Below, piece by piece: positions 1-64,000 of a DNA stretch of 64,000 nucleotides (positions are counted from its first letter, which is position 1; every line of letters begins with the position of its first letter). Source of the stretch: Turneriella sp. (GTDB lineage Bacteria; Spirochaetota; Leptospiria; Turneriellales; Turneriellaceae); assembly GCA_965279515.1 (NCBI GenBank), contig CBDIID010000003.1:1184001-1248000 (forward strand), read 5' to 3'. Made by a program: the position numbers and the translations under genes. The notes beneath the pieces were generated by a model, which searched no databases, was not told the DNA's origin, and saw only the letters and a program-made list of their open reading frames with translations.

Positions 1-1420
1 AAAATTCGTCCCCCACCATGGGGATTTTATGGATGTTCTCTCACCGGTCGACGGTGGCAAGATTTCCAAGGTGCCGCTCTCTTCTGCCGAAGAACTCGAT
101 CAGGCAGTGATCAGCGCCCGGGCGGCGCTGGCTGCGTGGAGCGCCACAACGATCAAAGACCGCGTGCAAGTCTTCTTTAAATATAAGTCGCTGATGGAGC
201 GCGACATCGACGACCTCGCCTACCTGGTGCATGTCGAGAACGGCAAGACTATCGACGAAGCGGTCGCTGAAGTCAAAAAGGGGATTGAGGTCGCAGAGTT
301 TGCCTGCTCGCTGCCGCAGCTCGCCTCGGGCGAAGTTCTCGAAGTCAGCCGCGGTGTTGAGTGCCGCATCGATAAACACCCTGTCGGTGTCGTTGCCTGC
401 ATTGTCCCTTTCAACTTCCCGTTTATGGTGCCGAACTGGACGATACCCAACGCACTCGCGCTCGGCAACGTCATGGTGATGAAACCCTCTGAAGTTGTGC
501 CGCTCAGCTGTATCAAGATCGCCGAGCTCTTGAAAGAAGCGGGCCTGCCCGACGGCGTCTTCAACATCGTCAACGGCGACCGCGTGATCGTCGAAGGTAT
601 CTGTGACCACCCCGGCATCGACGCTGTGACATTTGTGGGATCAACCAAGGTGGCGAAATTGGTCTACCAGCGCGCCACGAAAAATCTCAAGCGCGCGCTC
701 TGCCTCGGTGGCGCGAAAAATCACCTGATCGTTTTGCCCGACGCCAACCCCGATATGACGGCGAACAACATCATCGCCTCGATGGCGGGCTGCGCAGGGC
801 AACGCTGCATGGCCGCCTCGGCGATGGTCGGCGTCGGCAAGATCGACGCGATCATGGATAAGATCGTCGATGAGGCCAAGAAGGTTGTGCCGGGTGTCAA
901 TCTCGGTGCCGTCATTTCGCTGCAGGCGAAAGAGCGCATCGAAGGTTATATCACCGAAGCCGAAAAAGGCGGTGCGCGCATTCTGCTCGACGGCCGCAAT
1001 TTTAAGGTTAAGGGAAAAGAAGACGGCTACTATGTCGGTCCGACGGTGATCGACAATGTTTCTCCCGACATGAAAATCGCGCAGGAAGAGGTTTTCGGAC
1101 CGGTTCTTGCTATCATGCGGACTAATACCGTGGACGAAGCCATCGCGATCGAAAACAAAAACCCCTACGGCAATGCCGCGGCTGTATTCACACAGTCAGG
1201 TGGCATGGCGCGTTACGTTGCTGACCGCGCGTCGGCCGGCATGATCGGCGTCAACATCGGTGTGCCGGTACCGCGCGAACCGTTCTCGTTCGGCGGCTGG
1301 AACGACAGCAAGTTCGGCGCGGGTGACATTACCGGTAAGAGTTCGATTGAATTCTTTACTAAACCGAAAAAAACCACAGTGAAATGGAACGCCGAAGCCA
1401 AAGCCAATTGGATGAGCTGA
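1..1420 (+). CDS. mmsA: CoA-acylating (methyl)malonate-semialdehyde dehydrogenase, probably 5'-truncated by the window edge
   Basis: ALDH fold with PFNFP, KPSE, FVGST, GGAKNH, catalytic GQRCMA, EEVFGPV and FSFGGW motifs. The frame is open from position 2 (KFVPHHGDFMDVLSP), so the true start is likely upstream. Confidence 0.92.
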   Translation, partial: KFVPHHGDFMDVLSPVDGGKISKVPLSSAEELDQAVISARAALAAWSATTIKDRVQVFFKYKSLMERDIDDLAYLVHVENGKTIDEAVAEVKKGIEVAEFACSLPQLASGEVLEVSRGVECRIDKHPVGVVACIVPFNFPFMVPNWTIPNALALGNVMVMKPSEVVPLSCIKIAELLKEAGLPDGVFNIVNGDRVIVEGICDHPGIDAVTFVGSTKVAKLVYQRATKNLKRALCLGGAKNHLIVLPDANPDMTANNIIASMAGCAGQRCMAASAMVGVGKIDAIMDKIVDEAKKVVPGVNLGAVISLQAKERIEGYITEAEKGGARILLDGRNFKVKGKEDGYYVGPTVIDNVSPDMKIAQEEVFGPVLAIMRTNTVDEAIAIENKNPYGNAAAVFTQSGGMARYVADRASAGMIGVNIGVPVPREPFSFGGWNDSKFGAGDITGKSSIEFFTKPKKTTVKWNAEAKANWMS

Positions 1421-1442
1421 TACAAAGGAAATCCTACTCAAC

Positions 1443-2783
1443 ATGAAGAAGCAAACTAAAGAAGAAACAATCCAGGGGGCACTGAAGCACACCCTGTTCT
1501 CATGGTCAAAACAGGGCGGCCTCAACCCGCCGGTCATCGACCGCGCCGAGGGGATCTACCTCTGGGACACTGACGGCAAACGTTATATCGATTTCTCTTC
1601 GCAGCTGATCAACGTCAACATCGGGCATGGCAATAAAAAGGTGCGCGATGCGGTCATGGCGCAGATGGACAAAGTCAGCTACGTCGTGCCCGGCATGATT
1701 ACCGAGGCGCGCAGCCAGCTCGGCGAGATGCTGGCAAAGATTGCACCCGGCGATCTCAACCGTACCTTCTTTACTTTGGGCGGCGCTGAGGCCATTGAAA
1801 ATGCCGTTAAGCTCGCACGGCATTATACCGGCCGGCACAAAATTCTCGCGGCATACCAGTCATTCCACGGCGCCTCGTACGGTGCTTTTTCCGTGGGCGG
1901 CGACCCGCGCCGGCTCGAAGTCGACAAGCAGCAGATGCCGAATGTTGTGCACTTTGAAAATCCCTATTGCTACCGCTGCCCCTGGTCGCAAAAGATCGAA
2001 AGCTGCAAACGCGAGTGCGTCTCACACCTCGAACGCATCATCAAATTCGAAGGCCCTGAAAATATCGCCGCGATCGTGCTCGAAGGCGAATCGGGTTCGT
2101 CGGGCTGCATCAAGTACCCGCCGGATTATTTACAGAAGGTGAGAAGCCTCTGCGACAAGCATGGTATTCTCATGATCGACGACGAAGTCATGAGCGGATT
2201 CGGCCGCACGGGTAAATGGTTCGGCATTGAAAACTACGGCGTTGTGCCCGACATACTGTGCATGGCGAAGGGTCTCACTTCGGGTTATCTGCCCTTAGGC
2301 GGAATTATCGTTTCGGAAAAAATTGCGCAGCATTACGATGAACGTTTTATGCCGCTGGGCCTCACCTACTCAGCGCATGCGGCCTCTTGCGCCGCCGGCG
2401 TTGCGGTCCTTGAAGTTTATGAAGAAGAGAAGCTCATCCAGAACGCGGAGAAGATGGGTAACTATTTCATCAAAAAATTGAACGAAATGAAAGCCAAACA
2501 TCCGTCGATAGGGGACATCCGCATGACGGGGCTTTTAGGTGCGATTGAGCTGGTGAAGAACCGTGACACAAAAGAACCGATTGCGCCCTGGAATGCCAAG
2601 GCGAATGAACTTGAAATCACCAACAAGATCATGGCGAAGCTGAAAGAGCTCGGCATGTATACCTTTGTGCGCTGGAACTACATTTTCATCGCGCCGCCGC
2701 TCATTATCACCGAAGCGCAGGCCGACGAAGGTTTGGCAATCATTGCAGAAGCGATTAAAATTGCAGACGGGTACTGCGTTTGA
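1443..2783 (+). CDS. Class III PLP aminotransferase, likely beta-alanine/omega-amino acid:pyruvate transaminase
   Basis: SFHG, DEVMSGFGRTG and MAKGLTSGYLPLG (PLP lysine) motifs; lies in the pyrimidine catabolic operon. Confidence 0.88.
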   Translation: MKKQTKEETIQGALKHTLFSWSKQGGLNPPVIDRAEGIYLWDTDGKRYIDFSSQLINVNIGHGNKKVRDAVMAQMDKVSYVVPGMITEARSQLGEMLAKIAPGDLNRTFFTLGGAEAIENAVKLARHYTGRHKILAAYQSFHGASYGAFSVGGDPRRLEVDKQQMPNVVHFENPYCYRCPWSQKIESCKRECVSHLERIIKFEGPENIAAIVLEGESGSSGCIKYPPDYLQKVRSLCDKHGILMIDDEVMSGFGRTGKWFGIENYGVVPDILCMAKGLTSGYLPLGGIIVSEKIAQHYDERFMPLGLTYSAHAASCAAGVAVLEVYEEEKLIQNAEKMGNYFIKKLNEMKAKHPSIGDIRMTGLLGAIELVKNRDTKEPIAPWNAKANELEITNKIMAKLKELGMYTFVRWNYIFIAPPLIITEAQADEGLAIIAEAIKIADGYCV

Positions 2784-4654
2784 AGAAAAAAGCCAAGCCT
2801 AAAAAAACTGCGCGTCCGGTAAAAAAACCAGCCGCGCGTAAAAAAGAAAAAGAGCCAGAATTCCTGGAGTACCGCCCGCTGACGCCGGCTGAAACAGACC
2901 CGACGGGAATCTCCTCATCGCCGCTCTACAGTGAAGACCTGGCGCCGATCGGCGCATCGGGGCGCACTTGGAGCACATGGAGCCTCGCGGCACTCTGGGT
3001 GGGCATGGCGGTGTGCATACCTACCTACATGCTTTCTTCTTTTATGATCAAATCGGGCGTCAGCTGGTATGCATCGCTCATCATCATCGCCCTCGCCAAT
3101 ATTATTATCACCGTCCCGATGGTCCTGAACGGCCATGCCGGCGTGAAGTATGGCATCCCCTTCCCTGTGTTCGGGCGCTCGTCGTTTGGCACGAGGGGTA
3201 TCCATGCGCCGTCGATTGTGCGCGGTCTTGTCGCCTGCGGCTGGTTCGGCATTCAAACCTGGATCGGCGGCCTGGCTTTTTATGCAATCTGGTGTGCTGT
3301 CACGGGCGCCGAAGCTGAGCGGGGTTTATCCATCGGCAAGTTCGTCGGCTTTTTCCTGTTCTGGCTCGTGAATATGTATTTCATCTACAAGGGCACAGAA
3401 AGTATTAAATGGCTCGAGAACATTTCTGCGCCTTTCCTTTTGATTTTTGGTGTGGCGCTCATTGCCTGGGGCGCCATGGAATCGAAAGGCTTCGGCATTG
3501 TACTTAAAGAGAGCAAACAGCTCGAACGCCCCACGGCGAAGCTCGTCAGCGACGGCGAAGATTTGATTTTACGCATCGAGCCGATCAAAAACCGCGAAGG
3601 TGAGTTCAAGGCAAGCGCGTATCAACTGAGCTATCCCAACGCCACGAAAAAAACCATTAAATCCTCATGGACTCCGCTCTCGGGAAAAAAGGCCAACCTC
3701 ATCACCTTACCACCTGACGAAGTTGATCTTGCAGCCATCACGGGCGGCTCAGGCAAATTGACAGTGCGTTTCCGCGCAGAGAAGCCCAGCGCTTCTGCCG
3801 AGAAAAAAAGTTATATCTATTCGAGCACCATCACGGTGGCAAAACCCAGAACCGAGGCCGATTCGGGCTGGGATAAAATCTGGACACACATTCTCTGGCT
3901 GACGGCGATGGTTGGCTTCTGGGCGACGATGGCGATTTCGATCGGTGACATCACGCGCTATGCCCCTTCACAGAAAGAGCAGATCGCCGGGCAGTTCCTG
4001 GGATTACCCGGTACAATGATCCTGTTCTCGTTTGTGGGCATCTTCGTCACCGTTGCGGCAACGCTCAATTTTTCGAACGTGCTCGTGGGTGAAGATGCGC
4101 CGTGGGATCCCGTGACGCTGCTCAACAACTTCAAATCGCCGGCCGTTGTCGTGGTCTCGCAGGTATTCATGATCATTGCAACCTTAAGCACCAATATCGC
4201 GGCCAACGTGATCGCACCGGCTTATGCATTCTCGAACGCGCTGCCTAAAAAGATTTCATTCCGCACGGGCGGCCTGATCACCGGAGTTCTCGGGATTATC
4301 ATCTGCCCCTGGTGGCTGATGGATGAAATTTCGGGGCTGCTGATATTTATCAGCGGCCTTTTGGGGCCAGTGCTGGGCATTCTGATCTGTGATTATTTTT
4401 CTATTCGCAAGACACGCCTCAATGTCAACGAGCTCTTCCGGGAAAACGGCATCTATAGTTATGGCGGTTCGGGCATAAATTCGGCGGCGATCATTGCCAT
4501 GGTTTTGGGCATCGCTATCGCGCTGGCGGGATATTTTATTCCGGCGCTGTCATTTCTATTCAAGCTTTCATGGTTCACGGGTTTTACGGTGGCGTATATC
4601 ACCTACTATATTCTGGCCAGGCGCATGGTAGCGTCGGGCCAGCTGCGGGTTTAA
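2780..4654 (+). CDS. NCS1 nucleobase:cation symporter with a large soluble insertion
   Basis: WVGMAVCIPTY, KYGIPFPV.GRSSFG.RG, CGWFGIQTW, DITRYA and STNIAAN motifs; about 12 hydrophobic segments; TTG start overlaps the upstream stop. Confidence 0.9.
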   Translation: MKKKAKPKKTARPVKKPAARKKEKEPEFLEYRPLTPAETDPTGISSSPLYSEDLAPIGASGRTWSTWSLAALWVGMAVCIPTYMLSSFMIKSGVSWYASLIIIALANIIITVPMVLNGHAGVKYGIPFPVFGRSSFGTRGIHAPSIVRGLVACGWFGIQTWIGGLAFYAIWCAVTGAEAERGLSIGKFVGFFLFWLVNMYFIYKGTESIKWLENISAPFLLIFGVALIAWGAMESKGFGIVLKESKQLERPTAKLVSDGEDLILRIEPIKNREGEFKASAYQLSYPNATKKTIKSSWTPLSGKKANLITLPPDEVDLAAITGGSGKLTVRFRAEKPSASAEKKSYIYSSTITVAKPRTEADSGWDKIWTHILWLTAMVGFWATMAISIGDITRYAPSQKEQIAGQFLGLPGTMILFSFVGIFVTVAATLNFSNVLVGEDAPWDPVTLLNNFKSPAVVVVSQVFMIIATLSTNIAANVIAPAYAFSNALPKKISFRTGGLITGVLGIIICPWWLMDEISGLLIFISGLLGPVLGILICDYFSIRKTRLNVNELFRENGIYSYGGSGINSAAIIAMVLGIAIALAGYFIPALSFLFKLSWFTGFTVAYITYYILARRMVASGQLRV

Positions 4655-4667
4655 AGGAAGGAGAAAA

Positions 4668-6062
4668 ATGTCTGTACTGATTAAAAATGGCCGCATCGTA
4701 ACCGCAGTCGACGACTACCATGCCGACATCTTCATCGAAAAAGAGACGGTTAGTCTCATCGGAGTAAATCTCTCCGTCAAAGCCGACACGGTGATTGACG
4801 CCAAAGGCAAGCTGGTTATCCCCGGCGGTATCGATCCGCACACACATCTCGACATGCCTTTTGGCGGCACGACCTCGGCCGACGATTTTGAGACGGGCAC
4901 GCGCGCCGCGGCGCATGGCGGTACAACCACCATTATCGATTTTGCCATACAGCAAAAGGGTGAATCCACCATAGCGGCTCTCGACACCTGGCACAAAAAA
5001 GCCGAGGGCAAAACCGCGATCGACTATGCCTTTCACATGATCATTACGGACATGCTGGATGATCGCCTGCCGGAAATGAAAAGGCTCGCCGGCGAAGGTG
5101 TAACATCGTACAAAATGTTCATGGCCTACCCCGGTGTGTTCTATGCCGACGACGGCATGATTTTTCGCGCGATGCGCAAGGCGGGTGAAGACGGCACCGT
5201 GGTCTGCATGCATGCCGAGAACGGCATCGTCATCGACGAGATCGTCAAGAGTGCGCGTGCCGCCGGAAAAAAAGCGCCGATCTGGCATGCCTTAACGCGC
5301 CCGACGCGTATGGAGGCTGAAGGTGTACACCGCGCGATCTCCATAGCGGAAGTCGCAAAGGTTCCGATCTACATCGTGCATTTGTCGTCGTCGGATGCCC
5401 TCGTTGAAGTCATGCGTGCACGCGACCGCGGCGTCCATGCCTTTGCCGAAACCTGCCCGCAGTATCTTTTTCTCGACCAGAGCTATTATGAAAAGGCGGC
5501 CTTCGAAGGCGCGAAGTATGTCATGACTCCGGCGCTGCGTGAAAAATGGAACCAGGATGAACTGTGGCGCGGCCTCAGGTTCGGCGATCTGCAATCCGTC
5601 GCCACCGACCATTGCCCGTTTTGTTTTAACGGACAGAAGGAACTGGGTAAAGATGACTTTACCAAAATTCCCAATGGCGCGCCGGGTGTAGAGAACCGCA
5701 TGAGCCTCATGTATAATGGCGGCGTTGTCGGTAACAAGATCACACTCAATAAATTTGTCGATCTGACTTCGACTTTTGCGGCGAAGATGTTTGGCCTGTT
5801 CCCGCGCAAGGGTACGATCGCCGTGGGCAGTGATGCCGACATCGTGATCTTCGATCCGAACCGCAAAGAGAAAATCAGCATTCACAACCCGGTCACCCAC
5901 CACATGAAGGTCGACTTCAGTACCTACGAAGGTTTCGAAGTCACAGGCTTTACCGAAACCGTGCTTTCGCGCGGCAAAGTCGTCATCGATAAATGCGAAT
6001 ACGTCGGCAAAAAAGGCGACGGGCAATTTATCAAAAGAGGATTGTATTCGGGAGTGATTTAA
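4668..6062 (+). CDS. hydA: Dihydropyrimidinase (D-hydantoinase)
   Basis: PGGIDPHTH metal motif, GGTTTIIDF, SYKMFMAY, HAENG, TDHCPF and PNGAPGVE; RBS AAGGAG upstream. Confidence 0.95.
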   Translation: MSVLIKNGRIVTAVDDYHADIFIEKETVSLIGVNLSVKADTVIDAKGKLVIPGGIDPHTHLDMPFGGTTSADDFETGTRAAAHGGTTTIIDFAIQQKGESTIAALDTWHKKAEGKTAIDYAFHMIITDMLDDRLPEMKRLAGEGVTSYKMFMAYPGVFYADDGMIFRAMRKAGEDGTVVCMHAENGIVIDEIVKSARAAGKKAPIWHALTRPTRMEAEGVHRAISIAEVAKVPIYIVHLSSSDALVEVMRARDRGVHAFAETCPQYLFLDQSYYEKAAFEGAKYVMTPALREKWNQDELWRGLRFGDLQSVATDHCPFCFNGQKELGKDDFTKIPNGAPGVENRMSLMYNGGVVGNKITLNKFVDLTSTFAAKMFGLFPRKGTIAVGSDADIVIFDPNRKEKISIHNPVTHHMKVDFSTYEGFEVTGFTETVLSRGKVVIDKCEYVGKKGDGQFIKRGLYSGVI

Positions 6063-6139
6063 AACCCCACCCTACCCTCCCCTTATAGGGGAGGGACTTG
6101 CTCCCCTCTCCTATAAGGAGAGGGGCTGGGGGTGAGGTT
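6063..6139. repeat. REP-like doublet: two inverted hairpin units
   Basis: Hairpins CCCTCCCCT-TAT-AGGGGAGGG (6075-6095) and CCCCTCTCCT-ATA-AGGAGAGGGG (6103-6125), enclosed by outer arms AACCCCACCC / GGGTGAGGTT (one mismatch). Confidence 0.75.
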
Positions 6140-6151
6140 AAGGAGAAAAAT

Positions 6152-7018
6152 ATGTCAAGAATGGTAAAATCAGGATTGATCCAGTGCGCACTACCGATAT
6201 CGGAAGGCGAAGGCACGATTCCGGAAATCGTCGAGGCGATGATACAGAAGCACATCCCGTTCATTGAAGAAGCGGGTAAAAAAGGCGTACAGATTCTCTG
6301 CTTACAGGAGATTTTCAATACACCGTATTTTTGCCCGGGACAAGACCCAAAATGGTATGAGAGTGCAGAGCTCGTGCCGGGGCCTACAACCGAACGCCTG
6401 GCCGAGTATGCAAAAAAATATAAGATGGTCATCGTCGTACCTATCTACGAACGCGAGCAAGCGGGTTTTCTCTACAACACCGCGGCCGTCATCGACGCCG
6501 ACGGCAAATACCTTGGCAAGTATCGCAAGAACCACATACCGCAGACATCCGGCTTTTGGGAGAAATTTTATTTCAAACCAGGCAACCTCGGTTATCCCGT
6601 GTTTGAAACTGCCTATGCAAAAGTAGGAGTTTACATTTGTTATGACCGGCATTTCCCCGACGGCGCACGGGCGCTGGGCCTTAACGGCGCCGAGATCGTC
6701 TATAATCCGTCGGCAACGGTGAAGGGCCTGTCGCGTCACCTTTGGCAGATCGAGCAACCGGCGCACGCTGCTGCAAACGGTTATTTCATGGGATGCATCA
6801 ACCGCGTCGGCACAGAGAAGCCCTGGAACCTCGGCCAGTTTTACGGCACATCTTACTTCGTCGATCCGCGCGGGCAGATTTTCGCGCAAGCTTCTGAAGA
6901 TAAAGACGAACTGCTCATCGCCGATTTTGACCTGCATATGATCGATGAGGTGAGGTCGGTCTGGCAGTTCTACCGTGACCGCAGGCCTGAAACCTACGGT
7001 GATCTGACGCGTCTATAA
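6152..7018 (+). CDS. Beta-ureidopropionase (nitrilase superfamily)
   Basis: Catalytic triad motifs CLQE, YRKNHIP and ICYDRHFP; C-terminal YRDRRPE. Start moved to ATG 6152 behind RBS AAGGAG; the ORF-track start lies inside the repeat. Confidence 0.92.
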   Translation: MSRMVKSGLIQCALPISEGEGTIPEIVEAMIQKHIPFIEEAGKKGVQILCLQEIFNTPYFCPGQDPKWYESAELVPGPTTERLAEYAKKYKMVIVVPIYEREQAGFLYNTAAVIDADGKYLGKYRKNHIPQTSGFWEKFYFKPGNLGYPVFETAYAKVGVYICYDRHFPDGARALGLNGAEIVYNPSATVKGLSRHLWQIEQPAHAAANGYFMGCINRVGTEKPWNLGQFYGTSYFVDPRGQIFAQASEDKDELLIADFDLHMIDEVRSVWQFYRDRRPETYGDLTRL

Positions 7019-7026
7019 GGGGATTT

Positions 7027-8373
7027 ATGCCACTGAAAGCCAAACGACTTAAAACGGAAGAATACGCCGAAAATTTTTCCGATATCCATCCGCCGCTCAC
7101 CGACACGCGCGCGCAGGTTGAATCGAACCGCTGCCTCTACTGCTACGATGCACCATGCACCAAGGCCTGCCCGACATCGATCGATGTACCACACTTCATT
7201 AAACAGATTTCGTCGGGCAATATCAAGGGCTCGGCGCACACCATCTTAAGCTCGAACATCATGGGCGGCGGCTGTGCGCGTGTCTGCCCCACGGAAAAAC
7301 TCTGCGAAGGTGCCTGCGTTCTCAACGGATTGCACCATGAGCCGATTCCGATCGGCCTCTTGCAGCGCCACGCCACTGACCGGGCATTCCAGAATAAATG
7401 GAAGTTGTTCGAGAGAAAACCCTCAATTGGCAAAAAAGTTGCGGTCGTCGGTGCCGGCCCCGCGGGGCTCGCCTGTGCGCATGCCCTGTCGCGCGAAGGT
7501 GTCGATGTTACAATTTTCGAAAAAGAAAACCTGAGCGGTGGCCTCATGACCTACGGCATCGCTGCCTACAAGGTCACGCCCGAATTCTGCAAAGAAGAAG
7601 TCGATTATATCCTGAATATCGGCGGCATCGATGTCAAATACGGCCAGGCGCTCGGCAAACAGGTTTCACTCGAAAAACTCGAGCAGGATTACGACGCGGT
7701 TTTTCTCGGCATGGGGCTCGGCAATACGCGCAAGCTCGAGATTGCGGGTGAGGATCTTCAGGGAGTCGAAGACGCCATCTCCTTTATCTATGACATACGC
7801 ACTAACCCTGCGGAAAAAATTGCTGTCGGTGACCGCGTTGCCGTGATCGGCATGGGTATGACAGCCATCGACGCTGCGACGCAGTCAAAACGTCTCGGTG
7901 CGAGCGAAGTGACGATGATCTACCGCCGCACAAAGCACGAGATGCCATGCACACAAAAGGAATTTGATCTCGCGATGCTCGACGGCTGCCAGGTCGTGTG
8001 GCTTGCCTCACCCAAAGAAATTACCGGCAAGGACGGTCATGTTTCGGCCATTATCTGCGATGAAATGACGCTCGGCAAACCCGATGCCTCAGGCAGGCGC
8101 GCGCCCGAACCGACCGGCAAAACCATAACGCTCGACGTCGATATGGTGATCAAAGCGACCGGACAAATTCCTTTCGAAGGACTTTTCGGTAAAGTTGATC
8201 TCAAGAATAAGAACGGTAAGATTGCGGTGAATGAGCTGCGCCAAACCAGCCGCGAAAAGATTTTTGCCGGCGGCGACTGCGTCAACGGCGGCGCCGAAGT
8301 TGTCAATGCCGTACAGGACGGCAAAGACGCCGCGCGCGGAATACTGAAACTCATGGGGGTACAAAATGGCTGA
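7027..8373 (+). CDS. preT: Dihydropyrimidine dehydrogenase subunit PreT (GltD-like flavoprotein with Fe-S clusters)
   Basis: RCLYCYDAPCTKACP, CARVCP..LCEGAC, GAGPAG and GMGMTAID motifs; adjacent to preA. Confidence 0.92.
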   Translation: MPLKAKRLKTEEYAENFSDIHPPLTDTRAQVESNRCLYCYDAPCTKACPTSIDVPHFIKQISSGNIKGSAHTILSSNIMGGGCARVCPTEKLCEGACVLNGLHHEPIPIGLLQRHATDRAFQNKWKLFERKPSIGKKVAVVGAGPAGLACAHALSREGVDVTIFEKENLSGGLMTYGIAAYKVTPEFCKEEVDYILNIGGIDVKYGQALGKQVSLEKLEQDYDAVFLGMGLGNTRKLEIAGEDLQGVEDAISFIYDIRTNPAEKIAVGDRVAVIGMGMTAIDAATQSKRLGASEVTMIYRRTKHEMPCTQKEFDLAMLDGCQVVWLASPKEITGKDGHVSAIICDEMTLGKPDASGRRAPEPTGKTITLDVDMVIKATGQIPFEGLFGKVDLKNKNGKIAVNELRQTSREKIFAGGDCVNGGAEVVNAVQDGKDAARGILKLMGVQNG

Positions 8374-9673
8374 TCTAAGTACAAACTTTCTCGGGATTAA
8401 ATCCCCGAACCCGTTCTGGCTGGCCTCGGCGCCGCCAACAGATAAGAAATTCAACACCGACCGCGCCTTCGAAGCCGGCTGGGGTGGCGTCGTCTGGAAA
8501 ACACTGGGCGACCAGGTACGCAACGTGTCATCGCGCTACGGCGCCGTGGACTTCTTTGGCCAAAAAGTCATGGGGCTCAACAATATCGAACTCATCTCTG
8601 ACCGGCCGCTCGATGTGAACCTCAAGGAAATCGCCGCAACGGTGCGCGAATGGCCTGACCGCGCGATTGTCATTTCGCTGATGGCCTGCACCGAACGCGA
8701 GGCCTGGCATGACCTCGTGAAACGTACGCAGGATACCGGCTGCCACGGCTTCGAACTCAACTTCGGCTGCCCGCATGGTATGAGCGAGCGCGGCATGGGG
8801 TCGGCCGTGGGGCAAGACCCGCAGATCGCGGCAATGATTGTCGAATGGGTAATGGAAGTGGCAAAGATTCCTGTGATCGTGAAACTCACGCCAAATGTGC
8901 ACTCCGTTGTACCTGCGGGTCAGGCCGTCGTCAAGGCCGGTGCAGATGCGCTGTCGCTGATCAATACGATTCAATCCGTGGTCGGCGTCGATCTCGATAC
9001 GCTGATTCCCTACCCCACCGTCGGAAACAGTTCGGCTTTCGGCGGTTATTGCGGTCCGGCGGTAAAACCAATCGCTCTCAAGATGCTGACGACCATCGCC
9101 CAGGACCCCATCACCAACAAGGTACCGATTTCAGGCATCGGTGGGATTACCACCTGGCGCGACGCCGCAGAGTTCATTCTCCTGGGATCGACCTCGGTGC
9201 AGGTCTGTACCGCCGCGATGAAATACGGCTTTCGTATCATCGACGACCTCTGCGAGGGACTCAGCAACTGGATGGACGAAAAAGGTTACAAAACACTCGA
9301 CGATTTCCGCGGCAAATCTGTTGAAAAGATCACCAAATGGGAATCGCTCGATCTCAACTACCACATCGTCGCCAACATTAACCAGGATACCTGCATCAAG
9401 TGCGGTCTCTGCTATATTGCCTGCGAAGACACCTCACACCAGGCGATTAATATCACCCGGGGCGAGCACCAGAATAAGTATGAGATCAATGAACCCGAAT
9501 GTGTGGGTTGCAATCTCTGCAAGCTGATGTGTCCGGTGGAAAACTGTATTACCATGGTCGAGCACCCGAAAGGCAAATACCTGAATTGGGCAGAATTTTC
9601 GCAGACCGATAACGGCCTGCAAAAATTTTCACCCTCGGCCTCCCCGACGCCCAACCCGAATATCCATAGTTAA
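8366..9673 (+). CDS. preA: Dihydropyrimidine dehydrogenase subunit PreA
   Basis: NPFWLASAPP, LNNIELIS, ELNFGCPHGM and KLTPN motifs; two C-terminal CxxCxxCxxxC 4Fe-4S motifs. Confidence 0.95.
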   Translation: MADLSTNFLGIKSPNPFWLASAPPTDKKFNTDRAFEAGWGGVVWKTLGDQVRNVSSRYGAVDFFGQKVMGLNNIELISDRPLDVNLKEIAATVREWPDRAIVISLMACTEREAWHDLVKRTQDTGCHGFELNFGCPHGMSERGMGSAVGQDPQIAAMIVEWVMEVAKIPVIVKLTPNVHSVVPAGQAVVKAGADALSLINTIQSVVGVDLDTLIPYPTVGNSSAFGGYCGPAVKPIALKMLTTIAQDPITNKVPISGIGGITTWRDAAEFILLGSTSVQVCTAAMKYGFRIIDDLCEGLSNWMDEKGYKTLDDFRGKSVEKITKWESLDLNYHIVANINQDTCIKCGLCYIACEDTSHQAINITRGEHQNKYEINEPECVGCNLCKLMCPVENCITMVEHPKGKYLNWAEFSQTDNGLQKFSPSASPTPNPNIHS

Positions 9674-9762
9674 GGTGAAACAGCGACTATCCGCAGAATA
9701 GAAAACTTTTTTACGGCCCTGCTCGCTTTTTAAGAGAAGGCATCCGAAAAAAGGCTGTCATT

Positions 9763-10941
9763 TTGGTTTCTGCGGCGACGCTGCTTTTTGCCGCCTGCAG
9801 TAAAAATAACCTGCGCGGAAAATTCTCCGAACAGGGCGAACAACACAACCTCGCGGAATTTCTCGCAGGTCACAATGTGCCTGAATCGAGTGTCTTTTTC
9901 CCTGCCACGCAGAAACCATTGTATGAGCGCCACCAGGCGTACATGCAGAAACTGCAGGAGCAGATCTTCTCACGCCACGTCGCACAAATCCATGCCTGGC
10001 AAACTGCTACGGGTTTCAAAGCAACTTCGCGGACGGCGGCATACTTTTTGAGCGGCGCCGATGTGCCCAACCTGATTACGTTTTTCCCCGAATGCCGTGA
10101 GTACCTGATGGTGGCATTACAACCGGCTTCTGAAATCGGCGACCCGGCGGCGCTGAGCGATTTCGATCTGAATCGTTCGCTGGAACGTCTGCGCCTCACC
10201 ATGCGTGATATCTCGGCGCGTAACTATTTCCGCAGCAAAGTACTCAATAATTCGGCTAAAAATGTGGGATTTCCAGGAATGGCGCCGATCATCCTTGCCT
10301 TTCTCGCGGGCATGAACAAAGACGTCGTGGCTTTCGAGAATGTTGAATTGAACGCCGATGGCACCTTAACGCAGGCGGGTGATTCCGCGGCATCTGCCGG
10401 TTTCCGCGTCTACTTCCGGGAACCGGGCGACGGTGAAATACGTACGCTCGTCTATCTCAGTATGCGCATTACACCTGAATTCAACGGACCCGACAGTCCC
10501 GAAGGCAGGCTGATTGCACGTTTGGGTCCGCTCAACCTGCTCTTCAAGGCGGCCATTTACCTATTCCATGAGGTGCCATACGCTAACCTCGCCCGCTCCC
10601 TCCTCAAACAAGGCAATCTGGTCGTGCAGGATGATTCGGGAATTCCCTTGAATCTGTTTGAACAGGGTGAGTGGCATTTTGCCCCCTTTGGCATATACGA
10701 GCGCACCGCCCGGCTCAATGACCTGCGTACCTACCCATTACAAACCGAACTCCGCGACCTGTTCCGGCAGGACGCGCAGCCGCTCGATTTCTCGTTCGGA
10801 TACGGCTCCTGGGCGGGACGCTCTAACCTGCTTTGGGCCAGCCGGGTCAAACCGCCTGCCCAGGCAAAAAAATTGACGGGCCATTTAGAACGTAGTCTTA
10901 GACGGCATGGCATCCACACCGAAGAAAAAGCCCCTGATTGA
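9763..10941 (+). CDS. Hypothetical lipoprotein
   Basis: 392-aa ORF with lipobox-like LFAAC and globular body (YFLSGAD, KAAIYLFH, VQDDSGIP, FSFGYG); TTG start is uncertain. Confidence 0.7.
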   Translation: MVSAATLLFAACSKNNLRGKFSEQGEQHNLAEFLAGHNVPESSVFFPATQKPLYERHQAYMQKLQEQIFSRHVAQIHAWQTATGFKATSRTAAYFLSGADVPNLITFFPECREYLMVALQPASEIGDPAALSDFDLNRSLERLRLTMRDISARNYFRSKVLNNSAKNVGFPGMAPIILAFLAGMNKDVVAFENVELNADGTLTQAGDSAASAGFRVYFREPGDGEIRTLVYLSMRITPEFNGPDSPEGRLIARLGPLNLLFKAAIYLFHEVPYANLARSLLKQGNLVVQDDSGIPLNLFEQGEWHFAPFGIYERTARLNDLRTYPLQTELRDLFRQDAQPLDFSFGYGSWAGRSNLLWASRVKPPAQAKKLTGHLERSLRRHGIHTEEKAPD

Positions 10942-11122
10942 CAAATTACTCATTCTGGGCGGCGCGGTCACATTTATCGGCTTAACAGTATCCTTTTCAC
11001 CGATGCTGTGGATGGCCACAATTCTCGCTGTATTACCCGTTGTAGCGATGACAATCCTGCTGACGCCTACCCTGCACCTCAACATCGTTGAGCGTCAGAC
11101 AGAAGAAAACCGCGAGAAATAA
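10907..11122 (+). CDS. Small two-TM membrane protein
   Basis: 71 aa with two hydrophobic stretches; fills the gap before ribB. Confidence 0.55.
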   Translation: MASTPKKKPLIDKLLILGGAVTFIGLTVSFSPMLWMATILAVLPVVAMTILLTPTLHLNIVERQTEENREK

Positions 11123-11209
11123 AGCGGCTGAGGCCGGGTCTACCGGTACTGATCGTGGTTGGCGCAGGCATCACATTATTCCAGCGTCAACCCGGTATCA
11201 TCCCTAACC

Positions 11210-12337
11210 ATGCTTAAACGACTTCGCAAACTTCCGCTCCTGGGTCGCCGTGACAATAGTATCGTCAATGTGGCTGAGGCCCTGGCGGCATTCAAGGCGG
11301 GCAAGATGCTCGTCGTTACCGATTCAGAAGACCGCGAGAACGAAGGCGATCTTGTACTTTCAGCCGAAGACACTACACCCGAAGCGGTAAATTTTATGGC
11401 AAAATACGGCCGCGGGCTTATCTGTGTGCCCGTCACTGCGACGCGGGCACGCGAGCTCAATCTGCAGCCGATGGTTAAACGCAATGAAGACGAACGCCGC
11501 ACGGCATTTACCGTGTCCGTCGACGCGAAAGAAAAAACTTCGACCGGCATTTCGGCGCAGGACCGCTTTTATACGATTAAAAAACTGGCTGAACCCGCTT
11601 CACGCGCGAAGGATTTCATGCGGCCCGGGCATATTTTTCCCCTGGTCGCCCGCGACGGCGGCGTGCTCGTGCGTGCGGGACACACGGAAGCCGCGGTCGA
11701 TCTTTGCCGTCTCACGGGCAAGCAGCCCGTCGGCGTGATCTGCGAAATCATGAACAGTGACGGTACGATGGCGCGTATGCCCGATCTCATGAAGTTTGCG
11801 CGCGAACACCGCCTGCCGATTCTCACGATCGAAGCGCTCATAGAATACCGCCGCAAGAGCGAACAGACGGTGGCGTTTTCACACAAAACCAAACTCAAAA
11901 CCAAATGGGGCGAATTCACCGCTTATTACTACAACTCCGCGACCGACGACAACATCCACCTGGCGCTGACCGTCGGCAAGGTCGACGGCAATGCGCCCGT
12001 ACTCGTGCGCGTACACCGCGAAGACGTTTTGGCCGACGTCTTTAAAACCCCCGTACGCAAAAACTATCTGCCCATCGATGACGCGATGAGTGCACTCACC
12101 AAAGCCAAAAAAGGCGTCTTTCTCTTCCTCGGGCAGAAATCTTCGCAGGCGCTCGGCGACAGCGAAGCGGATTCGACGCTCAGGCAGTATGGCATCGGCG
12201 CGCAGATCTTAAACCACCTCGGTGTAAAGAAGATCAAGCTGCTCACGCGCAACCCGCGCCGGGTTGTGGGCCTCGAGGCCTTTGGCCTTGAAATAGTCGA
12301 AACTGCGACGGGCGGCAACCAGCCGCGCGCAAAATAA
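11210..12337 (+). CDS. ribB: 3,4-dihydroxy-2-butanone-4-phosphate synthase fused to a degenerate GTP cyclohydrolase II-like domain
   Basis: DRENEGD, GRGLICV, TAFTVSVD, TGISA.DR, PGHIFPL and RAGHTEA motifs. The C-terminal domain keeps VRVH and YGIGAQIL but lacks the zinc cysteines. ATG 11210 preferred as start. Confidence 0.9.
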   Translation: MLKRLRKLPLLGRRDNSIVNVAEALAAFKAGKMLVVTDSEDRENEGDLVLSAEDTTPEAVNFMAKYGRGLICVPVTATRARELNLQPMVKRNEDERRTAFTVSVDAKEKTSTGISAQDRFYTIKKLAEPASRAKDFMRPGHIFPLVARDGGVLVRAGHTEAAVDLCRLTGKQPVGVICEIMNSDGTMARMPDLMKFAREHRLPILTIEALIEYRRKSEQTVAFSHKTKLKTKWGEFTAYYYNSATDDNIHLALTVGKVDGNAPVLVRVHREDVLADVFKTPVRKNYLPIDDAMSALTKAKKGVFLFLGQKSSQALGDSEADSTLRQYGIGAQILNHLGVKKIKLLTRNPRRVVGLEAFGLEIVETATGGNQPRAK

Positions 12338-13246
12338 ATGCCGGCAACGGAACAAGCGGCAATCAGGCCATTGACGCTCACCGCAAACTTCTTGCGGATG
12401 ATCAAATTTTCGCACACGCTCTTTGCATTGCCCTTTGCTCTCGCGGCGACACTCGTTGTCTTCACGCGTTACGGCCATGAAGTCGTGTTCACGCCATGGA
12501 AAGCGCTGCTGATTGTCGCGGCTTTCACTGGCATGCGCAGTTTTGCGATGGCGGTTAACCGGCTCGCCGACCGCCATGTGGACGCGAAAAATCCCCGCAC
12601 CGCAAACCGTGAAATACCGGCAGGCAAACTCAGTGCAGGCACCGTTGCCGTATTCGCCGTCTTATCGCTGCTGGTTCTGGTGGTAAGCGGCTGGTTTCTG
12701 CATCCGCTGGCCGGCTATCTGGCACTGCCCGCCGCAGCCATGGTCGCGGGTTATAGCTATGCGAAGCGCTTCACCTGGCTTTGCCATTTCTGGCTCGGTG
12801 CGGCGATCGGCCTTGCCCCCATCGCCGTCTATATTGCTCTTTTGCAGCGGGTTCATAGCGAAGCGATACTCATGAGCGCCACGCTGCTCTTCTACATCGC
12901 CGGTTTTGATATTCTCTACGCGCTGCAAGACCATGAATTCGATGCGGCACAGAAGCTCCACTCGGTACCTGTTCGTTTCGGCATTGCGGGAGCGATGTGG
13001 ATTTCACGGGCCTCGCACGTTATCGCACTGGCAACCATTGCTGCTCTTATTTATACGCTGCGCCTGAACTTCGTCAGCTGGGGATTCTTGCCCATTCTGA
13101 CGGGTTTGTTATTCGCCGAGCATCTGCTCGTCGGATCGCCCGATAAACCGGACTATGAGAAAATTCCCGTCGCGTTCTTCCATGTCAACACCGTGTTTAG
13201 CGGTGTTTTCCTGGCGACGATCGCGGTGGGCTTGTTCCTTACTTAG
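12338..13246 (+). CDS. UbiA-family prenyltransferase (MqnP/4-hydroxybenzoate polyprenyltransferase-like)
   Basis: IKFSHTLFALPF, NRLADRHVDAKNPRT, YSYAKRF and FDILYALQD motifs; multi-TM. Confidence 0.9.
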   Translation: MPATEQAAIRPLTLTANFLRMIKFSHTLFALPFALAATLVVFTRYGHEVVFTPWKALLIVAAFTGMRSFAMAVNRLADRHVDAKNPRTANREIPAGKLSAGTVAVFAVLSLLVLVVSGWFLHPLAGYLALPAAAMVAGYSYAKRFTWLCHFWLGAAIGLAPIAVYIALLQRVHSEAILMSATLLFYIAGFDILYALQDHEFDAAQKLHSVPVRFGIAGAMWISRASHVIALATIAALIYTLRLNFVSWGFLPILTGLLFAEHLLVGSPDKPDYEKIPVAFFHVNTVFSGVFLATIAVGLFLT

Positions 13247-15368
13247 GTTCTTCTGTCTGAACGTCTGGCTTAGCCACCGGGGCAGGCTCGTCTTTTTTCT
13301 CAGCTGGCTTAACTACCGGCGCCTCTTCTACCACAGCGACTGTGATGAAAATGTCTGAGCGCCGGTTCTTTTGCCGTTTCGCGTCGCTGTTGTCGTTCAC
13401 ATAGCGGCGCCGCGACTTACCCGCACTCTTCACGGAAATTTTCTTTGCCGAGACACCCTTTTCAACGAGCAGTTTCTTCGCAAATTCGGCGCGGCGTTTC
13501 GCCAGCTGGCGGTTATACGGCGCAGTGCCGCGGCTGTCGCCGTGGCCAATGATCACAATTTTTTGTCCCGGGTTCTGTTTGATGCGTTTGGCGACACTTT
13601 TCAGGAAAGCTTCTTCGTCGCCTGCCAGTTTATCCGCCACGTTATTGGCGAAGTAGAGGCGCCCCAGGAATTTAAGCGTTGTTTTCGCCGCGGGGGCCGG
13701 TTTCACTTCGCTCTTTTTATCTTCGTCATCCGGCTTTACAACGGGTTTTTCGGCGGGTTTGGGTTTGACCGCCTCGGCATTTTTTTCGCCCATCACAAAT
13801 TTGACGGTTACAATTTCCGGGATTTTACCCTGGTACTGGTCGAGAATTTCGCTGAATGGCTTACGCGAATCGAGTGCCGGTAGACCCTTTTTCTTCGCCT
13901 GTACTTCGACAACATAACCGTCGAGCGCCGCAATCGCCGCCTCTTCGGATTTGAAATCCGCCGTATTTAATATAGTCAGAAGGGCCTTGCCTTTAGATAT
14001 TTTCAGCGCCTTGGCCTTTTTACCAGCCGGCAGCAGGCGGTATTTACCCTGCGGCGAAACAGTTTTTCCCGCTGCATCCGCGAATACCATTTCAAGTTTC
14101 AGCGTCTTTGGCAGTTTGATGTCGCGTACGAGGCGGAAATCTTTTTCGATCGCCTGGCTTTGGTGAATCGGGCGTGTATCCAGGCTTTCTTTAATCGTAC
14201 GGTAACCCGGGGCTTCGACCACGATGTCATATTGTTTTTGTGTGGCAAGGTTCAGTCCATAGACGCCTTTTTTATCCGGAGATGTTTCTGCAGTCGTCTT
14301 AAAATTACCCGCAGTGATCTCCACTTTCGCTGCAACAATCTTGTCTCCCAGGCCAGAGAGGGTCTTGCCTTTAATCGATACGCGCATGATGGGCCGGGCG
14401 AACATCGGCACAATGGCGCGGTAAATGTCGAACGCACCCAGGCCTTCGGGACGATTAGAGGTAAAATAGACGCGATCCCCCAGGGCGGTTACAGTCGGGT
14501 ACTCATCATCAAACTCCGAGTTAAAAGGTTTACCCAGGTTCAGCGGATTACTCCAGCCTTCGGAGATGATGTCTTTGGCTTCGGCATCGGCGAGCCGCGA
14601 GACAGATTGTGTAAAATAGATATCATAACCACCGACACCGCCAGAGTGGTTCGAGGAGAAATAGAGTGTGATGCCGTCGCTGTGGATCGCCGGCGTCACT
14701 TCTGACGCGGCCGTATTGATGGAACCGGCGTTGCGTGGTGTACCCCATTTCCCGGTGACGGGATCCATTTCACTCACCCAGATATCGTCTCCGCCCTTGC
14801 CGCCTAAACGATCCGATGAAAAGAACAGGAATTTGCCGTCTTCTGAAATGGACGGCATGCGGTCGTGAAAGTCCGTATTGATCTCTGCGACAGGAACCGG
14901 CTCGGCCCACTTACCGCCTTTCCAGACGGTATAATAGATGTTGGTGAGAGCGGGCCCAGGCCGCGTGGCTGAGGCAAAGGAAGAAAAATACATTTCATGC
15001 TCGCCATTGGGTAATTTGCGCAGTGTGGGATGACCATCCAGAGACGCAGAATTCACCGGAAGACCGACGTTTGCGGCAACATCAAAAACCGGTTCGTCGA
15101 CGCCCCTGTTCTTGGCCGTGTTCTTCGAATACCAAAGGTCGAAATCGCCTTCGGGACCTGCCGACGGCTCACGGTTCGATTGAAAAAACAGATATTTTTC
15201 ATCGGGCGTAATGAATGGCGTATATTCGCTGTCGCGGGTATTGATGCCCGGCCCAAGATTTTTGACCCCGGCGACTTCGTTGGGAGTAATCGGGTAGTTG
15301 GCGTCTGCCGCCGAAAGCGCGCTGGCGCCGATGAATATGAGTGTGGTTGCTTTTTTGAAAATGAACAT
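13239..15368 (-). CDS. Secreted PD40 (WD40-like) repeat protein with C-terminal OmpA peptidoglycan-binding domain
   Basis: Signal peptide; repeated P.I..DG..LYFSS.R.GG.G..DIY units; OmpA motif GHGDSRG..YN.QLA.RRA...NRR. Confidence 0.88.
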   Translation of the reverse strand: MFIFKKATTLIFIGASALSAADANYPITPNEVAGVKNLGPGINTRDSEYTPFITPDEKYLFFQSNREPSAGPEGDFDLWYSKNTAKNRGVDEPVFDVAANVGLPVNSASLDGHPTLRKLPNGEHEMYFSSFASATRPGPALTNIYYTVWKGGKWAEPVPVAEINTDFHDRMPSISEDGKFLFFSSDRLGGKGGDDIWVSEMDPVTGKWGTPRNAGSINTAASEVTPAIHSDGITLYFSSNHSGGVGGYDIYFTQSVSRLADAEAKDIISEGWSNPLNLGKPFNSEFDDEYPTVTALGDRVYFTSNRPEGLGAFDIYRAIVPMFARPIMRVSIKGKTLSGLGDKIVAAKVEITAGNFKTTAETSPDKKGVYGLNLATQKQYDIVVEAPGYRTIKESLDTRPIHQSQAIEKDFRLVRDIKLPKTLKLEMVFADAAGKTVSPQGKYRLLPAGKKAKALKISKGKALLTILNTADFKSEEAAIAALDGYVVEVQAKKKGLPALDSRKPFSEILDQYQGKIPEIVTVKFVMGEKNAEAVKPKPAEKPVVKPDDEDKKSEVKPAPAAKTTLKFLGRLYFANNVADKLAGDEEAFLKSVAKRIKQNPGQKIVIIGHGDSRGTAPYNRQLAKRRAEFAKKLLVEKGVSAKKISVKSAGKSRRRYVNDNSDAKRQKNRRSDIFITVAVVEEAPVVKPAEKKDEPAPVAKPDVQTEEPK

Positions 15369-15394
15369 ATGTTCCCTTTCAGCCGGAATCTATT

Positions 15395-16708
15395 TCAAGG
15401 ACGTACTGCCGAGAAAAACTTGAGACAACGCTCGCGTGCAAATTTGTGATCGATCATGGGCTCTGGGCGCGCAGTGCCAAAAAAGTTATCACTGGCGCCA
15501 AGCCAACGTGTGATATACTCACCATTAGGATCAAATTTCTTCTGCTGCTCCGCCGGATTGAAAATACGGAAGTATGGCGCCGCGTCTACACCGATGCCCG
15601 CACTCCATTGCCAGCCCCCGACATTCGACGCCAGTTCAAAATCGAGCAGATGCTGGGCAAAAAAATGCTCTCCCCAGCGCCAGTCGCATAACAAATGTTT
15701 TGTCAGAAACGAAGCTACGACCATGCGCACACGGTTGTGCATAAAACCGGTCTCGACGAGTTCCCGTATGCCGGCATCAACAAGCGGATATCCCGTTTCA
15801 GCGGCCGTCCATTTTTTGAAATCAGCCTCTGTTCCCGGCCATCTCAGCTTCTCATACTGTGCACGAAACGGTTTCTTCACCGTCTGCGGATAATACCAGA
15901 TAATCATCTGGTAAAATTCACGCCAGATCAGTTCCGTGAGATATTTGAGACTGAGATGGCGTGCTTTCGCTGCCAATGCGCGGATCGAAATGGTACCGAA
16001 ACGCAGGTGCAATCCCAGGCGGGATGTCCCTGGTAGCGCGGGAATATCGCGTGTCTTTTCATAGTTTTGAATCAGCGTATCCGCCACCTCTGCTGAGGGC
16101 GCGTTGAACTTATTCTCTATAAAGCCCAGGTCCTGAAGCGACGGGTTCTGGTACGCTTCTGTCGGCGGCAGAAATTTACCGGCCTGGAGATGCAGGTTGT
16201 AACCCGGGAAACCCAGTTCAAAACGTTCGAGCCAGCGCCGGGAATATGGAGTGAATACATTGTATGGGGTGCCATCGTCTTTGAGTACTTCGTGCGGGGC
16301 GAAGATGACATGGTCCTTGACGCTGATGAATTCGCCGCCTTTTTTCCGGCAGAGAGCGGCAACGGCCAAATCACGCTCGCGCGCATACGGTTCGTAATCT
16401 TCATTACAAAAGACCGCCGCGACGTTAAACCCGGCCAAAAGCCGGTCATAGATTTCAGCCGGTTTGCCATAAAAAATCCGCAGCGCGCCATCCCGCGCGG
16501 CGAGCTGTGTGTTTAACCGCTGTAATGTCTGAAAAATAAATGTGACGCGCCGGTCATCCCTGAGTTTCAGCTTTTCGAGAATACCTGTGTCGAAAATAAA
16601 AACCGGCAGAACCGGGAGCCCGGTCTTCAGCGCCGCATTCAGCGCTGAATTATCTTCGAGCCGTAAATCGCGGCGAAACCAATGGACCGCAATTTTTTCG
16701 GACTGCAT
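15395..16708 (-). CDS. phrB: Deoxyribodipyrimidine photolyase
   Basis: WFRRDLRLEDN, TSRL..HLRFGTIS, ELIWREFY, TGYPLVDAG.R.L..TGFMHNRVRM and WQWSAG motifs; ATG 16708 preferred. Confidence 0.95.
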   Translation of the reverse strand: MQSEKIAVHWFRRDLRLEDNSALNAALKTGLPVLPVFIFDTGILEKLKLRDDRRVTFIFQTLQRLNTQLAARDGALRIFYGKPAEIYDRLLAGFNVAAVFCNEDYEPYARERDLAVAALCRKKGGEFISVKDHVIFAPHEVLKDDGTPYNVFTPYSRRWLERFELGFPGYNLHLQAGKFLPPTEAYQNPSLQDLGFIENKFNAPSAEVADTLIQNYEKTRDIPALPGTSRLGLHLRFGTISIRALAAKARHLSLKYLTELIWREFYQMIIWYYPQTVKKPFRAQYEKLRWPGTEADFKKWTAAETGYPLVDAGIRELVETGFMHNRVRMVVASFLTKHLLCDWRWGEHFFAQHLLDFELASNVGGWQWSAGIGVDAAPYFRIFNPAEQQKKFDPNGEYITRWLGASDNFFGTARPEPMIDHKFARERCLKFFSAVRP

Positions 16709-16713
16709 TCGGC

Positions 16714-18282
16714 TTACCGCGTCGCACGATGCCATTCCTTTTCATAATAATGCACAAGGCTCTGCGTCATCAGTGTCTGCACCTCGGTTTCGACACGCGC
16801 CATATCGCCGGGAAAATTGCTCATTGCCTGAAGAATATCCTTCGTCAGAAAACGCAACTTTTTCTCCATCGGAAGCTGCGACGGCATACTTACCGGCTGC
16901 AGCGAAAACGCCACAAAACCCCATTCGCCGAAACTGGGCACATAGGTGTGGTATGGCAGAGTCTTATAGCCGGAAGCGGCGATCGTATTGTGAATGCACC
17001 AAAAGGCCGTGCGTGCCACGAAGGGAGATGTCGACTGCGTCACCGCCACGGCGCCGGGCGCCATCACGCGCTTCAGCCGTTTGAAGAAGAGATCGGAATA
17101 GAGTTTGCCGATCGAAAAATTTCCGGGATCCGGAAAATCGAGAATGACGACATCATACAGTGTCTTGGGTTTCTGGATAAAAATAAACGCGTCTTCATGA
17201 TAGACTGTGACACGCTTATCGGCAAGCGCATTCCTGTTCAGCTCCTTAAGCCAAATGTGTTCACGAGCCAGCCTGGTCATCGCGGGGTCAATATCGACAA
17301 GGTCCACACGGGCCAGGTTTTCATAGCGTAAAAACTCGCGTATCGCCAAGCCATCCCCACCACCCATGATCAATACGTTAAAAGGTTGCCCGGCATTTTT
17401 TCTGCCGTCGAAGAGCATTTGCACGGGAACATGAACCAGGGCCTCATGGTACCGGTATTCATCAAAGCTGTTGAACTGCAGGTTATTATTCAAAAACAGT
17501 GAAAAGTGCTCATGCCACGATGTGATGACGATCTTCTGGTAATGCGACTGTTCCGAATAAACCACGGGATCGGTATGCAATTCATGATCCAGGAAACTCT
17601 GTAATGGTTTCGAATAGACGAGCCCCGTGACCAGCGCCAGCAGCACGACGCAGGCTTTCAGCAGCTGGCTTTTCAGGCGGATCTGTTTTTGAAAGATATA
17701 AATGGCGACAAATGCCACAAGGACGTTGAGGATACCTGCGAGAATTGAGGCGCGCACAAGACCCACCTCGGGCCGCAGCAGCAAAATGGGAAAACTCACC
17801 GCTGCGACGAGGCCGCCGATATAGTCGAGCGACAGCACGCGGGCCACAAGATCACGAAAATTCATGCGGTCTTTGAGTATGCGCAACAGAATCGGAATTT
17901 CAAGACCGACAAGCGAACCGACAAGAATCAGCAACAGGTAGAGCACATACGCATAGTGCTCGGTAAAAGAAAATGCGAGAAATAACAAGGGAGCCGCAGC
18001 GCCGCCGATCAGCGCCAGTACGATTTCAAGCTCGATAAATTTTTCTATCGGATCACGGATGATAAAACGGCTGAGATAAGACCCCACCCCCATGGCAAAA
18101 AGATAGACACCGATGGTGCGCGAGAATTGGGTGACGCTGTCGCCCAAAAGGTAACTCGAAACCGTACCCGCGATCAGCTCGTAGATGAGGCCGCATGCGG
18201 CGATCAGAAACGCCGAGAACAGCAGCAATCCGCTCTGGATTTTGGTTTTTCGCTGCGCGTCGGCGCCAAATCTGGCGGCCAT
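16714..18282 (-). CDS. speE: Polyamine aminopropyltransferase with N-terminal membrane domain
   Basis: CGLIYEL membrane module, DEYRYHEALVH, GGGDG, DFPDP and VPSFGEWGF motifs. Confidence 0.9.
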   Translation of the reverse strand: MAARFGADAQRKTKIQSGLLLFSAFLIAACGLIYELIAGTVSSYLLGDSVTQFSRTIGVYLFAMGVGSYLSRFIIRDPIEKFIELEIVLALIGGAAAPLLFLAFSFTEHYAYVLYLLLILVGSLVGLEIPILLRILKDRMNFRDLVARVLSLDYIGGLVAAVSFPILLLRPEVGLVRASILAGILNVLVAFVAIYIFQKQIRLKSQLLKACVVLLALVTGLVYSKPLQSFLDHELHTDPVVYSEQSHYQKIVITSWHEHFSLFLNNNLQFNSFDEYRYHEALVHVPVQMLFDGRKNAGQPFNVLIMGGGDGLAIREFLRYENLARVDLVDIDPAMTRLAREHIWLKELNRNALADKRVTVYHEDAFIFIQKPKTLYDVVILDFPDPGNFSIGKLYSDLFFKRLKRVMAPGAVAVTQSTSPFVARTAFWCIHNTIAASGYKTLPYHTYVPSFGEWGFVAFSLQPVSMPSQLPMEKKLRFLTKDILQAMSNFPGDMARVETEVQTLMTQSLVHYYEKEWHRATR

Positions 18283-18285
18283 CGC

Positions 18286-19545
18286 TTAGAAACGGCCCAG
18301 CTGGCGCATCAGCTCGAGTTCACCGATGTCGATTTTGCTGAGGCGCGCGATCTCATCGAGGGGAATATTATTTTCCGTCAGCGCACGCAGCGCCTGCTTA
18401 CGGTAACCGTTGTCTTTCACCAGCGAGTCGATAAGAAAATTCACAGTATGGCGATCGAGTTCTTTCACCACGAGATTATTGCGCCGCGGTGCCTCAGCCA
18501 CTGCCATAGGGGCGCGCTGCGTTTGCGGTTCAGCCAGCGGTTGCATACGCGCGGCAGGACTTTCGGCCTGCACTGCATGGCGGGCGCGCGGCTCATTCGC
18601 TGTCTTCAGGTTCTGGAATGAATCGCCCGCGGCGTAGAATTCGGCCTTGGCTTCGACTTCAGCGCGTTCGCGCTCTGCCTGCTTTTCAGCCTTGATCTGT
18701 TCAGCCCGGCGCAGGACTTCGCTGAAATCTGAAGCGGCCTTGGCAGGCCCTACCACCGGTGGCGCCGTACGCGTCAGCTCAGGTTTTGCCGCTGTTCCCT
18801 GCGGCGCCGGTTTTTCGCCAAAGAGCACGGGTTCTATAGCTTTGCCCAGGCGCGAAAAGAAATTCGCCATGCCGGGCGATTCGGCGCGCTCGGGCACAGG
18901 GGCTGGCGCACTTGCGACGGGTGCAGCAGTTTTTTTCTGCGATAACTCCACCTCGTCTTTGAGAAACAAATCTTTCATCAGTTCTTCGGCGATCGCAGAA
19001 TCATCGCCATCGGGATAAACCTCAGCCATGGGACGCCGGATCTCTGCCGCGGGCATCACCTCAACCGCGCGGCGCGGTGCCACCTGCGGTTGTGGCACTT
19101 CCCTTACGACGGAAGGTTTTGGTGCAGGTTTCGCCTGCACGACGGGCGTGGTCGGCTTTTTCGAAGCAACTGCTTTCGCTTTGACGTGGGGCTTTGCCTT
19201 TGCGGCCGCTTTCTTATCGTTCTTTTTATCGCGGCGGGTAGCCACAGGCGCCTCTGGCGCTACGCTGACTGCCGGTTCTGGTACAACCTCCGGCCTCGGA
19301 GCTTCAGCATCACGCAACACGGCTTCATTGCGTTCCACCAAAACGCGGAATCTCTGGATGCGGTTCTCAAAGAGCGCCGCATAACCTTCCATCTCGCGGT
19401 AGAATTCCTGCATGTCCGCGTGGATGCGGGTTTTGTAAAATTCCTTGATTTGCAGATCGACCTGGCGGCTGATTTTCAGCGAAAGCAACACATATAAAAG
19501 CGCGGTCATGCAGACGAAGAGCAAAATCGCGATGCCGATTTCCAT
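18286..19545 (-). CDS. Membrane-anchored hypothetical protein with coiled coil, low-complexity linker and C-terminal HTH-like motif
   Basis: N-terminal TM, Pro/Ala/Lys-rich middle, C-terminus IPLDEIARLSKIDIGELELMR. Confidence 0.75.
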   Translation of the reverse strand: MEIGIAILLFVCMTALLYVLLSLKISRQVDLQIKEFYKTRIHADMQEFYREMEGYAALFENRIQRFRVLVERNEAVLRDAEAPRPEVVPEPAVSVAPEAPVATRRDKKNDKKAAAKAKPHVKAKAVASKKPTTPVVQAKPAPKPSVVREVPQPQVAPRRAVEVMPAAEIRRPMAEVYPDGDDSAIAEELMKDLFLKDEVELSQKKTAAPVASAPAPVPERAESPGMANFFSRLGKAIEPVLFGEKPAPQGTAAKPELTRTAPPVVGPAKAASDFSEVLRRAEQIKAEKQAERERAEVEAKAEFYAAGDSFQNLKTANEPRARHAVQAESPAARMQPLAEPQTQRAPMAVAEAPRRNNLVVKELDRHTVNFLIDSLVKDNGYRKQALRALTENNIPLDEIARLSKIDIGELELMRQLGRF

Positions 19546-19856
19546 ATGCTAAGGGTCGGCGTGGCGCAGAGGCTGTCAAGAATTATGTCACATCATTCCA
19601 ACGTTGCCCCGGACCGGGCGAGAACCAAACTGAACCCCTTTGGGCATGATAGCTGTTTTTCAACTGCATTGCAGCGTGAATGGGTATGGGGTGAGTATTG
19701 CGTTTTTTTTCCGGCGACCTCTGTATTTTACCGGAGCCTCCACTGTGTATTGCATCAAGCATCGCCGAAACGTGAAAACTCGTCGTCGTGAAAATCGAGC
19801 CGGCATCAGTCCGAAGATTTTGTTCAGGATTCACAATCCTGTTTTTTGGAGGACAA

Positions 19857-20840
19857 ATGAATAAAAATTTCGGGACTATAGCTGCCTTGCTTATCATACT
19901 TTTACTACCGGCGGCAGCCTATTCTCAGAGTAACGGTGGCAATGTCGTAGTTATTTCTGACACGAGCGGACGGCCACTCACGGGACAAAATCAACTCTCT
20001 GATCGAGTAACCCTGATTGATGGCAGCGTACTCAACGGAAAAATTACAGAAATGACAGCGACCCGGGTGGTTATGCGCGTTTCAGGCACGGACTATATTG
20101 TCGACCCCGCACGCATAGCCAACGTTGAGCGCAATATCAACATGGATAACCTGGCTGACAAGCAGCGCCCGGTCTCGGTAAAAACCAAAGATGGCTCGCG
20201 CTTTCGCGGAAACATGAAGCGCGCCGATGCCAACATAACCTACATTCTAAGCGGTGGAAGTGAAATACCCGTGCGCAATGATCAGATCGAGAGCATCGAA
20301 TACCTCGACGTCGATAGAGTACGCCAAGGCGACGCTATTGCTGCGCGCCCGCCGAAATGGGAAATCACGCTCAAAGGCGGTTCGATGTTCGTACAGCCCG
20401 GCACATTTAATGGGCTTCTCGCACCGGGATATTTTGGCCTGGCACAGATCGAATATCCGGCTTTTCAATTGCCACTCAAATTGCGCGTAGCGCCGGGGCT
20501 TCAAACCGGCTACTTAACCAACGCCGGAAAATCGGACAACAGCACTAAAATAAATCTATTTCCGGGATTGATCACGGTCACTGTTAGCTACCAGGTTTTC
20601 GACCTCCCGCTCGACATCTTCGCTTCAGGACTCATGGGCGTAAATTTGACGCGCAGTATGATTGCCGGCGGCACGGAAAGGCTCTCGCTCGATCTTTCAT
20701 ACGGCGCCGAACTTGGCGCGAAATACCATATCAATGAACTGGTTAATGTTCGCCTGGCCGGCATCTGGCTTGCGGTTTCAGAAAGTACGTCGACGTTGAA
20801 TCACCTGGGCGCATACGCCGCCGTGGGTCTTAAATTTTAG
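19857..20840 (+). CDS. Putative outer-membrane beta-barrel protein with two small N-terminal domains
   Basis: RBS GGAGG before ATG 19857; signal peptide; two V.L/T.DGS...G repeats; alternating barrel-like strands ending in F. Confidence 0.7.
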   Translation: MNKNFGTIAALLIILLLPAAAYSQSNGGNVVVISDTSGRPLTGQNQLSDRVTLIDGSVLNGKITEMTATRVVMRVSGTDYIVDPARIANVERNINMDNLADKQRPVSVKTKDGSRFRGNMKRADANITYILSGGSEIPVRNDQIESIEYLDVDRVRQGDAIAARPPKWEITLKGGSMFVQPGTFNGLLAPGYFGLAQIEYPAFQLPLKLRVAPGLQTGYLTNAGKSDNSTKINLFPGLITVTVSYQVFDLPLDIFASGLMGVNLTRSMIAGGTERLSLDLSYGAELGAKYHINELVNVRLAGIWLAVSESTSTLNHLGAYAAVGLKF

Positions 20841-20853
20841 CAGGAGGATTAAA

Positions 20854-22101
20854 ATGAAAAACAAAATTTTAATATTAAGCGCGGCATTTTTAGCCGCAAT
20901 ACACTGTACGGCAAATTCAACCGTGCTGGGGGATACTGCCGCGTCTCTGCAAGGCACGACGACGAGCGCCGGTAACAGCGATGCCACGCTGGCGAAGAAG
21001 CTGCGGAGTATTTGGCTCGTTGGTGGTACCAGAACCGCAGGCTTGCCCGCGGCGGCAGTCGCCGTCGGGGCCATGGCGGCCACGTTAGATTATTACGATC
21101 CGATAACGAATACCTGGGCAAGCATAGATTCAACCGCCTGGACAGGTACATACAGTCCCCGTCTTGGCGCGGCCTACGCTGGGTATAATGGCAAAATATA
21201 CGTTATCGGAGGTTACGCGGAAGGTGCTTCCGTAGCCGCATCCCTCGCAACCACAACGACTCAAATCTATGATATCGCTACCAGTACCTGGTCAACAGGA
21301 ACGGCCCTGCCCGCCGCAATCGGTTCACCGGCCGCGACCCAGTTAGACGGGAAAATTTATATTTGGTCGGGCTCTTCAGGCGCAAACGCCAGCGTCTTTA
21401 CAGCAGGCCTCTTGCACAGTATCTACAATATTGCGGGGAATTCATGGAGCAATGCAACAGTTCCCGTAGCTGCTAACGCCGGCACTGAAATGTGCATGGT
21501 GCATGACGGTTTTAACTTTTTGAAAGTGGGCGGTAAAACCGCGGCAGCTACCGTCGCGGCAATTGCAAGCTACATCGCCATAGACAAATCAACCTCCCCA
21601 TTTACGAATACCGGGCTCACGATGATCGCCACGGGAATGACGGTACGCACGGGCGCAAGCTGCCTCTATATACCGGCAACATCCGGCTCGAATGCAAAAT
21701 TGATGCTTATTGGCGGTTACTCCACCGTAGCAGCGAACACCACGCCGTTGTCTGCATTGGTTACGGGCACGGTAACCACATCCTTAGTCACATCGAATCT
21801 ATCGCAGTATGCCACTGATCCTTTTACAAATGCCTGGAATAGTACGCCCAATCTACCTGCAGCGCTGGCTAACGGCGCCGCCGTATTACAGGGGACAACG
21901 ATGTATTATATGGGCGGTAACAGTTTTAATGCCGCCGTTGCGGCGATGTCAGCCGCTTCTGCCTCAAGTGCTCCGGTTACCTCAGTCTATGCGGCCGACT
22001 CAAGCATTGGTTTCTGGCAGGCGAAAATTCCTAACACAACGACGTCAATTCCAGCCATGCCAACGGCCCGGTGGGGTCACGGCGCGGTATTGGTGCAATA
22101 G
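20854..22101 (+). CDS. Kelch-repeat lipoprotein
   Basis: RBS AGGAGG; lipoprotein signal ending AIHC; Kelch units (KIYVIGG, YDP.TNTW, MYYMGG, MPTARWGHGA). Confidence 0.82.
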   Translation: MKNKILILSAAFLAAIHCTANSTVLGDTAASLQGTTTSAGNSDATLAKKLRSIWLVGGTRTAGLPAAAVAVGAMAATLDYYDPITNTWASIDSTAWTGTYSPRLGAAYAGYNGKIYVIGGYAEGASVAASLATTTTQIYDIATSTWSTGTALPAAIGSPAATQLDGKIYIWSGSSGANASVFTAGLLHSIYNIAGNSWSNATVPVAANAGTEMCMVHDGFNFLKVGGKTAAATVAAIASYIAIDKSTSPFTNTGLTMIATGMTVRTGASCLYIPATSGSNAKLMLIGGYSTVAANTTPLSALVTGTVTTSLVTSNLSQYATDPFTNAWNSTPNLPAALANGAAVLQGTTMYYMGGNSFNAAVAAMSAASASSAPVTSVYAADSSIGFWQAKIPNTTTSIPAMPTARWGHGAVLVQ

Positions 22102-22523
22102 TGGTACCCACGGTGACAGGCAAGGCATATCTTTTGATACCGGTCCTAACGCTTGCCTGCGCCGGCAAAGTGCTGCGCCCGGGTGACAGCGACATACTCA
22201 GGCAGAGCGACGGAAAAGAAATCGGTTCTGTGCGTCAGGTAAATGTTACCGAACGTGAATATTTTTACGACAGTAACCAGGACCAAAAACCCGAATTCCA
22301 GTGGAAAACCAAAAGCGGGGCAATGGTTGTGTTTGAAAAATTCAATACCCACACAGGAAAAATGAGTTCGCGCTCGTACTATGTCAATGGCAAGCTCAAC
22401 TATGTGGAAGTCTATTTCCCCGATGGAAGTATGCGCGGCATTGTCAGCTATCCCGATGGTCAGACGGCGCGCAGCGTTGAGCTGCCCCGGCGTAAAAGGC
22501 TGGTCGAGTTTGTTTCGCGGTAG
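22101..22523 (+). CDS. Small lipoprotein with MORN-variant-like segments
   Basis: GTG start overlaps the upstream stop; lipobox LTLAC; YYVNGKL / YFPDGS / YPDGQ segments. Confidence 0.55.
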   Translation: MVPTVTGKAYLLIPVLTLACAGKVLRPGDSDILRQSDGKEIGSVRQVNVTEREYFYDSNQDQKPEFQWKTKSGAMVVFEKFNTHTGKMSSRSYYVNGKLNYVEVYFPDGSMRGIVSYPDGQTARSVELPRRKRLVEFVSR

Positions 22524-22546
22524 CGATACGCCGCCCTACCGCTCAA

Positions 22547-23791
22547 CTAAGGATAAAGCAGGAAGTTTTTTCGCGCCGCCGCAAAAGCGGTGACGTCGGC
22601 AGCGATCAGCTGCTCGAGCGCCTGCGGCGACTCGCCTTTCGCGATACGCTCGATAAATGCCAGCTGGCCGATACCGTTACCGGTTCTCACCCAGTTCTTA
22701 TCGCGTGTCGCTTCAGGCAGATTTTTATAGATTTCCTGCGCGATCGTGACCAGCGTTCGCAGTGGCTGTATCTTGCGGCGATCGGTGACAATCAGGCGGA
22801 AGCCAGAACAACGCTTACGGCTATAAGCCGATCGCTCCGGCCGAAAACTGGCCGCGGCAAACTGAAGTCCCGGTAATTTCTTGGCGTTGAGTTCCTTCGC
22901 CATTTTTTTGCCGTTAAAAAACGGCGCGCCAAAGTACTGGAACGGTTTACGCGTGCCGCGCCCGACGCTGATGTTCAGCGCCTCGAGCGAGCCCGCCAGG
23001 TGGTAGCCAATCACCGAATTCATATCGACGATACTCGGGCTCGGGTTACGCCAGGGCAATCCCGTCTGGTCGTAAAACATCGCATGTTTATAGCCCGAAA
23101 GTTTCAAGACCTCGATATTTGCCCCGATCTGAAAATTCGCATTATAATACTGGGCAAGCTCGCCAATCGTCATCGCATGCGTGATCGGTATCGGGTAATA
23201 TCCCGCGAAACCGCCGTGAAACTTACTCTCGAGAATCGGCCCGTAAATACCGAGCGCGGCGGCCATATTGGGCCGGTCGAGAATCAGCATGGGTTTCCCC
23301 GCACTTTTCGCCGCCTTCATCGCCATCGCCATGGTGCTGCCATAGGTATAATACCTGACACCGATTTCCTGAATATCGAAGATGAGGATATCCACATCCT
23401 TTAGGTCTTCGTCGCTCGGGGCCTTCTTTTTCCGCTGGTAAAGCGAGACGATCGGAATTCCCGTTTTGGTGTCTTTGCCGTCGGCAACATGGTCATCGAC
23501 CTTGCCGCGCACGCCGTGCTCGGGTGCAAAGATGCGTACGATTTTGTATTTCGGATGCAGCAGGTCGATGATGTGACGACCACGCGCGTCGATGGCGCTG
23601 TGGTTAACGATCAGGGCAATACGTTTATCTTTCAGCCACTGGTCTGGCTTCTGCATCAGCTCGTCGAGCCCGGTGCGAACCTTAACCTTTTTCGCTGCAT
23701 CGAGCGAACCCACGATTAAAAACAGACAGATAAAAAAATACCGAAGACCCATATATCTAGATCGGCTGCCTGCGCTGAATTTTGTAATCAT
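22547..23791 (-). CDS. Exo-beta-N-acetylmuramidase NamZ (DUF1343) family
   Basis: FAPEHGVRG, FDIQEIGVRYYTY, LDRPN, PSPS and SVGRGT motifs. Confidence 0.9.
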   Translation of the reverse strand: MITKFSAGSRSRYMGLRYFFICLFLIVGSLDAAKKVKVRTGLDELMQKPDQWLKDKRIALIVNHSAIDARGRHIIDLLHPKYKIVRIFAPEHGVRGKVDDHVADGKDTKTGIPIVSLYQRKKKAPSDEDLKDVDILIFDIQEIGVRYYTYGSTMAMAMKAAKSAGKPMLILDRPNMAAALGIYGPILESKFHGGFAGYYPIPITHAMTIGELAQYYNANFQIGANIEVLKLSGYKHAMFYDQTGLPWRNPSPSIVDMNSVIGYHLAGSLEALNISVGRGTRKPFQYFGAPFFNGKKMAKELNAKKLPGLQFAAASFRPERSAYSRKRCSGFRLIVTDRRKIQPLRTLVTIAQEIYKNLPEATRDKNWVRTGNGIGQLAFIERIAKGESPQALEQLIAADVTAFAAARKNFLLYP

Positions 23792-24934
23792 TTAGCCATG
23801 TGTGACAACGCGGTCGCGCCCGGCTGTTTTACCCGCATACATGCGGTTGTCGGCGATACGAATGAGATCATGGCTGTTCACACCATCGAGCGGGAAAAAC
23901 GCCACGCCCATCGTGGCCGACACCCGGATATCGCTATCGACCTTACGCAGGTTTTCGCGGAAACCATCGAGCCTGCGGATGAGTCCGGTAATCTCAGTCT
24001 CAGGCAGAATCAGGGTAAACTCTTCGCCGCCATAACGCGCGACCAGGTCGCTGTCGCGGAAAAAGGATTCGAGTTCGCGCCCTGCTTTCGCGAGCACCTC
24101 ATCACCCTTACCATGCCCGAAACCGTCGTTGATGCGTTTAAAAAAATCAATATCTAGAAACACCAAAGCGAACACACGTTTGTGGCGGCGGCATTCGGCA
24201 ACTTTATATTCAAGAAATTCATCGAAAAAACGGCGGTTATGGAGGCCTGTCAGTTTATCGCGCACCGACGAATGCCAGTAATTGCGGTTACGCACAACAA
24301 CAGCGGTTGCCAGCATTGTCGCGAGGGCTAAAAGAATCAGCCGGCTGATCTGCGTGTCCCAGCTGAACGTGCCGTAATCGGGGTCTGAGATACCGACGGT
24401 CATACGCGCCGCAAAGACGACGATCACGGCGTGCTGTACGATAGCCGAAATGCCGGCGGCAATGGAGACAACCGGGTCGGCGCGCAGCGCAGTTGCCGCC
24501 AGGGCGAGAAAATAAATGCAGTAATGGATAAAATTATTGCTGGCAATGATCGGTTTTTCCGACAGGAGAAATCCCACGGCGCCGAGCGTGATCATCAGCA
24601 CATCGAATTGCGTCGAAAACCATGGAATCCAGCGCGGCGGCTTGGGGCGACCCGCGGCGAAGACAATGCCGCCGGCAATAACCATGGCAAACGTTGCCAC
24701 AGTAACCCCCACCCAGTTTTCGATGAGCCGCGGCGCTAAGATCAGACTCTTCACGGGAATGATCGTCACAGCGGCGATGAGCACCAGGCGTATGCGTGCC
24801 GTCAAAAGCTCGCCGCTTTGCCCGATATCGACCGTCATCGGGTCGGTGCTGAAAAAAACTTCGCGCCAGAAGGAGTATGTCGAATGCGCGCGCTGGCGTT
24901 TCATGAGGGGCGAGAAGGATATTTCAGCGATCAT
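23792..24934 (-). CDS. Membrane-bound diguanylate cyclase
   Basis: N-terminal TMs; D.LTGLHNRR, DIDFFKRIND.FGH..GD, I-site RDSD and active site GGEEF. The start may be ATG 24904. Confidence 0.92.
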   Translation of the reverse strand: MIAEISFSPLMKRQRAHSTYSFWREVFFSTDPMTVDIGQSGELLTARIRLVLIAAVTIIPVKSLILAPRLIENWVGVTVATFAMVIAGGIVFAAGRPKPPRWIPWFSTQFDVLMITLGAVGFLLSEKPIIASNNFIHYCIYFLALAATALRADPVVSIAAGISAIVQHAVIVVFAARMTVGISDPDYGTFSWDTQISRLILLALATMLATAVVVRNRNYWHSSVRDKLTGLHNRRFFDEFLEYKVAECRRHKRVFALVFLDIDFFKRINDGFGHGKGDEVLAKAGRELESFFRDSDLVARYGGEEFTLILPETEITGLIRRLDGFRENLRKVDSDIRVSATMGVAFFPLDGVNSHDLIRIADNRMYAGKTAGRDRVVTHG

Positions 24935-24979
24935 CGGTCAAGTTTATTTGCCCCCTGACTCGACCCGGAACTTCGGCCC

Positions 24980-25405
24980 ATGGCGACGACGAAAATCACC
25001 ATGGAACGCATCGGCGAACCTTTCTATTTTGAACTGAAAAACAGCAGCGGCAACGTCGCGCATATCGATGCGGCACCCGCGATCGGTGGCACTGGCAAGG
25101 GCGTGCGGCCGATGGAGATGGTGCTCATGGGGCTTGCCGGTTGTTCGGGTATCGATGTCGTGAATATACTGCGTAAACAGCGCCAGACGATCGAAAATAT
25201 GCGGGTCGAAGTGGAAGGCGAGCGCGGCGAATCGCAGGAAGCGAACCCCTTCACGCACATTCGTGTAAAATTTTACCTGACGGGCGCGATCGACGAACAA
25301 AATCTTAAACGTGCGCTCGAGCTAACCTTCGACAAGTACTGCTCCGTAGCCAAGACCTTGGAAAAAACCGCAAAAATAGACTGGGAGTATAAACTCAATG
25401 GCTGA
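24980..25405 (+). CDS. OsmC/YhfA family protein
   Basis: RPME.VL.GLAGCSGIDV and KYCSV cysteine pair. Confidence 0.9.
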   Translation: MATTKITMERIGEPFYFELKNSSGNVAHIDAAPAIGGTGKGVRPMEMVLMGLAGCSGIDVVNILRKQRQTIENMRVEVEGERGESQEANPFTHIRVKFYLTGAIDEQNLKRALELTFDKYCSVAKTLEKTAKIDWEYKLNG

Positions 25406-26633
25406 TCCGCAGAAAGAAGAGACAAAAGCAAATGCCGCGCAGACGCCATCCGTGGCGACGGCAAAATTGGCGGGCTCGTCCCGCGCCATCCGCGAGCAGG
25501 TGCCGCGCAGTAAGGAGCGCGAGCACTCGGTGCCAATCTTCATGACTTCGAGCTTTGTATTCGACTCGGCCGAACAGGCGCGCGCGCTCTTTGCCGAAGA
25601 AGAGCATGGAAATATCTATACACGGTTCTCTAACCCGAACACCGACGAATTCGTGCGCAAGATGGCAGCGCTCGAACATTTGCCAGACGGTTTTGCCACG
25701 GCGTCGGGCATGTCGGCAATCTTTACCAGCATGGCTGCGCTGCTGAAAAGCGGCGATCATATTATTTCGGCGCGCAGCGTGTTCGGTTCAACGCACCAGA
25801 TTCTGACACAGATTTTTTCGCGCTGGGGCATCGAATTCAGCTATGTCGATATTGCAGACCAGTACGAATGGGAAAAGGCATTCAGGCCCAATACCAAAAT
25901 GCTGTTTCTCGAAACGCCATCGAACCCTGCACTCGACATCATCGATCTTGAGTTTGTCGGCAACCTGTGTAAAAAGAAAAAAGTTCTTTTGAATGTCGAC
26001 AACTGCTTCTGTACGCCTGCGCTGCAGACACCCGCAGATTATGGCGCCGACATTGTCATCCATTCGGCGACAAAATATATCGACGGCCAGGGCCGTGCTC
26101 TGGGCGGAGTGATTCTTGCACGCGCCGAAATCATGAAGGAAATACGTTTCTTCGCCCGCCACACAGGCCCTGCGCTCTCACCCTTCAATGCATGGATCTT
26201 TTCGAAGAGCCTCGAAACGCTCGACCTCAGGATGCATAAACATTCTGAAAATGCACTGGTATTGGCACTCGCCCTTCAGAAAAATCCCGAAATTGAAAAG
26301 GTCATCTACCCGTTTTTACCCGACCATCCCGGCTATGCAGTCGCAAAAAAACAGATGAAGACGGGCGGCGGCATCGTGACGCTGATCGTCAAGGGCGGCG
26401 TCGATCGCGGCCGCAGATTTTTAGACAGCCTCAGCATGATCTCACACACGGCGAACCTGGGCGATACGCGCACCATCGCCACACACCCGGCATCGACCAC
26501 ACACTCAAAACTTTCGGATGCAGACCGCGCGGCCGTTGGTATTCTGCCGGGCATGGTTCGTATTTCCGCAGGGCTTGAGAATACCGGCGATGTGCTGGCA
26601 GATATTGAAGGCGCACTGGACGCCTCCCGCTAA
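25398..26633 (+). CDS. metZ: O-succinyl/O-acetylhomoserine sulfhydrylase (Cys/Met PLP enzyme)
   Basis: EHSVPIFMTSSF, YTRFSNP, ETPSNP, HSATKYIDGQGR, NLGD.RT and HPASTTH motifs. Confidence 0.88.
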   Translation: MADPQKEETKANAAQTPSVATAKLAGSSRAIREQVPRSKEREHSVPIFMTSSFVFDSAEQARALFAEEEHGNIYTRFSNPNTDEFVRKMAALEHLPDGFATASGMSAIFTSMAALLKSGDHIISARSVFGSTHQILTQIFSRWGIEFSYVDIADQYEWEKAFRPNTKMLFLETPSNPALDIIDLEFVGNLCKKKKVLLNVDNCFCTPALQTPADYGADIVIHSATKYIDGQGRALGGVILARAEIMKEIRFFARHTGPALSPFNAWIFSKSLETLDLRMHKHSENALVLALALQKNPEIEKVIYPFLPDHPGYAVAKKQMKTGGGIVTLIVKGGVDRGRRFLDSLSMISHTANLGDTRTIATHPASTTHSKLSDADRAAVGILPGMVRISAGLENTGDVLADIEGALDASR

Positions 26634-26670
26634 AAAAAGCCCCGGGGGAGCTACCGGCAACCCCCGGGGC
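26632..26670 (-). terminator. Intrinsic terminator of the dabA-dabB-sulP-porin operon
   Basis: 10-bp GC stem (26639-26648 / 26661-26670) followed on the minus strand by a T7 tract; lies between convergent genes. Confidence 0.8.
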
Positions 26671-26695
26671 AAACACTGAGGAGGTAATGATAACG

Positions 26696-28363
26696 TTAAA
26701 GGGCGCCCGTGAGCTGAATGAAGGTCATGAACGCATCGGCTTTGAAATCCACACCGCGCGCCGCGGCCACGGCATCGCCCGCGTGCAGGTAGCCGACGCC
26801 GATCCACAATGAAAAGTATGTCGAGAACGGCTTCATCCACACAAGATCAACTTCCTGATACAAATTGCGGTTAAGACCCGATCCTTTCGAATTCGTCGCG
26901 CTTTCGCTGGAAGCGCCCGTATTCGCAGCGCCGCTAATCGCATACCAGGCGTCCTGCGGTGTCGCTTTCATCTCATAAAAATAATTCAGGAGAAAGTCGC
27001 CCCACTTACCGCCTTCGTAATACAACGAGACCGAAGGGGAGAACAGATTTTTCATCCCCATGTTTTCCGAAATACCGTTGAAGGTATTCAGGTAGGGAAA
27101 ACCTCCGAAACGCGGCCCTGGCAGCGTCTGGAAGGTGTCGACCGTCGATCCGGTACGGTTAGCAGTGCCGGGTGTATAGAAAGCTTGCACGCCCGCGCGC
27201 AAATCATCAAACACCCTGTAGCCCGCCTGGGCGAAGTATAACTGCCCCGCGTAGGTGCGTTCGGTCGTCGCGGCAACACCCGACGCATCAGTATAGATCA
27301 CATCCGAAGCGTTGCCCGCCTGAAAGGCAGCCTCCAGGGTGAAGTCGAAGCTTTTACCCGCGGGTAGTTTATTATTATCGATCCGGTTCGTGAGGCGGGC
27401 ACCGAAGGTGTAAAGATTCGAGCGCTGCGTCGGCAGCGTCGCCGAAGAGATAAGCACATCGGCTGTTGCACAACCAGCCCCACCCGCAGCGCAGACAGTG
27501 TCGATCGCGGTGTTGCGGAAAATGCCGATCGCGTAGAGATCGAGCCATGCGATATCCATCTTGAGTGTGTTGTAAAGGCCGACGAGATACGAATCGCCCT
27601 GTGCGGCGCTTGTATTCGTGACGCCCCCGTTAGGTACGTTATTCGCCGCGGACGATGTGCCTTTCACACCGAAGAGATGGCTCGAGATCATATCGTTATC
27701 AAACTTAATCAGAATGCCGTCGTACGAAAGGCCACCGAACGTCCAGTTCGCGCTGCCGATCATGCGTCCGTCGCCGTAAGCAAGCACCTGACGACCGAGT
27801 TGTACCCCTAAACCCGAAACACCGACGTTGCGGAACTGCACATATGCCTCGCGCGCGCCGACGGAGCTCTTGCTCATTGCGTCGCCGTTGTTGAAGAATG
27901 CGGCCCTGTCATCACCGGTTTTCGCGCCCCCGTCGCCACCCCAGACTCGGGCATCCTGCAGCGTCACTTTGATTTCAGCATCTTTTGTTGGGTTTACAAG
28001 AAACCAGATCTGCGATGTCTCGAAAAAGCGATCTATCTTCTGCGAATTCGACGCGCTGAAGTTCAGATTGTCGCGGAACTCGCCCCGGATGCGCGAATAG
28101 AGGCCGATACGCATGATATCACCAATCCACAAGCGCTTATTGTTCTTCACATTCGCTGCCAGCGCAGGATCAATCAGCATCGGCCGCATTGCGTCTGCGG
28201 GTAGCCCCTTTTCGATGTATGGGCTCGCAAAAGGAGCATCTTCAGGCCGGACAACTTCCGGTGTCGCGGTCGCTTCTGAGGGCGCTGGAATATTTTTACT
28301 ATTCGGCGCCGCCCAAAGAGACGGCGCAAACAGCAGCAGTGCGAAAAAGCGCCGCATAATCAC
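26696..28363 (-). CDS. Alginate-export-family outer-membrane barrel (porin)
   Basis: Signal peptide; R.R.E.R.N, LQDARVWG, REAY, GRQ.L.YGD.RMIG...W and ..DG motifs typical of this family. Confidence 0.8.
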   Translation of the reverse strand: MIMRRFFALLLFAPSLWAAPNSKNIPAPSEATATPEVVRPEDAPFASPYIEKGLPADAMRPMLIDPALAANVKNNKRLWIGDIMRIGLYSRIRGEFRDNLNFSASNSQKIDRFFETSQIWFLVNPTKDAEIKVTLQDARVWGGDGGAKTGDDRAAFFNNGDAMSKSSVGAREAYVQFRNVGVSGLGVQLGRQVLAYGDGRMIGSANWTFGGLSYDGILIKFDNDMISSHLFGVKGTSSAANNVPNGGVTNTSAAQGDSYLVGLYNTLKMDIAWLDLYAIGIFRNTAIDTVCAAGGAGCATADVLISSATLPTQRSNLYTFGARLTNRIDNNKLPAGKSFDFTLEAAFQAGNASDVIYTDASGVAATTERTYAGQLYFAQAGYRVFDDLRAGVQAFYTPGTANRTGSTVDTFQTLPGPRFGGFPYLNTFNGISENMGMKNLFSPSVSLYYEGGKWGDFLLNYFYEMKATPQDAWYAISGAANTGASSESATNSKGSGLNRNLYQEVDLVWMKPFSTYFSLWIGVGYLHAGDAVAAARGVDFKADAFMTFIQLTGAL

Positions 28364-29958
28364 CCTTGCCGTGCGGCCGCCGGATGATCAGAATACGGTT
28401 TCAGGTGCTCTATGTTATCGAATGCCAGCCGGCGGCCCTCGGCGGCAAGGCTATGTTCGATATCGGCCAGTGCCGCCATCGACGTGTGGTCGATATAGTG
28501 CACGTCGGTAAAATCGATCGCGATCTGTTTTTCCGGCGGATATTTTTCGATTTTGTCAGTCAGTGAGAAAAGATTCGTGAAAATCAGCGAGCCGCTCGCC
28601 TTCATCGTCACGCGATCCGTTTCTTCTTTAACTTCTGTGCGCAATTTGAAGAACTCTTTCGCCTTCACACCCCGGATGACGAGAATCAGCACTTTCATTA
28701 CAAGACCGGCCGCAATACCGACCAGAAGATCTTCGACGAGCGTGACGATCAGTGTCGTGAGAAAGATCATTAGCTGCTCTATCCCGGCGTCAAAAGCATG
28801 CTTGAATTCTGAGGGCCGCGCGAGACGAAACCCGACGAGAATCAGAATGCCGGCGAGCGCCGCGTTCGGTATCAGGTGGATGACTTCGGGAATTAAGAAC
28901 AGGAAAAACGCGAGAAAGACGCCGTGAAAAAAATTCGACCACTGTGTCTTAGCTCCGTTCGAAACATTTGCAGAGGAGCGTACAATCTCGGCGATGATCG
29001 GCAAGCCGCCAATTGCGCCCAACAGTATATTTCCCAGGCCATTGGCGACAATCTCCTTGTTAAGGTTCGTCTGGCGTTTTTGGAGGTCGAGTTTATCGAC
29101 GGCGCTGGCGCTGAGCAGGGATTCGAGACTCGCGACGAAATAAATCGCGAAAATGGTAACTAAAGAAGCGGGCGAGAAAATCATCGAAAAATCAGGCCGC
29201 GGTAACGCTGCGATAATCGAAGCGGGCAGGGTTACGAGAAATTTTTCGTCCAGAGCGTATTCATTGCCCATGAAAAAATAATGGTGCGCATGCTGAAGAT
29301 CGAAAAAAACCCCCAATAGCGCCGCGAAGATCACGGCAACAAGGGGAGCTGGAATTCTCTTCAGGATTTTCCATTTTGCGAACAGGAAAAACACCATGAC
29401 AGCAAGCGATAAAAGTCCGATCGCGGCAATTTCAGGGTTCATCACCTTCAGGCTGTGCGGAACTTCAGCGTAGAGTCCCAGGGGTGATTTCGCGGCGGGT
29501 GTCACGCCCAGAGCAATATGGACTTGTTTGGAGATGATAATCACGCCGATTGCGGCGAGCATGCCATGGATGACATTCACGGGAAAAAGCGCCGCGTAGC
29601 GGCCCAGTTTCAAGACCCCCGTGAGAATCTGAAATCCCCCCGCGACAATCATTGCGGCGAGAAATCTCTGGAACCCGGCTTTGATGTCGCCGAAGGCCAG
29701 GCTGTCAATACCGTGCTGCACAATGACTATAAGCCCCGCCGCAGGGCCGTGGATTGCCACGTTGGCGCCGGAGATGCGGGAGACTAAAATACCGCCGATC
29801 ACTGCAGCGATGAGCCCTGAGACCGCGGGTGACAGCGAGCCATTGCCAATCGAGGCACCGGCGATGCCGATGCAGAGCGGTAAGGCAATGAGCGACAGAA
29901 TGAAGCCCGCCGTGAGGTCGGACTTCCAGTGATTTTTCAGATCCGTTAAAGCTTTCAT
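28360..29958 (-). CDS. SulP/SLC26 anion (probably bicarbonate) transporter with STAS domain
   Basis: DL.AG....LIALPLC.GIA, GPAAGL, SLESLLSA.AVDKLD, EIVRSSAN and STAS YIDHT motifs; stop overlaps the porin start. Confidence 0.92.
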   Translation of the reverse strand: MKALTDLKNHWKSDLTAGFILSLIALPLCIGIAGASIGNGSLSPAVSGLIAAVIGGILVSRISGANVAIHGPAAGLIVIVQHGIDSLAFGDIKAGFQRFLAAMIVAGGFQILTGVLKLGRYAALFPVNVIHGMLAAIGVIIISKQVHIALGVTPAAKSPLGLYAEVPHSLKVMNPEIAAIGLLSLAVMVFFLFAKWKILKRIPAPLVAVIFAALLGVFFDLQHAHHYFFMGNEYALDEKFLVTLPASIIAALPRPDFSMIFSPASLVTIFAIYFVASLESLLSASAVDKLDLQKRQTNLNKEIVANGLGNILLGAIGGLPIIAEIVRSSANVSNGAKTQWSNFFHGVFLAFFLFLIPEVIHLIPNAALAGILILVGFRLARPSEFKHAFDAGIEQLMIFLTTLIVTLVEDLLVGIAAGLVMKVLILVIRGVKAKEFFKLRTEVKEETDRVTMKASGSLIFTNLFSLTDKIEKYPPEKQIAIDFTDVHYIDHTSMAALADIEHSLAAEGRRLAFDNIEHLKPYSDHPAAARQG

Positions 29959-29973
29959 ATTAGGCTCCTTAAA

Positions 29974-31806
29974 CTATTTTGCAAACGCCAATTTAACATA
30001 AGTACGCATCAGAGTTACCGCATTCAGGACAAACGCCGCACCAATAAAGATTGTTTCGACGGCAAAGTTCTCGGCGCTGAAATGCAGCAGTAAGTCTTCG
30101 CCGAAAAAGGTCGGGCTGAACGTGAAGCCCGACATCCACAGAATGCCAATAAAAAATATGTTCGTTGGCACACGATGCGACAGCGCCGCCCCTGCGTATT
30201 CGGTTCTGCGGACGCCCTCGGGTATGTTTCTCAGTCCGATGTAGGCAATCAGGAAGCCCAAAGTAATTCCGGTAAAATAGACGATACTGTAAATTGCCGC
30301 CCCCGGGTTTACGTAGATTGCTGAAATTCCTTTGAAGACTGTGGAGAGAAAACACATCCACAAAACCCGCGTCGGCCTGACACGGATGCCCAGCGCCGCC
30401 AAGGCGACAAAAACAGCCGATGTCCCGAGTACCACGGCGCAGATGGTATTTATGTTATCACCCAGGTAGGGTCGCCCAAAACTAACAATGAGTAACAATA
30501 CCGCCAGGATATTGATAAATATAAACGGAGAAAACGCGGGCAGAATAAACGCCGCTGTTTTTTTCAGGATATTCCACATGCCATGAACCAGAGCTTCGGC
30601 ATAACCTTCGGCGAATGAAAAGGCGAAATACCAGCCCCGCACCTTCTCGCCAAAGAACCGTCTGCTCAGATGTGCAAGCCCGCCGTTCAGCAACTCGCCC
30701 TCCGCCTGCTGACGCAGGTACAGCACCATGATCGAAGGTGATGCCAAAAGCTGGTAACAACGCAACGCCGCGTTTCCGAGAAAATGCAGCATGGCAATTT
30801 CGCGCTGCCCCAGCGCCAGTTCGAGAAACATGAGCCCAACCTGCGCCGCCGAGGCGTAGCCGATCTGCCCCTTAATGTTGGATTGCGATTGTTGCGCGAT
30901 ACTGGCAGTAATGGCGGTAAACAGGCCGATGCTCCCGACAATCCAGGGGATAAAGGGGACAGCCGTCCACAGCGGATAAAGGCGGATCAGGAGGTACACC
31001 CCGGCATGGATCGAAAGCGCACCGTAAAAGATGGCGCTCGACGGCGTCGGACCTTCCATCGCACGCGGTACCCAAAAAGAAAACGGATACTGCGCCGATT
31101 TACCCATCGCAGCCAGGACAATCAATAATCCGCCAATGGCAAAAAAACCCATATTGGCGCTCACGAGCCCCGGATCCAATGCCTTATCGGCGTATTGTAA
31201 AAAGAAGAACTCATTTCCTAGTTTGTGAAAAAGCCACGCTTCGAGAAAGAGCCCCAGGTCGCAGAAACGGTAAATCGCATAGGCACGCAGGCTATTCCTG
31301 CCCGGCTGCAGGCGAATGCGGTAAAAACCGATTAGCAGAAACGACGAAATCCCGACAATCTCCCAGCCCGCAAAGAGCATGTCAATCGTCGCGGCCAGCG
31401 AGACCAGGGAAATGCCGGCGACAAAGAGGAATAAACTTGCAAAGAAACGACGGTAGCCGTCTTCACGGTGCATATAACGCCGCGAGAACATGAGGACGAG
31501 GCCGGTGAGCACACCGATGAGCACCTGGAAAGCAACCGAATACTTATCGAGCAACAGCAGAACCTTGAAATGATAATCCGCGGCGCTCAGCAGGTTACCG
31601 TATGAGATTTCGAGGGGCTTGAAGCCGGAGTAAATAAACAATCCCAGAAAAGACAGGGTGAGGATGCCGTTAATACAATTCCCCAGGAGTACAAAGCGCG
31701 AAATAAACCTCTCGTCGCGCCTGGGAGATACAGCGATCAGCACGGTAAAAACAAGGGGATAAACAACCAGCGCCGCTGCAATGTAGCGAAATAACAACTC
31801 AACCAT
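29974..31806 (-). CDS. dabB: DabB-type NuoL/MrpA-like membrane subunit of the DAB inorganic-carbon pump
   Basis: YMHREDGY.RF, WEIVGISSFLLI, YR..D and KSAQYPFSFW.PRAMEGPTPSSAIFYG motifs; ATG 31806 overlaps the dabA end. Confidence 0.88.
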   Translation of the reverse strand: MVELLFRYIAAALVVYPLVFTVLIAVSPRRDERFISRFVLLGNCINGILTLSFLGLFIYSGFKPLEISYGNLLSAADYHFKVLLLLDKYSVAFQVLIGVLTGLVLMFSRRYMHREDGYRRFFASLFLFVAGISLVSLAATIDMLFAGWEIVGISSFLLIGFYRIRLQPGRNSLRAYAIYRFCDLGLFLEAWLFHKLGNEFFFLQYADKALDPGLVSANMGFFAIGGLLIVLAAMGKSAQYPFSFWVPRAMEGPTPSSAIFYGALSIHAGVYLLIRLYPLWTAVPFIPWIVGSIGLFTAITASIAQQSQSNIKGQIGYASAAQVGLMFLELALGQREIAMLHFLGNAALRCYQLLASPSIMVLYLRQQAEGELLNGGLAHLSRRFFGEKVRGWYFAFSFAEGYAEALVHGMWNILKKTAAFILPAFSPFIFINILAVLLLIVSFGRPYLGDNINTICAVVLGTSAVFVALAALGIRVRPTRVLWMCFLSTVFKGISAIYVNPGAAIYSIVYFTGITLGFLIAYIGLRNIPEGVRRTEYAGAALSHRVPTNIFFIGILWMSGFTFSPTFFGEDLLLHFSAENFAVETIFIGAAFVLNAVTLMRTYVKLAFAK

Positions 31807-34363
31807 TTTGCACCTTTGCTTTTTGAATATAACCCGGTGCAATGTTGTCGCGCATACGGCGATAGGCAGAGATTGAATCCGGAAAGACCTGCGGCCCCTT
31901 TCCACCGATACTCAGTTTTTCAAAAGCACCGCGCCGGTACCAATAGTACACGTCTTTTACGTAGTCATAAATACAGAATTTCACCCATTCCTTTTCAATC
32001 CATTGCATGACTGCCGGATTGCCCTCAAGGACTTTTAACACGATGTCCTTTCGCTGCTCGACCAGAATAAAGAGCCGCAGCGGATCATGAATTTCGATCA
32101 TCTGCTCGGGCAGCCCGGTGCGCAGATCACCCTCCGCCCCGTTGCCGACGCCAAGCAGCGAAAAAACATTATGCGGTAATTTGGACCCCGCGCCAAAAAC
32201 CGAATTGTCCATGCGCGAGAATAGGTACTCGAGATTGATACCCGCACACACCGGCACGAGCGGCGTCAGAATTCCGTTCAGAATCTTTCCGTCTTTATCG
32301 GTCCGGGGATCGTAGGAATTAAAAAAGGCGCGGCGATCCAGAAAAAGATTTTCAGAGAGTGAGCGACGGGCGACAATCGCCAACGCATTCGTCGCATGGT
32401 TATACTCCGGCCTCGGTTCGAAGAGCATCTCGGTGCGTAGGCGTACTTCCTTCATGGCCTTTTTGAAACCATAGGGAAAATTCAGAATGGCAAATCGGCG
32501 TGTCCGTTCATGTGCGTTATGTTCCAGCGCGCTGTTGAATATCGCATTCAGCTCTTTCAGCTGATCTGAATGGTGTGCCATGACATCGTCTTCGTCCATG
32601 AAAATAATCTCGTCGCGGGCCGTATCGTGGATCGCACCGATAAAGCGCGTAGAAAGGGGAATATCGATGCCCTCGGCTTTGAGTAGCCGTCGTACATCGT
32701 CGCGGTTAGCCATCGTCGCGTACGTGCGTGCGTTGACGAACCCTGGTCTTCCTGAGCAGGCGCCGCAATCGTATGCGGCGAAGTATGGATTGTTTGTACT
32801 ACTCGACCCATGGCCGACAACCGCGACCAACGCCGCAAAATTGTGGGTTAAGCCGATTTGGCGTAAAACCCGCGCCACGCGTTCCGCCATTTCGCTGACG
32901 GTATAACCCTCGAAGTAACCGTCCTGCGGTGCCTCCCCATCTGGCCTCTCGTAGTGCAGATCGGTTTCATCATCATGTGCGGCAAACGAACTCGCCGTAG
33001 CAAATGTGCGCGAGGGTTTTGCAATCGATATTCCGAGTCTGACGAGGGAAAAAAGACCGAAAACGAGAGATATCAGCCAGCCTAAAACCAGGTTATTCGC
33101 ATAACGATGCCAGAAATTCATCTCAATGCGGCTGGCGGGTAATTTTCTCTTATGCTTCGCTATGCCGCGGATACGGTGACGGGGTGTAACCGGCACCGGA
33201 CACTGCTTGATTGAAATGGCGTCATAGGGTCCCTGATAGACGGCATCTATGGCAAAGAAGCCGGGTGTCGCAAACGTTTCCACGCCATCCGTAAGTTCTT
33301 CGAGATAACGCCGGAAAGAAGACTCCCTGTCATCGATGCAGAATAGCGCCTGAAATTTTGTTTTCCCTTCTTTAGAAAACCGTCCGCGCTTCTGACCTGC
33401 GTTTACCCTGATGGCGCGCAGTGTATCGAGATAAAAACTCAATTCCATCGCCTCAAGCCAAAGGCGACAAATCTTCTCACCCTCGTTTTCGACCGGCGCG
33501 TGCTCTGCAAAAAACGCGGTATTGGTATTGACCAGGTCCAGTTTGGATTTCTCCCAACCGCCTGCGGTGGCACGTTCCGTAAAAATCGCCAGATAAAGAG
33601 CGACGTATTGTACAAGTTTGATCAGGCGCGGATAACTCAGGGATTCCGGGCGGTCTTCTACCTGCGCAATAAGCCCCGACCAGCCGCGCGCAGCCATGAG
33701 CACTTCGAGAAGAAAGGTACGCCTGTCCGCTTTTTCTGGTAACAGCTTTTCCAGGCAATCTGCGACAATGTCTTCAGGGGATTTTTTGCGTATCTGGTCA
33801 GTTAAGTGTGCGCTTAAGGCGTGGATTTTCCCCGTGCGCAACTGTTGGCGCAACGCCGACCAGAAGTCGAGTTGACCTTCGCCTAACGAGATTGCCGCCA
33901 TCCCCTGGTCCAGGTAACTGGCGACCAAACGGAAAACATGCGGATGAATTTGTTCCTCAAGAACAATACCGCATTGCTGCTTGATTGAGAACATGTATCC
34001 GTGCCTGCGAAAACCGGGACGGTGTTGTACATCCGCCAGTTCTCTGTAGAGCATCCGGTGGCGCACTTCCGCCGTGTCGCCACCTTCAGAAGCTAAGACT
34101 AAATTCAGCGCCTCATCACTGATCTTGCCGCTTTTAAACAATGCCCGGAATTCGGAAACCGGCAGGTATTCCCGCGCACCGTAGAGGCGCGAGGCCTGGC
34201 GGATGGATTCATCGAAGCTGAGGTTATGTTCCTGGAAGGCATGCAGCGTATTATGGTGGATAAAATCCTTAATCGGTCCCTGTGACGGCAGATAATGGCG
34301 GATTTCCTTTAGAATTGTCGTAATATCCGTTGGTGCTTCCTGCTTTTTTGAATTCTTTTTCAT
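31799..34363 (-). CDS. dabA: DabA (DUF2309/UPF0753), beta-carbonic-anhydrase-like subunit of the DAB pump
   Basis: FIHHNTLHAF, zinc-ligand motifs FCIDDRE, GHGS.S.NNP and DCGAC, plus HDT..D, RPE, RR.F..SYD, INLEY.FS..D, GDLRTGLP.Q and H.PLRL. Confidence 0.93.
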   Translation of the reverse strand: MKKNSKKQEAPTDITTILKEIRHYLPSQGPIKDFIHHNTLHAFQEHNLSFDESIRQASRLYGAREYLPVSEFRALFKSGKISDEALNLVLASEGGDTAEVRHRMLYRELADVQHRPGFRRHGYMFSIKQQCGIVLEEQIHPHVFRLVASYLDQGMAAISLGEGQLDFWSALRQQLRTGKIHALSAHLTDQIRKKSPEDIVADCLEKLLPEKADRRTFLLEVLMAARGWSGLIAQVEDRPESLSYPRLIKLVQYVALYLAIFTERATAGGWEKSKLDLVNTNTAFFAEHAPVENEGEKICRLWLEAMELSFYLDTLRAIRVNAGQKRGRFSKEGKTKFQALFCIDDRESSFRRYLEELTDGVETFATPGFFAIDAVYQGPYDAISIKQCPVPVTPRHRIRGIAKHKRKLPASRIEMNFWHRYANNLVLGWLISLVFGLFSLVRLGISIAKPSRTFATASSFAAHDDETDLHYERPDGEAPQDGYFEGYTVSEMAERVARVLRQIGLTHNFAALVAVVGHGSSSTNNPYFAAYDCGACSGRPGFVNARTYATMANRDDVRRLLKAEGIDIPLSTRFIGAIHDTARDEIIFMDEDDVMAHHSDQLKELNAIFNSALEHNAHERTRRFAILNFPYGFKKAMKEVRLRTEMLFEPRPEYNHATNALAIVARRSLSENLFLDRRAFFNSYDPRTDKDGKILNGILTPLVPVCAGINLEYLFSRMDNSVFGAGSKLPHNVFSLLGVGNGAEGDLRTGLPEQMIEIHDPLRLFILVEQRKDIVLKVLEGNPAVMQWIEKEWVKFCIYDYVKDVYYWYRRGAFEKLSIGGKGPQVFPDSISAYRRMRDNIAPGYIQKAKVQNG

Positions 34364-34465
34364 CTTCCTCCTCAGGTACGGAGCTTGGATAATTCTCCGC
34401 CAAAAACAATAATGGGATTAAACGCGCCGGGACAGAGCTCTCATACCGAGCCTGCCGTCGGGTGT

Positions 34466-34816
34466 TTAGAGAGCAGGAGGGGCGCGCGAGTTTGCTAGAG
34501 AAAGGAGGTCTTTTTGGTGGAGAATCAGGGACGATGCCGAAAAATCGTTGCGAATGAAGTGAATTTGGGGTAAATGGACCGCGTCGGCGGTGACATAGAC
34601 ATCTGCATCGGACTCACCGTCGCACTCTTCACCGTTTTCAGCAAAGAGGCCATCGACCTTGGCCAAGTTCTGCGCAGGGGGTTGGGTAGAGAGCATCAGG
34701 GTTGAAGATGCAGAGGTACAATACGCCGAACCTTCGATGCTACCCAAAAAAATGAACGCAGCCAGCACCAACACAAATCGTCTGAGATATTGGCCGTGCT
34801 TTGCCTTGTGAATCAT
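34466..34816 (-). CDS. Putative RAPP-type ribosome arrest leader peptide (116 aa) upstream of dabA
   Basis: Basic n-region plus hydrophobic FVLVLAAFIFLG, an acidic patch, and C-terminus NSRAPPAL*. ATG 34816 is the first start downstream of the predicted promoter. Confidence 0.7.
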   Translation of the reverse strand: MIHKAKHGQYLRRFVLVLAAFIFLGSIEGSAYCTSASSTLMLSTQPPAQNLAKVDGLFAENGEECDGESDADVYVTADAVHLPQIHFIRNDFSASSLILHQKDLLSLANSRAPPAL

Positions 34817-34826
34817 CTCTTTTAAC

Positions 34827-34855
34827 ATAGTAGTAAATCGATCCGAATATGGCAA
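34827..34855 (-). promoter_or_regulatory. Sigma70-type promoter for the leader-dab operon
   Basis: TTGCCA (34855-34850) - 17 nt - TACTAT (34832-34827), 10 nt upstream of ATG 34816. Confidence 0.7.
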
Positions 34856-35097
34856 TAAAATCCGCAGGCAAATTTCGTGCCTGAGCTGCTTTCTGGGGTG
34901 GGCGGCAGATCGTTAGCGAACCTGCCCGATGAAAATGGAAAATGCTGAAATCCGGGAAAAGCGGGCATTTGCTCGTTCACGGCGTGATTTTTGCGACTAA
35001 AAATCGTGCAGCTTCTCTTGAGATTTCAGAATTTTGCACACCCTCCGCGCGCCCCTTTTTCCCTTTACCTGTACATGCTGCGCAGAAATCATACGCC

Positions 35098-37269
35098 ATG
35101 TCTTCGCTTGTCCGGTTTGCGTTCCGGTGGATTGCTTATTTTTCATCCTACGGTATAGCGGTGGCGACGTCGGCGGCGATCAGCTCGATACTCGCGATCT
35201 CCTTTGGTCTCTACTACGCCCGTGCGACGAATTTCCCGCTTTCGAATGCCATGCTGATCACCATCGCGATCGGCGCGGCGGTCGCCTGGATCGGCCATTC
35301 GGTGCAATTCGGTATTCTGAATAAAATCGGCTTCCCGGGTTTTACCCGCCCCGTTCTGGCAGTCAATCGTTTCATCACAGCCACCCCCGACCTTTCGATC
35401 AGACCCGATCTCAGGGAATCGGATTACCATGAGCTCTTACGCGCGCTGACGATTATTCCACTCACCAATGCATTTACCGCGGTACTTTCAGTACAGCTGA
35501 TCTTCGGGGCGATTCTCGTCGCCGCAGAGCTCTCGATTAAATTCGAGCCCTACCACTATGTGCAGGGCCTGATCATGGACCTGATGTTTTCTTTTATCCA
35601 TGGCGGCTTCTGCCTGGTGATCGGCGAAATCGCCACAGGGGGCATGCGCGCCGAATGCAAGCGCATCATGCACGAAAAGGGGATCGCCTTCACGGACCGC
35701 GCTGTCACAACAGTGCGGCTGAAACTCGCCTTCTTCATCACACTCTTTCTCGTAACGCTTTACGTCGCCGCAACCCTTGTCTACTACAACCGCGACAATT
35801 TGCAGGCAATCCTCATTTTCACACTCATGGCGACCGTTGCCGCGGTGCTGATGGCCTACATGATCTTCTACCTGATCTACAGTGCGCTCAAAGATATCGA
35901 AGGCGCTATGGACGATTTAAAATCCGGCGGTTCGGGACTTATTTTCACGAAGTCGATCGACAGCGAATTTGTCAAGGTCGCGACCGGAATCTCCGACGCC
36001 GCACGCACAATCAAAGACTACCAGGCAAACCTGGAACAGAAGATCGACGAGCGCACGCGCGAGTTGCAGGAAAGTTTAGGGAATGTAAAGGCCCTGAAGG
36101 GCCAGCAAGACGGCGATTATTTTCTCACCTCGCTGCTGCTGAAGCCGTTAACCGGAAATTACGCCAACAACCGCCAGATCAAAGTCAGTATCTTCATCCG
36201 CCAGAAAAAAAGTTTCGAATTCAAAACGAAAACGAACGAAATCGGCGGCGACATCTGCCTCGCGCACTCGATCAGGCTGCGCGGGCGGGATTACACCCTG
36301 TTCTTAAACGGCGACGCAATGGGCAAATCGATGCAGGGCGCCGGCGGATCGTTGGTTCTGGGCGCCGTCATGCAATCGATTGTCGAGCGCACGAAGCTCT
36401 CGCCCAAAGAACAGGTACTTTATCCCGAGCGCTGGCTGAAGGCGGTGTTTCTCGAACTGCAAAAAACTTTTGAAAGTTTCGACGGTTCGATGTTGATCTC
36501 GGTGATTATGGGTCTTGCCGATGAGAAATCCGGCTTTGTCTATTTTATCAACGCCGAGCACCCCTGGTCTGCAATCTACCGCCAAGGCAAGGCGTTCTTT
36601 ATCGAAAACGACCTGACGCTCAGAAAGCTCGGCACGCTCGGCGTGGCGATGGGCATCCGCGTGCAGACGTATGAGATGAAACCCAACGACACATTCGTTA
36701 TCGGCTCGGACGGTCGCGACGACCTGGTTCTAGGCACCGACGAGACGGGCACCCGCATCATCAACGAAGATGAAAATCTGTTTCTGCGCATGCTTGAATC
36801 GGGCAAAGGCAATCTCGAACAGACCTATAACCTGTGCAAAGAGACAGGGGATATTTCAGACGACTTCTCACTCATCTCGCTTACCTACCTGCCTGAAATA
36901 GAAACACGCGACATGCGCTTCGGCATCGGGCAAAAAATCAGCGAAGCGCGTGCCTTCGTCGCCAAAAAGAATTACGCAGCAGCAACCGAACTTTTGGAGC
37001 ACGCCTACGAGGTTTCGAAGGATAACCTTCACGTCGCACGCGCGCTCGCCCATATCTATTACAGGGCGGGCAAGCTGGCAGAAGCCGCGCGCTATTTCGA
37101 CCTCTATAGCGAAGAGAACCCGGGCGACACACAGACGATCGGGGTATTGGGATCGCTGTTATTGAAGCTGGGTGACACCGAACGCGCGGCCGACGTATTA
37201 ACCCGCCTCAAGATCCGCAACCCGCACGATGAGAAGATCGCCAGCCAGCTGGCGAAAATTTATAAGTAG
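35098..37269 (+). CDS. Membrane SpoIIE/PP2C-family phosphatase with C-terminal TPR
   Basis: N-terminal TMs and coiled coil; QQDGDYFLTSLL, IGGD, GDAMGKS, NAEHP, GSDGRDD and SDD motifs; TPR-like helices. ATG 35098 preferred. Confidence 0.9.
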   Translation: MSSLVRFAFRWIAYFSSYGIAVATSAAISSILAISFGLYYARATNFPLSNAMLITIAIGAAVAWIGHSVQFGILNKIGFPGFTRPVLAVNRFITATPDLSIRPDLRESDYHELLRALTIIPLTNAFTAVLSVQLIFGAILVAAELSIKFEPYHYVQGLIMDLMFSFIHGGFCLVIGEIATGGMRAECKRIMHEKGIAFTDRAVTTVRLKLAFFITLFLVTLYVAATLVYYNRDNLQAILIFTLMATVAAVLMAYMIFYLIYSALKDIEGAMDDLKSGGSGLIFTKSIDSEFVKVATGISDAARTIKDYQANLEQKIDERTRELQESLGNVKALKGQQDGDYFLTSLLLKPLTGNYANNRQIKVSIFIRQKKSFEFKTKTNEIGGDICLAHSIRLRGRDYTLFLNGDAMGKSMQGAGGSLVLGAVMQSIVERTKLSPKEQVLYPERWLKAVFLELQKTFESFDGSMLISVIMGLADEKSGFVYFINAEHPWSAIYRQGKAFFIENDLTLRKLGTLGVAMGIRVQTYEMKPNDTFVIGSDGRDDLVLGTDETGTRIINEDENLFLRMLESGKGNLEQTYNLCKETGDISDDFSLISLTYLPEIETRDMRFGIGQKISEARAFVAKKNYAAATELLEHAYEVSKDNLHVARALAHIYYRAGKLAEAARYFDLYSEENPGDTQTIGVLGSLLLKLGDTERAADVLTRLKIRNPHDEKIASQLAKIYK

Positions 37270-37337
37270 ACGGCGGAACGGCGCAGGCCAGATGCGGGCA
37301 ACTCAGAAATAATCTTGCCCGAATAGGATTCATAAAC

Positions 37338-37727
37338 ATGTGGCGCCGCTTACCCGAAGATATTGTCCAGGAAAGAAGTAAGGCCTTTGCACAGAAAAAA
37401 GGTCTTCCGAGAACCGCACGCGGCATACTTGCCGCCCTGCTCTTTGTCGCCGTTTTGTCTGGTATTTCATACCTGAACGATGTTTCTTCGGGAAAGAGCT
37501 TTAACCTGCACCAAGCGCCCGCCTGGGCCCTGATTTGCGTTTTCATTGCCACCGTTCTTTTTATGTATTTTCTTCTGGTGAAGAACCGCAAACCTCCCGT
37601 TATCTTCATCTGTTATGATTGCCAGGAGCCGTTTCACGCGCAGCCAAAGTGCCCTGCCTGCAACAGCGCGAATATTTCAGACATCCGTTTTGCCGAATGG
37701 GTTGAAGGAGCAGAGAACCAGCCTTAA
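37338..37727 (+). CDS. Small two-TM protein with C-terminal zinc ribbon
   Basis: Two TMs followed by CYDC...CPAC. Confidence 0.7.
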   Translation: MWRRLPEDIVQERSKAFAQKKGLPRTARGILAALLFVAVLSGISYLNDVSSGKSFNLHQAPAWALICVFIATVLFMYFLLVKNRKPPVIFICYDCQEPFHAQPKCPACNSANISDIRFAEWVEGAENQP

Positions 37728-37736
37728 AGCTGCCGG

Positions 37737-38012
37737 TTAGTAGGGCGACGCGTTCACACAGGAATTCATCATGCCCTGCCCGTTCTGTTTGGCACGCTTT
37801 ACACACTCCGCCAGCTCGTCGGCAGCGAGCTTGCGCTCTTCCTTATCCATTCCCGCATCTTTTACAGCCGCGGCGTACTGCGCCTTGCATGCTGCGCTGT
37901 CTTTTTTGACTGAACTGGTAAACTCGTGGGTGCAGTATTTTTTCTTTTCCGCATCGACGGCAGATGCGGCGCCGCATAACAAAACCGGAATTGCCAGAAT
38001 GATCTTAAACAT
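37737..38012 (-). CDS. Small secreted cysteine-containing helical protein
   Basis: Signal peptide; four Cys in the mature part. Confidence 0.65.
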   Translation of the reverse strand: MFKIILAIPVLLCGAASAVDAEKKKYCTHEFTSSVKKDSAACKAQYAAAVKDAGMDKEERKLAADELAECVKRAKQNGQGMMNSCVNASPY

Positions 38013-38024
38013 TTTTCTTCTGCT

Positions 38025-38984
38025 CTATAAATCGATCCACTTCAGAATATCAGGTAAAACCTCAGAAGCAAGTTCATCAGAAGCTATCATCATGCCGTGG
38101 TCGTAGTCGCGCGCCTGGCGGTTCATGCGGCCCGGTTGCAGAAAGCGCACATCAGGTGAATTCTTCGTTGCGTCGCCGATGGTCTTCACAAAGAATTTAT
38201 AGACCGATTCGGAAGGTGCAACGTTATCAATTTTACCCGCGAGAAACATCACGCGTACACCCTTGTCTTTGAGTGAAACGTTTTCCAGCGAGTCGCGCCA
38301 GACATTCTTACCGCCTGCAACCAGATTTTGCCGTGGCGCGATGAGTTCGGGCCTGAGCCCCGGTAAAAACCGGCGGCAAAATTCGGCCTGTGCAAGATTT
38401 TCTTTGGCGAGGCGGCGGCCGAAGGAGCCCGGGTACTCGTAGTCAAATCCTGTCCCGAGAAAAAACGCCGCCTTCACCTGCAGGCCGCTTGTCGTCGCAT
38501 GCTTCGGCGCTTCGTTCAGGTAGTGCGCGATGGCCTGCCCGCCGAGGGAGATCCCACCCATGGCCCAATCGCTGTCTGTCGAATTTTTGCGTATCGCCGT
38601 GGTAATCTGCGGCAGCACATCGCGGCCGAATTTTTCGAGCGCCATTGCAGGCGGAATGCGCACCAGCCACACGGCGACGCCGCGCGCATTGAACCACGGA
38701 ATGAGCGAGGCGGAGCCTGAATTATAGAGCGCCTCGTCGGCGACGAGAACGGGAGAGACGAGCACGAGCGAGAACGACGGACCCGCAAGAGCGCCATAGG
38801 TTTTGGGGAAGAGACTCACCGCAAACGAGCCGCCGGAAGCGTCGATAGAAAAATCGCGGCGGTTTTCCTTTTCGATATAGTTTGTGGTGCTGGTGGACTG
38901 GCAACGCAGCCCCGAAAACAAAAGGGCAACGGCCACCAATATAGAGTGACGAAGCATACCGCGAAAGTTGTGTCTGCGACCCAT
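38025..38984 (-). CDS. Alpha/beta hydrolase-fold lipoprotein
   Basis: Signal ending GLRC; nucleophile elbow GISLGG, GKIDNVAP (Asp) and YDHG (His). Confidence 0.78.
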   Translation of the reverse strand: MGRRHNFRGMLRHSILVAVALLFSGLRCQSTSTTNYIEKENRRDFSIDASGGSFAVSLFPKTYGALAGPSFSLVLVSPVLVADEALYNSGSASLIPWFNARGVAVWLVRIPPAMALEKFGRDVLPQITTAIRKNSTDSDWAMGGISLGGQAIAHYLNEAPKHATTSGLQVKAAFFLGTGFDYEYPGSFGRRLAKENLAQAEFCRRFLPGLRPELIAPRQNLVAGGKNVWRDSLENVSLKDKGVRVMFLAGKIDNVAPSESVYKFFVKTIGDATKNSPDVRFLQPGRMNRQARDYDHGMMIASDELASEVLPDILKWIDL

Positions 38985-39075
38985 TGTAAATCAAAATTGA
39001 ACGTTTGTTCGAATTTTAAAGTTCAGAATGGCTTTGCCCGGCTGGCCAGACATACGAGCTGGCAGGTCACAGCGT

Positions 39076-41337
39076 ATGACCCGCATACAAATTACCTGTT
39101 GGATCTCCCTTTGCTCAGCCACACTTTCCTGTGGCTCGCTTCTCAGTGAATCAGAACGGATTCGGAACGCCAATGAAAAATCCGCTGGCTCCCCCGCAAA
39201 TCCCGGAGGTGCGCCGGCAGCCCCTGGTTTTGTGGCGACCCCCGCTTCGCCCGTGTCGGTTTGGGGCACGAATGGTACGGTGAACGCGATCGTCCGCAGC
39301 GGCAGTATCCTCTATGTGGGGGGAACCTTCACGGCCGTCGCGCCTAGTACAGGAACGGGAGCGGTTCTGGATACGGTTACCAGTGCGGCACCGACAGGCT
39401 CAGTAATAGCCACCATCAACGGTGGCAATGTCAATGCGGTTGCGCCGGACGGTTCGGGGGGATGGTTTATTGGTGGCACATTCACTCAAATCGGCACGGC
39501 GACACGTAACCGCATCGCACGCATCAACGCGGACGGCAGTTTACATCCGTGGAATCCCAACGCAGATAATACAGTGAATGCCATCGCCGTGGCGGGCTCC
39601 ATCGTTTACGTCGGCGGTAACTTCACTAACATTGGCGGACAGGCACGCAACAGGATTGCGGCACTCGACAGTACCAATAATGGAAATAGTGCCACCGCCT
39701 GGGACCCCGGCTCGAGCGCCCCGGTCAATGCATTGCTCGTGTCAGGCTCCGTCATCTACGCCGCGGGATCATTTGGTACCATCGGCGGGCAGACGCGTAA
39801 CGGCGTCGCCCAACTCGATACCCTGCTGGCTACGAACAATGCCACGCCATGGAACCCCAATGCCAATGCCGGGGCCAGTGCCCTCGCCCTATCAGGAATC
39901 ACCCTTTATGTGGGAGGAAGCTTTAGCAGTATCGGCGGGCAGGCACGTAACCGAATCGCTGCACTGGATACGACGGTGAATACCAATAATGCCACGGCGT
40001 GGAACCCCAATGCGAGCGCGATCGTGAGTGCGCTCGCAATATCGGGCACGACAATCTATGCCGGCGGCGCATTCACAACCATCGGCGGCCAGACGCGCAA
40101 TAATATCGCGGCACTCGATGCCACCGTTAATACCGGTAATGCCACGGCATGGAACCCAAACGGTAACGGCAACGTAAACGCCCTTGCTGTCTCCGGTACG
40201 ACTCTCTATACGGGCGGCTCTTTTACGACAATCGGTGGACAAACACGCAACAAAATTGCTGCACTGGATACCACCATCAACACCAACAACGCCACGGCAT
40301 GGGACCCCAACGCGGCCGGCGATGCCAACGCGCTTGCCGTGTCGGGCTCAACAGTATACGCAGGCGGTTCGTTCCCGTCTATCGGCGGAAAGTTGCGTAA
40401 CAATATCGCTGCTTTTGATCTGACCACGGGGGCTGCCACCGCCTGGGACCCCAATGCGGGTGGCACGGTGAATTCTCTCGCAACATCCGGATCTACGGTT
40501 TATGTCGGCGGGCAATTCACAACGATCGGTGGGCAGGTGCGCAACCGCATCGCCGCTCTAGACGCCTCGGTGAATACGAATAACGCCACGGCATGGGACC
40601 CCAACGCGAGTGCGAGCGTCATTGCGCTCGTGTTATCGGGTACAACTCTTTACGCTGCGGGCGCATTCGGCACGATCGGCGGACAGGGGCGCACGTGCAT
40701 CGCCGCCCTCGATACCACCATCAACACCAACAACGCAACGGCATTCAATCCGGGCGCCGATGCCGGCGTTACTGCGCTTGCGCTATCTGGCACGACGCTC
40801 TATGCGGGCGGGGCTTTCGGCAACATCGGGGGACAGGCTCGGAGTAACATCGCCGCTCTGGATACAACCATGAACACCAATAATGCAACCGCGTGGAACC
40901 CCGGTGCGACCGGCAACGTGGCAGCGCTTGCGGTATTGGGAACGACTATTTACGCAGGCGGCGCATTCGCGAGTATCGGTGGTCAGGCACGCAGCTTTAT
41001 TGCGGCCCTCGACACCACCATCAATACGAACAACGCGACGGCCTGGGATCCTGCTGCGACCATCGGGGTCAGCACCCTCGCCGTCTCCGGTACGACAGTG
41101 TATGCCGGAGGCGCATTCACGTCCATCGGGGGACAGGCACGCAACCACATCGCCGCTCTCGACACCACAGTGAATACGAACAACGCGACGGCATGGAATC
41201 CGAACGCCGACAATAATGTACTGGCAATATTTGTTTCTGGCAACACGGTTTACGCGGGCGGCGTTCTCGGCACAGTCGGAGGCCAAACACGGAATAAAAT
41301 TGCTGCCATCAATGCCTTAACCGGCCAGCCCTGGTGA
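39076..41337 (+). CDS. Surface lipoprotein built of about 14 tandem ~50-aa repeats (probable beta-propeller)
   Basis: Lipobox TLSC; repeat consensus V.ALA.SG.T.Y.GG.FT.IGGQ.RN.IAALD....NNATAW.P.A; ATG 39076 preferred. Confidence 0.88.
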   Translation: MTRIQITCWISLCSATLSCGSLLSESERIRNANEKSAGSPANPGGAPAAPGFVATPASPVSVWGTNGTVNAIVRSGSILYVGGTFTAVAPSTGTGAVLDTVTSAAPTGSVIATINGGNVNAVAPDGSGGWFIGGTFTQIGTATRNRIARINADGSLHPWNPNADNTVNAIAVAGSIVYVGGNFTNIGGQARNRIAALDSTNNGNSATAWDPGSSAPVNALLVSGSVIYAAGSFGTIGGQTRNGVAQLDTLLATNNATPWNPNANAGASALALSGITLYVGGSFSSIGGQARNRIAALDTTVNTNNATAWNPNASAIVSALAISGTTIYAGGAFTTIGGQTRNNIAALDATVNTGNATAWNPNGNGNVNALAVSGTTLYTGGSFTTIGGQTRNKIAALDTTINTNNATAWDPNAAGDANALAVSGSTVYAGGSFPSIGGKLRNNIAAFDLTTGAATAWDPNAGGTVNSLATSGSTVYVGGQFTTIGGQVRNRIAALDASVNTNNATAWDPNASASVIALVLSGTTLYAAGAFGTIGGQGRTCIAALDTTINTNNATAFNPGADAGVTALALSGTTLYAGGAFGNIGGQARSNIAALDTTMNTNNATAWNPGATGNVAALAVLGTTIYAGGAFASIGGQARSFIAALDTTINTNNATAWDPAATIGVSTLAVSGTTVYAGGAFTSIGGQARNHIAALDTTVNTNNATAWNPNADNNVLAIFVSGNTVYAGGVLGTVGGQTRNKIAAINALTGQPW

Positions 41338-41386
41338 ATGGCCTTTGTTCTTTTCGCTCGTCGCACCATAACGATTCTGCCCCGCC

Positions 41387-42421
41387 ATGAGGAAACTTAC
41401 CTCGAAGCCGGGGGAAATCCACCAGGTTTCTGACCTCATCTACCGCATCACCCTGCCCCAGCCGTTCTACGCGCCCAACCAGGTATACCTGGTCCGCGAT
41501 GAAAAGATCACGCTGATCGATGCGGGCTATGTCGAGTCGCTGGGTTCGCTTGCTTTGGCGCTCAGATCGATGGGGCTCAGGATGAACGACGTCGACACCA
41601 TCGTTTATACCCACCCGCACATCGACCATATCACGGCGGGGCTGCTCTGGTCGCAGTATGCGAAAAGAACCGAACGCTGGGGGCATTACCGTATGGCGGC
41701 GGATATCCCCGATTACCCCGACTTCATCGACATCTGGCAGGCTGACACCGCGCGCATACTGACGCTGGCCTTCAAAGACAAGCAGGCACGTAATACCCGC
41801 ATCCGCCGCGCCAACGACCGTTGGGCAAGATTTGTGAAAAGGTTCGCCGAGACCGATAATAAAGTAGGCGACCGCGCGGTAAAACTCGACCGTTTACTGA
41901 AAGAAGGCGACGAGTTTTCGACCGGAAAGCTGAAATTCCGAATTATGGAAACCCCCGGTCACAATACCTGGCATATTACACCCGTTGAAATGACGCAGGG
42001 TTTTGCTTTCACCGGCGATCTGCTGATCGGCAACATACCTGCGATCTACGACAAGCTCGACGGCAACCTCGAGCTGTTCCAGAAAAGCCTGGGCAATCTT
42101 CTCGAACTGCGCAAAGCGGCGCCACACACACGTTTTATGCCTGCGCATGGCGACGAGATTCAAAATCCCGAACGTGCGATTAAAATCGTTCTCAAAACGA
42201 TCGGCATTCTCGAGAACGGCTTATTGAAAAAGCTCGTCGAAGGTCGCAAAGACCTGGTAGATCTCATGGAATCGGCATTCGGCGCACACATCGAAGGCGG
42301 CAGCCATTTCATCACCGCGCTCGAACTGCTCGAAGCCCTGCTGCGTAAACTCATGCGCGAGGGCCGCGTGGGATCTCAGGTGTACGAAGACGGTTATGAA
42401 GAATTTTATATGAAACACTGA
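41387..42421 (+). CDS. MBL-fold metallo-hydrolase
   Basis: LIDAG, THPHIDH, TPGH, FTGD and PAHG motifs. Confidence 0.9.
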   Translation: MRKLTSKPGEIHQVSDLIYRITLPQPFYAPNQVYLVRDEKITLIDAGYVESLGSLALALRSMGLRMNDVDTIVYTHPHIDHITAGLLWSQYAKRTERWGHYRMAADIPDYPDFIDIWQADTARILTLAFKDKQARNTRIRRANDRWARFVKRFAETDNKVGDRAVKLDRLLKEGDEFSTGKLKFRIMETPGHNTWHITPVEMTQGFAFTGDLLIGNIPAIYDKLDGNLELFQKSLGNLLELRKAAPHTRFMPAHGDEIQNPERAIKIVLKTIGILENGLLKKLVEGRKDLVDLMESAFGAHIEGGSHFITALELLEALLRKLMREGRVGSQVYEDGYEEFYMKH

Positions 42422-42422
42422 T

Positions 42423-43604
42423 ATGTCTGCTGAACCAACGCAACCGATCAAAGGCTTTATCGACATACCGGCGAGTATCGTACTTTCCGGTGAAGGGCTG
42501 CAGATTCTTTCGCGCTCCAAAACGGCAATCAAGCGCGTGCCGGCGCGCGGCGGCGTTCCCAAAGAAGGTCTGCTCTCGCAGGCATTCAATGCAACCACCG
42601 TGCAGAAGATGATCATGAATTCATATATAGAGGAAATCTACTACGCCTCGCCGGAGTTTCTCACGAAGCGGCAGCAGATTATTTCGACGACCAATCTCAT
42701 CGTCTATGCGATGCTCTATAAAATGCTGTCACCGACGCTGGCAAGACACGTCATCGAATCGCCCGTCTTGCGCGAGCATAACCGCCGTAACCCCAAGGCG
42801 GCGATTCTCGATTTCAGGCATGTGCCGCAAAAAGCCATGGATGATTTCCTGGCAAAAAACCAAGCCGTACTGGCGCGCATCGAACATGAGATGATCGATG
42901 CAGTATTGAACCGCATTACCTCGGACACAAAACTTCCCGAAGAAGATAAAATCGTACGCATGCGCAGCCTCGAAAAATTTGTGCGCTGGGTCGATAAACG
43001 AATCTGGTATCTCTACCTGATCATCTACCAGACGCCGTTAAAAACCGAGATCGAGAAAGCCTACGTCGACCTGTTCTTCCAATATCTCGACAATACGCAG
43101 ATCGCCACGCATACAGGCAACCTCGTGATGGAATTCATCCAGAACGCTGAAAAGGCCCACCTCGAGCGCGTGATCGTACGCAACCATCTTGCCCCGCGCG
43201 AAAAGGTCGATGAGTACCTGCGCAGCAAAGCACACCGCGAACAGGCAATCGGCCTGGCGGCGCGCAGCAACCAGCAGCTCGAAATCACCTGGCACCTGCA
43301 TACCGATCGCGTCAGTGCAGGCAAGGCCTATAACGTTAAAATTATCCTGTCAAACTTTGGTCTCATCAATGAAGCGACACGCATGGGACTCGCGCAGAAA
43401 ATGAAAACCGACACTGCGGGCATTTCACTCTCTGATTTTTATGAACAGCCGAGCGAAGACGGCAAACTCGGTGCGGGTCTGGGCCTGCTCTATAATTCTT
43501 ATCTTGAAGATGTCTGCCGCGAAAAGGGCATCCGGTATTTCTGTACGATTTTCCCCGAGCCGAAACTCGAGAAAACGACCGTCACGCTGGATTTGACTTT
43601 TTAG
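42423..43604 (+). CDS. Hypothetical protein with GHKL/HATPase-like C-terminal motifs
   Basis: 393-aa ORF directly after the MBL gene; N-box-like EFIQNAEKAH and G2-box-like GAGLGL. Confidence 0.7.
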   Translation: MSAEPTQPIKGFIDIPASIVLSGEGLQILSRSKTAIKRVPARGGVPKEGLLSQAFNATTVQKMIMNSYIEEIYYASPEFLTKRQQIISTTNLIVYAMLYKMLSPTLARHVIESPVLREHNRRNPKAAILDFRHVPQKAMDDFLAKNQAVLARIEHEMIDAVLNRITSDTKLPEEDKIVRMRSLEKFVRWVDKRIWYLYLIIYQTPLKTEIEKAYVDLFFQYLDNTQIATHTGNLVMEFIQNAEKAHLERVIVRNHLAPREKVDEYLRSKAHREQAIGLAARSNQQLEITWHLHTDRVSAGKAYNVKIILSNFGLINEATRMGLAQKMKTDTAGISLSDFYEQPSEDGKLGAGLGLLYNSYLEDVCREKGIRYFCTIFPEPKLEKTTVTLDLTF

Positions 43605-44109
43605 CCGGCGCGCTTCTTTTGATTTTGATTTTTTCCGCAAGCTTCGGCGTCTTTTTCGCCTCGGGCGGCGACCCTATGGGATTCTGCATCCGGCGTACAT
43701 CGTCGAGCAGGCCGTTAATAAACCCGGTCGTCTCCTGCGAATCATACTGCTTGCCCATAAGTATCGCTTCGTCGATCACCACCGCCGCATCGGCTTCTTC
43801 TTTTAGATAGAGCAGCTGCGCGACGCCGCTGCGTAAAATCGCGCGGCTGACCGGTGAGATGCGGTTAAATTCCCAGTTCACGAGCCGCTCGGTAATCAGC
43901 GCGTCAATAGCCGGCAGGTTTTCAATAGTCGCGGCGATGATACGCCGGGCAAAATCCTGCTCTTCTTCGGGCACTGGGTAATCTACCCATTTGAAGGCCG
44001 AAAGCTCCGCCGCGTCGGCTGTGCCCGGTGGCAATGAGTCGACCTGAAAGATCGCCTGCATCGCCAGAATACGGGCTTTGTGGCGGCGTTGGCGCAGCGA
44101 CTTTGCCAT
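43582..44109 (-). CDS. nusB: Transcription antitermination factor NusB
   Basis: R.RHKAR..AMQAIFQ, W.F.RI..V.RAILR, VVIDEAI and FING.LD motifs; follows ribH. Confidence 0.93.
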   Translation of the reverse strand: MAKSLRQRRHKARILAMQAIFQVDSLPPGTADAAELSAFKWVDYPVPEEEQDFARRIIAATIENLPAIDALITERLVNWEFNRISPVSRAILRSGVAQLLYLKEEADAAVVIDEAILMGKQYDSQETTGFINGLLDDVRRMQNPIGSPPEAKKTPKLAEKIKIKRSAPAKKSNPA

Positions 44110-44110
44110 G

Positions 44111-44584
44111 TTACAGACCCGCCAGGTTATTCATAAGTTCAACGAGGGAACGCGCGGCTTCGGCGCCCTTATTGGTGGCATCGTTACGCGCGCGCGCCTC
44201 GGCCTGCCCAACATTCTCTACGGTGAGCACCGCGTTCATGACGGGTTTGCCGAAAGAAAGCGACACCTGCATCAGGCCGCGCGCGCTCTCATTCGCGACA
44301 ATGTCATAGTGACCGGTATCACCGCGTATCACGCAGCCGCATGCCACAACCGCGTCGGCTTTTTTTGCGCTGAATATTTTATGCGCCGCCAGGGGGAGCT
44401 CCCATGCCCCGGGCACCTCTAACCGCAAAATACGGGACTCTTCAACGCCCAGCTTTTTCAGTTCGGATAACGCGGCATCGCCCAGCGCACGGGTAATGTT
44501 TTCGTTAAAGAGCGCCGTGATGACGGCTATGCGCGTGGATTTTTTTTTCAGCGGGGTCGAATACGTACGATCTGATATCTGCAT
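44111..44584 (-). CDS. ribH: 6,7-dimethyl-8-ribityllumazine synthase
   Basis: FNE.IT, VPGAWELP, GCVIRGDT.HYD and NKG.EAA motifs. Confidence 0.95.
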   Translation of the reverse strand: MQISDRTYSTPLKKKSTRIAVITALFNENITRALGDAALSELKKLGVEESRILRLEVPGAWELPLAAHKIFSAKKADAVVACGCVIRGDTGHYDIVANESARGLMQVSLSFGKPVMNAVLTVENVGQAEARARNDATNKGAEAARSLVELMNNLAGL

Positions 44585-44633
44585 GTCTTACCACCGCTTT
44601 CAAACACGGGGCCAGCCTTAGCTTACCCCTTTT

Positions 44634-44706
<73 letters not shown>

Positions 44707-44715
44707 GGAAAGTCT

Positions 44716-44744
44716 TTAAGGGGGTGGTTGCACCACCCCCTTAA
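44716..44744. repeat. Perfect 13-bp inverted repeat (REP-like or terminator-like)
   Basis: TTAAGGGGGTGGT-TGC-ACCACCCCCTTAA between the P450 stop and the tRNA 5' end. Confidence 0.7.
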
Positions 44745-44776
44745 CAACCCCCGCTTCATAGATTTTAGACATCGCG

Positions 44777-46144
44777 TCAATTGCGATCTGAAATGCGCAA
44801 GCGAAGTCCACCCTTGGGTCTTAATGTCACAAGCGGCTCCGTCAAGACCTTCTCACCAATATCGTGGAATTCAAAACGGCGGAGTGCATTCGCGAGCACC
44901 ACCATCGACTCGAGCCATGCAAACTGTTCGCCGATGCAGTTACGCGGCCCTGAACTGAAGGGAAAATAGACGTACTTTGACGGCGAAAAATCCGGCGCCA
45001 GCCAGCGCTCCGGGATAAAATCGTCCGGGTTTTGCCAGTAACGCGGATCGCGGTGCATGACGTACTGGCTCATCCATACTTCGGCGTCTTGGGGAATCGT
45101 ATATGCGCCGAATTGGAAATCCCGCTTGAGGACGCGGCCGATCACCCACGCCGGCGGATAAAGCCGCATACTTTCGGCGACGACGGCGCGCGTGTATTTT
45201 AGATTCGGCATATCTTCGCTCGTCGCCGCACGATCACCCATCACGGTGCGAATCTCTTCGGCCATTTTTTGCTGCCTGTCCGGATGGCGCGCCAGCAGGT
45301 GCAGCGTCCACGTCATGGCATTTGCCGTGGTTTCGAACCCCGCGAGATAGATCGTCAGTGCCTCATCGCGCAGCTGCTTGCGCTCTTCTTTAGAGGAAGT
45401 ATCGCGCCCCGCAGCCCGTTTGCCTTCGATCAGCATGGAAAGGAAATCGCCGCGGTCAGTGCCCCCCGCAATATGTTCATCGATAATACCGTAAATAATC
45501 GCGTCGAGTTTTTCGATATTCCGGTTCACACGTTCTTTTAAACCCAGGGGGAGCTTCATAATCAGCTCCGCAAAATTGCGCAGCGCAATCACCGGCATGA
45601 TCTCGGCCATGATTTCTCCGATCACCAGTGAATTATCGCTGCCGTCAGAATCAAACAGCGTACGCGCGACGATGCGCTGCGCCAGGTGTGACATCTCTTT
45701 GTGTACGTCGCGCACCTCGCCCGCCCGCCAGGCGCTAAACTCTTCTTCAGCAAGGTCACTCATGATTTTGCCATAGCCAAGGATTCGGGTGCGTGAGAAC
45801 GCCGGCGAAGACATCTTACGCATCTGCTTGTGTTCGTCCGCCTCTGCGGTAAGCAGCCCCGTGCCTAAAAAGGTGCTTTTTAACATCTGCTCGCCATAAT
45901 CTTTCATCACCCACTGGTTTTCGGTCAGCAGCAGCCTCTCGATATATTCGGGTGAGCTGATGAGATAAAAGACCTGCGTCAGAAACTCGACACGCACCAC
46001 ATCGCCGTGATCGCGGGCCGAACGCCGCAAAAACTCCAGGCTGTCATTCTTCAGGGCAAAATAATTACCGATAAAAGGGAGCGATGGCGGTGCCGGGGGC
46101 TTGGGTCCCTTGATGGGAGAAAAGACCGATGTGGCTGGGAACAT
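44777..46144 (-). CDS. Cytochrome P450
   Basis: I-helix AGFETT, ExxR (ESMR), PERW and heme motif FSSGPRNCIG. Confidence 0.95.
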   Translation of the reverse strand: MFPATSVFSPIKGPKPPAPPSLPFIGNYFALKNDSLEFLRRSARDHGDVVRVEFLTQVFYLISSPEYIERLLLTENQWVMKDYGEQMLKSTFLGTGLLTAEADEHKQMRKMSSPAFSRTRILGYGKIMSDLAEEEFSAWRAGEVRDVHKEMSHLAQRIVARTLFDSDGSDNSLVIGEIMAEIMPVIALRNFAELIMKLPLGLKERVNRNIEKLDAIIYGIIDEHIAGGTDRGDFLSMLIEGKRAAGRDTSSKEERKQLRDEALTIYLAGFETTANAMTWTLHLLARHPDRQQKMAEEIRTVMGDRAATSEDMPNLKYTRAVVAESMRLYPPAWVIGRVLKRDFQFGAYTIPQDAEVWMSQYVMHRDPRYWQNPDDFIPERWLAPDFSPSKYVYFPFSSGPRNCIGEQFAWLESMVVLANALRRFEFHDIGEKVLTEPLVTLRPKGGLRLRISDRN

Positions 46145-46206
46145 AGCACCTGAAAAAACCAGCGCAATCTTCTTGACAAGCGGGAAAAAGCGCCCACCCC
46201 TGCACC

Positions 46207-46803
46207 ATGTTCCGCTCTCTGGTAGCGATCCTTCTTTTGCTGGGTTTCATGGGCAATGCCGACGCCGCGAGGCGCAAGAAACGTGCAGTGCGCAAAGCGA
46301 AAGCCAAGACCGAGAAAATAGCGGCGAAAACGCAGGCAGAAGAAGTAGAAAAGACTACCCCGCCAAAAACTGACGAGATAAAGCCGGCGACAGCAGGTAC
46401 GGAAATGGAAGTTTATCGTATTATACAGAAGCGCAATGAAAGCACCGTTCAGGATCTCGTCGATCTGACGCTGATGTACCGCGGTGAATTCTCCAAAATC
46501 AGCAGCGCAGAAAAACGCCTCGAACGCGCCCGTGAACTCAAGATCATCAAATCACAAAAAGGCAATGACACCCTCGAGCGCGGCACCCTGGCTTATGCGC
46601 TGATGAAAATCTACGCTCCCGAGAGCGGCATTCTCTTCTGGTTGACCGGCTGGGAACGCTATGCGATGCGCGACGTTCAGGAAGCTGGTATTATGCCCAC
46701 AAAAGCGACACCCGCGCAACATATCTCCGGAGAGCAACTCATGGGAACAATCACCGCCGCTGAAGAATACCGCGAAGGGCGTAAGAACTGGGGGAAAAAA
46801 TGA
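46207..46803 (+). CDS. Exported hypothetical protein
   Basis: Signal peptide, Lys-rich N-terminus, globular C-terminus; first of three co-oriented genes. Confidence 0.72.
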   Translation: MFRSLVAILLLLGFMGNADAARRKKRAVRKAKAKTEKIAAKTQAEEVEKTTPPKTDEIKPATAGTEMEVYRIIQKRNESTVQDLVDLTLMYRGEFSKISSAEKRLERARELKIIKSQKGNDTLERGTLAYALMKIYAPESGILFWLTGWERYAMRDVQEAGIMPTKATPAQHISGEQLMGTITAAEEYREGRKNWGKK

Positions 46804-47567
46804 TGCGGCAGGTTATTCAGAGATGGATCGCGGCAATACTTTGCTGCGCCGCGGTCTGTTCCCTCGAAGCAAAGGTCGCAGCTAAATTTGAATCGCTTTC
46901 GGGAGCGGTACAATACCGCGAGAAAAAAGGCAAATGGCAGGACGCGAAGATCGGCCAGGCGCTGAATACGAACACAGAACTACAGACTGGTCCGACGGGT
47001 CGGGCAACGCTGATCTTTCCCAATGGTAACAAAGTAACGCTTGCCCCCGGAACGCTGGCGAGCCTCGACCAGTACGGAACCGGCGCTTATGGCAGTCAGA
47101 CGAATATGAGCCTGCGCCTCGGGCGGATGAACGCCGACATCGCCAAGGTCAATGACACCAACAAGCGCAACCATTTCCGCGTGCGCACTCCCACTGTTGT
47201 TGCGGGAACGCGCGGCACGGTGCAGGAAGTCGGGTACACGCCCGACAAAGGTTCCGATGTAAAACTTGTTGAATCGAGCGCAGAGGTTACGGACAAAAAC
47301 GGCCGCACATCGGTCGTGCCACAGGGTGGTCAGTCTACGGTAACCAACGGCGGTACCACAACGGCGGATAAACAAGAGCAGAAGAATAATACAACGACCA
47401 TGTCAGGCCAGGGAGCTTCGGCCAATGAGACAGAAGTTTCATTATCTGCGGGCGATGCCTTATTCTCATCCAGCGCTTCGGATTTCGACGCCATACAGAG
47501 TCTGTACGAGTTCTTTGAAGCCTACCAATTTGGTTTCGGGGATCCGGTGCAGTTCGACAAACTTTGA
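46800..47567 (+). CDS. FecR-domain protein
   Basis: G.VQY....W, L.TG..G.A.L.F.NG and F.VRTPT.VAG.RGT motifs. Confidence 0.85.
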   Translation: MMRQVIQRWIAAILCCAAVCSLEAKVAAKFESLSGAVQYREKKGKWQDAKIGQALNTNTELQTGPTGRATLIFPNGNKVTLAPGTLASLDQYGTGAYGSQTNMSLRLGRMNADIAKVNDTNKRNHFRVRTPTVVAGTRGTVQEVGYTPDKGSDVKLVESSAEVTDKNGRTSVVPQGGQSTVTNGGTTTADKQEQKNNTTTMSGQGASANETEVSLSAGDALFSSSASDFDAIQSLYEFFEAYQFGFGDPVQFDKL

Positions 47568-47586
47568 TCTTTAGCCGGGTATATTT

Positions 47587-49077
47587 ATGAAGCTTGTAAT
47601 TTTTTCCCTCGCCGCTTGTCTGTGGCTTGTTCCGGCGCTCGGCGCTCAGGAAAAGAAGGATGATGAACCCAAAGAGGCCGAAGAACGCCACGAAGAAAAG
47701 CTGGAAGCCGCCGAAGACGAGTTTGTACCGCTTTCTGAATTGAAGCCGCTGGAAACCGAGAAGGGTTTTTCCGAAAAGCATAGTTACCAGTATGGTTTGT
47801 CAGCGGCCAACACATTCATCGTCGACAACGTGGCTTTATCGAAAGGTTATTTCCTCGGTAACTACAGGCCTTATTTCAAATACCTGTTTCATGAGCAGCA
47901 CATCTTCACCGCCCGGGGAAAATTCACCTACAAAAACAACCCCAGCCTGACAGATGCTCAGAAAAAAACCGGCCTCTCAACCAGCGCCGCAGAATACAGC
48001 CTCGAACTCTTCAATGCAGAACTCAACTTTGACCGCCATCAGATTAATGCGGGGCGGGCTTTTTACAAGCTGGGCCGGGGCCTGCTGTTCGCTAACTTTG
48101 CCGATGGCGCCGAATATAACGGATCTTTCAAACATTTTATCGTAAAAGGACAGGCTCTTTACTCAGGGCAATATAGCGGTTGTACGATTTCTATCGGCGG
48201 TTGTGCCACCACGGGCGATATTGTGCAAAAGAGCCCTTACGATATCGTACCGGGCCGCCCTGCTGACGCAAATTTGCCGGATGCCGGAAAGCGTCTTTTT
48301 CTTTCCACAGAAATTCAATCACAGCAGCTCTATGGTTCGAGCGCCTACTTCGTGGCGATGTATTCGCGCGATATGAACAGGGATGCCTCTACCGGCGCGA
48401 CCAATAAGGGCAATTATTACTCGTTCGACCCGCTTTACCTGGGCCTCGGCCTCAGCGGTTTTATAGTGACACCGCGCTTACGCTATCTCTCTGAATTTAT
48501 CTATGAAACCGGCAGAACCTTTGATAAGACAAACCAGGCGGTGGGTATCTCGGCCTGGGGACTGACGGCCGACGTCAATTATTCCCTGCCCTGGCTGGAA
48601 AACCTGCTGAAACCCGGCCTCACCCTGCAGTATGCAACCGGTTCGGGTAGAGGGTCATCGGGCACTAACCCCAACAACCCCTCGCAAGAGAGCACCGGAA
48701 CAGATAACAACTTTTATTATTTCGGCGTCTATTCGGCGGGCCTCGCGCTGAAGCCCAAGCTCGCGAACCTGCATATCATCCGTCTGGGCGTGCAGTTCAA
48801 ACCGCTGCACGCCTACTATTGGGGGCGCAACCTGATGCTTGCACTTAAATACAGCTATTACCTGAAAGGCAATGCGGCCGCCAGCATTTCTGATAACGAT
48901 GCGAAACTCGCAAAATCTGTTGTCGGCCAGGGTATCGACGTGCAGCTCGTGTGGGATTTCCGCAGCGACGTAAAACTCTTCTATGCATACGGAGCATTTC
49001 TCCCCAGCGAGGCATACGATGCCGCGACGGCGAAGACATTGCAGACCCATATCATCAGCTTGAACTTTCTTTTTTGA
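47587..49077 (+). CDS. Outer-membrane beta-barrel protein (alginate-export-like)
   Basis: Signal peptide, GR.....GRGL.F...ADG segment, aromatic alternating strands, terminal F. Confidence 0.72.
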   Translation: MKLVIFSLAACLWLVPALGAQEKKDDEPKEAEERHEEKLEAAEDEFVPLSELKPLETEKGFSEKHSYQYGLSAANTFIVDNVALSKGYFLGNYRPYFKYLFHEQHIFTARGKFTYKNNPSLTDAQKKTGLSTSAAEYSLELFNAELNFDRHQINAGRAFYKLGRGLLFANFADGAEYNGSFKHFIVKGQALYSGQYSGCTISIGGCATTGDIVQKSPYDIVPGRPADANLPDAGKRLFLSTEIQSQQLYGSSAYFVAMYSRDMNRDASTGATNKGNYYSFDPLYLGLGLSGFIVTPRLRYLSEFIYETGRTFDKTNQAVGISAWGLTADVNYSLPWLENLLKPGLTLQYATGSGRGSSGTNPNNPSQESTGTDNNFYYFGVYSAGLALKPKLANLHIIRLGVQFKPLHAYYWGRNLMLALKYSYYLKGNAAASISDNDAKLAKSVVGQGIDVQLVWDFRSDVKLFYAYGAFLPSEAYDAATAKTLQTHIISLNFLF

Positions 49078-49084
49078 GGAAAAT

Positions 49085-50674
49085 TTGGACACAGCGACAA
49101 AATACGATACCATCTTCATTGGCTCGGGTATCGGATCGATACTGTGCGCGGCGCTTTTGGCGCGGTATCGCAACGAAAAAATTCTCATCCTGGAAAAACA
49201 TTTTACTCCCGGCGGCTTCACGCATACCTTTAAGCGCAAAAACAAATTCTTCTGGGACGTCGGCATCCACTACATCGGCGACCTGCAGGAAGGCTCGATA
49301 TTAAAAAAGCTCTTCGACCTGCTCTCCGGCGGCACGCTTCAATGGCAGAAGATGCCGCCGCTGTTTGAAAAATTCGTCTATCCCGACATGACCTTCTCTG
49401 TCTACGACGACGTCGCGCGCTACCAGGCGGATCTTGTAAAACTGTTCCCCGCAGAAGCAGAAAACATCGGCAAATATTTTGAAGATATTAAGAAAGTCAA
49501 TACCTGGTTCGGGCGTCACGTTTCGATCAGGGGCCGCGCGCCCTATACCGATCACGTCGAGCAGGGTTTCGTCGACAAAGAAGGTTTTAACCCGCGGCTA
49601 TCGACCAAGGCATATCTCGACTTCCGTTTTAAGGATGATAAACTCAAGGCGATTGTCGTCTCGCAATGGGGCAACTACGGACTGCCGCCGGCTCAGAGTT
49701 CGTTCATTATCCATGCAGCGGTGGTGCAGCATTATTTCGCCGGCGGTTATTATCCTCTGGGCGGCTCGCATAAGATTTTCGAATCGATCGAACATACCAT
49801 CGCTGAAAAGGGCGGCACCTACCTGACTTCGCACCAGGTCAATGAGATCATCATCGAAAATGGCAAGGCCGTCGGCGTGCGCGCACAGGCGCTGCGCGAA
49901 CCGGGGGCGCCGGTAAAGGAATTTTACGCAGATAAAATTATCTCGGATGCGGGGGCGTATAATACCTACCAAAAACTTCTCTCTGGTCAACAGGTCCCGT
50001 TCCGCGGCCAACTCGAAGAATTCTACAAGAAGCATCCCTGTGTGAGTAATGTCACGCTTTACCTCGGCCTGAAAGACGACCCGAGAAAAATCGGCTTTGG
50101 CGGCGAAAACCACTGGATCTATCCCGGCTACGACCACGACGCGAACTTCAACGGCGGCTATAACTGGGTAGAAAAGGGTGAAGTCGTCGGCGCCTACCTG
50201 TCGTTCCCTTCGCTGAAAAACGCCGAGACAAAGGCGCACACGGCAGAAATCATTGCCTTCACCGATTATGCTTTTTTTGAACGTTGGAAAGAGCAGCCGT
50301 GGAAAAAACGCGATGCAGAGTATAAGGAGATCAAGGAAAAGATAGCCGATGCCCTCATCGCTTTTGTAAACCGGCATTATCCTGGCTTTGCGGACCTTGT
50401 GGAATTCCGCGAACTTTCGACGCCGATCACGACCGAACACTTTTCTTCGCACCCGCGGGGCAGCATCTACGGCGTCGCCTGCACGCCCGAGCGTTTTGTC
50501 GCCGCCGAGGCGCCGTGGTGCAATCCCGTTTCGCCGTTTGAAAATCTTTACCTGACAGGCGCAGACGTCTCGTCCCCGGGAGTGGCCGGCGCCATGATGG
50601 GCGCGGTGGCAACCTTGTCGCAACTGAAGAACGGCTTCAAGCTACTCGATCTCATGCGGTTGCAGGTGAGCTGA
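49085..50674 (+). CDS. Phytoene desaturase / retinol saturase-like FAD oxidoreductase
   Basis: IGSGIG Rossmann motif, LEKH..PGG..HTF, WDVGIHY, STP.T, GSIYG and NLYLTGAD; TTG start with RBS GAGG. Confidence 0.88.
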   Translation: MDTATKYDTIFIGSGIGSILCAALLARYRNEKILILEKHFTPGGFTHTFKRKNKFFWDVGIHYIGDLQEGSILKKLFDLLSGGTLQWQKMPPLFEKFVYPDMTFSVYDDVARYQADLVKLFPAEAENIGKYFEDIKKVNTWFGRHVSIRGRAPYTDHVEQGFVDKEGFNPRLSTKAYLDFRFKDDKLKAIVVSQWGNYGLPPAQSSFIIHAAVVQHYFAGGYYPLGGSHKIFESIEHTIAEKGGTYLTSHQVNEIIIENGKAVGVRAQALREPGAPVKEFYADKIISDAGAYNTYQKLLSGQQVPFRGQLEEFYKKHPCVSNVTLYLGLKDDPRKIGFGGENHWIYPGYDHDANFNGGYNWVEKGEVVGAYLSFPSLKNAETKAHTAEIIAFTDYAFFERWKEQPWKKRDAEYKEIKEKIADALIAFVNRHYPGFADLVEFRELSTPITTEHFSSHPRGSIYGVACTPERFVAAEAPWCNPVSPFENLYLTGADVSSPGVAGAMMGAVATLSQLKNGFKLLDLMRLQVS

Positions 50675-50753
50675 CACAAAACGTGAGGAAATCCCCCTGT
50701 TTGCTGCTGAAAACACTTGACGGAGCCGTCGCCGACAAAGCACGGGTGACATA

Positions 50754-51545
50754 ATGCCCATTGATCCCAAGAAGTACGAAGAGACCGATGAGCAAGTTCT
50801 GTGGGAAGACTATAAAAAGACCAAAGAACCCAAATTACGCGAATATTTCATCAAAAAATACGCCCCCCTGGTCAAATATGTGGCCGGAAAAGTGGCCGTC
50901 GGCATGCCGCACAACGTCGAATTTGACGATTTGGTGAGCTACGGCACATTTGGCCTTCTCGACGCCATTGAAAAATACGACCCCTCGAAAGAGGTAAAAT
51001 TTAAAACCTATGCCATGACCCGTGTGCGCGGCGGCATCTTTGACGAACTCAGGAATGTCGACTGGATTCCGCGTTCGATCAGGCAGAAGGCAAAGCAGGT
51101 TGAGAAAATTATTCTCGAACTGGAAAACCGCATGGGCCGCACCGCAGAAGACGAAGAGATTGCCCAGGAGCTCGATATCGATATCGAAGAGTTCCACGAA
51201 CTGATGTCGAAGATCTCGGGCACCTCGCTCATATCACTCAACGACGTCTGGCACGGCAACGACGAAAACGAAGAGATGGTTTTTGTCGACACACTCGAAT
51301 CCCCCGAAGCGCTCAATCCCGACACGATCGTTGAGCGCGAAGAAATTAAAAACATGATCGTGGAATGCATTAAAAAACTGCCAGACCGCGAAAAAAAGGT
51401 CGTTGTGCTCTATTATTATGAAGACCTGACGCTCAAAGAAATCGGCGAAGTGCTCGAAGTCACCGAATCACGCGTGTCGCAGCTGCACACCAAGGCGATC
51501 ATGCGCCTACGCGGCCGGCTCTCTCAGATGAAAAGTCTGATGTGA
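50754..51545 (+). CDS. fliA: RNA polymerase sigma-28 factor (FliA/WhiG family)
   Basis: DDLVSYG.FGL.DAI.K, FKTYA..R.RG.I.DELR..DW.PRS.R and [24 protein letters not shown] motifs. Confidence 0.95.
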
Positions 51546-52357
51546 TCCATCCCTCGAAAATCATCAAAGAACTGGGCATTGCCCCCTTAAAAAAACTCGG
51601 CCAGAATTTCCAGATCGATACCCATGTTGTCGCAAATGCCGCGGCCATTATACCCGCCGACGCGGTCATTCTCGAAATCGGCCCGGGCCTCGGCGCCTGG
51701 ACAGAGGTTTTTCTCGCACGCGGCCACAGCATGGTGCTCGCTGAAAAGGACCGCACCCTCGCAGAACGTATGCGTACGATATACGCGGGCGATGCCCGCA
51801 TCGAAGTCATCGAAGGAGATTTTCTCGAACAGGATATCCATGGCCAGCCGATCGCGCGTTGTACCGCGGCTGTGGGTAACCTGCCCTTCTATGTCACGTC
51901 AGAGTTGCTTTTGCGCCTCATCGTCGACTGCACATTCATCACGCATGGCCTGTTTGGCGTGCAGCTGGAGGTCGCCGAGCGCCTGGTCTCAGGCCGCGGT
52001 TCTTCGCTGGCGATCGCGCTGGGCTCGCAAGGAAAAATCCAGAATGCGGGAAAGATCGCGCGCACGAGTTTTTATCCCGCTCCCGCCGTCGACGCGGCAA
52101 TCATCGCTTTTACCCGCAGCCCGGCGCCACGCCGGCCGCACTTAAGGTTGCTGCTGAAGGCAGCATTCTGGGGTAAACGCAAGACTCTCGGCACGGCGCT
52201 GAGAAAAAATCCCTTCTGGGAAAAGGACGCCGCAGCGGTGGCGTGGCCGCAGAAACTCGAAAACCTGCCCTCGCCGCTGGGGGATATCCTGACACGCCGC
52301 GCCGACGACCTTTCGATAGCCGAATTTACGGCACTCTATGACGCGCTTATGTCTTGA
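51542..52357 (+). CDS. rsmA: 16S rRNA adenine dimethyltransferase
   Basis: [26 protein letters not shown] and KRKTL motifs. Confidence 0.9.
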
Positions 52358-52393
52358 CATGCTTGCCTTGAGATTGGTCTTTACGGCAATCTG

Positions 52394-54874
52394 ATGCAGA
52401 CTATTGCAGAGCGCGGCGGCGCAAATCAACAAGTAACCCCCGGACAGGTCGTCGCCGCCAAAGGCCAGATCGTCAAATCACTGATCATTCTGCAAAAAGG
52501 GCAGGTCTCGGTCAACAGCGTTGAGACCGGGCAGATGGGGCAGGCAATTCTGCGCCCGCTCTATAACGTCAACGCGCCTGCGGTTATCGCGGGGGCATCA
52601 CTGTTTTCACAGGCGCGCAACGGCTATCATATCGTCACCTCGGCGGCGTCTGAAATCAGCGTCTACCCGAGTAATAAAGAATACCTGCTGAAACTGATCG
52701 CAGCCAAGCCCAATATCGGCGTTCTCGCGCTGAAATCTGTCTACAAAGATCTCACCGATCTTGAGGCAAAACAGGAACAGGCAGAGCAGACCTGGCACCA
52801 GCTCGACACTTTTGAGCTGGGCTTTTCAATCGCGCTGAGCGCGCTCCTGCCTGAGAAGTTCACGGGCGAAGAAAAAGCTACCGGTTTTGCCGACCCGCTT
52901 TTACCGGTGGCGCGCGTGCAGGTACAAGACTTTGTCGAACGCGGCGGCAATATTGTAAAACCCCTCAATGTTAATTTTTTGCGTTCGGCAAAAAACCAGA
53001 TTGAAACTGTTTCCGAAAAGAAGAGCGATTCGAACGCGGTGACGCTGTTGCGCCGCCTCGTCTCGCTGCCGCAAGATGCGCTGGCCATCATCGCCGTGCG
53101 CGACCCGCAACTATTACACACGACGGCAGAGACCGTTGCCGAACTCATCACCGCGAAGGGAGCGGAAATAGACAAAATTCTCGCAAACATGCAGAGTTTT
53201 CTCTCGCGCATGCTGGTCGGTGATTATGCCTGGCTTTCAAAATTTGCTCTGCAGGCCGAGCTCATGGAGTCGAATTCCAACACAGCGAGCCGCGATGACA
53301 TTTTCGCGGCCTGCGGTTTTTTTGCCGAGGGCTTCGCGGCGCTGCGCGATAAACTCTTAACCTTCGCCGAAATTGCCTACCCGCCCTACCCGCAGCCGTC
53401 GCTCCAGAAAATCCAGAAGGCCGCTTCGCAAAAAGATCCGGTCAAAGCCGCGCCGGCTGCAGAGGCGCAGTCTACGGAAATGGCGGGCGATCTTTCCGAA
53501 TTCCAGAATTCCGTGGACAAGATTCTCGAATGGAGCGAGACACCAGCCGATAAAACCACGCAGTTTAAAAAAGACTGGGACACCCTGAAAAAATTCAAAA
53601 ACCCGCTCGATGCATCTGACGACGACATACGCAAGCTGCGTCGTCGCGTCAGTCTGCAGTACTGGGATATCTTCGAGCGCGCCATGCTGAAGTACCTGAA
53701 AAAGCGTGCCGACCTGCCCCGCTACATGCGCCTGTTTTTTGACTATGGTTTCATGGACGAGACCCAGCTCGACGCCGAACACATGACGACGCTGGTCAAT
53801 GCCAGTTATGGCAAGGGTGATCCATGGCTGCCGATTTATACAGTCACCGAATGGCTCGCTGCGATCTATGACCGCAAGGTCACAACGAGCGTGAGCGAGA
53901 TGGGGCTCACCTTCTTCGAAACACTACGCCAGGACCCGGGTAACCGCGACAAAAAGTGGCGGCGTGAAAGCGACCTGCCCCCTGACGTCAATTCACCCGA
54001 AGCACGGGTCAAATTCGAAATAAAAGAAATGCTGCAGATGAACTGCCGCCTTTGCTCCGGTAACATCTCAAGCCATCTCAACATTCTCACGCGCCACCAG
54101 ATCACGCAGCCGCTCTCGAAGGTGCTGATCACAAAAGACACCGTGGTCGCTGAAGTGAGAAAAATCGTCGGCACCGATTTCGGCGCATTCCACCGCGAAG
54201 TCCTTTATACTAACGAGGCGATGAATATCCAGCGCGAATTTATCCAGGTACAGATCACGCCGAATATCGTGCTTGTGCCTTCGATCGGTACGGTCATCCA
54301 GTTCTGGCAAGACCGCGAGGGTAACGACCGCATGTCGCGCGGCCGCCTCATTGGACCGATTATGGTCACTGCAGACCTGCATATGATGCTGCTGCGCGCG
54401 ATCGGCACCTACCGCTGGGAAATGTGCAAGACCACGATGGGTCCTGACTGGAACAATATTTCCGTTTCATCGCTCACGGCCGACTACACCGACTACGTGC
54501 AGTTTTATTATAAGAGTAAAGAGCTTTCCGAAGAAATCAAGGAAAAGCTCGGCGAAGATTTTAAGCGTTTCCGCGACGACCGTGCGCGCTTCGTCAACGA
54601 CTACTCGGTCTATATGCGTTTTGAATCCGATGGTTCGCAGAGGATGAACCGCGTTTCACGCAAGATATTCACAAAACATGTGCCTTTCTCCAAAGAGATC
54701 CGCGAGCGCCTCTTGAAGCTGCCGAGTTATACCGACGTGGTGCAAAAGTCGATCAACATCCGTAAGAAAAAGGCCAACGAACTCACGCCCCGTTATACGA
54801 AATACGAGCGCGAGAATAAGGCATTGCCGAAAGAACTGAGCGAGACGCGCAAATTCTATAACATGGAATACTAA
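52394..54874 (+). CDS. Large protein with a degenerate N-terminal cyclic-nucleotide-binding-like domain
   Basis: N-terminal L.IL.KG.V.V beta-roll pattern followed by a long helical region; 826 aa. Confidence 0.65.
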   Translation: MQTIAERGGANQQVTPGQVVAAKGQIVKSLIILQKGQVSVNSVETGQMGQAILRPLYNVNAPAVIAGASLFSQARNGYHIVTSAASEISVYPSNKEYLLKLIAAKPNIGVLALKSVYKDLTDLEAKQEQAEQTWHQLDTFELGFSIALSALLPEKFTGEEKATGFADPLLPVARVQVQDFVERGGNIVKPLNVNFLRSAKNQIETVSEKKSDSNAVTLLRRLVSLPQDALAIIAVRDPQLLHTTAETVAELITAKGAEIDKILANMQSFLSRMLVGDYAWLSKFALQAELMESNSNTASRDDIFAACGFFAEGFAALRDKLLTFAEIAYPPYPQPSLQKIQKAASQKDPVKAAPAAEAQSTEMAGDLSEFQNSVDKILEWSETPADKTTQFKKDWDTLKKFKNPLDASDDDIRKLRRRVSLQYWDIFERAMLKYLKKRADLPRYMRLFFDYGFMDETQLDAEHMTTLVNASYGKGDPWLPIYTVTEWLAAIYDRKVTTSVSEMGLTFFETLRQDPGNRDKKWRRESDLPPDVNSPEARVKFEIKEMLQMNCRLCSGNISSHLNILTRHQITQPLSKVLITKDTVVAEVRKIVGTDFGAFHREVLYTNEAMNIQREFIQVQITPNIVLVPSIGTVIQFWQDREGNDRMSRGRLIGPIMVTADLHMMLLRAIGTYRWEMCKTTMGPDWNNISVSSLTADYTDYVQFYYKSKELSEEIKEKLGEDFKRFRDDRARFVNDYSVYMRFESDGSQRMNRVSRKIFTKHVPFSKEIRERLLKLPSYTDVVQKSINIRKKKANELTPRYTKYERENKALPKELSETRKFYNMEY

Positions 54875-54915
54875 ACAGGCACAGGCACCGTCCAAAGTCC
54901 CATTGAATTTTTTCT

Positions 54916-57417
54916 ATGAGGCATGTTTCGCAGTCTCAATCTAACCAAATGGTTAATTCGAGATTAATCTTTCTGGGACTTCCTTTTCTGCTATCGCTGA
55001 GCGCCCTGGCGGCTGCACCGCTGACGATTTCAGGTAAGGTATTTAATGAAGCGAACGGTGAAGCACTTGAATTCGGCACCATTGTCATTCCCGAAGCGCA
55101 GTTTAAGAGCAGGATTAACGCAGACGGAAGTTACGCCGCCGCTGTGCCAGGGCCGGGCGAATACACTTTAATTATCACCTCACCCGGATTAAAAAACTTT
55201 TCCGAGAAAATCCGCATCGAAAAAGCACTAAAGCGGGATTTCCGCATGAGCTTACCCATCATCAAGGCCCAAACTGTTAAACTCAGGGAAGAGCGCGATA
55301 TCCAGAAACTCGGGCGCAATACTCTTTCCGTCGAACAACTCAAGGAAACACCGGCAACATTCGGCGACGCAATCAATGCGCTCGCGACGCTCCCGGGAGT
55401 GATCCGTCCCGCCGGGTTTTTCGGGCCGCTCATTATCCGCGCCGCCGGTGACAAGGCCAACCGTTATTTCATCGACGACATTCCGGTACCCAACCCGCAA
55501 CACTTCGGCGGCCTGCAATCGATCATATCGAACGATATGATGCGCGAGATTGACCTCTATTCGTCGGCCTTTCCTTCACAGTTCGGCGGTGCGGTCGGTG
55601 CGATCATTGATATCCAGACAGTCGATGAGGTTAAGGAATTCGGCGGCGTGGTGGATGTCTCACTGATCTCATCCAACTTTCTTTTGAAAAACAAATGGGG
55701 AAAAAATGCCGGGGGCGAAGTCAAAATTACGCCGCAGGCCGGTGATGAACAATATTCGCCCAACCCGCTGAGCCTGGCGGAGTATCCTAAAAAAACTGGG
55801 CCGACCGGTTACTGGATCGCTTCGGGTCGTATCGGTTACCTGACCTTACTCGTACCACCGATCTATAAACTCATCACCGGAAAAACCATCGATCGCCTGC
55901 CCGAATATTACGACTACCAGCTGAAGGGAAAAATATTCGCAGACGACGCAGGCCGGCATTCGCTGACGGCGCTGTTTTTCGGCAGCTACGACACGCTGAA
56001 ATTTACGCGCAACTACACAGATGAAGAAAAAGCAAAAAAAAGAGAGGAAGGAGACGACCCCGCGCTCGCCACCTTCAACATCAGCAACGATGTGTCTTCG
56101 CATAGCCAGGGCCTGTATTATGAATACACGCCGTCGATTAAGCTGAAAAACAGGCTCATTGCCTATAACAGCTATACATATAGCTACTTCTACGCCGATT
56201 TAGGTTCCACGAGTAATATTGGTGCGACCGATCTCAAAGTATATCCCAATATCTTCGGCCTGAAGGATAAGCTGAAACTCGATTGGGCAAATTTTGCTAC
56301 ACTGCGCGCCGCAATCGAATACAACCTGTATTATTTCAAATCGAGCGGGCAGACGCAGCAACTGACATCAGCGGCGCCGACGAATGGCCAGCCCGATCTC
56401 GGCAACAGCGGGCTGTTCCAGACCGTGCCGGTGAATTTTAACGAACAGAACCACCTTGCATCCGCGTATGCGGAAAACAAATTCCAGTTCGGCAGTCTGA
56501 AATTTGTGCCGGGTATCCGCAGCGATTTTCTGTCGCGCACGAAAACTGCAACATTCGATCCGCGCGGGCTGATCAGCTATGAATTCCCCAGCGAAACGAC
56601 CATTGCGGTTGCTGCGGGACAGTACCAGTCCTTTGCGCAGGTAAACACCTTCTACTTCAATCAGATTTTCAACCAACAGCCGCAAATTGTCGTGGCGGAT
56701 TACCTGAAACCCGAGCGGGCAATCCACCGCACCGTGGGCATCGAACAAAGACTCGATACTTTTATTTTCAAACTCGAGGGTTTCATGAACGACTTCGACC
56801 GGCTGCTCGAATCGAATACCGGTTCCACAAACGGAGAATATTTCAAGAACACCGGAGAACTCAGGGCACGCGGCCTCGAATTCATGATCCGCAAGGACAA
56901 GAGCGATAAGGCGGTCGAATTCTATGGCTGGATCAGCTACACCTACACCCAGGGTGAAAGATTCCGCAACGGGCAATGGGGTCGCTTCGAGTTTGAGCAA
57001 CCACATTCCTTGAAGCTGGTTGCGGGTTTCCGCTGGGGTGCCAACACTATAGGAGCCCAGTTTCAACTCTACTCGGGTTTTCCCTACACGCCAATTGTCG
57101 GCGGCGCATGCACGGGCGGCAACTATACCTGCTCAAGCGCCGAAACCACACGCTACTCACCCACATACGATTCAAGCCTCTATGGCGGACGGTATCCTTT
57201 GTCGCACCGCCTCGATATCCGTTACACGCGCAAGACCGCGTATAAGTGGGGGTACTTCAGCTGGTATATCGAAATCATTAACATCTACAATTATGCAGCG
57301 GCGAGTCAGCAAAAATGGAATTATAACCAGCCTTACTCCGACTCAAACCCAAAGATTCAGGTGCCCGACGGGGTGTTGACGCTGATCCCCTACTTCGGCC
57401 TCGAGTGGCGGTTCTAG
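54916..57417 (+). CDS. TonB-dependent receptor
   Basis: Signal peptide, N-terminal ISGKV...GE.L domain, plug (GD....L..LPGV, IIR, IDD.PV, FP..FGG..G.IID), barrel with terminal F. Confidence 0.9.
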   Translation: MRHVSQSQSNQMVNSRLIFLGLPFLLSLSALAAAPLTISGKVFNEANGEALEFGTIVIPEAQFKSRINADGSYAAAVPGPGEYTLIITSPGLKNFSEKIRIEKALKRDFRMSLPIIKAQTVKLREERDIQKLGRNTLSVEQLKETPATFGDAINALATLPGVIRPAGFFGPLIIRAAGDKANRYFIDDIPVPNPQHFGGLQSIISNDMMREIDLYSSAFPSQFGGAVGAIIDIQTVDEVKEFGGVVDVSLISSNFLLKNKWGKNAGGEVKITPQAGDEQYSPNPLSLAEYPKKTGPTGYWIASGRIGYLTLLVPPIYKLITGKTIDRLPEYYDYQLKGKIFADDAGRHSLTALFFGSYDTLKFTRNYTDEEKAKKREEGDDPALATFNISNDVSSHSQGLYYEYTPSIKLKNRLIAYNSYTYSYFYADLGSTSNIGATDLKVYPNIFGLKDKLKLDWANFATLRAAIEYNLYYFKSSGQTQQLTSAAPTNGQPDLGNSGLFQTVPVNFNEQNHLASAYAENKFQFGSLKFVPGIRSDFLSRTKTATFDPRGLISYEFPSETTIAVAAGQYQSFAQVNTFYFNQIFNQQPQIVVADYLKPERAIHRTVGIEQRLDTFIFKLEGFMNDFDRLLESNTGSTNGEYFKNTGELRARGLEFMIRKDKSDKAVEFYGWISYTYTQGERFRNGQWGRFEFEQPHSLKLVAGFRWGANTIGAQFQLYSGFPYTPIVGGACTGGNYTCSSAETTRYSPTYDSSLYGGRYPLSHRLDIRYTRKTAYKWGYFSWYIEIINIYNYAAASQQKWNYNQPYSDSNPKIQVPDGVLTLIPYFGLEWRF

Positions 57418-57449
57418 CAGGCCGTGGAAAGTTTTCTTTCCGTGGCCTG
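57418..57449 (+). terminator. Stem-loop between convergent genes
   Basis: CAGGCCGTGGAAAG-TTTT-CTTTCCGTGGCCTG, 14 bp with two G-U pairs on the plus-strand RNA; weak U tract. Confidence 0.6.
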
Positions 57450-59567
57450 TTAGAATTCAATGAATGTGTAGAGATTGCGGGTCGTTTTACCGAACTCGCT
57501 TTCTTTAATAATAAATTTGAATCCCTGGCGGGCGACGATGTCTTCGATGGCTTTACCGGCTTGCCCGGCATGCACGACTGCAAGGTGAGACGGGCTCAGC
57601 AATAATATCTTCTCGCCTTCAACGAGTTTTTCAGAGATCTCGTGCATCAGGGTCAGAATCTGATCGAGCGGCAGCGATGATTCAAAGACGAACTGTGCAA
57701 TAACCGGTGCGACTTCACCCGTCAGGGAAATGCTCTCTTTGAGCTCGCGCACCGCCCAGTCGGCAAGATCGCGCGGATTATCTGTTTCTTTGTCCCTCTC
57801 TATAAAGAACATCTGGATTGCCGGTGCGATTTGCCGCAGGTAACTCTTCACGGTGGTAATGACCTCGGCGTCCGCGAGAGCTCCGCCGCGCGCGCTGTCG
57901 AAAAAGACGACGCGCGCTTTGATAAAACTTTCGGCCAGCGTAAAAATGTGCAGGCCCTTCAGGGTCTCGGCAAAGCCTGCGGGAAACCTTTTCTTAAAAT
58001 AAGGATTTTTGCGAAGATTCGGCGTAATTTCAATATAGCTGTAGTCGGTCACATCGTTCGGCAAAACGGAGTCTTTGGGTAGAAGATAGAATACTTTCGA
58101 CAATTCATCCGGCGCACCAAAGACAAAACCTGTTTTAAAAACAGCGTGTCCCGGATCATAGAGCATAACGGCAAAATCGCGCGATTGCACGGCGTCACCC
58201 GCGACACGCATCGCCTCGGCAAGCTCAGTCTGGCCGACTTCGTCGAAATAAAGCTCGTTGAGGTAATAGATATACTGGTCGATCGCCGGGTAACGGTAAG
58301 TTTCCTGAAAGTCATCGATGAGCTTCGTCAGGTCAGAAGGTGTCGGGGTAATTTCGGCCACAGGCCCTGAGGGCGCCGCCATCGCCGCCATCAGGGTTTT
58401 AAGTTCGTCGCTGAAGGCGCGCTCGCGCAGTTTCTGCTCGTGTTCGCCGAGTTTTTTCGCTTCGATCGGCCGCGGTGATCTCACCAGCGCCGGATTCATA
58501 AAGCGGAACTGCCGGTTCTCTGGCATAACGTCGATGACCAGCGGTACGGCCTGCGGCGGTTTTGCCTCTGTTACGATAGTCCGTCCCTCGCGGATCTTGG
58601 CTTCGATAGCCGCGGCGCGTGAAGCCGTGCTCTGCGATGCCAGCTTTTCCGTGACGTCTTTTTCCCTGTCGATCTCGCCTAACTTTTCGAGTTCGTCGAG
58701 CACTCCGCTCTGCGCATGGAGTGCCTTCGAGTGTGCGGCGAGAATACGTTCGGAAATTTCGCGCCGGGTATAATTGCTGTTCATATGCCCGCGCACAATA
58801 CCGACGAACGCGGCGATCAGCAGCAGCAGGCCGAAATAGAGACTCAGGTAGGTATAAAGCGGGGGTAGCTCGGACACCTGGAAGAGAATCATATTCTCTT
58901 CGAGCCAGGTACGCCTGAGCGAGAGGTAGCGGTTACCGCGCACGGTCATAGAACGCTCGGGCCGTGTCTGCTGCGACAGGAGCACTCCGATCAGCTTTTT
59001 TTCTTCGGCATTGAAAACATCGCGGGAAAACGCTGCGACGGTAGTAAAATCATACGTCGCGGCAAACAGCGTGGCAAAAGTGTTCTTGAGATCGGGCCTG
59101 ACTATGAAAACGATGTGCCCGAGGCGTTTGCCCGTAAAATCGCTGATATCATGGCGACGTAACAGGCCGCCCTCGGCGAGGTTACTGCGTTGTTTTTTCT
59201 CACGCACGAGGCTACGCTCGCGGTCTGCCAGATCGCGGCCGGAACGCGCCAGGGTAATAAAGTTTTTATCGAGTACGATCGCCGATTCGACGAGATCGGC
59301 ATTGCGGTTCAGATCGCGTAAATCCACATCGCGCTTGTCTGCCTTGTTGCCGCCCGCGCGCACACCCAGGAGGCGGAAAAAATCACCGTTGCGGTTTCGT
59401 AACGCCACGTCTTCGTCGAGTCGTTCGATGTCGGCATGCAGGTTGTCGAAACGCGTTTCGGCCAGCGATGCCACGCGGTTAATAAATGCGAAACGTTCTG
59501 CCCAGAACGCCGCAACACCGGTTACTAACGCGAGCGCGGCAAAGAGGTAATTACGGGCCATGGACAA
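57450..59567 (-). CDS. Hypothetical membrane protein (two TMs flanking a periplasmic domain, large cytoplasmic region)
   Basis: 705-aa ORF with sensor-like topology; no recognisable catalytic motif. Confidence 0.7.
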   Translation of the reverse strand: MSMARNYLFAALALVTGVAAFWAERFAFINRVASLAETRFDNLHADIERLDEDVALRNRNGDFFRLLGVRAGGNKADKRDVDLRDLNRNADLVESAIVLDKNFITLARSGRDLADRERSLVREKKQRSNLAEGGLLRRHDISDFTGKRLGHIVFIVRPDLKNTFATLFAATYDFTTVAAFSRDVFNAEEKKLIGVLLSQQTRPERSMTVRGNRYLSLRRTWLEENMILFQVSELPPLYTYLSLYFGLLLLIAAFVGIVRGHMNSNYTRREISERILAAHSKALHAQSGVLDELEKLGEIDREKDVTEKLASQSTASRAAAIEAKIREGRTIVTEAKPPQAVPLVIDVMPENRQFRFMNPALVRSPRPIEAKKLGEHEQKLRERAFSDELKTLMAAMAAPSGPVAEITPTPSDLTKLIDDFQETYRYPAIDQYIYYLNELYFDEVGQTELAEAMRVAGDAVQSRDFAVMLYDPGHAVFKTGFVFGAPDELSKVFYLLPKDSVLPNDVTDYSYIEITPNLRKNPYFKKRFPAGFAETLKGLHIFTLAESFIKARVVFFDSARGGALADAEVITTVKSYLRQIAPAIQMFFIERDKETDNPRDLADWAVRELKESISLTGEVAPVIAQFVFESSLPLDQILTLMHEISEKLVEGEKILLLSPSHLAVVHAGQAGKAIEDIVARQGFKFIIKESEFGKTTRNLYTFIEF

Positions 59568-60035
59568 TCAGGTGAGCCAGCGGTAACGCTGGTACGAGGC
59601 GTATTCCTCGCCGCGGCAAAACGCTTTGACCTGCGGCAGACAATCCGGAAAAAAAGCTATTTCGTCGATTCTGTTGATGGGAATCCAGTCATACCCGGCA
59701 AGAGCACCCTCGCGTTTGACCTCGATGTTGCCCTCGATAGTATCGATCTGGAAGACCATCTGAAAGACCTGGGTGCGCCGCGACTCGGCGGGCACTGACT
59801 CTCCGCAGAACAAAAACTTGCCCACGGTGACCTTGAGGCTCAACTCCTCTTGCCATTCACGGCTGAGCGCTTCGACTGCCGACTCACCGGTTTCCTGCCC
59901 GCCGCCGGGCAACAGGTAATATTCGCGCCCGGCCTTGCGGTGTTTGACGAGTAAAATATTTCCACCGCGGGCATAGATGCCCGCGATACGATGGCGGATA
60001 GCCTGGCGGCCCACAAGGAAATTAGGCACGCCCAT
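59568..60035 (-). CDS. NUDIX hydrolase
   Basis: LPGGGQETGES..EAL.REW.EEL Nudix box; ATG 60035 overlaps the upstream TAA. Confidence 0.88.
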   Translation of the reverse strand: MGVPNFLVGRQAIRHRIAGIYARGGNILLVKHRKAGREYYLLPGGGQETGESAVEALSREWQEELSLKVTVGKFLFCGESVPAESRRTQVFQMVFQIDTIEGNIEVKREGALAGYDWIPINRIDEIAFFPDCLPQVKAFCRGEEYASYQRYRWLT

Positions 60036-60559
60036 TATGCCTGCACAGCCTCGAATCTGATGAGCACCGTGTCCGCATCGACTTGTGCCCCGGCCTCGAC
60101 GAGAATCTCTTTGATGCGGCATGCCCCCGTGGCCTTCAGCGTCATTTCCATTTTCATGGCTTCCTGAATCAGGAGCGCATCGCCCGCCTGGACAACGTCG
60201 CCCACACGCGCGGTGATTTTAATAATCTTACCGGGAATCTCAGAGCGCAGCTCTGCCGCGCCCGCACGGTCACCGCCCTCGCCCTTAAAGGCTGTGTGCG
60301 TGAGACGGTAATAGAAACCGTCGATGACGAGGTCCGTACTGGCGGCGGATGTATGGAAGTGCGCAGGGCTACTCTCGCCTGCAAGGCGGATAGATGCACT
60401 GCCGGAAACAACCTGCCCCGCTGCGGGCGATGCGGTCAAAGAGACAACGGAAAACTCTTCGCCCGTCGCTGCGCCCGGCGCAGCCGCAGCGATGACGCGA
60501 CCGTCACCGGCGATGCGCGGAAATGTTTTCTGTTCATGGCGGAAATGCCGACGGCGCAT
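60035..60559 (-). CDS. Biotin carboxyl carrier domain protein
   Basis: PGKI.K...GD.V..GD.L.I.EAMKME biotinylation motif; ATG 60559 preferred. Confidence 0.88.
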   Translation of the reverse strand: MRRRHFRHEQKTFPRIAGDGRVIAAAAPGAATGEEFSVVSLTASPAAGQVVSGSASIRLAGESSPAHFHTSAASTDLVIDGFYYRLTHTAFKGEGGDRAGAAELRSEIPGKIIKITARVGDVVQAGDALLIQEAMKMEMTLKATGACRIKEILVEAGAQVDADTVLIRFEAVQA

Positions 60560-60671
60560 GGATAGGGGTAGGTCAACTGAGGCGTACAGGTTGGCAACTA
60601 AAACCGTTGCAGATGGGCCGAATTTCAATAAAATCTTGACACGCACATGGACATGGCCTTTCTCAACGCGT

Positions 60672-62354
60672 ATGCGCCGCGCCTACTATGAAATCCGCCG
60701 AATGCTCGCGGTCAATTCCATCGTCATCGATCTTGTGATCGATATGATAATTTCTTACCTGTACCGGCCGCGTGGCCTCAGGCCCCGCCCCTTCTCGCGG
60801 CGCTTCATTGCCGGTATCGTCAGGCGAATTTTCCGCCGTCCCAAGAATTTCGCACGTTTTCCCGTCCAGTTCCGGCGTACGCTTGAACGTTTAGGGCCGA
60901 CCTACGTAAAACTCGGACAGATTTTGTCGCTGCGAGACGATATGCTGCCTGAGCGCATCACGCTGGAACTCAGAAAACTGCAAAGCGCGGTTCCGCCGAT
61001 TCCATACGCAGATGCGAAAGGAGTTATTGAGGCAGAGTTCAACATGCCGATACGGCATATTTTCGCCGAGTTTTCAGAAATTCCGGTGGCTTCGGCCTCT
61101 CTCGCCCAGGCGCATATTGCTAAACTCCGCAGCGGCCAGAAAGTCGTCGTCAAGGTCCAGCGCCCGGGTATCACCCGGCTTATCAGCGATGATATCAATG
61201 TCATGCGCCGCCTGGCTTTTGTCATGGAAAGAATTCCCAAACTGCGCGACTATCGTCCTGCGCACTTTGTCGAAGAATTCGCTAAGTACACGATGCGCGA
61301 ACTCGACTTTGCGCAAGAAGGCAAACATGCGGATATCTTCCGCGAAAACTTCAAGGATTGGGATGACATCACTTTCCCGCGTATTTACTGGGACTATACC
61401 TCGCGGCGCGTTCTGACGATGGAATTTGTCGACGGCGTGAAACCCGACGACCGCGCCAAACTCAAAAAACTCGGCATCAACGGCCCCAAGCTGGCAGCAC
61501 GCGGCGCGCAAGCCGTGCTCAAAATGCTCTACATCGACGGTTTTTTTCACGGTGACCCGCATCCCGGTAACATGTTCATCGTCGACCGCAGCAAAATCTG
61601 CATGATCGATTTGGGCATGATCGGCTCGTTCAACCCGGAAACCCGCAACAACATGTTCTTATACTACTACTTCACGGTAATCCGGGAATTCGACCATGCC
61701 ACAAGTTACCTGGTAAAACTCACCGAGCCGGGCCGCAAGGCCGACGTCGCGGGCTTTCGCACCGAACTTGCCGAACAAATCAAACGCTGGTCGGGCTCAT
61801 CGGCGTTCAAGGAATACTCGCTGGGCCGGCTCATCTTTGATACGATGAATATCGGTGCCAAACACCGCCTGTATTTTCATGGCGACCTGGTACTTTCTTC
61901 GAAATGTATTATCACGATTGAAGCCGTGGGCGCCATTCTCGACCCTAAAATGGACCTCGCCAAAGTTTCGCGGCCAATGATGGAACAGATCTTTGCCGAA
62001 CAGATGTCGCTCGCGCGTTACGGTAAATCCATCCTGCGCGCCTTACCCGACTATCTCGAATACGCTGAGAAAATACCCGACCAGATCCTGAAAACAATTG
62101 GCATGATCTCTTCGGGTAAATTCCAGATCGAAGTGACGCGGCCACCAGAAAGGGAAACGCGCGACCGCAGTAACCATTTCAGCATCATGGGCTTCGTCTC
62201 GCTCTGCCTTGCCGTTTTATTCCTCGTGCGCGACGACCTGTCACCCAGCCAGTGGACGTTGCCGTTTATCGGCAGCGTTTCTGCTCTGGGAGTCATCGGC
62301 GCGCTGAGTTCGGCGTTCTTCTTTATGCTGGCACGCCGGGCCGAGCCGGAATAG
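60672..62354 (+). CDS. ABC1/UbiB atypical kinase family protein
   Basis: LGPTYVKLGQ, ASASLAQAH, VKVQRP, ELDF..E, FFHGDPHPGN and DLGM motifs; ATG 60672 preferred because the ORF-track start overlaps the divergent gene. Confidence 0.9.
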   Translation: MRRAYYEIRRMLAVNSIVIDLVIDMIISYLYRPRGLRPRPFSRRFIAGIVRRIFRRPKNFARFPVQFRRTLERLGPTYVKLGQILSLRDDMLPERITLELRKLQSAVPPIPYADAKGVIEAEFNMPIRHIFAEFSEIPVASASLAQAHIAKLRSGQKVVVKVQRPGITRLISDDINVMRRLAFVMERIPKLRDYRPAHFVEEFAKYTMRELDFAQEGKHADIFRENFKDWDDITFPRIYWDYTSRRVLTMEFVDGVKPDDRAKLKKLGINGPKLAARGAQAVLKMLYIDGFFHGDPHPGNMFIVDRSKICMIDLGMIGSFNPETRNNMFLYYYFTVIREFDHATSYLVKLTEPGRKADVAGFRTELAEQIKRWSGSSAFKEYSLGRLIFDTMNIGAKHRLYFHGDLVLSSKCIITIEAVGAILDPKMDLAKVSRPMMEQIFAEQMSLARYGKSILRALPDYLEYAEKIPDQILKTIGMISSGKFQIEVTRPPERETRDRSNHFSIMGFVSLCLAVLFLVRDDLSPSQWTLPFIGSVSALGVIGALSSAFFFMLARRAEPE

Positions 62355-62375
62355 CCGTCGGCCAGGGCCCTGCGG

Positions 62376-62768
62376 TCAAAAACGAAAAGACAGGGAAAGA
62401 TATCCGGCGGGAGTTCCGTCGAGGTTTTTTGTCTGCGCCTTAATCGCATAGTGGTCATCCATCGCAATACCAAAGCTTAGAATCGCGGCGGTTATCGCCG
62501 TCACCCCATAGAATGCCCCGTCGGTAGTAAAATTAGACTTACCGTCAGCGGCATACATGCCATAGCCGAAAAGACCGTAGACGGCGAAACTCGCCAGGAA
62601 CGTAAACGGATACGAAATAAAAAATATGATTTCGCCCCGCCTGAGCGGCGACTCGTCCTTTGCGTCGGTATGGATATTTTCCGGATAACCGGGATTGAGT
62701 TCAATGGCGTGTGTTGCCGCAAACGCCGTGAGGCTCAGCACTAAAACGATCTTGCGCAGGAATTTCAC
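62376..62768 (-). CDS. Small exported/membrane hypothetical protein
   Basis: GTG 62768, signal peptide, ES.LRR.EIIFF.S.PF segment, two TMs. Confidence 0.65.
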   Translation of the reverse strand: MKFLRKIVLVLSLTAFAATHAIELNPGYPENIHTDAKDESPLRRGEIIFFISYPFTFLASFAVYGLFGYGMYAADGKSNFTTDGAFYGVTAITAAILSFGIAMDDHYAIKAQTKNLDGTPAGYLSLSFRF

Positions 62769-62819
62769 GGTAGCTTCCCCTTCCCCGGTACGTTGGCGTA
62801 AGCCGGCCTGGCGCGGCAA

Positions 62820-63836
62820 TCACGCATCAAAAAGCGGAGCCTCTTTGCCCGGCATACCCAGGTGAATGAACGCTTCGCGCGTGAGCATACGGCCGCGCGG
62901 TGTCCGGCGGATGAATGCTCGGCGGACAAGGTAAGGTTCGACATAGTCCTCAAGCGTCGCGAGATCTTCGGCGAGTATCGACGACAGCGGTTTTAATCCC
63001 ACCGGGCCGCCCTGGTAATGGTTGGCGATAGTCAGCATAAACTGGCGGTCGAGTTTTGTGATACCCTCGGCGTCGATGTGCATCTTCTGAAAGGCATGCT
63101 CGGCCGCGGCGAGGCCCACGGCTTTTTCGAGCGAACCGCTGTCGGCAAGAGCATAGTCCCAGACCCGCCGCAACAGGTGCAATGCGATACGCGGCGTGCT
63201 GCGCGCGCGCCGGCTGATCGCACGCGTCGCCTCTTCGTCGAGCAAAATCTTCCAGAGCCCGGCGGCGCGCTGCACAATGCGTACGATGTCGTCGTCTTCG
63301 TAGAACTCGAGATGAAAACGAATACCAAAACGATCGCGCAGCGGCGCGGTCAAGTCACCCGGCCGCGTCGTCGCCCCGATCAGCGTGAAGGGCGGTAATT
63401 TGATCTGCACGGAATTCGCCAGCAGGCCGTCGCCGACGGCGATATCGATGCTGCGGTCTTCCATCGCCCCATAGAGCAGCTCTTCCGCGGCAACCGGCAG
63501 GCGGTGGATCTCATCGATGAAAAGAACGTCGTGCTCGCCCAGGGAACTCAGAATTTTTGCCAGGTCGCCGGGACGTTTGATATTGGGCGCAGTGATCTGC
63601 GAGAAACGCGCGCCCGTTTCTTCAGAGACAATCCGTGCCAGCGTGGTTTTACCCAGGCCCGGTGGCCCCGAGAGCAGAATATGGTCAAGCGGTTCTTTGC
63701 GGATAGCCGCGGCCTTGATAAAGGATCTCAGGTTTTCGACGACATCTTTCTGCCCGACAAACTCTGAAAGCGCCGACGGGCGCACCTGTACTTCCTGGTC
63801 GTTTTTTTCGAGGTGGAGATGTGGTTCGAGCGGCAT
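62820..63836 (-). CDS. ruvB: Holliday junction branch migration helicase RuvB
   Basis: RP..L.EFVGQ, GPPGLGKTTLA, FIDEIHRL, FTLIGATTR, LRDRFG, GGPVG and RTPRGR motifs. Confidence 0.97.
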   Translation of the reverse strand: MPLEPHLHLEKNDQEVQVRPSALSEFVGQKDVVENLRSFIKAAAIRKEPLDHILLSGPPGLGKTTLARIVSEETGARFSQITAPNIKRPGDLAKILSSLGEHDVLFIDEIHRLPVAAEELLYGAMEDRSIDIAVGDGLLANSVQIKLPPFTLIGATTRPGDLTAPLRDRFGIRFHLEFYEDDDIVRIVQRAAGLWKILLDEEATRAISRRARSTPRIALHLLRRVWDYALADSGSLEKAVGLAAAEHAFQKMHIDAEGITKLDRQFMLTIANHYQGGPVGLKPLSSILAEDLATLEDYVEPYLVRRAFIRRTPRGRMLTREAFIHLGMPGKEAPLFDA

Positions 63837-63845
63837 GGCTGGCCG

Positions 63846-64000
63846 CTATTCTTTACCGCGCTCGAGCACGACACAGGCATTGGAATAGTCGCGTGCATGC
63901 GAGATGCTGAAGAGTATGCTTGTCACGCTTTTTGTCTTCAGCATTTCTGCCAGAAGTCCGGTGACGTGGATGTCCTTTTTCCCTTCACTACCCTTGAGCC
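63846..64000 (-). CDS. acpS: Holo-[acyl-carrier-protein] synthase, C-terminal fragment (runs off the window)
   Basis: My translation of the minus strand gives ...KSVTSILFSISHARDYSNACVVLERGKE*, matching the AcpS C-terminal SISH...Y..A.V pattern. Not in the ORF track. Confidence 0.78.
   Translation of the reverse strand, partial: LKGSEGKKDIHVTGLLAEMLKTKSVTSILFSISHARDYSNACVVLERGKE

Follow-up and report, generated by a model that had tools for sequence, protein, structure and literature searches.

Upstream open reading frames (uORFs) that end in RAPP or RGPP and precede diverse genes form an established class (PMC12992588). In that work, RAPP and RGPP were the two cores that stalled in all contexts tested, and proteomes avoided RAPP other than at leader ends. 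The earlier note on the DNA studied here had tied RAPP leaders to export and copper genes. Such leaders exist, but many other operons are also headed by RAPP uORFs (PMC12992588). SulP genes stand downstream in at least 15 rows of the RAPP uORF list (supplementary file 8 of PMC12992588), and about 5 of those 15 rows show an acidic run 41-54 residues before RAPP, as counted by hand. DabA, SulP, bicarbonate and carbonic anhydrase (CA) go unmentioned in the main text of that paper, whose top 30 RAPP downstream groups do not include SulP. No row with DUF2309/DabA downstream was found among the supplementary rows listed, in a search that covered part of the supplement. The available text of a paper on the leader CutF (PMC9973294) gave no match for carbonic, SulP or bicarbonate.

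A literature search, with most subscription journals outside its coverage, returned no report of an arrest peptide controlling DAB, SulP or CA, and no description of a natural voltage-sensing arrest peptide. The earlier statement that no arrest peptide had been described on a carbon transporter stands in so far as none was found in this search; it needs amending in that the supplement of PMC12992588 already lists RAPP uORFs before SulP.

DAB itself requires membrane potential, DabA requires Zn, and DAB1 includes a small accessory membrane subunit (PMC13144422). An mpsABC mutant of S. aureus had 18% of the wild-type potential in air and was rescued by 5% CO2 (PMC6689103).

A putative arrest leader heads the dab operon

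The whole stretch of DNA that was analyzed (64,000 nucleotides [nt]) is called the window. On its minus strand, a 116-aa ORF (34466-34816) with the C-terminus NSRAPPAL heads the genes dabA-dabB-sulP-porin in a Turneriella-like spirochaete. The features are listed in the direction of transcription.

34827..34855, minus strand: sigma70-type promoter, with the -35 hexamer TTGCCA at 34855-34850, a 17-nt spacer and the -10 hexamer TACTAT at 34832-34827
34466..34816, minus strand: leader ORF, a putative RAPP arrest peptide, with ATG at 34816, 116 codons and the stop codon at 34468-34466
34736..34777, minus strand: hydrophobic segment (residues 14-27), a signal peptide or anchor by its sequence, its pattern kept in the alignment
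34601..34639, minus strand: acidic patch spanning E60-D72, at 41-53 residues upstream of the first RAPP proline, a candidate voltage, pH or cation sensor
34466..34546, minus strand: rut-like C-rich, G-poor tract, beneath and just behind the putative stalled ribosome
34475..34486, minus strand: RAPP codons, invariant at the peptide level with varied codons; stall geometry from PMC10951233
34364..34465, minus strand: intergenic region of 102 nt, with the dabA Shine-Dalgarno (SD) sequence GAGGAGG at 34373-34367
31799..34363, minus strand: dabA, 854 aa, PF10070 (E 6e-206), ATG at 34363
29974..31806, minus strand: dabB, NuoL/MrpA-like, 610 aa, overlapping the dabA stop
28360..29958, minus strand: SulP/STAS anion transporter, 532 aa, a probable bicarbonate transporter, below the BicA cut-off
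26696..28363, minus strand: outer-membrane barrel of the alginate-export family, 555 aa, the last gene of the operon, after sulP in relatives too

The promoter TTGCCA-17-TACTAT, the 116-aa ORF, the RAPP codons at 34486-34475 and the 102 nt to dabA, all claimed in the earlier note, were found again at the same coordinates, as was the 10-nt distance from the -10 box to the ATG at 34816. By itself, the promoter hexamer match is at chance level (2 found versus 1.2 expected). Hexamers of the TTG(C)C..TA..(A)T type lie 7-12 nt before an in-frame ATG or GTG in 11 of 12 aligned upstream regions, locus L019 being the one that is unaligned at the hexamers. The database gene call P0121 starts the leader four codons earlier, at 34828, within the -10 box; the conserved spacing between hexamers and start favors 34816. 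Because the start codon lies 7-12 nt past the conserved promoter hexamers, the leader mRNA appears to be near-leaderless. A separate dabA promoter inside the 102-nt gap had been named in the earlier note as evidence against a leader, and a scan of the gap for same-strand promoter-like or terminator-like sites came up empty.

A basic N-terminus precedes the hydrophobic segment at residues 14-27. The leader has no match to a Pfam or NCBIfam family and, as claimed earlier, no CxxC. An AlphaFold model from 12 sequences had a mean pLDDT of 59, the N-terminal helix being the only confident part.

The four downstream genes overlap or lie 15 nt apart. The operon encodes a PF10070 subunit with a Cys2His Zn site and an Asp-Arg dyad, beside a PF00361 subunit. 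DabA residues C342, D344, R346, H518 and C533 are invariant in all 13 aligned sequences and match the Zn ligands and the Asp-Arg dyad of DabA2 (PMC13144422). DabA is about 25% identical to the DabA of three Leptospiraceae genomes. The source genome has one beta-CA domain only, fused to SulP. A genome search found no form I/II RuBisCO; its sole match was a 350-aa RuBisCO-like ORF, which may be form IV. Because form I/II RuBisCO is absent from the genome, DAB here is, judged by gene content, the bicarbonate supply of a heterotroph and not part of a carboxysomal CCM.

Upstream of the leader lies a divergent membrane-SpoIIE-TPR gene (35098-37269, plus strand), which is syntenic with the leader in most relatives and probably starts at 35098 rather than at 34942. 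Farther on, a 769-aa ORF (39028-41337, plus strand) consists of many tandem repeats of about 52 aa and probably encodes a surface protein.

The leader and its RAPP end are conserved

Across the 4.9-Mb genome, R[AG][PG]P terminates four non-overlapped ORFs in the size range 40-260 aa. Two of these four combine a hydrophobic N-terminus with a co-oriented gene downstream: the dab leader and a leader before a CusA-like RND gene. Among 20 family genomes, 14 contain dabA. Conservation of RAPP upstream of dabA in relatives had been proposed as a test in the earlier note, and a RAPP or RGPP leader heads the dab genes in 11 of the 13 other family genomes with dabA, the exceptions (G010 and G011) having dabAB without a leader. 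The leader was kept despite a change in gene order (L019) and a gene insertion (L018). In G014, it traveled with dabA to a position behind sulP and the porin gene. In G018, it still stands at the operon head, with an SPFH gene and a SulP-CaMKII_AD/SnoaL fusion gene inserted behind it. A second, internal dabA in G009 has no leader of its own.

Several side observations concern these loci. The SulP-CaMKII_AD/SnoaL (iota-CA-like) fusion is encoded at L018:1622-3463 (plus strand), where it lies with the SPFH gene between the RGPP leader and dabA; the CaMKII_AD/SnoaL domain type resembles that of iota-CA. In G009 (L020, L030), two dabA-dabB copies flank sulP and the porin gene, and the assembly breaks the first dabB into two ORFs. 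The DabA N-termini of L024, L025, L028 and L030 read DFIADN or DFVADN, versus the DFIHHN conserved elsewhere.

When a profile of the 12 leaders was run against 151 genomes of the class, the strong matches were the source genome and the 11 relatives, and there was no match in the six family genomes without dabA. Its three weak matches were a RAPP leader before an efflux operon, a CusA leader and one noise match. A protein search with the leader gave 14 matches, every one RAPP-ended. In the alignment of the 12 orthologues, which share 18-41% identity, R111, P113 and P114 are the sole invariant columns. Ten tails read RAPP and two read RGPP, with varying codons, and pS exceeded pN in all six leader pairs by a rough count. 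A basic n-region followed by a hydrophobic segment was present in all 12 leaders, as judged by hydropathy and not by a signal-peptide predictor. The gap between leader and next gene ranges from 62 to 132 nt.

A search with a single DabA query returned three genus-level loci only, and plasmid DabA matches were distant, the best matches listed being 27-34% identical. Among 30 SulP loci examined with 1.5-kb flanks, none showed a RAPP-type leader; the same was true of the three Leptospiraceae DabA loci, where only a RAPP-type tail was looked for.

These comparisons show the leader to be a real, conserved feature; by its features, it is a putative RAPP-type arrest leader outside DUF2946 and the Sec monitors. 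The arrest-peptide architecture named in the earlier note (signal-like N-terminus, linker, RAPP end) is supported by the conservation of RAPP/RGPP in the syntenic orthologues.

An acidic patch lies at a set distance from the putative stall site

The linker, which the earlier note described just as long, holds an acidic patch at a defined position. In all 12 leaders, the center of the most acidic 9-mer falls 45-56 residues (median, 51) ahead of the first Pro. The interquartile range of its position is 5, versus a mean of 27 in linker shuffles, and none of 1,000 shuffles was as tight; the genomes being related, this and the other shuffle, rank and count statistics overstate independence. Patch residues E63 and E68 are nearly invariant in the 12-orthologue alignment. 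Overall, the alignments showed conserved charge and position and no fixed ligand geometry. A CxxC occurs in 1 of the 12 leaders and is not conserved.

Described systems offer more than one meaning for such a spacing. In E. coli, an engineered five-Asp segment gave a dominant pulling peak at L+n of about 50, which was reduced by indole (bioRxiv 10.1101/310698); the peak was attributed to the membrane potential, which released arrest (bioRxiv 10.1101/310698; PMC6028853). Basic segments were likewise released (review, PMC6028853). Contact of transmembrane helices with the translocon begins at about 45 residues from the peptidyl transferase center (PTC) (PMC7886326). The CXXC of CruR sits 45 residues before RAPP, and the signal peptide of CruR is dispensable (PMC9426467). 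In MifM, arrest is supported by a segment located at the tunnel exit or beyond it (PMC6037786). Since the CruR CXXC and the MifM segment occupy the tunnel-exit position, a spacing of 45-50 residues is, by this comparison, a tunnel-exit position as well and does not single out voltage.

Acidic leaders with other tails precede further inorganic-carbon genes

In the source genome, 112 small ORFs with a signal stand directly before a co-oriented gene. When these were ranked by the charge of the segment 40-70 residues from the end, the dab leader was second most acidic (-5), and rank 1 (-7) was held by a PPP-tailed leader 42 nt before a SulP-CA fusion gene; this acidity window was picked from the dab leader, and the first rank of the SulP-CA leader alone is independent.

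G000:C3:817887-818267 (locus L088/L218), plus strand: SulP-CA leader, with a signal, a very acidic patch and a PPP tail, 42 nt before the SulP-beta-CA fusion gene

This leader is present in 9 of 11 evaluable genus loci (one further locus is incomplete and outside the 11), with the patch 42-49 residues before PP.

A metagenome scan with an alignment of the DabA clade as query yielded at least 709 confirmed stretches, of which the best 80 were kept. From the named members of the query alignment, we read these dab loci as Bacteroidota-like. A strict RAPP search found no RAPP leader in the best 80 of the at least 709 loci. Ten of the 80 had no upstream DNA; in 55 of the remaining 70 evaluable loci, a leader with a signal, an acidic patch and a non-RAPP tail was found (51 past a signal-plus-size filter, two of them doubtful, and 4 by eye). 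The inorganic-carbon link of the leader, a guess in the earlier note, is thus wider than guessed, with leaders before SulP-CA genes and metagenomic dab genes. In this best-80 set, 49 of the leaders, a number that leaves out three near-duplicates, two doubtful leaders and L155, share the tail P-[LI]-[YF]-[LI]-x4-[FIL]-[RL]-[IL] (an example is L100:4728-5075, plus strand, among L093-L172). Their patch lies at a median of 56.5 residues from the last residue, with a spread below that of all 1,000 shuffles. In L093, L098, L100, L103 and L134, sulP is divergent from dabA and a second such leader precedes sulP. Locus L131 has two PP-ending leaders before sulP.

In Leptospiraceae, loci L073-L076 (e.g., L073:2952-9630, minus strand) encode a six-gene membrane complex, which we take to be Hyf-like, with sulP as the last gene. 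Four of six operons of this Hyf-like complex plus sulP open with an acidic PPP-tailed leader, which hints that the complex may serve inorganic-carbon uptake.

Leaders before other genes served as controls. Eleven same-genus RAPP leaders before CusA-like genes contain an exact His/Cys domain and no patch (in the source genome, L032:8111-8638, minus strand, or G000:C3:1598110-1598637, without a Pfam or NCBIfam match). In a window of 38-58 residues, their mean charge was -1.4 (n=11) versus -4.1 for the dab leaders (n=12); the means for the SulP-CA leaders and the Hyf-sulP leaders were -5.4 (n=9) and -4.2 (n=4). In the metagenomic flanks of the best 80 loci, which reach 52% GC, a score of -4 was reached by 46 of 60 candidates before carbon genes versus 2 of 21 others, one of these two preceding the porin gene of a dab locus. 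Four Cys-rich leaders in these flanks have no patch and, by eye, a similar PPL[FY]xLY tail; in one case, the next gene encodes a TonB plug domain.

Leaders of carbon genes are not alone in having the patch, since three non-carbon leaders carry it. Two Cys-rich PPP leaders of the source genome score -4; they lie before a gene for MbnP plus a di-haem peroxidase gene (L232:3249-3656, minus strand) and before a TonB receptor gene (L232:8456-8824, plus strand), and are probably metal-sensing leaders. The third is a RAPP leader of G014 with a patch score of -5 (L233:6580-6933, minus strand), flanked by a TetR gene and by the AcrAB-TolC-type efflux operon that it precedes.

No hit near any curated cut-off was obtained when 57 leaders were scanned against Pfam and NCBIfam. 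The P-[LI]-[YF]...[RK]-[IL] tail, which occurs on carbon and Cys-rich leaders, is a candidate undescribed arrest motif. Its identity with a described 'ApdF' motif was rejected: the term is absent from the available text of PMC10987492, which gives Pro-stop tails only for the phylum. A literature search found no paper on the label HYC_CC_PP.

RNA elements suggest that the stalled state is the ON state

In the 60 nt before the RAPP codons, the skew of C over G is 0.43, a value equaled or exceeded by 0.4% of 2,222 gene ends. Across the 12 orthologues, the mean skew is 0.35 and the sum lies above all 2,000 synonymous recodings; taken one by one, 2 of 12 pass the 5% level, 11 of 12 are above 0.14, and one is without skew. 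The same trend was seen in the SulP-CA leaders (mean, 0.23) and the CusA leaders (mean, 0.28). Rho is encoded in the source genome. A rut-like tract at this place would fit the mode of CruR, in which Rho is blocked by the stalled ribosome (PMC9426467).

The RAPP codons may also act on the downstream SD sequence. Pairing of the RAPP codons with their own SD beat synonymous recodings (0 of 500 as good in sum, in the uniform and in the codon-weighted recoding alike), and own pairs beat mismatched pairs (313 of 100,000 permutations as good). When the full region was folded, the leader was the main pairing partner of the SD in 8 of 12 loci, the window not being among them, and masking of the leader up to the stall site cuts the predicted cost of SD opening in 11 of 12. 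In the window, no pairing of the SD with the RAPP codons is predicted, a ribosome footprint there is without effect, and 16.5% of 1,350 other SD regions pair as well as this SD. A single conserved anti-SD helix was rejected for the window on this absence of predicted pairing. A stable conserved attenuator hairpin was likewise rejected, with a fold z score of 0.12 versus shuffles and a gap without a terminator.

Together, the rut-like tract and the anti-SD codons probably point to a stalled ribosome that switches the operon ON. For the window, Rho seems to be the better supported of the two output elements.

Proposed mechanism and alternatives

We consider it very probable that a translated arrest leader controls the dab operon. 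In the account that we propose, a near-leaderless mRNA would be translated and the hydrophobic N-terminus would bring the ribosome to SecYEG. The ribosome would stall with RAP in the P site, as in ApdA, ApdP and CruR. The geometry of the stall places the acidic patch about 41-56 residues from the PTC, within the translocon, where the membrane potential would pull on its negative charge. At high potential and with free export, the chain would be pulled and the ribosome would finish and leave; the C-rich tract would then be open to Rho and/or the leader 3' end would pair with the dabA ribosome-binding site (OFF). Under bicarbonate shortage, carboxylation, respiration and potential would fall, the pull would weaken, and the stall would persist. 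A persistent stall would cover the rut tract and the anti-SD, and DAB, SulP and the porin would be made (ON). The sensed input would be the energetic consequence of carbon shortage and not CO2 itself. Acid pH, which shifts the proton motive force from voltage to delta-pH, may be an alternative input.

The whole account, in which a drop in membrane potential induces carbon uptake through an export-coupled arrest peptide, is tentative, and we put it not far short of an even chance. Membrane potential as the main input is a possibility to which we give about the same chance. In S. aureus, the loop between carbon and potential is physiologically closed, as seen from MpsABC loss and CO2 rescue (PMC6689103). 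Because DAB needs membrane potential, induction at low potential is partly paradoxical (PMC13144422). More broadly, and with more doubt, the leaders may form a class of natural voltmeters, in which a signal, an acidic patch about 50 residues from the stall and a lineage-specific tail were assembled repeatedly before DAB, SulP and CA genes and bicarbonate starvation is read as a fall in potential. The candidate tails of this class are RAPP/RGPP, xPPP, or P-[LI]-[YF]...[RK]-[IL] of the Bacteroidota-like genomes.

The position of the patch would also suit a ligand sensor like CruR or CutF. The patch would bind protons, Ca2+/Mg2+/Zn2+ or a cation-bicarbonate pair, so that the input would be local pH or ions and not voltage, and binding at the tunnel exit or in the periplasm would alter folding or export and hence the stall. 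It occupies the place of the CXXC in CruR, 45 residues before RAPP (PMC9426467), DabA needs Zn (PMC13144422), and CutF senses periplasmic Cu during export (bioRxiv 10.1101/2025.02.05.636593). In addition, the same-genus RAPP tail is paired elsewhere with a His/Cys metal module, which suggests that the middle segment is a swappable sensor. However, only the charge and position of the patch are conserved, whereas metal leaders keep exact His/Cys columns, and AlphaFold gives the patch region no confident fold; we regard a ligand sensor as rather unlikely. We judge it unlikely that the stall is a general export or insertion monitor of the SecM/ApdP/MifM type, which would report Sec/YidC capacity or, as bicarbonate feeds acetyl-CoA carboxylase, lipid supply, with the patch acting only in topology or at the ribosome surface. 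None of the downstream genes encodes an export factor, and the patch is strongly enriched before carbon genes (46 of 60 versus 2 of 21 flanking candidates in the best 80 loci); by eye, most of 14 antiporter and 14 cyo RAPP leaders showed a weak patch or none (PMC12992588). Such a monitor would nevertheless agree with the signal-plus-RAPP architecture, which resembles that of ApdA/ApdP (PMC10951233), with three of the four downstream products being membrane proteins, with the support of MifM arrest by residues outside the ribosome (PMC6037786), and with the patches in non-carbon leaders.

Two simpler explanations dispense with sensing. If the ribosome always paused, shielded the rut tract and opened the SD, the leader would be a constitutive coupling device that gives fixed expression. 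The rut-like and anti-SD features require merely a parked ribosome, a residue-specific sensor motif is not conserved, and the leader is lost in 2 of 13 dabA genomes. Yet the signal and the patch at a fixed spacing are kept across sequence-unrelated tails and are needless for a fixed pause, which makes such a device improbable. Very improbable is an ordinary small secreted DAB accessory protein or a chance ORF, in which RAPP would be irrelevant. DAB1 does have a small accessory membrane subunit (PMC13144422), but in the dab leaders the body falls to 18-41% identity while RAPP/RGPP alone is invariant, RAPP is avoided in proteomes save at leader ends (PMC12992588), and the leader ORF always lies directly at the head of its genes.

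Heterotrophs need bicarbonate for the carboxylations of lipid, nucleotide and anaplerotic metabolism, and dab-type leaders across spirochaetes and Bacteroidota-like genomes are a concrete candidate regulator of carbon uptake. If the patch is the sensor, these leaders would put to natural use a voltage pull on nascent chains that is so far known from engineered constructs, and membrane potential could be reported by a short genetically encoded element. The non-RAPP tail common to carbon and metal leaders in the Bacteroidota-like loci is a candidate new arrest motif.

Comparison with known systems

The encoded pump resembles DAB2 and MpsAB (PMC13144422, PMC6689103) in that its DabA has all Zn ligands and the Asp-Arg dyad and its DabB is NuoL-like. 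Unlike DAB2 and MpsAB, it belongs to a clade with the order dabA-dabB, adjoins sulP and porin genes, which we consider co-transcribed, and is headed by a leader.

The dab leader falls within the RAPP/RGPP uORF class of Fujiwara et al. 2025 (PMC12992588). As in ApdA, ApdP, ApcA and SecM (PMC10951233, PMC10987492), a small upstream ORF with an N-terminal signal, a variable linker and a C-terminal RAPP/RGPP is followed by a short gap to a co-oriented gene, with anti-SD potential. In contrast to SecM, ApdA and ApdP, the downstream genes are dabA, dabB, sulP and a porin gene and not those for SecA, SecDF or YidC. The positioned acidic patch also sets the dab leader apart from ApdA, ApdP, ApcA and SecM, with which no sequence homology was detected.

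CruR of Bordetella (PMC9426467) and CutF of Rhodobacter (PMC9973294) likewise have a signal, followed by a sensor segment that lies about 45-50 residues from a tail with RAPP or rich in Pro, and they control a transport operon, as the dab leader putatively does; the rut-like tract would fit the Rho logic of CruR, in which the stall means ON. The dab leader differs from both in having no CxxC, His motif or DUF2946 match, Asp/Glu at the sensor position, and an inorganic-carbon target. In the ESM Atlas, the nearest named clusters were DUF2946/DUF6769 and CzcI at 0.92, with few shared features, which serves as a lead only.

In the placement of its charge, the dab leader is like the LepB-D5-SecM force sensors (PMC6028853, bioRxiv 10.1101/310698), in which an acidic run lies about 50 residues from the arrest site, past a membrane-targeting segment. 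Those sensors, unlike the dab leader, are artificial constructs in E. coli.
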